Shown one piece after another: positions 1-64,000 of a DNA stretch of 64,000 bases. Below the pieces are notes generated by a model, which ran no database searches, had not been told where the DNA came from, and saw nothing but the letters and a program-made list of their open reading frames with translations. Origin of the DNA: Eledone cirrhosa (taxonomy: Eukaryota); NCBI GenBank assembly GCA_964016885.1, contig OZ024740.1, positions 46,624,001 through 46,688,000 on the forward strand, read 5' to 3'. Position 1 is the stretch's first letter. Each line of letters begins with the position of its first letter. Position numbers and translations under genes: made by a program.

Positions 1-3000
1 CTATAGCCACAACCCAGTCTAACAGAATTACAATGTAACCTCTACTATAGCCACAACCTAGCCTAACAGAATTACAATGTAACCTCTACTATAGCCACAA
101 CCCAGCCTAACAGAATTACAATGTAACCTCTTCTATAGCCACAACCCAGTCTAACAGAGTTACAATGTAACCTCTACTATAGCCACAACCCAGCCTAACA
201 GAATTACAATGTAACCTCTACTATAGCCACAACCCAGCCTAACAGAATTACAATGTAACCTCTACTATAGCCACAACCTAGCCTAACAGAATTACAATGT
301 AACCTCTACTATAGCCACAACCCAGTCTAACAGAATTACAATGTAACCTCTACTATAGCCACAACCCAGCCTAACAGAATTACAATGTAACCTCTACTAT
401 AGCCACAACCCAGCCTAACAGAATTACAATGTAACCTCTTCTATAGCCACAACCCAGTCTAACAGAATTACAATGTAACCTCTACTATAGCCACAATCTA
501 GCCTAACAGAATTACAATGTAACCTCTACTATAGCCACAACCCAGCCTAACAGAATTACAATGTAACCTCTTCTATAGCCACAACCCAGTCTAACAGAAT
601 TACAATGTAACCTCTACTATAGCCACAACCCAACCTAACAGAATTACAATGTAACCTCGACTATAGCCACAACCCAGCCTAACAGAATCACAATGTAACC
701 CCTACTATAGCCACAACCTAGTCTAACAGAATTACAATGTAACCTCTACTATAGCCACAACCCAGTCTAACAGAATTCCAATGTAACCTCTACTATAGCC
801 ACAACCTAGCCTAACAGAATTCCAATGTAACCTCTACTATAGCCACAACCTAGCCTAACAGAATTACAATGTAACCTCTACTATAGCCACAACCCAGTCT
901 AACAGAATTACAATGTAACCTCTACTATAGCCACAACCTAGCCTAACAGAATTACAATGTAACCTCTACTATAGCCACAACCCAGTCTAACAAAATTACA
1001 ATGTAACCTCTACTATAGCCACAACCTAGCCTAACAGAATTACAATGTAACTTCTACTATAGCCACAACCCAGTCTAACAGAATTACAATGTAACCTCTA
1101 CTATAGCCACAACCTAGCCTAACAGAATTACAATGTAACCTCTACTATAGCCACAGCCCAGTCTAACAGAATTACAATGTTACCTCTACTATAGCCACAA
1201 CCTAGCCTAACAGAATTACAATGTAACCTCTACTATAGCCACAACCTAGCCTAACAGAATTACAATGTAAACTCTACTATAGTCACAACCCAGTCTAACA
1301 GAATTACAATGTAACCTCTACTATAGTCACAACCCAGCCTAACAGAATTACAATGTAACCTCTACTATAGCCACAACCTAGTCTAACAGAATTACAATGT
1401 AAACTCTACTATAGCCACAACCTAGCCTAACAGAATTACAATGTTTAACTCTACTATAGTCACAACCCAGTCTAACAGAATTACAATGTAACCTCTACTA
1501 TAGTCACAACCCAGCCTAACAGAATTACAATGTAACCTCTACTATAGCCACAACCTAGCCTAACAGAATTACAATGTAACCTCTACTATAGCCACAACCT
1601 AGCCTAACAGAATTACAATGTAACCTCTACTATAGCCACAACCTAGCCTAACAGAATTACAATGTAACCTCTACTATAGCCACAACCTAGCCTAACAGAA
1701 TTACAATGTAACCTCTACTATGGCCACAACCTAGCCTAACAGAATTACAATGTAACCTCTACTATAGCCACAACCTAGCCTAACAGAATTACAATGTAAC
1801 CTCTACTATAGCCACAACCTAGCCTAACAGAATTACAATGTAACCTCTACTATAGCCACAACCTAGCCTAACAGAATTACAATGTAAACTCTACTATAGT
1901 CACAACCCAGTCTAACAGAATTACAATGTAACCTCTACTATAGTCACAACCCAGCCTAACAGAATTACAATGTAACCTCTACTATAGCCACAACCTAGCC
2001 TAACAGAATTACAATGTAACCTCTACTATAGCCACAACCTAGCCTAACAGAATTACAATGTAACCTCTACTATAGCCACAACCTAGCCTAACAGAATTAC
2101 AATGTAACCTCTACTATAGCCACAACCTAGCCTAACAGAATTACAATGTAACCTCTACTATAGCCACAACCTAGCCTAACAGAATTACAATGTAACCTCT
2201 ACTATAGCCACAACCTAGCCTAACAGAATTACAATGTAACCTCTACTATAGCCACAACCTAGCCTAACAGAATTACAATGTAACCTCTACTATAGCCACA
2301 ACCTAGCCTAACAGAATTACAATGTAACCTCTACTATAGCCACAACCTAGCCTAACAGAATTACAATGTAAACTCTACTATAGTCACAACCCAGTCTAAC
2401 AGAATTACAATGTAACCTCTACTATAGTCACAACCCAGCCTAACAGAATTACAATGTAACCTCTACTATAGCCACAACCTAGCCTAACAGAATTACAATG
2501 TAACCTCTACTATAGCCACAACCTAGCCTAACAGAATTACAATGTAACCTCTACTATAGCCACAACCTAGCCTAACAGAATTACAATGTAACCTCTACTA
2601 TAGCCACAACCTAGCCTAACAGAATTACAATGTAAACTCTACTATAGTCACAACCCAGTCTAACAGAATTACAATGTAACCTCTACTATAGTCACAACCC
2701 AGCCTAACAGAATTACAATGTAACCTCTACTATAGCCACAACCTAGCCTAACAGAATTACAATGTAACCTCTACTATAGCCACAACCTAGCCTAACAGAA
2801 TTACAATGTAACCTCTACTATAGCCACAACCTAGCCTAACAGAATTACAATGTAACCTCTACTATAGCCACAACCTAGCCTAACAGAATTACAATGTAAC
2901 CTCTACTATAGCCACAACCTAGCCTAACAGAATTACAATGTAACCTCTACTATAGCCACAACCTAGCCTAACAGAATTACAATGTAACCTCTACTATAGC

Positions 3001-6000
3001 CACAACCTAGCCTAACAGAATTACAATGTAACCTCTACTATAGCCACAACCTAGCCTAACAGAATTACAATGTAAACTCTACTATAGTCACAACCCAGTC
3101 TAACAGAATTACAATGTAACCTCTAATATAGTCACAACCCAGCCTAACAGAATTACAATGTAACCTCTACTATAGCCACAACCTAGCCTAACAGAATTAC
3201 AATGTAACCTCTACTATAGCCACAACCTAGCCTAACAGAATTACAATGTAACCTCTACTATAGCCACAACCTAGTCTAACAGAATTACAATGTAACCTCT
3301 ACTATAGTCACAACCCATGTGTAACAGAATTACAATGTAACCTCTACTATAGCCACAAACCAGTCTATCAGAATTACAATGTAACCTCTACTATAGCCAC
3401 AACCTAGCCTAACAGAATTACAATGTAACCTCTACTATAGCCACAACCTAGCCTAACAGAATTACAATGTAACCTCTACTATAGCCACAACCCAGCCTAA
3501 CAGAATTACAATGTAACCTCTACTATAGCCACAACCTAGCCTAACAGAATTACAATGTAACCTCTACTATAGCCACAACCTAGCCTAACAGAATTACAAT
3601 GTAACCTCTACTATAGCCACAACCTAGCCTAACAGAATTACAATGTAACCTCTACTATAGCCACAACCTAGCCTAACAGAATTACAATGTAAACTCTACT
3701 ATAGTCACAACCCAGTCTAACAGAATTACAATGTAACCTCTACTATAGTCACAACCCAGCCTAACAGAATTACAATGTAACCTCTACTATAGCCACAACC
3801 TAGCCTAACAGAATTACAATGTAACCTCTACTATAGCCACAACCTAGCCTAACAGAATTACAATGTAAACTCTACTATAGTCACAACCCAGTCTAACAGA
3901 ATTACAATGTAACCTCTGCTATAGTCACAACCCAGCCTAACAGAATTAAAATGTAACCTCTACTATAGCCACAACCTAGCCTAACAGAATTACAATGTAA
4001 CCTCTACTATAGCCACAACCTAGCCTAACAGAATTACAATGTAACCTCTACTATAGCCACAACCTAGCCTAACAGAATTACAATGTAACCTCTACTATAG
4101 CCACAACCTAGCCTAACAGAATTACAATGTAAACTCTACTATAGTCACAACCCAGTCTAACAGAATTACAATGTAACCTCTACTATAGTCACAACCCAGC
4201 CTAACAGAATTACAATGTAACCTCTACTATAGCCACAACCTAGCCTAACAGAATTACAATGTAACCTCTACTATAGCCACAACCTAGCCTAACAGAATTA
4301 CAATGTAACCTCTACTATAGCCACAACCTAGCCTAACAGAATTACAATGTAACCTCTACTATAGCCACAACCTAGCCTAACAGAATTACAATGTAACCTC
4401 TACTATAGCCACAACCTAGCCTAACAGAATTACAATGTAACCTCTACTATAGCCACAACCTAGCCTAACAGAATTACAATGTAACCTCTACTATAGCCAC
4501 AACCTAGCCTAACAGAATTACAATGTAACCTCTACTATAGCCACAACCTAGCCTAACAGAATTACAATGTAACCTCTACTATAGCCACAACCTAGCCTAA
4601 CAGAATTACAATGTAAACTCTACTATAGTCACAACCCAGTCTAACAGAATTACAATGTAACCTCTAATATAGTCACAACCCAGCCTAACAGAATTACAAT
4701 GTAACCTCTACTATAGCCACAACCCAGCCTAACAGAATTACAATGTAACCTCTACTATAGCCACAACCCAGCCTAACAGAATTACAATGTAACCTCTACT
4801 ATAGCCACAACCTAGCCTAACAGAATTACAATGTAACCTCTACTATAGCCACAACCCAGTCTAACAGAATTACAATGTAACCTCTACTATAGCCACAACC
4901 CAGCCTAACAGAATTACAATGTAACCTCTACTATAGCCACAACCCAGCCTAACAGAATTACAATGTAACCTCTTCTATAGCCACAACCCAGTCTAACAGA
5001 ATTACAATGTAACCTCTACTATAGCCACAATCTAGCCTAACAGAATTACAATGTAACCTCTACTATAGCCACAACCCAGCCTAACAGAATTACAATGTAA
5101 CCTCTTCTATAGCCACAACCCAGTCTAACAGAATTACAATGTAACCTCTACTATAGCCACAACCCAACCTAACAGAATTACAATGTAACCTCGACTATAG
5201 CCACAACCCAGCCTAACAGAATCACAATGTAACCCCTACTATAGCCACAACCTAGTCTAACAGAATTACAATGTAACCTCTACTATAGCCACAACCCAGT
5301 CTAACAGAATTCCAATGTAACCTCTACTATAGCCACAACCTAGCCTAACAGAATTCCAATGTAACCTCTACTATAGCCACAACCTAGCCTAACAGAATTA
5401 CAATGTAACCTCTACTATAGCCACAACCCAGTCTAACAGAATTACAATGTAACCTCTACTATAGCCACAACCTAGCCTAACAGAATTACAATGTAACCTC
5501 TACTATAGCCACAACCCAGTCTAACAAAATTACAATGTAACCTCTACTATAGCCACAACCTAGCCTAACAGAATTACAATGTAACTTCTACTATAGCCAC
5601 AACCCAGTCTAACAGAATTACAATGTAACCTCTACTATAGCCACAACCTAGCCTAACAGAATTACAATGTAACCTCTACTATAGCCACAGCCCAGTCTAA
5701 CAGAATTACAATGTTACCTCTACTATAGCCACAACCTAGCCTAACAGAATTACAATGTAACCTCTACTATAGCCACAACCTAGCCTAACAGAATTACAAT
5801 GTAAACTCTACTATAGTCACAACCCAGTCTAACAGAATTACAATGTAACCTCTACTATAGTCACAACCCAGCCTAACAGAATTACAATGTAACCTCTACT
5901 ATAGCCACAACCTAGTCTAACAGAATTACAATGTAAACTCTACTATAGCCACAACCTAGCCTAACAGAATTACAATGTTTAACTCTACTATAGTCACAAC

Positions 6001-9000
6001 CCAGTCTAACAGAATTACAATGTAACCTCTACTATAGTCACAACCCAGCCTAACAGAATTACAATGTAACCTCTACTATAGCCACAACCTAGCCTAACAG
6101 AATTACAATGTAACCTCTACTATAGCCACAACCTAGCCTAACAGAATTACAATGTAACCTCTACTATAGCCACAACCCAGCCTAACAGAATTACAATGTA
6201 ACCTCTTCTATAGCCACAACCCAGTCTAACAGAGTTACAATGTAACCTCTACTATAGCCACAACCCAGCCTAACAGAATTACAATGTAACCTCTACTATA
6301 GTCACAACCCAGCCTAACAGAATTACAATGTAACCTCTACTATAGCCACAACCTAGTCTAACAGAATTACAATGTAAACTCTACTATAGCCACAACCTAG
6401 CCTAACAGAATTACAATGTTTAACTCTACTATAGTCACAACCCAGTCTAACAGAATTACAATGTAACCTCTACTATAGCCACAACCCAGTCTAACAGAAT
6501 TACAATGTAACCTCTACTATAGCCACAACCCAGCCTAACAGAATTACAATGTAACCTCTACTATAGCCACAACCCAGCCTAACAGAATTACAATGTAACC
6601 TCTTCTATAGCCACAACCCAGTCTAACAGAATTACAATGTAACCTCTACTATAGCCACAACCTAGCCTAACAGAATTACAATGTAACCTCTACTATAGCC
6701 ACAACCCAGCCTAACAGAATTACAATGTAACCTCTTCTATAGCCACAACCCAGTCTAACAGAGTTACAATGTAACCTCTACTATAGCCACAACCCAGCCT
6801 AACAGAATTACAATGTAACCTCTACTATAGCCACAACCCAGCCTAACAGAATTACAATGTAACCTCTACTATAGCCACAACCTAGCCTAACAGAATTACA
6901 ATGTAACCTCTACTATAGCCACAACCCAGTCTAACAGAATTACAATGTAACCTCTACTATAGCCACAACCCAGCCTAACAGAATTACAATGTAACCTCTA
7001 CTATAGCCACAACCCAGCCTAACAGAATTACAATGTAACCTCTTCTATAGCCACAACCCAGTCTAACAGAATTACAATGTAACCTCTACTATAGCCACAA
7101 TCTAGCCTAACAGAATTACAATGTAACCTCTACTATAGCCACAACCCAGCCTAACAGAATTACAATGTAACCTCTTCTATAGCCACAACCCAGTCTAACA
7201 GAATTACAATGTAACCTCTACTATAGCCACAACCCAACCTAACAGAATTACAATGTAACCTCGACTATAGCCACAACCCAGCCTAACAGAATCACAATGT
7301 AACCCCTACTATAGCCACAACCTAGTCTAACAGAATTACAATGTAACCTCTACTATAGCCACAACCCAGTCTAACAGAATTCCAATGTAACCTCTACTAT
7401 AGCCACAACCTAGCCTAACAGAATTCCAATGTAACCTCTACTATAGCCACAACCTAGCCTAACAGAATTACAATGTAACCTCTACTATAGCCACAACCCA
7501 GTCTAACAGAATTACAATGTAACCTCTACTATAGCCACAACCTAGCCTAACAGAATTACAATGTAACCTCTACTATAGCCACAACCCAGTCTAACAAAAT
7601 TACAATGTAACCTCTACTATAGCCACAACCTAGCCTAACAGAATTACAATGTAACTTCTACTATAGCCACAACCCAGTCTAACAGAATTACAATGTAACC
7701 TCTACTATAGCCACAACCTAGCCTAACAGAATTACAATGTAACCTCTACTATAGCCACAGCCCAGTCTAACAGAATTACAATGTTACCTCTACTATAGCC
7801 ACAACCTAGCCTAACAGAATTACAATGTAACCTCTACTATAGCCACAACCTAGCCTAACAGAATTACAATGTAAACTCTACTATAGTCACAACCCAGTCT
7901 AACAGAATTACAATGTAACCTCTACTATAGTCACAACCCAGCCTAACAGAATTACAATGTAACCTCTACTATAGCCACAACCTAGTCTAACAGAATTACA
8001 ATGTAAACTCTACTATAGCCACAACCTAGCCTAACAGAATTACAATGTTTAACTCTACTATAGTCACAACCCAGTCTAACAGAATTACAATGTAACCTCT
8101 ACTATAGTCACAACCCAGCCTAACAGAATTACAATGTAACCTCTACTATAGCCACAACCTAGCCTAACAGAATTACAATGTAACCTCTACTATAGCCACA
8201 ACCTAGCCTAACAGAATTACAATGTAACCTCTACTATAGCCACAACCTAGCCTAACAGAATTACAATGTAACCTCTACTATAGCCACAACCTAGCCTAAC
8301 AGAATTACAATGTAACCTCTACTATGGCCACAACCTAGCCTAACAGAATTACAATGTAACCTCTACTATAGCCACAACCTAGCCTAACAGAATTACAATG
8401 TAACCTCTACTATAGCCACAACCTAGCCTAACAGAATTACAATGTAACCTCTACTATAGCCACAACCTAGCCTAACAGAATTACAATGTAAACTCTACTA
8501 TAGTCACAACCCAGTCTAACAGAATTACAATGTAACCTCTACTATAGTCACAACCCAGCCTAACAGAATTACAATGTAACCTCTACTATAGCCACAACCT
8601 AGCCTAACAGAATTACAATGTAACCTCTACTATAGCCACAACCTAGCCTAACAGAATTACAATGTAACCTCTACTATAGCCACAACCTAGCCTAACAGAA
8701 TTACAATGTAACCTCTACTATAGCCACAACCTAGCCTAACAGAATTACAATGTAACCTCTACTATAGCCACAACCTAGCCTAACAGAATTACAATGTAAC
8801 CTCTACTATAGCCACAACCTAGCCTAACAGAATTACAATGTAACCTCTACTATAGCCACAACCTAGCCTAACAGAATTACAATGTAACCTCTACTATAGC
8901 CACAACCTAGCCTAACAGAATTACAATGTAACCTCTACTATAGCCACAACCTAGCCTAACAGAATTACAATGTAAACTCTACTATAGTCACAACCCAGTC

Positions 9001-12000
9001 TAACAGAATTACAATGTAACCTCTACTATAGTCACAACCCAGCCTAACAGAATTACAATGTAACCTCTACTATAGCCACAACCTAGCCTAACAGAATTAC
9101 AATGTAACCTCTACTATAGCCACAACCTAGCCTAACAGAATTACAATGTAACCTCTACTATAGCCACAACCTAGCCTAACAGAATTACAATGTAACCTCT
9201 ACTATAGCCACAACCTAGCCTAACAGAATTACAATGTAAACTCTACTATAGTCACAACCCAGTCTAACAGAATTACAATGTAACCTCTACTATAGTCACA
9301 ACCCAGCCTAACAGAATTACAATGTAACCTCTACTATAGCCACAACCTAGCCTAACAGAATTACAATGTAACCTCTACTATAGCCACAACCTAGCCTAAC
9401 AGAATTACAATGTAACCTCTACTATAGCCACAACCTAGCCTAACAGAATTACAATGTAACCTCTACTATAGCCACAACCTAGCCTAACAGAATTACAATG
9501 TAACCTCTACTATAGCCACAACCTAGCCTAACAGAATTACAATGTAACCTCTACTATAGCCACAACCTAGCCTAACAGAATTACAATGTAACCTCTACTA
9601 TAGCCACAACCTAGCCTAACAGAATTACAATGTAACCTCTACTATAGCCACAACCTAGCCTAACAGAATTACAATGTAAACTCTACTATAGTCACAACCC
9701 AGTCTAACAGAATTACAATGTAACCTCTAATATAGTCACAACCCAGCCTAACAGAATTACAATGTAACCTCTACTATAGCCACAACCTAGCCTAACAGAA
9801 TTACAATGTAACCTCTACTATAGCCACAACCTAGCCTAACAGAATTACAATGTAACCTCTACTATAGCCACAACCTAGTCTAACAGAATTACAATGTAAC
9901 CTCTACTATAGTCACAACCCATGTGTAACAGAATTACAATGTAACCTCTACTATAGCCACAAACCAGTCTATCAGAATTACAATGTAACCTCTACTATAG
10001 CCACAACCTAGCCTAACAGAATTACAATGTAACCTCTACTATAGCCACAACCTAGCCTAACAGAATTACAATGTAACCTCTACTATAGCCACAACCCAGC
10101 CTAACAGAATTACAATGTAACCTCTACTATAGCCACAACCTAGCCTAACAGAATTACAATGTAACCTCTACTATAGCCACAACCTAGCCTAACAGAATTA
10201 CAATGTAACCTCTACTATAGCCACAACCTAGCCTAACAGAATTACAATGTAACCTCTACTATAGCCACAACCTAGCCTAACAGAATTACAATGTAAACTC
10301 TACTATAGTCACAACCCAGTCTAACAGAATTACAATGTAACCTCTACTATAGTCACAACCCAGCCTAACAGAATTACAATGTAACCTCTACTATAGCCAC
10401 AACCTAGCCTAACAGAATTACAATGTAACCTCTACTATAGCCACAACCTAGCCTAACAGAATTACAATGTAAACTCTACTATAGTCACAACCCAGTCTAA
10501 CAGAATTACAATGTAACCTCTGCTATAGTCACAACCCAGCCTAACAGAATTAAAATGTAACCTCTACTATAGCCACAACCTAGCCTAACAGAATTACAAT
10601 GTAACCTCTACTATAGCCACAACCTAGCCTAACAGAATTACAATGTAACCTCTACTATAGCCACAACCTAGCCTAACAGAATTACAATGTAACCTCTACT
10701 ATAGCCACAACCTAGCCTAACAGAATTACAATGTAAACTCTACTATAGTCACAACCCAGTCTAACAGAATTACAATGTAACCTCTACTATAGTCACAACC
10801 CAGCCTAACAGAATTACAATGTAACCTCTACTATAGCCACAACCTAGCCTAACAGAATTACAATGTAACCTCTACTATAGCCACAACCTAGCCTAACAGA
10901 ATTACAATGTAACCTCTACTATAGCCACAACCTAGCCTAACAGAATTACAATGTAACCTCTACTATAGCCACAACCTAGCCTAACAGAATTACAATGTAA
11001 CCTCTACTATAGCCACAACCTAGCCTAACAGAATTACAATGTAACCTCTACTATAGCCACAACCTAGCCTAACAGAATTACAATGTAACCTCTACTATAG
11101 CCACAACCTAGCCTAACAGAATTACAATGTAACCTCTACTATAGCCACAACCTAGCCTAACAGAATTACAATGTAACCTCTACTATAGCCACAACCTAGC
11201 CTAACAGAATTACAATGTAAACTCTACTATAGTCACAACCCAGTCTAACAGAATTACAATGTAACCTCTAATATAGTCACAACCCAGCCTAACAGAATTA
11301 CAATGTAACCTCTACTATAGCCACAACCTAGCCTAACAGAATTACAATGTAACCTCTACTATAGCCACAACCTAGCCTAACAGAATTACAATGTAACCTC
11401 TACTATAGCCACAACCTAGTCTAACAGAATTACAATGTAACCTCTACTATAGTCACAACCCATGTGTAACAGAATTACAATGTAACCTCTACTATAGCCA
11501 CAAACCAGTCTATCAGAATTACAATGTAACCTCTACTATAGCCACAACCTAGCCTAACAGAATTACAATGTAACCTCTACTATAGACACAACCTAGCCTA
11601 ACAGAATTACAATGTAACCTCTACTATAGCCACAACCCAGCCTAACAGAATTACAATGTAACCTCTACTATAGCCACAACCTAGCCTAACAGAATTACAA
11701 TGTAACCTCTACTATAGCCACAACCCAGCCTAACAGAATTACATTGTAACCTCTACTATAGCCACAACCCAGCCTAACAGAATTACAATGTAACCTCTAC
11801 TATAGCCACAACCTAGCCTAACAGAATTACAATGTAACCTCTACTATAGCCACAACCCAGCCTAACAGAATTACAATGTAACCTCTACTATAGCCACAAC
11901 CTAGCCTAACAGAATTACAATGTAACCTCTACTATAGTCACAACCCAGTCTAACAGAATTACAATGTAACCTCTACTATAGCCATAACCTAGCCTAACAG

Positions 12001-15000
12001 AATTACAATGTAACCTCTACTATAGCCACAACCAAGACTAACAGAATTACAATGTAACCTCTACTATAGCCACAACCTACTAACAGAATTACAATGTAAC
12101 CTCTACTATAGCCACAACCCAGTCTAACAGAATTACAATGTAACCTCTACTATAGCCACAACCCAGCCTAACAGAATTACAATGTAACCTCTACTATAGC
12201 CACAACCCAGCCTAACAGAATTACAATGTAACCTCTTCTATAGCCACAACCCAGTCTAACAGAATTACAATGTAACCTCTACTATAGCCACAACCTAGCC
12301 TAACAGAATTACAATGTAACCTCTACTATAGCCACAACCCAGCCTAACAGAATTACAATGTAACCTCTTCTATAGCCACAACCCAGTCTAACAGAGTTAC
12401 AATGTAACCTCTACTATAGCCACAACCCAGCCTAACAGAATTACAATGTAACCTCTACTATAGCCACAACCCAGCCTAACAGAATTACAATGTAACCTCT
12501 ACTATAGCCACAACCTAGCCTAACAGAATTACAATGTAACCTCTACTATAGCCACAACCCAGTCTAACAGAATTACAATGTAACCTCTACTATAGCCACA
12601 ACCCAGCCTAACAGAATTACAATGTAACCTCTACTATAGCCACAACCCAGCCTAACAGAATTACAATGTAACCTCTTCTATAGCCACAACCCAGTCTAAC
12701 AGAATTACAATGTAACCTCTACTATAGCCACAATCTAGCCTAACAGAATTACAATGTAACCTCTACTATAGCCACAACCCAGCCTAACAGAATTACAATG
12801 TAACCTCTTCTATAGCCACAACCCAGTCTAACAGAATTACAATGTAACCTCTACTATAGCCACAACCCAACCTAACAGAATTACAATGTAACCTCGACTA
12901 TAGCCACAACCCAGCCTAACAGAATCACAATGTAACCCCTACTATAGCCACAACCTAGTCTAACAGAATTACAATGTAACCTCTACTATAGCCACAACCC
13001 AGTCTAACAGAATTCCAATGTAACCTCTACTATAGCCACAACCTAGCCTAACAGAATTCCAATGTAACCTCTACTATAGCCACAACCTAGCCTAACAGAA
13101 TTACAATGTAACCTCTACTATAGCCACAACCTAGCCTAACAGAATTACAATGTAACCTCTACTATGGCCACAACCTAGCCTAACAGAATTACAATGTAAC
13201 CTCTACTATAGCCACAACCTAGCCTAACAGAATTACAATGTAACCTCTACTATAGCCACAACCCAGTCTAACAGAATTCCAATGTAACCTCTACTATAGC
13301 CACAACCTAGCCTAACAGAATTCCAATGTAACCTCTACTATAGCCACAACCTAGCCTAACAGAATTACAATGTAACCTCTACTATAGCCACAACCCAGTA
13401 TAGCAGAATTACAATGTAACCTCTACTATAGCCACAACCCAGTCTAACAGAATTACAATGTAACCTCTACTATAGCCACAACCCAGCCTAACAGAATTAC
13501 AATGTAACCTCTACTATAGTCACAACCCAGCCTAACAGAATTACAATGTAACCTCTACTATAGCCACAACCCAGTCTAGCAGAATTACAATGTAACCTCT
13601 ACTATAGCCACAACCTAGTCTAACAGAATTACAATGTAAACTCTACTATAGCCACAACCTAGCCTAACAGAATTACAATGTTTAACTCTACTATAGTCAC
13701 AACCCAGTCTAACAGAATTACAATGTAACCTCTACTATAGTCACAACCCAGCCTAACAGAATTACAATGTAACCTCTACTATAGCCACAACCTAGCCTAA
13801 CAGAATTACAATGTAACCTCTACTATAGCCACAACCTAGCCTAACAGAATTACAATGTAACCTCTACTATAGCCACAACCTAGCCTAACAGAATTACAAT
13901 GTAACCTCTACTATAGCCACAACCTAGCCTAACAGAATTACAATGTAACCTCTACTATGGCCACAACCTAGCCTAACAGAATTACAATGTAACCTCTACT
14001 ATAGCCACAACCTAGCCTAACAGAATTACAATGTAACCTCTACTATAGCCACAACCTAGCCTAACAGAATTACAATGTAACCTCTACTATAGCCACAACC
14101 TAGCCTAACAGAATTACAATGTAAACTCTACTATAGTCACAACCCAGTCTAACAGAATTACAATGTAACCTCTACTATAGTCACAACCCAGCCTAACAGA
14201 ATTACAATGTAACCTCTACTATAGCCACAACCTAGCCTAACAGAATTACAATGTAACCTCTACTATAGCCACAACCTAGCCTAACAGAATTACAATGTAA
14301 CCTCTACTATAGCCACAACCTAGCCTAACAGAATTACAATGTAACCTCTACTATAGCCACAACCTAGCCTAACAGAATTACAATGTAACCTCTACTATAG
14401 CCACAACCTAGCCTAACAGAATTACAATGTAACCTCTACTATAGCCACAACCTAGCCTAACAGAATTACAATGTAACCTCTACTATAGCCACAACCTAGC
14501 CTAACAGAATTACAATGTAACCTCTACTATAGCCACAACCTAGCCTAACAGAATTACAATGTAACCTCTACTATAGCCACAACCTAGCCTAACAGAATTA
14601 CAATGTAAACTCTACTATAGTCACAACCCAGTCTAACAGAATTACAATGTAACCTCTACTATAGTCACAACCCAGCCTAACAGAATTACAATGTAACCTC
14701 TACTATAGCCACAACCTAGCCTAACAGAATTACAATGTAACCTCTACTATAGCCACAACCTAGCCTAACAGAATTACAATGTAACCTCTACTATAGCCAC
14801 AACCTAGCCTAACAGAATTACAATGTAACCTCTACTATAGCCACAACCTAGCCTAACAGAATTACAATGTAAACTCTACTATAGTCACAACCCAGTCTAA
14901 CAGAATTACAATGTAACCTCTACTATAGTCACAACCCAGCCTAACAGAATTACAATGTAACCTCTACTATAGCCACAACCTAGCCTAACAGAATTACAAT

Positions 15001-18000
15001 GTAACCTCTACTATAGCCACAACCTAGCCTAACAGAATTACAATGTAACCTCTACTATAGCCACAACCTAGCCTAACAGAATTACAATGTAACCTCTACT
15101 ATAGCCACAACCTAGCCTAACAGAATTACAATGTAACCTCTACTATAGCCACAACCTAGCCTAACAGAATTACAATGTAACCTCTACTATAGCCACAACC
15201 TAGCCTAACAGAATTACAATGTAACCTCTACTATAGCCACAACCTAGCCTAACAGAATTACAATGTAACCTCTACTATAGCCACAACCTAGCCTAACAGA
15301 ATTACAATGTAAACTCTACTATAGTCACAACCCAGTCTAACAGAATTACAATGTAACCTCTAATATAGTCACAACCCAGCCTAACAGAATTACAATGTAA
15401 CCTCTACTATAGCCACAACCTAGCCTAACAGAATTACAATGTAACCTCTACTATAGCCACAACCTAGCCTAACAGAATTACAATGTAACCTCTACTATAG
15501 CCACAACCTAGTCTAACAGAATTACAATGTAACCTCTACTATAGTCACAACCCATGTGTAACAGAATTACAATGTAACCTCTACTATAGCCACAAACCAG
15601 TCTATCAGAATTACAATGTAACCTCTACTATAGCCACAACCTAGCCTAACAGAATTACAATGTAACCTCTACTATAGCCACAACCTAGCCTAACAGAATT
15701 ACAATGTAACCTCTACTATAGCCACAACCCAGCCTAACAGAATTACAATGTAACCTCTACTATAGCCACAACCTAGCCTAACAGAATTACAATGTAACCT
15801 CTACTATAGCCACAACCTAGCCTAACAGAATTACAATGTAACCTCTACTATAGCCACAACCTAGCCTAACAGAATTACAATGTAACCTCTACTATAGCCA
15901 CAACCTAGCCTAACAGAATTACAATGTAAACTCTACTATAGTCACAACCCAGTCTAACAGAATTACAATGTAACCTCTACTATAGTCACAACCCAGCCTA
16001 ACAGAATTACAATGTAACCTCTACTATAGCCACAACCTAGCCTAACAGAATTACAATGTAACCTCTACTATAGCCACAACCTAGCCTAACAGAATTACAA
16101 TGTAAACTCTACTATAGTCACAACCCAGTCTAACAGAATTACAATGTAACCTCTGCTATAGTCACAACCCAGCCTAACAGAATTAAAATGTAACCTCTAC
16201 TATAGCCACAACCTAGCCTAACAGAATTACAATGTAACCTCTACTATAGCCACAACCTAGCCTAACAGAATTACAATGTAACCTCTACTATAGCCACAAC
16301 CTAGCCTAACAGAATTACAATGTAACCTCTACTATAGCCACAACCTAGCCTAACAGAATTACAATGTAAACTCTACTATAGTCACAACCCAGTCTAACAG
16401 AATTACAATGTAACCTCTACTATAGTCACAACCCAGCCTAACAGAATTACAATGTAACCTCTACTATAGCCACAACCTAGCCTAACAGAATTACAATGTA
16501 ACCTCTACTATAGCCACAACCTAGCCTAACAGAATTACAATGTAACCTCTACTATAGCCACAACCTAGCCTAACAGAATTACAATGTAACCTCTACTATA
16601 GCCACAACCTAGCCTAACAGAATTACAATGTAACCTCTACTATAGCCACAACCTAGCCTAACAGAATTACAATGTAACCTCTACTATAGCCACAACCTAG
16701 CCTAACAGAATTACAATGTAACCTCTACTATAGCCACAACCTAGCCTAACAGAATTACAATGTAACCTCTACTATAGCCACAACCTAGCCTAACAGAATT
16801 ACAATGTAACCTCTACTATAGCCACAACCTAGCCTAACAGAATTACAATGTAAACTCTACTATAGTCACAACCCAGTCTAACAGAATTACAATGTAACCT
16901 CTAATATAGTCACAACCCAGCCTAACAGAATTACAATGTAACCTCTACTATAGCCACAACCTAGCCTAACAGAATTACAATGTAACCTCTACTATAGCCA
17001 CAACCTAGCCTAACAGAATTACAATGTAACCTCTACTATAGCCACAACCTAGTCTAACAGAATTACAATGTAACCTCTACTATAGTCACAACCCATGTGT
17101 AACAGAATTACAATGTAACCTCTACTATAGCCACAAACCAGTCTATCAGAATTACAATGTAACCTCTACTATAGCCACAACCTAGCCTAACAGAATTACA
17201 ATGTAACCTCTACTATAGACACAACCTAGCCTAACAGAATTACAATGTAACCTCTACTATAGCCACAACCCAGCCTAACAGAATTACAATGTAACCTCTA
17301 CTATAGCCACAACCTAGCCTAACAGAATTACAATGTAACCTCTACTATAGCCACAACCCAGCCTAACAGAATTACATTGTAACCTCTACTATAGCCACAA
17401 CCCAGCCTAACAGAATTACAATGTAACCTCTACTATAGCCACAACCTAGCCTAACAGAATTACAATGTAACCTCTACTATAGCCACAACCCAGCCTAACA
17501 GAATTACAATGTAACCTCTACTATAGCCACAACCTAGCCTAACAGAATTACAATGTAACCTCTACTATAGTCACAACCCAGTCTAACAGAATTACAATGT
17601 AACCTCTACTATAGCCATAACCTAGCCTAACAGAATTACAATGTAACCTCTACTATAGCCACAACCAAGACTAACAGAATTACAATGTAACCTCTACTAT
17701 AGCCACAACCTACTAACAGAATTACAATGTAACCTCTACTATAGCCACAACCCAGTCTAACAGAATTACAATGTAACCTCTACTATAGCCACAACCCAGC
17801 CTAACAGAATTACAATGTAACCTCTACTATAGCCACAACCCAGCCTAACAGAATTACAATGTAACCTCTTCTATAGCCACAACCCAGTCTAACAGAATTA
17901 CAATGTAACCTCTACTATAGCCACAACCTAGCCTAACAGAATTACAATGTAACCTCTACTATAGCCACAACCCAGCCTAACAGAATTACAATGTAACCTC

Positions 18001-21000
18001 TTCTATAGCCACAACCCAGTCTAACAGAGTTACAATGTAACCTCTACTATAGCCACAACCCAGCCTAACAGAATTACAATGTAACCTCTACTATAGCCAC
18101 AACCCAGCCTAACAGAATTACAATGTAACCTCTACTATAGCCACAACCTAGCCTAACAGAATTACAATGTAACCTCTACTATAGCCACAACCCAGTCTAA
18201 CAGAATTACAATGTAACCTCTACTATAGCCACAACCCAGCCTAACAGAATTACAATGTAACCTCTACTATAGCCACAACCCAGCCTAACAGAATTACAAT
18301 GTAACCTCTTCTATAGCCACAACCCAGTCTAACAGAATTACAATGTAACCTCTACTATAGCCACAATCTAGCCTAACAGAATTACAATGTAACCTCTACT
18401 ATAGCCACAACCCAGCCTAACAGAATTACAATGTAACCTCTTCTATAGCCACAACCCAGTCTAACAGAATTACAATGTAACCTCTACTATAGCCACAACC
18501 CAACCTAACAGAATTACAATGTAACCTCGACTATAGCCACAACCCAGCCTAACAGAATCACAATGTAACCCCTACTATAGCCACAACCTAGTCTAACAGA
18601 ATTACAATGTAACCTCTACTATAGCCACAACCCAGTCTAACAGAATTCCAATGTAACCTCTACTATAGCCACAACCTAGCCTAACAGAATTCCAATGTAA
18701 CCTCTACTATAGCCACAACCTAGCCTAACAGAATTACAATGTAACCTCTACTATAGCCACAACCCAGTCTAACAGAATTACAATGTAACCTCTACTATAG
18801 CCACAACCTAGCCTAACAGAATTACAATGTAACCTCTACTATAGCCACAACCCAGTCTAACAAAATTACAATGTAACCTCTACTATAGCCACAACCTAGC
18901 CTAACAGAATTACAATGTAACTTCTACTATAGCCACAACCCAGTCTAACAGAATTACAATGTAACCTCTACTATAGCCACAACCTAGCCTAACAGAATTA
19001 CAATGTAACCTCTACTATAGCCACAGCCCAGTCTAACAGAATTACAATGTTACCTCTACTATAGCCACAACCTAGCCTAACAGAATTACAATGTAACCTC
19101 TACTATAGCCACAACCTAGCCTAACAGAATTACAATGTAACCTCTACTATAGCCACAACCCAGCCTAACAGAATTACAATGTAACCTCTACTATAGCCAC
19201 AACCTAGCCTAACAGAATTACAATGTAACCTCTACTATAGCCACAACCCAGCCTAACAGAATTACAATGTAACCTCTACTATAGCCACAACCCAGCCTAA
19301 CAGAATTACAATGTAACCTCTACTATAGCCACAACCTAGCCTAACAGAATTACAATGTAACCTCTACTATAGCCACAACCCAGCCTAACAGAATTACAAT
19401 GTAACCTCTACTATAGCCACAACCTAGCCTAACAGAATTACAATGTAACCTCTACTATAGTCACAACCCAGTCTAACAGAATTACAATGTAACCTCTACT
19501 ATAGCCACAACCTAGCCTAACAGAATTACAATGTAACCTCTACTATAGCCACAACCAAGCCTAACAGAATTACAATGTAACCTCTACTATAGCCACAACC
19601 TAGCCTAACAGAATTACAATGTAACCTCTACTATAGCCACAACCCAGTCTAACAGAATTACAATGTAACCTCTACTATAGCCACAACCCAGCCTAACAGA
19701 ATTACAATGTAACCTCTACTATAGCCACAACCTAGCCTAACAGAATTACAATGTAACCTCTACTATAGCCACAACCCAGTCTAACAGAATTACAATGTAA
19801 CCTCTACTATAGCCACAACCCAGCCTAACAGAATTACAATGTAACCTCTACTATAGCCACAACCCAGCCTAACAGAATTACAATGTAACCTCTTCTATAG
19901 CCACAACCCAGTCTAACAGAATTACAATGTAACCTCTACTATAGCCACAACCTAGCCTAACAGAATTACAATGTAACCTCTACTATAGCCACAACCCAGC
20001 CTAACAGAATTACAATGTAACCTCTTCTATAGCCACAACCCAGTCTAACAGAATTACAATGTAACCTCTACTATAGCCACAACCCAACCTAACAGAATTA
20101 CAATGTAACCTCTACTATAGCCACAACCTAGCCTAACAGAATTACAATATAACCTCTACTATAGCCACAACCCAGTCTAACAGAATTACAATGTAACCTC
20201 TACTATAGCCACAACCCAGCCTAACAGAATTACAATGTAACCTCTACTATAGCCACAACCCAGCCTAACAGAATTACAATGTAACCTCTTCTATAGCCAC
20301 AACCCAGTCTAACAGAATTACAATGTAACCTCTACTATAGCCACAACCTAGCCTAACAGAATTACAATGTAACCTCTACTATAGCCACAACCCAGCCTAA
20401 CAGAATTACAATGTAACCTCTTCTATAGCCACAACCCAGTCTAACAGAATTACAATGTAACCTCTACTATAGCCACAACCCAACCTAACAGAATTACAAT
20501 GTAACCTCGACTATAGCCACAACCCAGCCTAACAGAATCACAATGTAACCCCTACTATAGCCACAACCTAGTCTAACAGAATTACAATGTAACCTCTACT
20601 ATAGCCACAACCCAGTCTAACAGAATTCCAATGTAACCTCTACTATAGCCACAACCTAGCCTAACAGAATTACAATGTAACCTCTACTATAGCCACAACC
20701 TAGCCTAACAGAATTACAATGTAACCTCTACTATAGCCACAACCCAGTCTAACAGAATTACAATGTAACCTCTACTATAGCCACAACCTAGCCTAACAGA
20801 ATTACAATGTAACCTCTACTATAGCCACAACCCAGTCTAACAAAATTACAATGTAACCTCTACTATAGCCACAACCTAGCCTAACAGAATTACAATGTAA
20901 CTTCTACTATAGCCACAACCCAGTCTAACAGAATTACAATGTAACCTCTACTATAGCCACAACCTAGCCTAACAGAATTACAATGTAACCTCTACTATAG

Positions 21001-22528
21001 CCACAACCCAGTCTAACAGAATTACAATGTTACCTCGACTATAGCCACAACCTAGCCTAACAGAATTACAATGTAACCTCTACTATAGCCACAACCTAGC
21101 CTAACAGAATTACAATGTAACCTCTACTATAGCCACAACCCAGCCTAACAGAATTACAATGTAACCTCTACTATAGCCACAACCTAGCCTAACAGAATTA
21201 CAATGTAACCTCTACTATAGCCACAACCCAGCCTAACAGAATTACAATGTAACCTCTACTATAGCCACAACCCAGCCTAACAGAATTACAATGTAACCTC
21301 TACTATAGCCACAACCTAGCCTAACAGAATTACAATGTAACCTCTACTATAGCCACAACCCAGCCTAACAGAATTACAATGTAACCTCTACTATAGCCAC
21401 AACCTAGCCTAACAGAATTGCAATGTAACCTCTACTATAGTCACAACCCAGTCTAACAGAATTACAATGTAACCTCTACTATAGCCACAACCTAGCCTAA
21501 CAGAATTACAATGTAACCTCTACTATAGCCACAACCAAGCCTAACAGAATTACAATGTAACCTCTACTATAGCCACAACCTAGCCTAACAGAATTACAAT
21601 GTAACCTCTACTATAGCCACAACCCAGTCTAACAGAATTACAATGTAACCTCTACTATAGCCACAACCCAGCCTAACAGAATTACAATGTAACCTCTACT
21701 ATAGCCACAACCCAGCCTAACAGAATTACAATGTAACCTCTTCTATAGCCACAACCCAGTCTAACAGAATTACAATGTAACCTCTACTATAGCCACAACC
21801 TAGCCTAACAGAATTACAATGTAACCTCTACTATAGCCACAACCCAGCCTAACAGAATTACAATGTAACCTCTTCTATAGCCACAACCCAGTCTAACAGA
21901 ATTACAATGTAACCTCTACTATAGCCACAACCCAACCTAACAGAATTACAATGTAACCTCTACTATAGCCACAACCTAGCCTAACAGAATTACAATGTAA
22001 CCTCTACTATAGCCACAACCCAGTCTAACAGAATTACAATGTAACCTCTACTATAGCCACAACCCAGCCTAACAGAATTACAATGTAACCTCTACTATAG
22101 CCACAACCCAGCCTAACAGAATTACAATGTAACCTCTTCTATAGCCACAACCCAGTCTAACAGAATTACAATGTAACCTCTACTATAGCCACAACCTAGC
22201 CTAACAGAATTACAATGTAACCTCTACTATAGCCACAACCCAGCCTAACAGAATTACAATGTAACCTCTTCTATAGCCACAACCCAGTCTAACAGAATTA
22301 CAATGTAACCTCTACTATAGCCACAACCCAACCTAACAGAATTACAATGTAACCTCTACTATAGCCACAACCCAGTCTAACAGAATTACAATGTAACCTC
22401 TACTATAGCCACAACCTAGCCTAACAGAATTACAATGTAACCTCTACTAGAGCCACAACCTAGCCTAACAGAATTACAATGTAACCTCTACTATAGCCAC
22501 AACCTAGCCTAACAGAATTACAATGTAA
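1..22528 (+). repeat. 44-bp tandem satellite array, left arm (about 510 monomers; runs off the window start)
   Basis: Continuous head-to-tail copies of CTATAGCCACAACC(C/T)AG(C/T)CTAACAGAATTACAATGTAACCTCTA (first unit 1-44, next CTATAG at 45). Occasional 45-bp (ATGTTTAACTC, CCCATGTGTAAC) and 42-bp (CCTACTAAC) monomers. No unique spacers. Ends at ...TTACAATGTAA (22528). Confidence 0.99.
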
Positions 22529-22550
22529 TAATAATAATGAAATAATGAAA
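22526..22550 (-). repeat. LINE 3' tail: (TTTCATTA)2 followed by (TTA)3
   Basis: Plus strand TAATAATAA TAATGAAA TAATGAAA. The first TAA (22526-22528) is shared with the satellite. Short-repeat tails rather than poly(A) are typical of CR1/L2 elements. Confidence 0.85.
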
Positions 22551-22781
22551 TTATTGTGTACAGTGCTCAGGTGCACTACAACTCATCAAAGGTGCATGTA
22601 TAGAATAATGTACAAATGTCAGGAAAATAAACAGTGTATGAGTCATGATATAATAACAATAACAATAATGAAATATTGTGCACAGTGGCCAGGTGCACCA
22701 CAACCCATCAAAAAAGTGCTTGTACAGTACATAGGCCAATGCACAAACATCAGTAAAATGAACAGTGCACGAGTCATGATA
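22529..22781 (-). repeat. Diverged direct duplication of about 110-120 bp in the LINE 3' UTR (copies 22541-22650 and 22664-22781)
   Basis: Both copies start AATAATGAAAT(T)ATTGTG(T/C)ACAGTG..CAGGTGCAC(T/C)ACAAC(T/C)CATCAAA and end AACAGTG(T/C)A(T/C)GAGTCATGATA on the plus strand. Confidence 0.88.
22559..22580 (-). other. Predicted 3'-terminal RNA stem-loop of the LINE
   Basis: RNA sense UGUAGUGC-ACCUGA-GCACUGUA forms an 8-bp stem (two G-U pairs) with a 6-nt loop, about 30 nt from the 3' end. This is the position of the RT-recognition stem-loop in L2/CR1-type LINEs. Confidence 0.55.
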
Positions 22782-22814
22782 CACACATGTGTGCATGTGT
22801 ATGGAAGGGGCACA

Positions 22815-25580
22815 TCAGGTGTAGTTTTGGCGTATTTCGGGAAGCATGAGTGTCTTAAAGGATGCAGTGTCTCGGCAGCTAACAATTGACGCAGGTAGTT
22901 TGTTCCATGCTTCAGCAACTCTGAGCGTGAAAAAATGTCTGCGAAAGTCATGGGAGCTGTGCTGTTTTCTTATCTTGTAGGCATGTCCACGTGTGTTAGA
23001 CACATGGAGATCAAAGAGGCGCTCAGGGTTGCAGTTGGCGAGATGGTTAAAAACTTTGTGGGTATTCACCAAGTCCATTGCCAGACGTCGGAGCTTCAAT
23101 GAATCCATGCCCAGGGAAGCAAGGCGTTCAGAGTATGGTAGGTGTCTGATGGAGGGTATGCGCTTGGTTGCACGTCTCTGAACAGTTTCCAGGAGGTCAA
23201 TGTTCCGAGCAAGATAGGGGTTCCAGACTGATGATGCGAATTCCAAGTGTGGTCGCACCATAGCTGTATACAGTTTTAAATAGATGGCTGGAGAGCGGCT
23301 AACAAAGGTCTTGCTGAGCGATGCCAAGACACCCTCGGCCTTCTTGACAATCTTAGAGACATGCTTTGTCCAACACAAATCGTTGCTGACAGTAATGCCC
23401 AGGTCACGTTCACAAGAGGACTTTTTGATGTCAGTGTTGTGGAGGGAGTATGTGGACGCTGGATTTTTCCTTCCAAAATGCATGGTGGTACACTTGTCCA
23501 CAGCCAGCTTCAGTTGCCAGTCTGTGATCCATTGCTGCATTGTGTCCAGGTCTGATTGTAGGAAAGAGTTGTAAATTTCAGGATCAGTCCTTTTGATTTC
23601 AAGGTACAGCTTGATGTCATCTGCATATTTTAGTACCGTGGCATTCTGTAAGTTGGCATCTATGTCATTAATATATGCCACAAACAAAAGAGGACCAAGA
23701 ACAGATCCCTGTGGTACACCAGATGACATCTCATATGGTGAAGAATGCTGTCCTAGAACCGTGACTACTTCCCTTCGGCTGAGAATGAAGGATTTCAGCC
23801 AGTCGAAAAGATCATCTCTCACACCCATTGCAGAGAGTTTTGCCATAAGTCTTTTGTGTGGCACAGAATTAAAAGCCTTAGCAAAGTCAAGGTAAACAAC
23901 ATCCACCCATGAGCCGCTGTCAGTGATCCGGGTGATGTCCTCAAGGAACTCGATAAGCTGATCACAGCAGCTGGAGTTAGGGATAAATCCAAACTGTGAG
24001 GGCCGGATGAGGCTGTGAGAGCTCCAGAAGTTCCAAAGTGTTTCTCTGACACAGGATTTCATCAGTTTGGCCATACAGCTAGTAAGACTGACTGGACGAT
24101 AGTTGACAGGTGACATGCGGTTGCCCTTTTTGAACAGGGGAATGACACTGGCAGTTTTCCACTGCTCCGGAGTAGCACCATTGCTGAGACAGTATTGAAA
24201 GAAAAAAGAAAGCTGGCGCAAAAGGAAATCCCCGCCACGTTTGAGTAGCAGGTATGTCACACCATCAAGACCAGGGGAGGCATAGTTGCACTTATTCTTA
24301 AGGTGACGTCGCAACATTGCAGGTGTAAATTCCATAGTTGTTATGGAATTTGATGTTAGAGATGGTGGAGATGGTACATTCTGGTTTTCAACAGTAAAAA
24401 TACTTGCATAGCACTCAGCAATGAGTTCTGCGCATTCCTTGGGATCGTCAGTGATCTGGCTTGTATGGGGATTGCGAAGAGGACCAACTGGAGAGTGAGG
24501 TCTCTGCTTTGAATGAACATATTTCCAGAACACCTTACTGTCAGGATTGGTTGCGATGCACTGTTCAAATTCAAGCACTGCCTTCTTTGTCACTTGCTTG
24601 AGATGGTTAGAAGATTTATTCCACTTTTTTCTGTTGGCATCTGATCTATGCAGTTTATATTCCCGTTCAGCGTTCCGACGTTCTTTCCTGGCAAGTCGGA
24701 CCGCTGAAGTTTCCCAGATTGCACTTTTGGGGTGGTTATTTTTCCGCTTCCGTGGCACTGATGCTGCACACGCTATCCATATTGAGTCCAGGATGCTCTG
24801 GAGTATAGAGTTCACATCTCCAGAGTTATACATCTCATGCCAGTTTGGGCGCTGTAGCTCAGTGCAGTACAAGTTCCAATCCGCCCTCTTCCAATCAAAG
24901 CAAGCAGATTGGAGATGGCTCTGGTTTTTGTTGCTGCCCTCAAGTGCCAGATTGGCAATGATCATAGCATGATCAGAGTCGCCTAGAGGTTCCTCAGTAG
25001 TACAACTGATAACCACTTCAGGAGTAGTGGTGAAGATCAGGTCCAAAGTGTTGTCACCTCTTGTTGGAGAGGTGACTACTTGTGACCAGTTTGAGTCCAG
25101 CACTAGTTCAAGGAAATCGTTTGCACCCTGTGGCCAACGAAAGGTTTCCCAATCGATCTCAGGATGATTGAAGTCACCTGCAATAAACACATAAGTGGCT
25201 GTTTTCTTGGCAGCAACTCTGAGGATATCGCAAAGCTGTGCGTCCTGATGGAAGTTTGGGGGGCGATAAACAACACCGAGCAGAAGTGTTGACATGGTCA
25301 TACGTATGTCACAGAAAAAAACTTCTTCCTGTGATTCGTTCAAATCAACGCAAGGAATTACCGAAAAGTTTGAACGAACGTAGACCATCACACCACCACC
25401 ACGGCGGTTAATGCGGTCCTTGCGGAAAAGGTTGTACCCAGTAATGGTGAAAACCCCATCACAGAGTAAGGAATGTGCCCATGTTTCCGTGACTGTGATG
25501 AAGTCAGGGTCGATGCTTCTGACGTAGGATTCGAACAGATGTATCTTGTTGCATAAACTGTGAGCATTTAAGGACAACAA
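22815..25580 (-). CDS. LINE ORF2: apurinic-like endonuclease plus reverse transcriptase. The track start is a TTG; the frame is open upstream to 25688 and the true initiation mode is uncertain
   Basis: 921-aa stop-free frame. APE motifs: LNAHSL, VTETW, RGGGV, VYRPP, GDFN, PTRGDNTLDLIF, SDH. RT motifs: SPGLDG, PLFKKG, NYRPVSLTS, QFGF, YLDFAKAF, SGVPQGSVLGPLLF, YADD. CR1-type tail motifs: ERDLG, RPHLEFASSVWNP, VQRRATK, YSERL, TRGH, FFTLRVAEAWNKLP. Confidence 0.96.
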   Translation of the reverse strand: MLSLNAHSLCNKIHLFESYVRSIDPDFITVTETWAHSLLCDGVFTITGYNLFRKDRINRRGGGVMVYVRSNFSVIPCVDLNESQEEVFFCDIRMTMSTLLLGVVYRPPNFHQDAQLCDILRVAAKKTATYVFIAGDFNHPEIDWETFRWPQGANDFLELVLDSNWSQVVTSPTRGDNTLDLIFTTTPEVVISCTTEEPLGDSDHAMIIANLALEGSNKNQSHLQSACFDWKRADWNLYCTELQRPNWHEMYNSGDVNSILQSILDSIWIACAASVPRKRKNNHPKSAIWETSAVRLARKERRNAEREYKLHRSDANRKKWNKSSNHLKQVTKKAVLEFEQCIATNPDSKVFWKYVHSKQRPHSPVGPLRNPHTSQITDDPKECAELIAECYASIFTVENQNVPSPPSLTSNSITTMEFTPAMLRRHLKNKCNYASPGLDGVTYLLLKRGGDFLLRQLSFFFQYCLSNGATPEQWKTASVIPLFKKGNRMSPVNYRPVSLTSCMAKLMKSCVRETLWNFWSSHSLIRPSQFGFIPNSSCCDQLIEFLEDITRITDSGSWVDVVYLDFAKAFNSVPHKRLMAKLSAMGVRDDLFDWLKSFILSRREVVTVLGQHSSPYEMSSGVPQGSVLGPLLFVAYINDIDANLQNATVLKYADDIKLYLEIKRTDPEIYNSFLQSDLDTMQQWITDWQLKLAVDKCTTMHFGRKNPASTYSLHNTDIKKSSCERDLGITVSNDLCWTKHVSKIVKKAEGVLASLSKTFVSRSPAIYLKLYTAMVRPHLEFASSVWNPYLARNIDLLETVQRRATKRIPSIRHLPYSERLASLGMDSLKLRRLAMDLVNTHKVFNHLANCNPERLFDLHVSNTRGHAYKIRKQHSSHDFRRHFFTLRVAEAWNKLPASIVSCRDTASFKTLMLPEIRQNYT

Positions 25581-25636
25581 TTTGTACCCTGCTCGCAGTT
25601 TATGATGGTGTGTAGAGGGTGGCAGGTTGTTCTGGT

Positions 25637-27010
25637 TTAGTTTCCCAGAGTTGTAGCAGTTTTTACATTGCCAGTTATTGTGGGTAGATCACACTCAGAC
25701 CAGCTGGTATCTCTCTTCCACGTTTCACCAGCCTTGACAAACCTCCAGATCTGCCCATCATCACGCAGACTGAAACTTTCATCTTGTGCTGAGTTCCGAT
25801 TCAAGGAAGCTGCAGCACGTAGTTTTGGACGTACATGGGGTGGTAGGCCTGGGCGTGTTCGGAAGGTAATCCGATTTTCACGCCCAGCTTTAGCAGAGGC
25901 CAGATGATATGAGGTTGCCTCTGCGGGGTCCGAGAAAGACAGCCTGATGAGTCTGGGTTTGGGACCAGGTCGACCAAGGCGGAGGGCACCCTTTGGGGGA
26001 ACACAGCCTAGGTCTTTGGCTGAGCTGGCAGCAAATGCCTGAAGATCAGCCTTGTCCTCTGGTACCCCAATGGCAATCACTTCATGGGTAGCAGATTCCG
26101 CAGTCTTTTCAGTCTTTCCAGCAAAAGGTACAGGGAGATTCTTTAGCAAGGCATTCCGATAAGACCCCTCATTGTGGGGTCCTACCCGAATGCTTGCCTC
26201 TATTCCTGCAACTTCCCTTCTCAGAGCAGAAATCATTAGTTGCAGTTCCGCAAAATCTGTACTGGTCGGTTGTTGTTGTTGTTGCTGCTGCTGCTGCTGT
26301 CGTTGTTGGTGATGATGATGTTCCTCCACGGGAATGGCAGGGGAGGACACAGTCGCAGGTTGTTGCTGTTGTTGTTGTTGTTGGTGATGATGATGTTTCT
26401 CCACGGGAATGGCAGGGGAGGACACAGTCGCAGGTTGTTGCTGTTGTTGTTGTTGGTGATGATGATGTTCCTCCACGGGAATGGTAGGGGAAGACACAGT
26501 CACCAGTTGTTGGTGTCGAGATGTACTGGGAGTGGAAGACATGGGTTGTTGTTGTTTCTGATGTTCTCCCACAGGAATAACAGTAGAAGCCAGTGTCATA
26601 GGTTTTTGCCGTTGTTCAGTAACAATGGTAGAGGAAGACACAGTCATTGGTTTTTGTTGTTGTTGTTGTTTTTCAATAACATTAATAACATTCGTGGAGG
26701 CAGGCACACAGGCCAGACACTGAAAGGACCAGGATTTTAGCTGGACCATCTCCCATATTCCATCCATCATAGCATTATGATGTCTCTTTTTTTGGCCTGG
26801 GATCCTCCGGAAGCCTGTGGCGCATTGAAGGCAGACAGAAATGCGACAGGTTCCACATTCGACCCAGCGATTACGGAACGAGTTTTCGGGTTCCGCACAG
26901 ATATGGCAGATGTGATTTTCTGGGCAATGTTCTATCTTGGGACATCGGCCGGTTTTGTCGCATATTTCATCGATGGATATCACCATGGCAATTTTGTTAT
27001 TTCTACCCAT
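25637..27010 (-). CDS. LINE ORF1 protein (PHD-like zinc finger, Q/H-rich repeats, coiled coil, RRM-like C-terminal region)
   Basis: 457 aa, ATG at 27010, TAA at 25639-25637. CHIC...WVECGTCRISVCLQC...WSFQCLAC resembles a PHD finger (PHD domains are known in CR1-like ORF1s). FAELQLMISALRREVAGIEASI is heptad-like. VIAIGVPED...LRLGRPGPKPRLIRLSF resembles the ORF1 RRM pattern of CR1/L2/L1-type elements. Confidence 0.9.
   Translation of the reverse strand: MGRNNKIAMVISIDEICDKTGRCPKIEHCPENHICHICAEPENSFRNRWVECGTCRISVCLQCATGFRRIPGQKKRHHNAMMDGIWEMVQLKSWSFQCLACVPASTNVINVIEKQQQQQKPMTVSSSTIVTEQRQKPMTLASTVIPVGEHQKQQQPMSSTPSTSRHQQLVTVSSPTIPVEEHHHHQQQQQQQPATVSSPAIPVEKHHHHQQQQQQQQPATVSSPAIPVEEHHHHQQRQQQQQQQQQQPTSTDFAELQLMISALRREVAGIEASIRVGPHNEGSYRNALLKNLPVPFAGKTEKTAESATHEVIAIGVPEDKADLQAFAASSAKDLGCVPPKGALRLGRPGPKPRLIRLSFSDPAEATSYHLASAKAGRENRITFRTRPGLPPHVRPKLRAAASLNRNSAQDESFSLRDDGQIWRFVKAGETWKRDTSWSECDLPTITGNVKTATTLGN
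25640..25646 (-). promoter_or_regulatory. Candidate -1 programmed ribosomal frameshift slippery site G_GGA_AAC
   Basis: Plus strand 25640-25646 is GTTTCCC. The minus strand reads CTG GGA AAC TAA in the ORF1 frame, i.e. X_XXY_YYZ in the correct phase. The -1 frame (GGG AAA CTA AAC CAG...) continues without a stop into ORF2. Confidence 0.65.
26268..26670 (-). repeat. Coding minisatellite in ORF1: three near-identical 72-75-bp units (TVSSP(A/T)IPVE(E/K)HHHHQn) plus degenerate copies, containing CAA/CAG/CAT triplet runs
   Basis: GGTGATGATGATG anchors at 26308, 26383 and 26455 (periods 75 and 72, both multiples of 3). Diverged units (TVSSSTIVTEQRQKPM, TLASTVIPVGEHQKQQQPM) extend to about 26670. 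Confidence 0.92.
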
Positions 27011-27220
27011 CCGTAGAAAAACACAGAATGTAAACGATATAGGTTTAGCGCACTTGATTACGATAGAAATAAAATGTCTGTTTTTTTGTGTATTTTGTTT
27101 CCGTTTTCCTAAATGTTGTGTGTGTACAGAAGAGTCTGAATTACATTACATGTAAACAAATAAATATACTGCGTAAGTTAAATGAAACGTACTGTAGAAG
27201 GCAGTTGTTTATTAACAGCG
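27011..27220 (-). promoter_or_regulatory. LINE 5' UTR (about 210 bp, AT-rich; presumed internal promoter)
   Basis: Non-satellite sequence between the ORF1 ATG and the satellite junction. The promoter role is inferred from general LINE biology, not from a recognised motif. Confidence 0.6.
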
Positions 27221-27221
27221 A

Positions 27222-30200
27222 ACTCTACTATAGCCACAACCCAGCCTAACAGAATTACAATGTAACCTCTACTATAGCCACAACCCAGTCTAACAGAATT
27301 ACAATGTAACCTCTACTATAGCCGCAACCTAGCCTAACAGAATTACAATGTAACCTCTACTATAGCCACAACCTAGCCTAACAGAATTACAATGTAACCT
27401 CTACTATAGCCACAACCCAGCCTAACAGAATTACAATGTAAACTCTACTATAGCCACAACCCAGCCTAACAGAATTACAATGTAACCTCTACTATAGCCA
27501 CAACCCAGTCTAACAGAATTACAATGTAACCTCTACTATAGCCACAACCCAGCCTAACAGAATTACAATGTAACCTCTACTATAGCCACAACCCAACCTA
27601 ACAGAATTACAATGTAACCTCTACTATAGCCACAACCTAGTCTAACAGAATTACAATGTAACCTCTACTATAGCCACAACCCAGCCTAACAGAATTACAA
27701 TGTAACCTCTACTATAGCCACAACCCAGCCTAACAGAATTACAATGTAACCTCTACTATAGTCACAACCCAACCTAACAGAATTACAATGTAACCTCTAC
27801 TATAGCCACAACCTAGTCTAACAGAATTACAATGTAACCTCTACTATAGCCACAACCCAGCCTAACAGAATTACAATGTAACCTCTACTATAGCCACAAC
27901 CCAACCTAACAGAATTACAATGTAACCTCTACTATAGCCACAACCTAGTCTAACAGAATTACAATGTAACCTCTACTATAGCCACAACCCAGCCTAACAG
28001 AATTACAATGTAACCTCTACTATAGCCACAACCCAACCTAACAGAATTACTATGTAACCTCTACTATAGCCACAACCTAGCCTAACAGAATTACTATGTA
28101 ACCTCTACTATAGCCACAACCTAGCCTAACAGAATTACAATGTAACCTCTACTATAGCCACAACCCAGCCTAACAGAATTACAATGTAACCTCTACTATA
28201 GCCACAACCCAGCCTAACAGAATTACAATGTAACCTCTACTATAGCCACAACCTAGCCTAACAGAATTACAATGTAACCTCTACTATAGCCACAACCCAG
28301 TCTAACAGAATTACAATGTAACCTCTACTATAGCCACAACCCAGCCTAACAGAATTACAATGTAACCTCTACTATAGCCACAACCCAACCTAACAGAATT
28401 ACAATGTAACCTCTACTATAGCCACAACCTAGCCTAACAGAATTACAATGTAACCTCTACTATAGCCACAACCCAACCTAACAGAATTACAATGTAACCT
28501 CGACTATAGCCACAACCTAGCCTAACAGAATTACAATGTAACCTCTACTATAGCCACAACCTAGCCTAACAGAATTACAATGTAACCGCTACTATAGCCA
28601 CAACCAAGTCTAACAGAATTACAATGTAACCTCTACTATAGCCACAACCTAGCCTAACAGAATTACAATGTAACCTCTACTATAGCCACAACCTAGCCTA
28701 ACAGAATTACAATGTAACCTCTACTATAGCCACAACCCAGTCTAACAGAATTACAATGTAACCTCCACTATAGCCACAACCTAGCCTAACAGAATTACAA
28801 TGTAACCGCTACTATAGCCACAACCCAGTCTAACAGAATTACAATGTAACCTCTACTATAGCCACAACCTAGCCTAACAGAATTACTATGTAACCTCTAC
28901 TATAGCCACAACCCAGTCTAACAGAATTACAATGTAACCTCTACTATAGCCACAACCTAGCCTAACAGAATTACATTGTAACCTCTACTATAGCCACAAC
29001 CCAGCCTAACAGAATTACAATGTAACCTCTACTATAGCCACAACCCAGTCTAACAGAATTACAATGTAACCTCTACTATAGCCACAACCCAGTCTAGCAG
29101 AATTACAATGTAACCTCTACTATAGCCACAACCCAACCTAACAGAATTACAATGTAACCTCTACTATAGCCACAACCTAGCCTAACAGAATTACAATGTA
29201 ACCTCTACTATAGCCACAACCTAGCCTAACAGAATTACAATGTAACCTCTACTATAGCCACAACCTAGTCTAACAGAATTACAATGTAACCTCTACTATA
29301 GCCACAACCCAGTCTAACAGAATTACAATGTAACCTCTACTATAGCCACAACCTAGTCTAACAGAATTACAATGTAACCTCTACTATAGCCACAACCCAG
29401 TCTAACAGAATTACAATGTAACCTCTACTATAGCCACAACCTAGCCTAACAGAATTACAATGTAACCTCTACTATAGCCACAACCTAGCCTAACAGAATT
29501 ACAATGTAACATCTACTATAGCCACAACCCAGCCTAACAGAATTACAATGTAACCTCTACTATAGCCACAACCTAGTCTAACAGAATTACAATGTAACCT
29601 CTACTATAGCCACAACCTAGTCTAACAGAATTACAATGTAACCTCTACTATAGCCACAACCCAGTCTAACAGAAATACAATGTAACCTCTACTATAGCCA
29701 CAACCCAGCCTAACAGAATTACAATGTAACCTCTACTATAGCCACAACCTAGTCTAACAAAATTACAATGTAACCTCTACTATAGCCACAACCTAGCCTA
29801 AGAGAATTACAATGTAACCTCTACTATAGCCACAACCTAGCCTAACAGAATTACAATGTAACCTCTACTATAGTCACAACCCAGTCTAACAGAATTACAA
29901 TGTAACCTCTACTATAGCCACAACCCAGTCTAACAGAAATACAATGTAACCTCTACTATAGCCACAACCCAGCCTAACAGAATTACAATGTAACCTCTAC
30001 TATAGCCACAACCCAGTCTAACAGAATTACAATGTAACCTCTACTATAGCCACAACCTAGTCTAACAAAATTACAATGTAACCTCTACTATAGCCACAAC
30101 CTAGCCTAACAGAATTACAATGTAACCTCTACTATAGCCACAACCTAGCCTAACAGAATTACAATGTAACCTCTACTATAGTCACAACCCAGTCTAACAG

Positions 30201-33200
30201 AATTACAATGTAGCCTCTACTATAGCCACAACCCATGTGTAACAGAATTACAATGTAACCTCTACTATAGCCACAACCTAGCCTAACAGAATTACAATGT
30301 AACCTCTACTATAGCCACAACCCAGCCTAACAGAATTACAATGTAACCTCTACTATAGCCACAACCCAACCTAACAGAATTACTATGTAACCTCTACTAT
30401 AGCCACAACCTAGCCTAACAGAATTACTATGTAACCTCTACTATAGCCACAACCTAGCCTAACAGAATTACAATGTAACCTCTACTATAGCCACAACCCA
30501 GCCTAACAGAATTACAATGTAACCTCTACTATAGCCACAACCCAGTCTAACAGAATTACAATGTAACCTCTACTATAGCCACAACCCAGCCTAACAGAAT
30601 TACAATGTAACCTCTACTATAGCCACAACCTAGCCTAACAGAATTACAATGTAACGCCTACTATAGCCACAACCTAGCCTAACAGAATTACAATGTAACC
30701 TCTACTATAGCCACAACCTAGCCTAACAGAATTACAATGTAACCGCTACTATAGCCACAACCCAGTCTAACAGAATTACAATGTAACCTCTACTATAGCC
30801 ACAACCTAGCCTAACAGAATTACAATGTAACCTCTACTATAGCCACAACCTAGCCTAACAGAATTACAATGTAACCTCTACTATAGCCACAACCCAGTCT
30901 AACAGAATTACAATGTAACCTCTACTATAGCCACAACCCAGCCTAACAGAATTACAATGTAACCTCTACTATAGCCACAACCCAGCCTAACAGAATTACA
31001 ATGTAACCTCTACTATAGCCACAACCTAGCCTAACAGAATTACAATGTAACCTCTACTATAGCCACAACCCAGCCTAACAGAATTACAATGTAACCTCTA
31101 CTATAGCCACAACCCAGTCTAACAGAATTACAATGTAACCTCTACTATAGCCACAACCCAGTCTAGGAGAATTACAATGTAACCTCTACTATAGCCACAA
31201 CCCAACCTAACAGAATTACAATGTAACCTCTACTATAGCCACAACCTAGCCTAACAGAATTACAATGTAACCTCTACTATAGCCACAACCTAGCCTAACA
31301 GAATTACAATGTAACCTCTACTATAGCCACAACCTAGTCTAACAGAATTACAATGTAACCTCTACTATAGCCACAACCCAGTCTAACAGAATTACAATGT
31401 AACCTCTACTATAGCCACAACCTAGTCTAACAGAATTACAATGTAACCTCTACTATAGCCACAACCCAGTCTAACAGAATTACAATGTAACCTCTACTAT
31501 AGCCACAACCTAGTCTAACAGAATTACAATGTAACCTCTACTATAGCCACAACCCAGTCTAACAGAAATACAATGTAACCTCTACTATAGCCACAACCCA
31601 GCCTAACAGAATTACAATGTAACCTCTACTATAGCCACAACCTAGTCTAACAAAATTACAATGTAACCTCTACTATAGCCACAACCTAGCCTAAGAGAAT
31701 TACAATGTAACCTCTACTATAGCCACAACCTAGCCTAACAGAATTACAATGTAACCTCTACTATAGTCACAACCCAGTCTAACAGAATTACAATGTAGCC
31801 TCTACTATAGCCACAACCCATGTGTAACAGAATTACAATGTAACCTCTACTATAGCCACAACCTAGCCTAACAGAATTACAATGTAACCTCTAGTATAGC
31901 CACAACCTAGCCTAACAGAATTACAATGTAACCTCTACTATAGCCACAACCCAGTCTAACAGAATTACAATGTAACCTCTACTATAGCCACAACCTAGTC
32001 TAACAAAATTACAATGTAACCTCTACTATAGCCACAACCTAGCCTAACAGAATTACAATGTAACCTCTACTATAGCCACAACCTAGCCTAACAGAATTAC
32101 AATGTAACCTCTACTATAGTCACAACCCAGTCTAACAGAATTACAATGTAGCCTCTACTATAGCCACAACCCATGTGTAACAGAATTACAATGTAACCTC
32201 TACTATAGCCATAACCTAGCCTAACAGAATTACAATGTAACCTCTACTATAGCCACAACCCAGCCTAACAGAATTACAATGTAACCTCTACTATAGCCAC
32301 AACCCAACCTAACAGAATTACTATGTAACCTCTACTATAGCCACAACCTAGCCTAACAGAATTACTATGTAACCTCTACTATAGCCACAACCTAGCCTAA
32401 CAGAATTACAATGTAACCTCTACTATAGCCACAACCCAGCCTAACAGAATTACAATGTAACCTCTACTATAGCCACAACCCAGTCTAACAGAATTACAAT
32501 GTAACCTCTACTATAGCCACAACCCAGCCTAACAGAATTACAATGTAACCTCTACTATAGCCACAACCTAGCCTAACAGAATTACAATGTAACGCCTACT
32601 ATAGCCACAACCTAGCCTAACAGAATTACAATGTAACCTCTACTATAGCCACAACCTAGCCTAACAGAATTACAATGTAACCGCTACTATAGCCACAACC
32701 CAGTCTAACAGAATTACAATGTAACCTCTACTATAGCCACAACCTAGCCTAACAGAATTACAATGTAACCTCTACTATAGCCACAACCTAGCCTAACAGA
32801 ATTACAATGTAACCTCTACTATAGCCACAACCCAGTCTAACAGAATTACAATGTAACCTCTACTATAGCCACAACCCAGCCTAACAGAATTACAATGTAA
32901 CCTCTACTATAGCCACAACCCAGCCTAACAGAATTACAATGTAACCTCTACTATAGCCACAACCTAGCCTAACAGAATTACAATGTAACCTCTACTATAG
33001 CCACAACCCAGTCTAACAGAATTACAATGTAACCTCTACTATAGCCACAACCCAGCCTAACAGAATTACAATGTAACCTCTACTATAGCCACAACCCAAC
33101 CTAACAGAATTACAATGTAACCTCTACTATAGCCACAACCCATGTGTAACAGAATTACAATGTAACCTCTACTATAGCCACAACCTAGCCTAACAGAATT

Positions 33201-36200
33201 ACAATGTAACCTCTAGTATAGCCACAACCCAGCCTAACAGAATTACAATGTAACCTCTACTATAGCCACAACCCAACCTAACAGAATTACAATGTAGCCT
33301 CTACTATAGCCACAACCCATGTGTAACAGAATTACAATGTAACCTCTACTATAGCCACAACCTAGCCTAACAGAATTACAATGTAACCTCTAGTATAGCC
33401 ACAACCTAGCCTAACAGAATTACAATGTAACCTCTACTATAGCCACAACCCAGTCTAACAGAATTACAATGTAACCTCTACTATAGCCACAACCTAGTCT
33501 AACAAAATTACAATGTAACCTCTACTATAGCCACAACCTAGCCTAACAGAATTACAATGTAACCTCTACTATAGCCACAACCTAGCCTAACAGAATTACA
33601 ATGTAACCTCTACTATAGTCACAACCCAGTCTAACAGAATTACAATGTAGCCTCTACTATAGCCACAACCCATGTGTAACAGAATTACAATGTAACCTCT
33701 ACTATAGCCACAACCCAGCCTAACAGAATTACAATGTAACCTCTACTATAGCCACAACCCAGTCTAACAGAATTACAATGTAACCTCTACTATAGCCACA
33801 ACCCAGCCTAACAGAATTACAATGTAACCTCTACTATAGCCACAACCTAGCCTAACAGAATTACAATGTAACGCCTACTATAGCCACAACCTAGCCTAAC
33901 AGAATTACAATGTAACCTCTACTATAGCCACAACCTAGCCTAACAGAATTACAATGTAACCGCTACTATAGCCACAACCCAGTCTAACAGAATTACAATG
34001 TAACCTCTACTATAGCCACAACCTAGCCTAACAGAATTACAATGTAACCTCTACTATAGCCACAACCTAGCCTAACAGAATTACAATGTAACCTCTACTA
34101 TAGCCACAACCCAGTCTAACAGAATTACAATGTAACCTCTACTATAGCCACAACCCAGCCTAACAGAATTACAATGTAACCTCTACTATAGCCACAACCC
34201 AGCCTAACAGAATTACAATGTAACCTCTACTATAGCCACAACCTAGCCTAACAGAATTACAATGTAACCTCTACTATAGCCACAACCCAGTCTAACAGAA
34301 TTACAATGTAACCTCTACTATAGCCACAACCCAGCCTAACAGAATTACAATGTAACCTCTACTATAGCCACAACCCAACCTAACAGAATTACAATGTAAC
34401 CTCTACTATAGCCACAACCTAGCCTAACAGAATTACAATGTAACCTCTACTATAGCCACAACCCAACCTAACAGAATTACAATGTAACCTCGACTATAGC
34501 CACAACCTAGCCTAACAGAATTACAATGTAACCTCTACTATAGCCACAACCTAGCCTAACAGAATTACAATGTAACCGCTACTATAGCCACAACCCAGTC
34601 TAACAGAATTACAATGTAACCTCTACTATAGCCACAACCTAGCCTAACAGAATTACAATGTAACCTCTACTATAGCCACAACCTAGCCTAACAGAATTAC
34701 AATGTAACCTCTACTATAGCCACAACCCAGTCTAACAGAATTACAATGTAACCTCCACTATAGCCACAACCAAGCCTAACAGAATTACAATATAACCTCT
34801 ACTATAGCCACAACCTAGTCTAACAAAATTACAATGTAACCTCTACTATAGCCACAACCTAGCCTAACAGAATTACAATGTAACCTCTACTATAGCCACA
34901 ACCCAGCCTAACAGAATTACAATGTAACCTCTACTATAGCCACAACCCAGTCTAACAGAATTACAATGTAACCTCTACTATAGCCACAACCCAGCCTAAC
35001 AGAATTACAATGTAACCTCTACTATAGCCACAACCTAGCCTAACAGAATTACAATGTAACGCCTACTATAGCCACAACCTAGCCTAACAGAATTACAATG
35101 TAACCTCTACTATAGCCACAACCTAGCCTAACAGAATTACAATGTAACCGCTACTATAGCCACAACCCAGTCTAACAGAATTACAATGTAACCTCTACTA
35201 TAGCCACAACCTAGCCTAACAGAATTACAATGTAACCTCTACTATAGCCACAACCTAGCCTAACAGAATTACAATGTAACCTCTACTATAGCCACAACCC
35301 AGTCTAACAGAATTACAATGTAACCTCTACTATAGCCACAACCCAGCCTAACAGAATTACAATGTAACCTCTACTATAGCCACAACCCAGCCTAACAGAA
35401 TTACAATGTAACCTCTACTATAGCCACAACCTAGCCTAACAGAATTACAATGTAACCTCTACTATAGCCACAACCCAGTCTAACAGAATTACAATGTAAC
35501 CTCTACTATAGCCACAACCCAGCCTAACAGAATTACAATGTAACCTCTACTATAGCCACAACCCAACCTAACAGAATTACAATGTAACCTCTACTATAGC
35601 CACAACCTAGCCTAACAGAATTACAATGTAACCTCTACTATAGCCACAACCCAACCTAACAGAATTACAATGTAACCTCGACTATAGCCACAACCTAGCC
35701 TAACAGAATTACAATGTAACCTCTACTATAGCCACAACCTAGCCTAACAGAATTACAATGTAACCGCTACTATAGCCACAACCCAGTCTAACAGAATTAC
35801 AATGTAACCTCTACTATAGCCACAACCTAGCCTAACAGAATTACAATGTAACCTCTACTATAGCCACAACCTAGCCTAACAGAATTACAATGTAACCTCT
35901 ACTATAGCCACAACCCAGTCTAACAGAATTACAATGTAACCTCCACTATAGCCACAACCAAGCCTAACAGAATTACAATATAACCGCTACTATAGCCACA
36001 ACCCAGTCTAGCAGAATTACAATGTAACCTCTACTATAGCCACAACCTAGCCTAACAGAATTACTATGTAACCTCTACTATAGCCACAACCCAGTCTAAC
36101 AGAATTACAATGTAACCTCTACTATAGCCACAACCTAGCCTAACAGAATTACAATGTAACCTCTACTATAGCCACAACCCAGCCTAACAGAATTACAATG

Positions 36201-39200
36201 TAACCTCTACTATAGCCACAACCCAGTCTAACAGAATTACAATGTAACCTCTACTATAGCCACAACCCAGTCTAGCAGAATTACAATGTAACCTCTACTA
36301 TAGCCACAACCCAACCTAACAGAATTACAATGTAACCTCTACTATAGCCACAACCTAGCCTAACAGAATTACAATGTAACCTCTACTATAGCCACAACCT
36401 AGCCTAACAGAATTACAATGTAACCTCTACTATAGCCACAACCTAGTCTAACAGAATTACAATGTAACCTCTACTATAGCCACAACCCAGTCTAACAGAA
36501 TTACAATGTAACCTCTACTATAGCCACAACCTAGTCTAACAGAATTACAATGTAACCTCTACTATAGCCACAACCCAGTCTAACAGAATTACAATGTAAC
36601 CTCTACTATAGCCACAACCTAGCCTAACAGAATTACAATGTGACCTCTACTATAGCCACAACCTAGCCTAACAGAATTACAATGTAACCTCTACTATAGC
36701 CACAACCCAGCCTAACAGAATTACAATGTAACCTCTACTATAGCCACAACCTAGTCTAACAGAATTACAATGTAACCTCTACTATAGCCACAACCTAGTC
36801 TAACAGAATTACAATGTAACCTCTACTATAGCCACAACCTAGCCTAACAGAATTACAACGTAACCTCTACTATAGCCACAACCTAGCCTAACAGAATTAC
36901 AATGTAACCTCTACTATAGCCACAACCCAGCCTAACAGAATTACAATGTAACCTCTACTATAGCCACAACCCAGTCTAACAGAATTACAATGTAACCTCT
37001 ACTATAGCCACAACCCAGCCTAACAGAATTACAATGTAACCTCTACTATAGCCACAACCTAGCCTAACAGAATTACAATGTAACGCCTACTATAGCCACA
37101 ACCTAGCCTAACAGAATTACAATGTAACCTCTACTATAGCCACAACCTAGCCTAACAGAATTACAATGTAACCGCTACTATAGCCACAACCCAGTCTAAC
37201 AGAATTACAATGTAACCTCTACTATAGCCACAACCTAGCCTAACAGAATTACAATGTAACCTCTACTATAGCCACAACCTAGCCTAACAGAATTACAATG
37301 TAACCTCTACTATAGCCACAACCCAGTCTAACAGAATTACAATGTAACCTCTACTATAGCCACAACCCAGCCTAACAGAATTACAATGTAACCTCTACTA
37401 TAGCCACAACCCAGCCTAACAGAATTACAATGTAACCTCTACTATAGCCACAACCTAGCCTAACAGAATTACAATGTAACCTCTACTATAGCCACAACCC
37501 AGTCTAACAGAATTACAATGTAACCTCTACTATAGCCACAACCCAGACTAACAGAATTACAATGTAACCTCTACTATAGCCACAACCCAACCTAACAGAA
37601 TTACAATGTAACCTCTACTATAGCCACAACCTAGCCTAACAGAATTACAATGTAACCTCTACTATAGCCACAACCCAACCTAACAGAATTACAATGTAAC
37701 CTCGACTATAGCCACAACCTAGCCTAACAGAATTACAATGTAACCTCTACTATAGCCACAACCTAGCCTAACAGAATTACAATGTAACCGCTACTATAGC
37801 CACAACCCAGTCTAACAGAATTACAATGTAACCTCTACTATAGCCACAACCTAGCCTAACAGAATTACAATGTAACCTCTACTATAGCCACAACCTAGCC
37901 TAACAGAATTACAATGTAACCTCTACTATAGCCACAACCCAGTCTAACAGAATTACAATGTAACCTCCACTATAGCCACAACCAAGCCTAACAGAATTAC
38001 AATATAACCTCTACTATAGCCACAACCTAGTCTAACAAAATTACAATGTAACCTCTACTATAGCCACAACCTAGCCTAAGAGAATTACAATGTAACCTCT
38101 ACTATAGCCACAACCTAGCCTAACAGAATTACAATGTAACCTCTACTATAGTCACAACCCAGTCTAACAGAATTACAATGTAGCCTCTACTATAGCCACA
38201 ACCCATGTGTAACAGAATTACAATGTAACCTCTACTATAGCCACAACCTAGCCTAACAGAATTACAATGTAACCTCTAGTATAGCCACAACCTAGCCTAA
38301 CAGAATTACAATGTAACCTCTACTATAGCCACAACCCAGTCTAACAGAATTACAATGTAACCTCTACTATAGCCACAACCTAGTCTAACAAAATTACAAT
38401 GTAACCTCTACTATAGCCACAACCTAGCCTAACAGAATTACAATGTAACCTCTACTATAGCCACAACCTAGCCTAACAGAATTACAATGTAACCTCTACT
38501 ATAGTCACAACCCAGTCTAACAGAATTACAATGTAGCCTCTACTATAGCCACAACCCATGTGTAACAGAATTACAATGTAACCTCTACTATAGCCATAAC
38601 CTAGCCTAACAGAATTACAATGTAACCTCTACTATAGCCACAACCCAGCCTAACAGAATTACAATGTAACCTCTACTATAGCCACAACCTAGCCTAACAG
38701 AATTACTATGTAACCTCTACTATAGCCACAACCTAGCCTAACAGAATTACTATGTAACCTCTACTATAGCCACAACCTAGCCTAACAGAATTACAATGTA
38801 ACCTCTACTATAGCCACAACCCAGCCTAACAGAATTACAATGTAACCTCTACTATAGCCACAACCCAGTCTAACAGAATTACAATGTAACCTCTACTATA
38901 GCCACAACCCAGCCTAACAGAATTACAATGTAACCTCTACTATAGCCACAACCTAGCCTAACAGAATTACAATGTAACGCCTACTATAGCCACAACCTAG
39001 CCTAACAGAATTACAATGTAACCTCTACTATAGCCACAACCTAGCCTAACAGAATTACAATGTAACCGCTACTATAGCCACAACCCAGTCTAACAGAATT
39101 ACAATGTAACCTCTACTATAGCCACAACCTAGCCTAACAGAATTACAATGTAACCTCTACTATAGCCACAACCTAGCCTAACAGAATTACAATGTAACCT

Positions 39201-42200
39201 CTACTATAGCCACAACCCAGTCTAACAGAATTACAATGTAACCTCTACTATAGCCACAACCCAGCCTAACAGAATTACAATGTAACCTCTACTATAGCCA
39301 CAACCCAGCCTAACAGAATTACAATGTAACCTCTACTATAGCCACAACCTAGCCTAACAGAATTACAATGTAACCTCTACTATAGCCACAACCCAGTCTA
39401 ACAGAATTACAATGTAACCTCTACTATAGCCACAACCCAGCCTAACAGAATTACAATGTAACCTCTACTATAGCCACAACCCAACCTAACAGAATTACAA
39501 TGTAACCTCTACTATAGCCACAACCTAGCCTAACAGAATTACAATGTAACCTCTACTATAGCCACAACCCAACCTAACAGAATTACAATGTAACCTCGAC
39601 TATAGCCACAACCTAGCCTAACAGAATTACAATGTAACCTCTACTATAGCCACAACCTAGCCTAACAGAATTACAATGTAACCGCTACTATAGCCACAAC
39701 CCAGTCTAACAGAATTACAATGTAACCTCTACTATAGCCACAACCTAGCCTAACAGAATTACAATGTAACCTCTACTATAGCCACAACCTAGCCTAACAG
39801 AATTACAATGTAACCTCTACTATAGCCACAACCCAGTCTAACAGAATTACAATGTAACCTCCACTATAGCCACAACCAAGCCTAACAGAATTACAATATA
39901 ACCGCTACTATAGCCACAACCCAGTCTAGCAGAATTACAATGTAACCTCTACTATAGCCACAACCTAGCCTAACAGAATTACTATGTAACCTCTACTATA
40001 GCCACAACCCAGTCTAACAGAATTACAATGTAACCTCTACTATAGCCACAACCTAGCCTAACAGAATTACAATGTAACCTCTACTATAGCCACAACCCAG
40101 CCTAACAGAATTACAATGTAACCTCTACTATAGCCACAACCCAGTCTAACAGAATTACAATGTAACCTCTACTATAGCCACAACCCAGTCTAGCAGAATT
40201 ACAATGTAACCTCTACTATAGCCACAACCCAACCTAACAGAATTACAATGTAACCTCTACTATAGCCACAACCTAGCCTAACAGAATTACAATGTAACCT
40301 CTACTATAGCCACAACCTAGCCTAACAGAATTACAATGTAACCTCTACTATAGCCACAACCTAGTCTAACAGAATTACAATGTAACCTCTACTATAGCCA
40401 CAACCCAGTCTAACAGAATTACAATGTAACCTCTACTATAGCCACAACCTAGTCTAACAGAATTACAATGTAACCTCTACTATAGCCACAACCCAGTCTA
40501 ACAGAATTACAATGTAACCTCTACTATAGCCACAACCTAGCCTAACAGAATTACAATGTAACCTCTACTATAGCCACAACCTAGCCTAACAGAATTACAA
40601 TGTAACCTCTACTATAGCCACAACCCAGCCTAACAGAATTACAATGTAACCTCTACTATAGCCACAACCTAGTCTAACAGAATTACAATGTAACCTCTAC
40701 TATAGCCACAACCTAGTCTAACAGAATTACAATGTAACCTCTACTATAGCCACAACCTAGCCTAACAGAATTACAACGTAACCTCTACTATAGCCACAAC
40801 CTAGCCTAACAGAATTACAATGTAACCTCTACTATAGCCACAACCCAGTCTAACAGAATTACAATGTAACCTCTACTATAGTCACAACCCAGTCTAACAG
40901 AATTACAATGTAGCCTCTACTATAGCCACAACCCATGTGTAACAGAATTACAATGTAACCTCTACTATAGCCATAACCTAGCCTAACAGAATTACAATGT
41001 AACCTCTACTATAGCCACAACCCAGCCTAACAGAATTACAATGTAACCTCTACTATAGCCACAACCTAGCCTAACAGAATTACTATGTAACCTCTACTAT
41101 AGCCACAACCTAGCCTAACAGAATTACTATGTAACCTCTACTATAGCCACAACCTAGCCTAACAGAATTACAATGTAACCTCTACTATAGCCACAACCCA
41201 GCCTAACAGAATTACAATGTAACCTCTACTATAGCCACAACCCAGTCTAACAGAATTACAATGTAACCTCTACTATAGCCACAACCCAGCCTAACAGAAT
41301 TACAATGTAACCTCTACTATAGCCACAACCTAGCCTAACAGAATTACAATGTAACGCCTACTATAGCCACAACCTAGCCTAACAGAATTACAATGTAACC
41401 TCTACTATAGCCACAACCTAGCCTAACAGAATTACAATGTAACCGCTACTATAGCCACAACCCAGTCTAACAGAATTACAATGTAACCTCTACTATAGCC
41501 ACAACCTAGCCTAACAGAATTACAATGTAACCTCTACTATAGCCACAACCTAGCCTAACAGAATTACAATGTAACCTCTACTATAGCCACAACCCAGTCT
41601 AACAGAATTACAATGTAACCTCTACTATAGCCACAACCCAGCCTAACAGAATTACAATGTAACCTCTACTATAGCCACAACCCAGCCTAACAGAATTACA
41701 ATGTAACCTCTACTATAGCCACAACCTAGCCTAACAGAATTACAATGTAACCTCTACTATAGCCACAACCCAGTCTAACAGAATTACAATGTAACCTCTA
41801 CTATAGCCACAACCCAGCCTAACAGAATTACAATGTAACCTCTACTATAGCCACAACCCAACCTAACAGAATTACAATGTAACCTCTACTATAGCCACAA
41901 CCTAGCCTAACAGAATTACAATGTAACCTCTACTATAGCCACAACCCAACCTAACAGAATTACAATGTAACCTCGACTATAGCCACAACCTAGCCTAACA
42001 GAATTACAATGTAACCTCTACTATAGCCACAACCTAGCCTAACAGAATTACAATGTAACCGCTACTATAGCCACAACCCAGTCTAACAGAATTACAATGT
42101 AACCTCTACTATAGCCACAACCTAGCCTAACAGAATTACAATGTAACCTCTACTATAGCCACAACCTAGCCTAACAGAATTACAATGTAACCTCTACTAT

Positions 42201-45200
42201 AGCCACAACCCAGTCTAACAGAATTACAATGTAACCTCCACTATAGCCACAACCAAGCCTAACAGAATTACAATATAACCGCTACTATAGCCACAACCCA
42301 GTCTAGCAGAATTACAATGTAACCTCTACTATAGCCACAACCTAGCCTAACAGAATTACTATGTAACCTCTACTATAGCCACAACCCAGTCTAACAGAAT
42401 TACAATGTAACCTCTACTATAGCCACAACCTAGCCTAACAGAATTACAATGTAACCTCTACTATAGCCACAACCCAGCCTAACAGAATTACAATGTAACC
42501 TCTACTATAGCCACAACCCAGTCTAACAGAATTACAATGTAACCTCTACTATAGCCACAACCCAGTCTAGCAGAATTACAATGTAACCTCTACTATAGCC
42601 ACAACCCAACCTAACAGAATTACAATGTAACCTCTACTATAGCCACAACCTAGCCTAACAGAATTACAATGTAACCTCTACTATAGCCACAACCTAGCCT
42701 AACAGAATTACAATGTAACCTCTACTATAGCCACAACCTAGTCTAACAGAATTACAATGTAACCTCTACTATAGCCACAACCCAGTCTAACAGAATTACA
42801 ATGTAACCTCTACTATAGCCACAACCTAGTCTAACAGAATTACAATGTAACCTCTACTATAGCCACAACCCAGTCTAACAGAATTACAATGTAACCTCTA
42901 CTATAGCCACAACCTAGCCTAACAGAATTACAATGTAACCTCTACTATAGCCACAACCTAGCCTAACAGAATTACAATGTAACCTCTACTATAGCCACAA
43001 CCCAGCCTAACAGAATTACAATGTAACCTCTACTATAGCCACAACCTAGTCTAACAGAATTACAATGTAACCTCTACTATAGCCACAACCTAGTCTAACA
43101 GAATTACAATGTAACCTCTACTATAGCCACAACCTAGCCTAACAGAATTACAACGTAACCTCTACTATAGCCACAACCTAGCCTAACAGAATTACAATGT
43201 AACCTCTACTATAGCCACAACCCAGCCTAACAGAATTACAATGTAACCTCTACTATAGCCACAACCTAGCCTAACAGAATTACAATGTAACCTCTACTAT
43301 AGCCACAACCCAGCCTAACAGAATTACAATGTAACCTCTACTATAGCCACAACCTAGTCTAACAGAATTACAATGTAACCTCTACTATAGCCACAACCTA
43401 GTCTAACAGAATTACAATGTAACCTCTACTATAGCCACAACCTAGCCTAACAGAATTACAATGTAACCTCTACTATAGTCACAACCCAGTCTAACAGAAT
43501 TACAATGTAGCCTCTACTATAGCCACAACCCATGTGTAACAGAATTACAATGTAACCTCTACTATAGCCACAACCTAGCCTAACAGAATTACAATGTAAC
43601 CTCTACTATAGTCACAACCCAGTCTAACAGAATTACAATGTAGCCTCTACTATAGCCACAACCCATGTGTAACAGAATTACAATGTAACCTCTACTATAG
43701 CCACAACCTAGTCTAACAGAATTACAATGTAACCTCTACTATAGCCACAACCTAGCCTAACAGAATTACAATGTAACCTCTACTATAGCCACAACCTAGC
43801 CTAACAGAATTACAATGTAACCTCTACTATAGCCACAACCCATGTGTAACAGAATTACAATGTAACCTCTACTATAGCCACAACCTAGCCTAACAGAATT
43901 ACAATGTAACCTCTAGTATAGCCACAACCTAGCCTAACAGAATTACAATGTAACCTCTACTATAGCCACAACCCAGTCTAACAGAATTACAATGTAACCT
44001 CTACTATAGCCACAACCTAGTCTAACAAAATTACAATCTAACCTCTACTATAGCCACAATCTAGGCTAACAGAATTACAATGTAACCTCTACTATAGCCA
44101 CAACCTAGCCTAACAGAATTACAATGTAACCTCTACTATAGCCACAACCCAACCTAACAGAATTACTATGTAACCTCTACTATAGCCACAACCTAGCCTA
44201 ACAGAATTACAATGTAACCTCTACTATAGCCACAACCCAGCCTAACAGAATTACAATGTAACCTCTACTATAGCCACAACCTAGTCTAACAGAATTACAA
44301 TGTAACCTCTACTATAGCCACAACCCAGCCTAACAGAATTACAATGTAACCTCTACTATAGCCACAACCCAGTCTAACATAATTACAATGTAACCTCTAC
44401 TATAGCCACAACCCAGTCTAACAGAATTACAATGTAACCTCTACTATAGCCACAACTTAGCCTAACAGAATTACAATGTAACCTCTACTATAGCCACAAC
44501 CCAACCTAACAGAATTACTATGTAACCTCTACTATAGCCACAACCTAGCCTAACAGAATTACTATGTAACCTCTACTATAGCCACAACCCAGCCTAACAG
44601 AATTACAACGTAACCTCTACTATAGCCACAACCCAACCTAACAGAATTACAACGTAACCTCTACTATAGCCACAACCCATGTGTAACAGAATTACAATGT
44701 AACCTCTACTATAGCCACAACCTAGCCTAACAGAATTACAATGTAACCTCTACTATAGCCACAACCCAGTCTAACAGAATTACAATGTAACCTCTACTAT
44801 AGCCACAACCCAGCCTAACAGAATTACAATGTAACCTCTACTATAGCCACAACCCAGCCTAACAGAATTACAATGTAACCTCTACTATAGCCACAACCCA
44901 GTCTAACAGAATTACAATGTAACCTCTACTATAGCCACAACCCAGCCTAACAGAATTACAATGTAACCTCTACTATAGCCACAACCTAGCCTAACAGAAT
45001 TACAATGTAACCTCTACTATAGCCACAACCCAGCCTAACAGAATTACAATGTAACCTCTACTATAGCCACAACCTAGTCTAACAGAATTACAATGTAACC
45101 TCTACTATAGCCACAACCTAGTCTAACAGAATTACAATGTAACCTCTACTATAGCCACAACCTAGCCTAACAGAATTACAATGTAACCTCTACTATAGTC

Positions 45201-48200
45201 ACAACCCAGTCTAACAGAATTACAATGTAGCCTCTACTATAGCCACAACCCATGTGTAACAGAATTACAATGTAACCTCTACTATAGCCACAACCTAGCC
45301 TAACAGAATTACAATGTAACCTCTACTATAGTCACAACCCAGTCTAACAGAATTACAATGTAGCCTCTACTATAGCCACAACCCATGTGTAACAGAATTA
45401 CAATGTAACCTCTACTATAGCCACAACCTAGTCTAACAGAATTACAATGTAACCTCTACTATAGCCACAACCTAGCCTAACAGAATTACAATGTAACCTC
45501 TACTATAGCCACAACCTAGCCTAACAGAATTACAATGTAACCTCTACTATAGCCACAACCCATGTGTAACAGAATTACAATGTAACCTCTACTATAGCCA
45601 CAACCTAGCCTAACAGAATTACAATGTAACCTCTAGTATAGCCACAACCTAGCCTAACAGAATTACAATGTAACCTCTACTATAGCCACAACCCAGTCTA
45701 ACAGAATTACAATGTAACCTCTACTATAGCCACAACCTAGTCTAACAAAATTACAATCTAACCTCTACTATAGCCACAACCTAGGCTAACAGAATTACAA
45801 TGTAACCTCTACTATAGCCACAACCTAGCCTAACAGAATTACAATGTAACCTCTACTATAGCCACAACCCAGTCTAACAGAATTACAATGTAACCTCCAC
45901 TATAGCCACAACCTAGCCTAACAGAATTACAATGTAACCGCTACTATAGCCACAACCCAGTCTAACAGAATTACAATGTAACCTCTACTATAGCCACAAC
46001 CTAGCCTAACAGAATTACTATGTAACCTCTACTATAGCCACAACCCAGTCTAACAGAATTACAATGTAACCTCTACTATAGCCACAACCTAGCCTAACAG
46101 AATTACAATGTAACCTCTACTATAGCCACAACCCAGCCTAACAGAATTACAATGTAACCTCTACTATAGCCACAACCCAGTCTAACAGAATTACAATGTA
46201 ACCTCTACTATAGCCACAACCCAGTCTAGCAGAATTACAATGTAACCTCTACTATAGCCACAACCCAACCTAACAGAATTACAATGTAACCTCTACTATA
46301 GCCACAACCTAGCCTAACAGAATTACAATGTAACCTCTACTATAGCCACAACCTAGCCTAACAGAATTACAATGTAACCTCTACTATAGCCACAACCTCG
46401 TCTAACAGAATTACAATGTAACCTCTACTATAGCCACAACCCAGTCTAACAGAATTACAATGTAACCTCTACTATAGCCACAACCTAGTCTAACAGAATT
46501 ACAATGTAACCTCTACTATAGCCACAACCCAGTCTAACAGAATTACAATGTAACCTCTACTATAGCCACAACCTAGCCTAACAGAATTACAATGTAACCT
46601 CTACTATAGCCACAACCTAGCCTAACAGAATTACAATGTAACCTCTACTATAGCCACAACCCAGCCTAACAGAATTACAATGTAACCTCTACTATAGCCA
46701 CAACCTAGTCTAACAGAATTACAATGTAACCTCTACTATAGCCACAACCTAGTCTAACAGAATTACAATGTAACCTCTACTATAGCCACAACCTAGTCTA
46801 ACAGAATTACAATGTAACCTCTACTATAGCCACAACCTAGTCTAACAGAATTACAATGTAACCTCTACTATAGCCACAACCCAGTCTAACAGAAATACAA
46901 TGTAACCTCTACTATAGCCACAACCCAGCCTAACAGAATTACAATGTAACCTCTACTATAGCCACAACCTAGTCTAACAAAATTACAATGTAACCTCTAC
47001 TATAGCCACAACCTAGCCTAACAGAATTACAATGTAACCTCTACTATAGCCACAACCTAGCCTAACAGAATTACAATGTAACCTCTACTATAGTCACAAC
47101 CCAGTCTAACAGAATTACAATGTAGCCTCTACTATAGCCACAACCCATGTGTAACAGAATTACAATGTAACCTCTACTATAGCCACAACCCAGCCTAACA
47201 GAATTACAATGTAACCTCTACTATAGCCACAACCTAGCCTAACAGAATTACAATGTAACCTCTAGTATAGACACAACCTAGCCTAACAGAATTACAATGT
47301 AACCTCTACTATAGCCACAACCCAGTCTAACAGAATTACAATGTAACCTCTACTATAGCCACAACCCAGTCTAGCAGAATTACAATGTAACCTCTACTAT
47401 AGCCACAACCCAACCTAACAGAATTACAATGTAACCTCTACTATAGCCACAACCTAGCCTAACAGAATTACAATGTAACCTCTACTATAGCCACAACCTA
47501 GCCTAACAGAATTACAATGTAACCTCTACTATAGCCACAACCTCGTCTAACAGAATTACAATGTAACCTCTACTATAGCCACAACCCAGTCTAACAGAAT
47601 TACAATGTAACCTCTACTATAGCCACAACCTAGTCTAACAGAATTACAATGTAACCTCTACTATAGCCACAACCCAGTCTAACAGAATTACAATGTAACC
47701 TCTACTATAGCCACAACCTAGCCTAACAGAATTACAATGTAACCTCTACTATAGCCACAACCTAGCCTAACAGAATTACAATGTAACCTCTACTATAGCC
47801 ACAACCCAGCCTAACAGAATTACAATGTAACCTCTACTATAGCCACAACCTAGTGTAACAGAATTACAATGTAACCTCTACTATAGCCACAACCTAGTCT
47901 AACAGAATTACAATGTAACCTCTACTATAGCCACAACCTAGTCTAACAGAATTACAATGTAACCTCTACTATAGCCACAACCTAGTCTAACAGAATTACA
48001 ATGTAACCTCTACTATAGCCACAACCCAGTCTAACAGAAATACAATGTAACCTCTACTATAGCCACAACCCAGCCTAACAGAATTACAATGTAACCTCTA
48101 CTATAGCCACAACCTAGTCTAACAAAATTACAATGTAACCTCTACTCTAGCCACAACCTAGCCTAACAGAATTACAATGTAACCTCTACTATAGCCACAA

Positions 48201-51200
48201 CCTAGCCTAACAGAATTACAATGTAACCTCTACTATAGTCACAACCCAGTCTAACAGAATTACAATGTAGCCTCTACTATAGCCACAACCCATGTGTAAC
48301 AGAATTACAATGTAACCTCTACTATAGCCACAACCCAGCCTAACAGAATTACAATGTAACCTCTACTATAGCCACAACCTAGCCTAACAGAATTACAATG
48401 TAACCTCTAGTATAGACACAACCTAGCCTAACAGAATTACAATGTAACCTCTACTATAGCCACAACCCAGTCTAACAGAATTACAATGTAACCTCTACTA
48501 TAGCCACAACCTAGTCTAACAAAATTACAATGTAACCTCTACTATAGCCACAACCTAGCCTAACAGAATTACAATGTAACCTCTACTATAGCCACAACCT
48601 AGCCTAACAGAATTACAATGTAACCTCTACTATAGTCACAACCCAGTCTAACAGAATTACAATGTAGCCTCTACTATAGCCACAACCCATGTGTAACAGA
48701 ATTACAATGTAACCTCTACTATAGCCACAACCTAGCCTAACAGAATTACAATGTAACCTCTAGTATAGCCACAACCTAGCCTAACAGAATTACAATGTAG
48801 CCTCTACTATAGCCACAACCCATGTGTAACAGAATTACAATGTAACCTCTACTATAGCCACAACCTAGCCTAACAGAATTACAATGTAACCTCTAGTATA
48901 GCCACAACCTAGCCTAACAGAATTACAATGTAACCTCTACTATAGCCACAACCTAGCCTAACAGAATTACAATGTAACCTCTACTATAGCCACAACCCAG
49001 TATAACAGAATTACAATGTAACCTCTACTATAGCCACAACCCAGTCTAACAGAATTACAATGTAACCTCTAGTATAGCCACAACCTAGCCTAACAGAATT
49101 ACAATGTAACCTCTACTATAGCCACAACCCAGCCTAACAGAATTACAATGTAACCTCTACTATAGTCACAACCCAGTCTAACAGAATTACAATGTAACCT
49201 CTACTATAGCCACAACCTAGCCTAACAGAATTACAATGTAACCTCTAGTATAGCCACAACCCAGTCTAGCAGAATTACAATGTAACCTCTACTATAGCCA
49301 CAACCCAGTCTAACAGAATTACAATGTAACCTCTACTATAGCCACAACCTAGCCTAACAGAATTACAATGTAACGTCTACTATAGTCACAACCCAGTCTA
49401 ACAGAATTACAATGTAACCTCTACTATAGCCACAACCTAGCCTAACAGAATTACAATGTAACCTCTACTATAGCCACAACCCAGTCTAACAGAATTACAA
49501 TGTAACCTCTACTATAGCCACAACCTAGCCTAACAGAATTACAATGTAACCTCTACTATAGCCACAACCTAGCCTAACAGAATTACAATGTAACCTCTAC
49601 TATAGCCACAACCTAGCCTAACAGAATTACAATGTAGCCTCTACTATAGCCACAACCCATGTGTAACAGAATTACAATGTAACCTCTACTATAGCCACAA
49701 CCTAGTCTAACAAAATTACAATGTAACCTCTACTATAGCCACAACCTAGCCTAACAGAATTACAATGTAACCTCTACTATAGCCACAACCTAGCCTAACA
49801 GAATTACAATGTAACCTCTACTATAGTCACAACCCAGTCTAACAGAATTACAATGTAGCCTCTACTATAGCCACAACCCATGTGTAACAGAATTACAATG
49901 TAACCTCTACTATAGTCACAACCTAGCCTAACAGAATTACAATGTAACCTCTAGTATAGCCACAACCTAGCCTAACAGAATTACAATGTAACCTCTACTA
50001 TAGACACAACCAAGCCTAACAGAATTACAATGTAACCTCTACTATAGCCACAACCCAGTCTAACAGAATTACAATGTAACCTCTACTATAGCCACAACCC
50101 AGTCTAACAGAATTACAATGTAACCTCTACTATAGCCACAACCTAGCCTAACAGAATTACAATGTAACCTCTACTATAGCCACAACCCAGCCTAACAGAA
50201 TTACAATGTAACCTCTACTATAGCCACAACCCAGTCTAACAGAATTACAATGTAACCTCTACTATAGCCACAACCTAGCCTAACAGAATTACAATGTAAC
50301 CTCTACTATAGCCACAACCTAGTCTAACAGAATTACAATGTAACCTCTACTATAGCCACAACCTAGCCTAACAGAATTACAATGTAACCTCTACTATAGC
50401 CACAACCCAGCCTAACAGAATTACAATGTAACCTCTACTATAGCCACAACCCAGTCTAACAGAATTACAATGTAACCTCTACTATAGCCACAACCTAGCC
50501 TAACAGAATTACAATGTAACCTCTACTATAGCCACAACCTAGCCTAACAGAATTACTATGTAAACTCTACTATAGCCACAACCCAGTCTAACAGAATTAC
50601 AATGTAACCTCTACTATAGCCACAACCTAGCCTAACAGAATTACAATGTAACCTCTACTATAGCCACAACCCAGTCTAACAGAATTACAATGTAACCTCT
50701 ACTATAGCCACAACCCAGTCTAACAGAATTACAATGTAACCTCTACTATAGCCACAACCTAGCCTAACAGAATTACAATGTAACCGCTACTATAGCCACA
50801 ACCCAGTCTAACAGAATTACAATGTAACCTCTACTATAGCCACAACCTAGCCTAACAGAATTACAATGTAACCTCTACTATAGCCACAACCTAGCCTAAC
50901 AGAATTACAATGTAACCTCTACTATAGCCACAACCCAGTCTAACAGAATTGCAATGTAACCTCCACTATAGCCACAACCTAGCCTAACAGAATTACAATG
51001 TAACCGCTACTATAGCCACAACCCAGTCTAACAGAATTACAATGTAACCTCTACTATAGCCACAACCCAGTCTAGCAGAATTACAATGTAACCTCTACTA
51101 TAGCCACAACCCAACCTAACAGAATTACAATGTAACCTCTACTATAGCCACAACCTAGCCTAACAGAATTACAATGTAACCTCTACTATAGCCACAACCT

Positions 51201-54200
51201 AGCCTAACAGAATTACAATGTAACCGCTACTATAGCCACAACCCAGTCTAACAGAATTACAATGTAACCTCTACTATAGCCACAACCTAGCCTAACAGAA
51301 TTACTATGTAACCTCTACTATAGCCACAACCCAGTCTAACAGAATTACAATGTAACCTCTACTATAGCCACAACCTAGCCTAACAGAATTACAATGTAAC
51401 CTCTACTATAGCCACAACCCAGCCTAACAGAATTACAATGTAACCTCTACTATAGCCACAACCCAGTCTAACAGAATTACAATGTAACCTCTACTATAGC
51501 CACAACCCAGTCTAGCAGAATTACAATGTAACCTCTACTATAGCCACAACCCAACCTAACAGAATTACAATGTAACCTCTACTATAGCCACAACCTAGCC
51601 TAACAGAATTACAATGTAACCTCTACTATAGCCACAACCTAGCCTAACAGAATTACAATGTAACCTCTACTATAGCCACAACCTCGTCTAACAGAATTAC
51701 AATGTAACCTCTACTATAGCCACAACCCAGTCTAACAGAATTACAATGTAACCTCTACTATAGCCACAACCTAGTCTAACAGAATTACAATGTAACCTCT
51801 ACTATAGCCACAACCCAGTCTAACAGAATTACAATGTAACCTCTACTATAGCCACAACCTAGCCTAACAGAATTACAATGTAACCTCTACTATAGCCACA
51901 ACCTAGCCTAACAGAATTACAATGTAACCTCTACTATAGCCACAACCCAGCCTAACAGAATTACAATGTAACCTCTACTATAGCCACAACCTAGTCTAAC
52001 AGAATTACAATGTAACCTCTACTATAGCCACAACCTAGTCTAACAGAATTACAATGTAACCTCTACTATAGCCACAACCTAGTCTAACAGAATTACAATG
52101 TAACCTCTACTATAGCCACAACCTAGTCTAACAGAATTACAATGTAACCTCTACTATAGCCACAACCCAGTCTAACAGAAATACAATGTAACCTCTACTA
52201 TAGCCACAACCCAGCCTAACAGAATTACAATGTAACCTCTACTATAGCCACAACCTAGTCTAACAAAATTACAATGTAACCTCTACTATAGCCACAACCT
52301 AGCCTAACAGAATTACAATGTAACCTCTACTATAGCCACAACCTAGCCTAACAGAATTACAATGTAACCTCTACTATAGTCACAACCCAGTCTAACAGAA
52401 TTACAATGTAGCCTCTACTATAGCCACAACCCATGTGTAACAGAATTACAATGTAACCTCTACTATAGCCACAACCCAGCCTAACAGAATTACAATGTAA
52501 CCTCTACTATAGCCACAACCTAGCCTAACAGAATTACAATGTAACCTCTAGTATAGACACAACCTAGCCTAACAGAATTACAATGTAACCTCTACTATAG
52601 CCACAACCCAGTCTAACAGAATTACAATGTAACCTCTACTATAGCCACAACCTAGTCTAACAAAATTACAATGTAACCTCTACTATAGCCACAACCTAGC
52701 CTAACAGAATTACAATGTAACCTCTACTATAGCCACAACCTAGCCTAACAGAATTACAATGTAACCTCTACTATAGTCACAACCCAGTCTAACAGAATTA
52801 CAATGTAGCCTCTACTATAGCCACAACCCATGTGTAACAGAATTACAATGTAACCTCTACTATAGCCACAACCTAGCCTGACAGAATTACAATGTAACCT
52901 CTAGTATAGCCACAACCTAGCCTAACAGAATTACAATGTAGCCTCTACTATAGCCACAACCCATGTGTAACAGAATTACAATGTAACCTCTACTATAGCC
53001 ACAACCTAGCCTAACAGAATTACAATGTAACCTCTAGTATAGCCACAACCTAGCCTAACAGAATTACAATGTAACCTCTACTATAGCCACAACCTAGCCT
53101 AACAGAATTACAATGTAACCTCTACTATAGCCACAACCCAGTCTAACAGAATTACAATGTAACCTCTACTATAGCCACAACCCAGTCTAACAGAATTACA
53201 ATGTAACCTCTACTATAGCCACAACCTAGCCTAACAGAATTACAATGTAACCTCTACTATAGCCACAACCCAGCCTAACAGAATTACAATGTAACCTCTA
53301 CTATAGTCACAACCCAGTCTAACAGAATTACAATGTAACCTCTACTATAGCCACAACCTAGCCTAACAGAATTACAATGTAACCTCTAGTATAGCCACAA
53401 CCCAGTCTAGCAGAATTACAATGTAACCTCTACTATAGCCACAACCCAGTCTAACAGAATTACAATGTAACCTCTACTATAGCCACAACCTAGCCTAACA
53501 GAATTACAATGTAACGTCTACTATAGTCACAACCCAGTCTAACAGAATTACAATGTAACCTCTACTATAGCCACAACCTAGCCTAACAGAATTACAATGT
53601 AACCTCTACTATAGCCACAACCCAGTCTAACAGAATTACAATGTAACCTCTACTATAGCCACAACCTAGCCTAACAGAATTACAATGTAACCTCTACTAT
53701 AGCCACAACCTAGCCTAACAGAATTACAATGTAACCTCTACTATAGCCACAACCTAGCCTAACAGAATTACAATGTAGCCTCTACTATAGCCACAACCCA
53801 TGTGTAACAGAATTACAATGTAACCTCTACTATAGCCACAACCTAGTCTAACAAAATTACAATGTAACCTCTACTATAGCCACAACCTAGCCTAACAGAA
53901 TTACAATGTAACCTCTACTATAGCCACAACCTAGCCTAACAGAATTACAATGTAACCTCTACTATAGTCACAACCCAGTCTAACAGAATTACAATGTAGC
54001 CTCTACTATAGCCACAACCCATGTGTAACAGAATTACAATGTAACCTCTACTATAGTCACAACCTAGCCTAACAGAATTACAATGTAACCTCTAGTATAG
54101 CCACAACCTAGCCTAACAGAATTACAATGTAACCTCTACTATAGACACAACCAAGCCTAACAGAATTACAATGTAACCTCTACTATAGCCACAACCCAGT

Positions 54201-57200
54201 CTAACAGAATTACAATGTAACCTCTACTATAGCCACAACCCAGTCTAACAGAATTACAATGTAACCTCTACTATAGCCACAACCTAGCCTAACAGAATTA
54301 CAATGTAACCTCTACTATAGCCACAACCCAGCCTAACAGAATTACAATGTAACCTCTACTATAGCCACAACCCAGTCTAACAGAATTACAATGTAACCTC
54401 TACTATAGCCACAACCTAGCCTAACAGAATTACAATGTAACCTCTACTATAGCCACAACCTAGTCTAACAGAATTACAATGTAACCTCTACTATAGCCAC
54501 AACCTAGCCTAACAGAATTACAATGTAACCTCTACTATAGCCACAACCCAGCCTAACAGAATTACAATGTAACCTCTACTATAGCCACAACCCAGTCTAA
54601 CAGAATTACAATGTAACCTCTACTATAGCCACAACCTAGCCTAACAGAATTACAATGTAACCTCTACTATAGCCACAACCTAGCCTAACAGAATTACAAT
54701 GTAAACTCTACTATAGCCACAACCCAGTCTAACAGAATTACAATGTAACCTCTACTATAGCCACAACCTAGCCTAACAGAATTACAATGTAACCTCTACT
54801 ATAGCCACAACCCAGTCTAACAGAATTACAATGTAACCTCTACTATAGCCACAACCCAGTCTAACAGAATTACAATGTAACCTCTACTATAGCCACAACC
54901 TAGCCTAACAGAATTACAATGTAACCTCTACTATAGCCACAACCCAGTCTAACAGAATTACAATGTAACCTCTACTATAGCCACAACCCAGTCTAACAGA
55001 ATTACAATGTAACCTCTACTATAGCCACAACCCAGTCTAACAGAATTACAATGTAACCTCTACTATAGCCACAACCCAGTCTAACAGAATTACAATGTAA
55101 CCTCTACTATAGCCACAACCTAGCCTAACAGAATTACAATGTAACCTCTACTATAGCCACAACCCAGTCTATCAGAATTGCAATGTAACCTCCACTATAG
55201 CCACAACCTAGCCTAACAGAATTACAATGTAACCGCTACTATAGCCACAACCCAGTCTAACAGAATTACAATGTAACCTCTACTATAGCCACAACCCAGT
55301 CTAGCAGAATTACAATGTAACCTCTACTATAGCCACAACCCAACCTAACAGAATTACAATGTAACCTCTACTATAGCCACAACCTAGCCTAACAGAATTA
55401 CAATGTAACCTCTACTATAGCCACAACCTAGCCTAACAGAATTACAATGTAACCTCTACTATAGCCACAACCTCGTCTAACAGAATTACAATGTAACCTC
55501 TACTATAGACACAACCCAGTCTAACAGAATTACAATGTAACCTCTACTATAGCCACAACCTAGTCTAACAGAATTACAATGTAACCTCTACTATAGCCAC
55601 AACCCAGTCTAACAGAATTACAATGTAACCTCTACTATAGCCACAACCTAGTCTAACAGAATTACAATGTAACCTCTACTATAGCCACAACCCAGTCTAA
55701 CAGAATTACAATGTAACCTCTACTATAGCCACAACCTAGCCTAACAGAATTACAATGTAACCTCTACTATAGCCACAACCTAGCCTAACAGAATTACAAT
55801 GTAACCTCTACTATAGCCACAACCCAGCCTAACAGAATTACAATGTAACCTCTACTATAGCCACAACCTAGTCTAACAGAATTACAATGTAACCTCTACT
55901 ATAGCCACAACCTAGTCTAACAGAATTACAATGTAACCTCTACTATAGCCACAACCTAGTCTAACAGAATTACAATGTAACCTCTACTATAGCCACAACC
56001 TAGTCTAACAGAATTACAATGTAACCTCTACTATAGCCACAACCCAGTCTAACAGAAATACAATGTAACCTAGACTATAGCCACAACCCAGCCTAACAGA
56101 ATTACAATGTAACCTCTACTATAGCCACAACCTAGTCTAACAAAATTACAATGTAACCTCTACTATAGCCACAACCTAGCCTAACAGAATGACAATGTAA
56201 CCTCTACTATAGCCACAACCTAGCCTAACAGAATTACAATGTAACCTCTACTATAGTCACAACCCAGTCTAACAGAATTACAATGTAGCCTCTACTATAG
56301 CCACAACCCATGTGTAACAGAATTACAATGTAACCTCTACTATAGCCACAACCTAGCCTAACAGAATTACAATGTAACCTCTAGTATAGCCACAACCTAG
56401 CCTAACAGAATTACAATGTAACCTCTACTATAGCCACAACCCAGTCTAACAGAATTACAATGTAACCTCTACTATAGCCACAACCTAGTCTAACAAAATT
56501 ACAATGTAACCTCTACTATAGCCACAACCTAGCCTAACAAAATTACAATGTAACCTCTACTATAGCCACAACCTAGCCTAACAGAATTACAATGTAACCT
56601 CTACTATAGTCACGACCCAGTCTAACAGAATTACAATGTAGCCTCTACTATAGCCACAACCCATGTGTAACAGAATTACAATGTAACCTCTACTATAGCC
56701 ACAACCTAGCCTAACAGAATTACAATGTAACCTCTAGTATAGCCACAACCTAGCCTAACAGAATTACAATGTAACCTCTACTATAGCCACAACCCAGCCT
56801 AACAGAATTACAATGTAACCTCCACTATAGCCACAACCTAGTCTAACAAAATTACAATGTAACCTCTACTATAGCCACAACCTAGCCTAACAGAATTACA
56901 ATGTAACCTCTACTATAGCCACAACCTAGCCTAACAGAATTACAATGTAACCTCTACTATAGTCACAACCCAGTCTAACAGAATTACAATGTAGCCTCTA
57001 CTATAGCCACAACCCATGTGTAACAGAATTACAATGTAACCTCTACTATAGCCACAACCTAGCCTAACAGAATTACAATGTAACCTCTACTATAGCCACA
57101 ACCCAGTCTAACAGAATTACAATGTAACCTCTACTATAGCCACAACCCAGTCTAACAGAATTACAATGTAACCTCTAGTATAGCCACAACCTAGCCTAAC

Positions 57201-60200
57201 AGAATTACAATGTAACCTCTACTATAGCCACAACCTAGCCTAACAGAATTACAATGTAACCTCTACTATAGCCACAACCTAGCCTAACAGAATTACAATG
57301 TAACCTCTACTATAGCCACAACCCAGTCTAACAGAATTCCAATGTAACCTCTACTATAGCCACAACCCAGTCTAACAGAATTACAATGTAACCTCTAGTA
57401 TAGCCACAACCTAGCCTAACAGAATTACAATGTAACCTCTACTATAGCCACAACCTAGCCTAACAGAATTACAACGTAACCTCTACTATAGCCACAACCT
57501 AGCCTAACAGAATTACAATGTAACCTCTACTATAGCCACAACCCAGTCTAACAGAATTACAATGTAATCTCTACTATAGCCACAACCCAGCCTAACAGAA
57601 TTACAATGTAACCTCTACTATAGCCACAACCTGGCCTAACAGAATTACAATGTAACCTCTACTATAGCCACAACCCAGTCTAACAGAATTACAATGTAAC
57701 CTCTACTATAGCCACAACCTAGCCTAACAGAATTACAATGTAACCGCTACTATAGCCACAACCCAGTCTAACAGAATTACAATGTAACCTCTACTATAGC
57801 CACAACCTAGCCTAACAGAATTACAATGTAACCTCTACTATAGCCACAACCTAGCCTAACAGAATTACAATGTAACCTCTACTATAGCCACAACCTAGCC
57901 TAACAGAATTACAATGTAACCTCTACTATAGCCACAACCTAGCCTAACAGAATTACAATGTAACCTCTACTATAGTCACAACCCAGTCTAACAGAATTAC
58001 AATGTAGCCTCTACTATAGCCACAACCCATGTGTAACAGAATTACAATGTAACCTCTACTATAGCCACAACCTAGCCTAACAGAATTACAATGTAACCTC
58101 TAGTATAGCCACAACCTAGCCTAACAGAATTACAATGTAACCTCTACTATAGCCACAACCTAGCCTAACAGAATTACAATGTAACCTCTACTATAGCCAC
58201 AACCTAGCCTAACAGAATTACAATGTAACCTCTACTATAGCCACAACCCAGTCTAACAGAATTACAATGTAACCTCTACTATAGCCACAACCCAGTCTAA
58301 CAGAATTACAATGTAACCTCTAGTATAGCCACAACCTAGCCTAACAGAATTACAATGTAACCTCTACTATAGCCACAACCTAGCCTAACAGAATTACAAT
58401 GTAACCTCTACTATAGCCACAACCTAGCCTAACAGAATTACAATGTAACCTCTACTATAGCCACAACCTAGCCTAACAGAATTACAATGTAACCTCTACT
58501 ATAGCCACAACCCAGTCTAACAGAATTACAATGTAACCGCTACTATAGCCACAACCCAGTCTAACAGAATTACAATGTAACCTCTACTATAGCCACAACC
58601 TAGCCTAACAGAATTACTATGTAACCTCTACTATAGCCACAACCCAGTCAAACAGAATTACAATGTAACCTCTACTATAGCCACAACCTAGCCTAACAGA
58701 ATTACAATGTAACCTCTACTATAGCCACAACCCAGCCTAACAGAATTACAATGTAACCTCTACTATAGCCACAACCCAGTCTAACAGAATTACAATGTAA
58801 CCTCTACTATAGCCACAACCCAGTCTAGCAGAATTACAATGTAACCTCTACTATAGCCACAACCCAACCTAACAGAATTACAATGTAACCTCTACTATAG
58901 CCACAACCTAGCCTAACAGAATTACAATGTAACCTCTACTATAGCCACAACCTAGCCTAACAGAATTACAATGTAACCTCTACTATAGCCACAACCTCGT
59001 CTAACAGAATTACAATGTAACCTCTACTATAGCCACAACCCAGTCTAACAGAATTACAATGTAACCTCTACTATAGCCACAACCTAGTCTAACAGAATTA
59101 CAATGTAACCTCTACTATAGCCACAACCCAGTCTAACAGAATTACAATGTAACCTCTACTATAGCCACAACCTAGCCTAACAGAATTACAATGTAACCTC
59201 TACTATAGCCACAACCTAGCCTAACAGAATTACAATGTAACCTCTACTATAGCCACAACCCAGCCTAACTGAATTACAATGTAACCTCTACTATAGCCAC
59301 AACCTAGTCTAACAGAATTACAATGTAACCTCTACTATAGCCACAACCTAGTCTAACAGAATTACAATGTAACCTCTACTATAGCCACAACCTAGTCTAA
59401 CAGAATTACAATGTAACCTCTACTATAGCCACAACCTAGTCTAACAAAATTACAATGTAACCTCTACTATAGCCACAACCTAGCCTAACAGAATGACAAT
59501 GTAACCTCTACTATAGCCACAACCTAGCCTAACAGAATTACAATGTAACCTCTACTATAGTCACAACCCAGTCTAACAGAATTACAATGTAGCCTCTACT
59601 ATAGCCACAACCCATGTGTAACAGAATTACAATGTAACCTCTACTATAGCCACAACCTAGCCTAACAGAATTACAATGTAACCTCTAGTATAGCCACAAC
59701 CTAGCCTAACAGAATTACAATGTAACCTCTACTATAGCCACAACCCAGTCTAACAGAATTACAATGTAACCTCTACTATAGCCACAACCTAGTCTAACAA
59801 AATTACAATGTAACCTCTACTATAGCCACAACCTAGCCTAACAGAATTACAATGTAACCTCTACTATAGCCACAACCTAGCCTAACAGAATTACAATGTA
59901 ACCTCTACTATAGTCACAACCCAGTCTAACAGAATTACAATGTAGCCTCTACTATAGCCACAACCCATGTGTAACAGAATTACAATGTAACCTCTACTAT
60001 AGCCACAACCTAGCCTAACAGAATTACAATGTAACCTCTAGTATAGCCACAACCTAGCCTAACAGAATTACAATGTAACCTCTACTATAGCCACAACCCA
60101 GTCTAACAGAATTACAATGTAACCTCTACTATAGCCACAACCTAGTCTAACAAAATTACAATGTAACCTCTACTATAGCCACAACCTAGCCTAACAGAAT

Positions 60201-63200
60201 TACAATGTAACCTCTACTATAGCCACAACCTAGCCTAACAGAATTACAATGTAACCTCTACTATAGTCACAACCCAGTCTAACAGAATTACAATGTAGCC
60301 TCTACTATAGCCACAACCCATGTGTAACAGAATTACAATGTAACCTCTACTATAGCCACAACCTAGCCTAACAGAATTACAATGTAACCTCTAGTATAGC
60401 CACAACCTAGCCTAACAGAATTACAATGTAACCTCTACTATAGCCACAACCTAGCCTAACAGAATTACAATGTAACCTCTACTATAGCCACAACCTAGCC
60501 TAACAGAATTACAATGTAACCTCTACTATAGCCACAACCCAGTCTAACAGAATTACAATGTAACCTCTACTATAGCCACAACCCAGTCTAACAGAATTAC
60601 AATGTAACCTCTAGTATAGCCACAACCTAGCCTAACAGAATTACAATGTAACCTCTACTATAGCCACAACCTAGCCTAACAGAATTACAACGTAACCTCT
60701 ACTATAGCCACAACCTAGCCTAACAGAATTACAATGTAACCTCTACTATAGCCACAACCCAGTCTAACAGAATTACAATGTAATCTCTACCATAGCCACA
60801 ACCCAGCCTAACAGAATTACAATGTAACCTCTACTATAGCCACAACCTGGCCTAACAGAATTACAATGTAACCTCTACTATAGCCACAACCCAGTCTAAC
60901 AGAATTACAATGTAACCTCTACTATAGCCACAACCTAGCCTAACAGAATTACAATGTAACCGCTACTATAGCCACAACCCAGTCTAACAGAATTACAATG
61001 TAACCTCTACTATAGCCACAACCTAGCCTAACAGAATTACAATGTAACCTCTACTATAGCCACAACCTAGCCTAACAGAATTACAATGTAACCTCTACTA
61101 TAGCCACAACCTAGCCTAACAGAATTACAATGTAACCTCTACTATAGCCACAACCCAGCCTAACAGAATTACAATGTAACCTCTACTATAGCCACAACCT
61201 AGCCTAACAGAATTACAATGTAACCTCTACTATAGCCACAACCTAGTCTAACAGAATTACAATGTAACCTCTACTATAGCCACAACCTAGTCTAACAGAA
61301 TTACAATGTAACCTCTACTATAGCCACAACCTAGTCTAACAGAATTACAATGTAACCTCTACTATAGCCACAACCTAGTCTAACAAAATTACAATGTAAC
61401 CTCTACTATAGCCACAACCTAGCCTAACAGAATTACAATGTAACCTCTAGTATAGCCACAACCTAGCCTAACAGAATTACAATGTAACCTCTACTATAGC
61501 CACAACCCAGTCTAACAGAATTACAATGTAACCTCTACTATAGCCACAACCTAGTCTAACAAAATTACAATGTAACCTCTACTATAGCCACAACCTAGCC
61601 TAACAGAATTACAATGTAACCTCTACTATAGCCACAACCTAGCCTAACAGAATTACAATGTAACCTCTACTATAGTCACAACCCAGTCTAACAGAATTAC
61701 AATGTAGCCTCTACTATAGCCGCAACCCATGTGTAACAGAATTACAATGTAACCTCTACTATAGCCACAACCTAGCCTAACAGAATTACAATGTAACCTC
61801 TAGTATAGCCACAACCTAGCCTAACAGAATTACAATGTAACCTCTACTATAGCCACAACCCAGTCTAACAGAATTACAATGTAACCTCTACTATAGCCAC
61901 AACCTAGTCTAACAAAATTACAATGTAACCTCTACTATAGCCACAACCTAGCCTAACAGAATTACAATGTAACCTCTACTATAGCCACAACCTAGCCTAA
62001 CAGAATTACAATGTAACCTCTACTATAGTCACAACCCAGTCTAACAGAATTACAATGTAGCCTCTACTATAGCCACAACCCATGTGTAACAGAATTACAA
62101 TGTAACCTCTACTATAGCCACAACCTAGCCTAACAGAATTACAATGTAACCTCTAGTATAGCCACAACCTAGCCTAACAGAATTACAATGTAACCTCTAC
62201 TATAGCTACAACCTAGCCTAACAGAATTACAATGTAACCTCTACTATAGCCACAACCTAGCCTAACAGAATTACAATGTAACCTCTACTATAGCCACAAC
62301 CCAGTCTAACAGAATTACAATGTAACCTCTACTATAGCCACAACCCAGTCTAACAGAATTACAATGTAACCTCTAGTATAGCCACAACCTAGCCTAACAG
62401 AATTACAATGTAACCTCTACTATAGCCACAACCTAGCCTAACAGAATTACAACGTAACCTCTACTATAGCCACAACCTAGCCTAACAGAATTACAATGTA
62501 ACCTCTACTATAGCCACAACCCAGTCTAACAGAATTACAATGTAATCTCTACCATAGCCACAACCCAGCCTAACAGAATTACAATGTAACCTCTACTATA
62601 GCCACAACCTGGCCTAACAGAATTACAATGTAACCTCTACTATAGCCACAACCCAGTCTAACAGAATTACAATGTAACCTCTACTATAGCCACAACCTAG
62701 CCTAACAGAATTACAATGTAACCGCTACTATAGCCACAACCCAGTCTAACAGAATTACAATGTAACCTCTACTATAGCCACAACCTAGCCTAACAGAATT
62801 ACAATGTAACCTCTACTATAGCCACAACCTAGCCTAACAGAATTACAATGTAACCTCTACTATAGCCACAACCTAGCCTAACAGAATTACAATGTAACCT
62901 CTACTATAGCCACAACCTAGCCTAACAGAATTACAATGTAACCTTTACTATAGCCACAACCTAGCCTAACAGAATTACAATGTAACCTCTACTATAGCCA
63001 CAACCCAGCCTAACAGAATTACAATGTAACCTCTACTATAGCCACAACCTAGTCTAACAGAATTACAATGTAACCTCTACTATAGCCACAACCTAGCCTA
63101 ACAGAATTACAATGTAACCTCTACTATAGCCACAACCTAGCCTAACAGAATTACAATGTAACCTCTACTATAGCCACAACCCAGTCTAACAGAATTACAA

Positions 63201-64000
63201 TGTAACCGCTACTATAGCCACAACCCAGTCTAACAGAATTACAATGTGACCTCTACTATAGCCACAACCTAGCCTAACAGAATTACAATGTAACCTCTAC
63301 TATAGCCACAACCTAGCCTAACAGAATTACAATGTAACCTCTACTATAGCCACAACCCAGTCTAACAGAATTACAATGTAACCGCTACTATAGCCACAAC
63401 CCAGTCTAACAGAATTACAATGTAACCTCTACTATAGCCACAACCTAGCCTAACAGAATTACTATGTAACCTCTACTATAGCCACAACCCAGTCTAACAG
63501 AATTACAATGTAACCTCTACTATAGCCACAACCTAGCCTAACAGAATTACAATGTAACCTCTACTATAGCCACAACCCAGCCTAACAGAATTACAATGTA
63601 ACCTCTACTATAGCCACAACCCAGTCTAACAGAATTACAATGTAACCTCTACTATAGCCACAACCCAGTCTAGCAGAATTACAATGTAACCTCTACTATA
63701 GCCACAACCCAACCTAACAGAATTACAATGTAACCTCTACTATAGCCACAACCTAGCCTAACAGAATTACAATGTAACCTCTACTATAGCAACAACCTAG
63801 CCTAACAGAATTACAATGTAACCTCTACTATAGCCACAACCTCGTCTAACAGAATTACAATGTAACCTCTACTATAGCCACAACCCAGTCTAACAGAATT
63901 ACAATGTAACCTCTACTATAGCCACAACCTAGTCTAACAGAATTACAATGTAACCTCTACTATAGCCACAACCCAGTCTAACAGAATTACAATGTAACCT
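27222..64000 (+). repeat. 44-bp tandem satellite array, right arm (about 835 monomers; runs off the window end)
   Basis: Same monomer and orientation as the left arm. Resumes at (A)CTCTACTATAGCC, the register at which the left arm stopped. Confidence 0.99.

Follow-up and report, generated by a model that had tools for sequence, protein, structure and literature searches.

CR1 elements are widespread among animals. How the second open reading frame (ORF2) of bicistronic LINEs is translated is unsettled, even for L1; in the silkworm element SART1 it is reached by stop-start coupling, and in early accounts of LINEs with overlapping ORFs, frameshifting was raised as one possibility. Outside the LINEs, the heptamer G_GGA_AAC serves as a -1 frameshift site in SRV-1, FIV, and PEG10. 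A review (PMC5009743) places this heptamer among the most shifty, together with the other heptamers found at the junctions described below, and treats G_GA as a tolerated variant. A -1 frameshift is required for ORF2 translation in the Dictyostelium elements TRE5-A and TRE3-A, according to a legend in a review (PMC5911963), and frameshifting is therefore not new for non-LTR elements. In the available part of a 2016 review of frameshifting, the single passage on non-LTR elements concerns Drosophila HeT-A and TART, and the word "frameshift" is absent from the available text of a survey of ORF1 in 448 Jockey-group elements (PMC4120745). A literature search on CR1 frameshifting, with older papers, subscription papers, and Repbase reports outside its coverage, found none, and the available portions of four further papers (PMC11835228, PMC4700185, PMC3592465, PMC5006619) contain nothing on the subject. 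The mechanism considered here is thus a known one, proposed for CR1 LINEs, in which that search found it not established. From its conservation, it is very probable that a LINE in the genome of Eledone cirrhosa uses programmed -1 ribosomal frameshifting to yield an ORF1-ORF2 fusion.

The stretch of DNA analysed, termed the window, is 64,000 nucleotides long and is filled by a satellite array with a 44-bp unit, the single interruption of which is the LINE (Table 1). CR1 elements characteristically end in a 3' simple-repeat tail instead of carrying LTRs and generate little or no target-site duplication. The element conforms to this pattern, with an ATT-type 3' tail, no LTRs, and a duplication at the LINE/satellite junction of at most 2 bp, none of it clear, and its ORF2 encodes an apurinic endonuclease-like (APE) domain followed by a reverse transcriptase (RT) domain (Pfam PF03372, PF14529, and PF00078). 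A quick APE-only tree, from which curated references were absent, placed it in a group of 68 rows with a support of 87 that also held two bird CR1-type proteins. The family is young and present in high copy number: a search of the 3.0-Gb assembly with the junction returned 1,287 candidate matches, of which 40 were scored. When a distant APE domain was used as a query against this genome, the same family was returned at all five loci checked. A search of viral contigs found no relatives of the element.

Table 1. Features of the LINE and its ORF1-ORF2 junction, in coordinates of the window.
Feature	Position	Strand	Remarks
Full-length CR1-type LINE	22529..27222	minus	About 4.7 kb; interrupts 44-bp satellite array
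ORF1	25637..27010	minus	457 aa; ATG 27010 to TAA 25639-25637
Cys-rich, PHD-like region of ORF1	26708..26908	minus	Cys spacing judged by eye; no PHD hit in Pfam
RRM and C-terminal domain of ORF1	25700..26092	minus	Fold resembles human L1 ORF1p
Slippery heptamer G_GGA_AAC	25640..25646	minus	In ORF1 phase; predicted -1 shift site
ORF1 stop codon TAA	25637..25639	minus	Immediately 3' of heptamer
Long stem-loop	25552..25604	minus	Begins 35 nt past heptamer; z -3.8
ORF2 frame	22815..25688	minus	957 codons, -1 relative to ORF1; 941 codons past shift site
APE endonuclease domain	24969..25574	minus	Pfam PF03372 and PF14529; motif I Asn 25568-25566
Reverse transcriptase domain	23439..24125	minus	Pfam PF00078, E 9e-36
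3' UTR	22529..22814	minus	Pair of similar units (about 130 nt each) with ATT-type repeat tails at their ends; read from sequence

The ORF1 protein (ORF1p) has a Cys-rich N-terminus, Q/H-rich repeats, an RRM with a C-terminal domain (RRM-CTD), and a tail that ends in Gly-Asn directly before the stop codon. A profile of ORF1 retrieved nothing below an E-value of 0.02 from the PDB by sequence. Its RRM-CTD was modelled by AlphaFold with a pLDDT of 83, the tail being of low confidence, and when this model was used as a Foldseek query, ranks 1 to 10 were all human L1 ORF1p (best E 4e-5). The comparison by VIA gave a Z of 9.4 and an rmsd of 2.4 over 80 aligned residues, values with which other RRMs tie. 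By the fold of the model, the RRM-CTD is of type II (L1-like). The close relatives of ORF1 that carry an organism name are all proteins of Octopus vulgaris.

ORF1 closes with the codons ACT CTG GGA AAC TAA, so that G_GGA_AAC stands in X_XXY_YYZ phase and the -1 frame is open into ORF2, as expected of a programmed -1 frameshift signal. The preliminary description had read this arrangement from the sequence, together with the -1 register of ORF2, its 52-nt overlap with ORF1, and a predicted fusion of 457 + 941 = 1398 aa, and each of these statements agrees with the sequence. The first in-frame ATG, at 25388, is codon 101 of the ORF2 frame and codon 65 counted from the TTG at 25580, in agreement with the number given in that description, and it lies downstream of both the motif I Asn and the TETW motif. 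Across the 458 codons of ORF1, G_GGA_AAC is the only canonical heptamer in phase. Since synonymous shuffles of ORF1 produce such a site by chance with a probability of 0.15, the window copy alone is weak proof, and the evidence lies in conservation across relatives.

Within the genome, 30 young copies were compared, one of them the copy in the window, and 29 have the heptamer; the sample is skewed to intact junctions because the copies were chosen as the best DNA matches, and the exception has two changes in the heptamer. Of 30 copies of an older subfamily, 28 retain the heptamer and all have the stop codon; among 160 nearby positions, 31 differ between this subfamily and the window, none of them between -6 and +10. 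A less biased search for copies, for which the query was the part of ORF2 downstream of the shift site, gave 150 rows. None of these contained an open frame longer than 1024 aa, and the single fused ORF that the preliminary description had named as a reason to abandon frameshifting was therefore not seen among them. An indel private to the window copy is ruled out by the young and older copies and by this lack of a fused frame. The overlap of 52 nt belongs to the window copy, and its length is not conserved, since the -1 frame of older subfamilies opens only 9-18 nt ahead of the heptamer, and this short distance confines entry into the -1 frame to the site itself. Contigs of two other organisms (I and J) have changed the flanking bases 25647 and 25636, the heptamer and stop being unchanged among the differences listed, and one of these contigs carries two 3-nt deletions upstream of the heptamer. 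At greater distance, locus L061, with 59% APE identity, reads CAG GGA AAC TAG, that is, G_GGA_AAC-UAG in the -1 register amid unrelated flanks. The heptamer and the -1 register are thus kept in young and older copies and in diverged families, as the preliminary description had anticipated for a genuine signal. What the sequences show directly is the -1 register, the heptamer, an ORF2 that has no AUG of its own ahead of the endonuclease motifs, and the conservation of these features.

The protein tails of ORF1 homologs point in the same direction. When the C-terminal 187 aa of ORF1 were searched against 1.84 billion representatives, 56 proteins were recovered, 48 of them with an intact WxRxxxW motif, and every tail of these 48 contained one of three dipeptides (GN in 38, KN in 5, EN in 5, and none in 0). 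Shuffling residues within the tails (2000 runs) placed GN in a mean of 6.3 tails and at most 15. A G-ending codon must precede GN if G_GGA_AAC is to form, and in none of the 38 GN tails is the preceding residue one that has no G-ending codon (P about 1.5e-4). The expectation that relatives would end in Gly-Asn-stop is borne out in the dipeptide and not in the adjacent stop, which is not essential, as 0-18 residues follow GN in homologs. This evidence is at the level of protein; the DNA of the GN clade comes from this genome, L061, and the contigs of organisms I and J. The predicted N-termini of ORF2 homologs are uninformative on the start codon, since gene prediction programs record any alternative start as Met.

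Junctions were also compared in a metagenome sample comprising the 80 top-ranking loci among 347 confirmed stretches, which formed 67 clusters with the window included. Before counting, 15 of the 80 loci that did not have the APE motifs in one frame were dropped, as were others with no ORF1 of at least 150 codons. Forty-nine clusters had an ORF1 candidate, which overlaps ORF2 in the -1 register in 35, in the +1 register in 3, and not at all in 11; the last are mostly broken frames, and seven such rows in which the -1 register and a heptamer were apparent by eye were left out of the counts. Of the 35 families (window included), 22 have a canonical heptamer within the open -1 overlap, whereas 1000 synonymous shuffles gave 2.5 on average and never more than 7; allowing tolerated XXX variants raises the count to 30 of 35, against a mean of 3.5 and a maximum of 10. 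Only the ribosomal phase is enriched, since canonical heptamers in the two wrong phases occur in 2 and 4 families. The heptamers of three families (L105, L116, and L120) are each compatible with chance (P 0.22-0.37). The non-canonical G_GGG_GA(C/A) is found in four of the 35 clusters, and in one further cluster (L131) the site is cut off by a -1 stop. Other versions are U_UUA_AAC-UAG, with which ORF1 ends in L062 and L114, and U_UUU_UUA, at the junctions of L079 and L120. The sites are spread over several branches of the APE tree; the families fall into a handful of clades and, being related, are not counted as independent events.

The principal alternative is independent translation of ORF2 past the ORF1 stop, through termination-reinitiation or translational coupling at a near-cognate CTG (25625 or 25598) or TTG (25580 or 25577). 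Such a start has precedent, in that human L1 ORF2 works with its first ATG changed to any other sense codon (PMC1965478), and both CTGs are retained in the older subfamily, though L061 does not have them. The absence of a 3' stimulator across the folded sites, described below, is likewise what reinitiation would allow. The position of AUG codons gives a divided answer: none of 30 older copies has an AUG in frame from the heptamer to motif I, and 23 of the 35 families have none at least four codons before motif I, whereas in eight of the 35 an in-frame AUG lies no more than 60 nt from the ORF1 stop, overlapping it in three (L101, L130, and L131), and L061 has one two codons ahead of the motif I Asn. 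The AUGs of those eight families and of L061 indicate that reinitiation may operate in some CR1 lineages. As a general account it is improbable, for it leaves unexplained the fixation of the heptamer at the level of codons, the GN tails, the bias of 35 to 3 toward the -1 register, and the -1 frames that stay open inside ORF1 for up to 231 nt past the heptamer. Across families, the -1 frame is open inside ORF1 for a median of 16.5 nt before the heptamer and 88.5 nt after it. Re-pairing at both codons, the ribosomal phase, and a -1 frame that is open after and not before the site are what tandem tRNA slippage predicts.

A second alternative, in which a conserved C-terminal motif of ORF1 (S/Q-G-N) and codon bias together produce the heptamer as a by-product and ORF2 is reached in some other way, was addressed with codons. 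K-N-L and E-N-Y/F do sit within conserved ORF1 protein motifs, and for the GN clade most of the evidence is protein sequence. However, synonymous shuffles preserve the protein and fall far short of the observed number of heptamers, and GN floats 3-33 residues past the WxRxxxW motif, off the folded domain and within the variable, low-confidence tail. Two ORF1 protein motifs picked blind to codons gave 43 instances in 39 clusters, of which 20 read G_GAA_AAC, 18 A_AAA_AAC, and 5 G_GGG_GA(C/A). In all 43, the wobble base before the site is the same as the first base of the next codon, so that it covaries with that codon (TCA AAA as against TCG GGG and GTG GAA), and the Asn codon of the site is AAC in 38 of 38, compared with 39% in the background. 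The shuffles and this covariation argue that the heptamer is conserved beyond protein constraint, and the by-product explanation is very unlikely. LINEs show cis preference, each element copying its own RNA, and an RNA-level fusion should therefore accumulate as fused copies. Least likely of all is that RNA polymerase slippage or splicing yields a minority RNA with ORF1 and ORF2 fused, which would suit the run of six A in the A_AAA_AAC sites of relatives but is at odds with G_GGA_AAC and G_GAA_AAC, which have no long run, with a signal tied to the phase of the ribosome, and with the lack of fused copies among the 150 rows.

Programmed -1 frameshifting is often associated with RNA structure downstream of the site, and here the evidence for such structure is largely negative. 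Forty-seven sites were folded, with a looser choice of sites that drew on 49 loci and a tool blind to pseudoknots, and no conserved stem-loop or pseudoknot emerged at a spacing of 5-9 nt; nor was there excess folding 5-65 nt past the sites, where 3 of the 47 stretches had z below -2 (mean z -0.09) and folding did not differ from that of control stretches (P 0.30 and 0.34). The weak 3' stem suggested in the preliminary description is not upheld, as its 3' arm is altered in the older subfamily with no matching change in the 5' arm. The long hairpin of Table 1 was rejected as a classic stimulator because its spacer places it too far from the heptamer. The older subfamily preserves part of its outer stem but has lost four of the middle pairs, and one A:U pair has become G:C in 19 of 30 older copies and is broken in the other 11 of 30. 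The stem in L061 is a different one, about 11 nt past the site (z -2.6).

Under programmed frameshifting, the tRNAs on GGA and AAC would re-pair on GGG and AAA. Most ribosomes would stop at UAA and release ORF1p, with its L1-like RRM-CTD, and a minority would slip back one base into ORF2 and make the predicted 1398-aa fusion of ORF1, endonuclease, and RT. Slippage would thereby fix a high ratio of ORF1p to fusion protein, and the fusion could be taken into oligomers of ORF1p on the RNA that encodes it. Frameshifting is probably inefficient, given that no 3' stimulator of the classic kind is conserved; a low basal rate of slippage may suffice for a LINE, and pausing at the stop codon, a bound protein, or ribosomes queuing at the distant hairpin are possible drivers.

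A broader reading is reasonably likely, though less so than frameshifting in the element itself: that -1 frameshifting is the only route to APE and RT across a large part of the CR1 clade, and perhaps also in a second LINE lineage of this genome, with both domains joined to ORF1p in the manner of Gag-Pol. On this reading, the slippery site has taken on several different sequences, on types of ORF1 that are unrelated to one another, and it functions with no classic downstream structure. A defined site of seven bases makes the question of LINE ORF2 translation testable. Should frameshifting hold, the real CR1 enzyme would be the ORF1-ORF2 fusion, ORF2 as annotated from a downstream AUG would be truncated, and retrotransposition assays and CR1-based tools would need an intact junction. 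Endogenous -1 frameshift cassettes would then number in the thousands in animal genomes, with about 1,290 candidate junction matches from this one family.

Several described systems share parts of this organization. SART1 likewise has a bicistronic LINE RNA from which ORF2 is expressed at a low level. The same is true of human and mouse L1, which resemble the element further in that the ORF2 start codon is dispensable (PMC1965478), but there is no overlap between their ORFs, and the routes proposed for ORF2 are reinitiation and internal entry. By domain layout, with a Cys-rich N-terminus and an L1-like RRM-CTD in ORF1 and an APE that groups with bird CR1-type proteins, the element is similar to the type IIC ORF1 (PHD and transposase 22) of CR1 subgroup 5 of Metcalfe and Casane, as set out in their article (PMC4120745). 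TRE5-A and TRE3-A are APE-RT LINEs with two ORFs and a -1 shift for ORF2, on the evidence of the legend already cited (PMC5911963), but they belong to a tRNA-targeting lineage of social amoebae and have a zinc finger in their ORF2. Compared with the gag-pol signals of retroviruses and PEG10, the element is non-LTR, has no protease domain among its Pfam hits, and has no conserved stem-loop or pseudoknot at 5-9 nt; it shares with them the class of heptamer and, as predicted, a means of setting the ratio of structural protein to enzyme.

The first APE endonuclease motif of ORF2 (motif I) in the window copy of the CR1-type LINE carries an Arg to His replacement at 25561, which among the 30 young copies compared is common only to L019, a copy in which the candidate slippery heptamer is mutated and the ORFs are nevertheless intact. 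Copies also differ in the length of the His/Gln repeat of ORF1, and the ORF1 of locus L144 is 25 aa shorter.

Repeat features in and around the window copy of the LINE
Feature	Window position	Description
44-bp satellite (apparent extent)	1-22528 and 27223-64000	strong strand skew
3' UTR tandem duplication	22529-22814	unit of ~130 nt, with an ATT-type tail at the end of each unit
ORF1 His/Gln-tract repeat	26289-26516	72-75 nt, 3 copies

Outside the LINE, the rest of the window appears to be filled by the satellite, judging by TRF between 21000 and 29000 and by uniform composition elsewhere. In the source genome assembly, about 27 same-strand copies of this LINE are found at 124.71-126.35 Mb of contig C28, mostly spaced 30-80 kb apart and with the same score in nearly all, which suggests that they were amplified within a higher-order repeat.

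Among CR1 relatives, ORF1 extends approximately 170-230 nt beyond A_AAA_AAC in L072, L096, L101, L103, L104, L106, L115, L123, L130, and L135, which therefore possess a long doubly coding stretch; the predicted ORF1-ORF2 fusion of these loci would be without the last ORF1 domain. In the families with G_GAA_AAC (e.g., L070, L077, L083, L086, and L112), a nearly fixed GUGGUAGG stretch is located about 12 nt 3' of the heptamer and could be either an unstructured stimulator or the product of a double-coding constraint. In five further loci (L063, L088, L089, L091, and L102), the G_GAA_AAC or A_AAA_AAC of their relatives is replaced by G_GGG_GAC or G_GGG_GAA, neither of which is canonical. The -1 frame opens just upstream, and these sites possibly represent a new slippery type.

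The same genome also holds another LINE lineage, comprising the L036-L060 group, L142, and L143, which a quick APE-only tree placed outside the CR1 group. Its ORF1 is Cys/His-rich, with U_UUU_UUA in ORF1 phase and ORF2 in the -1 frame. This heptamer lies upstream of motif I in 10 of the 16 loci; seven of the 10 are in the ORF2 frame, which is still open in four.
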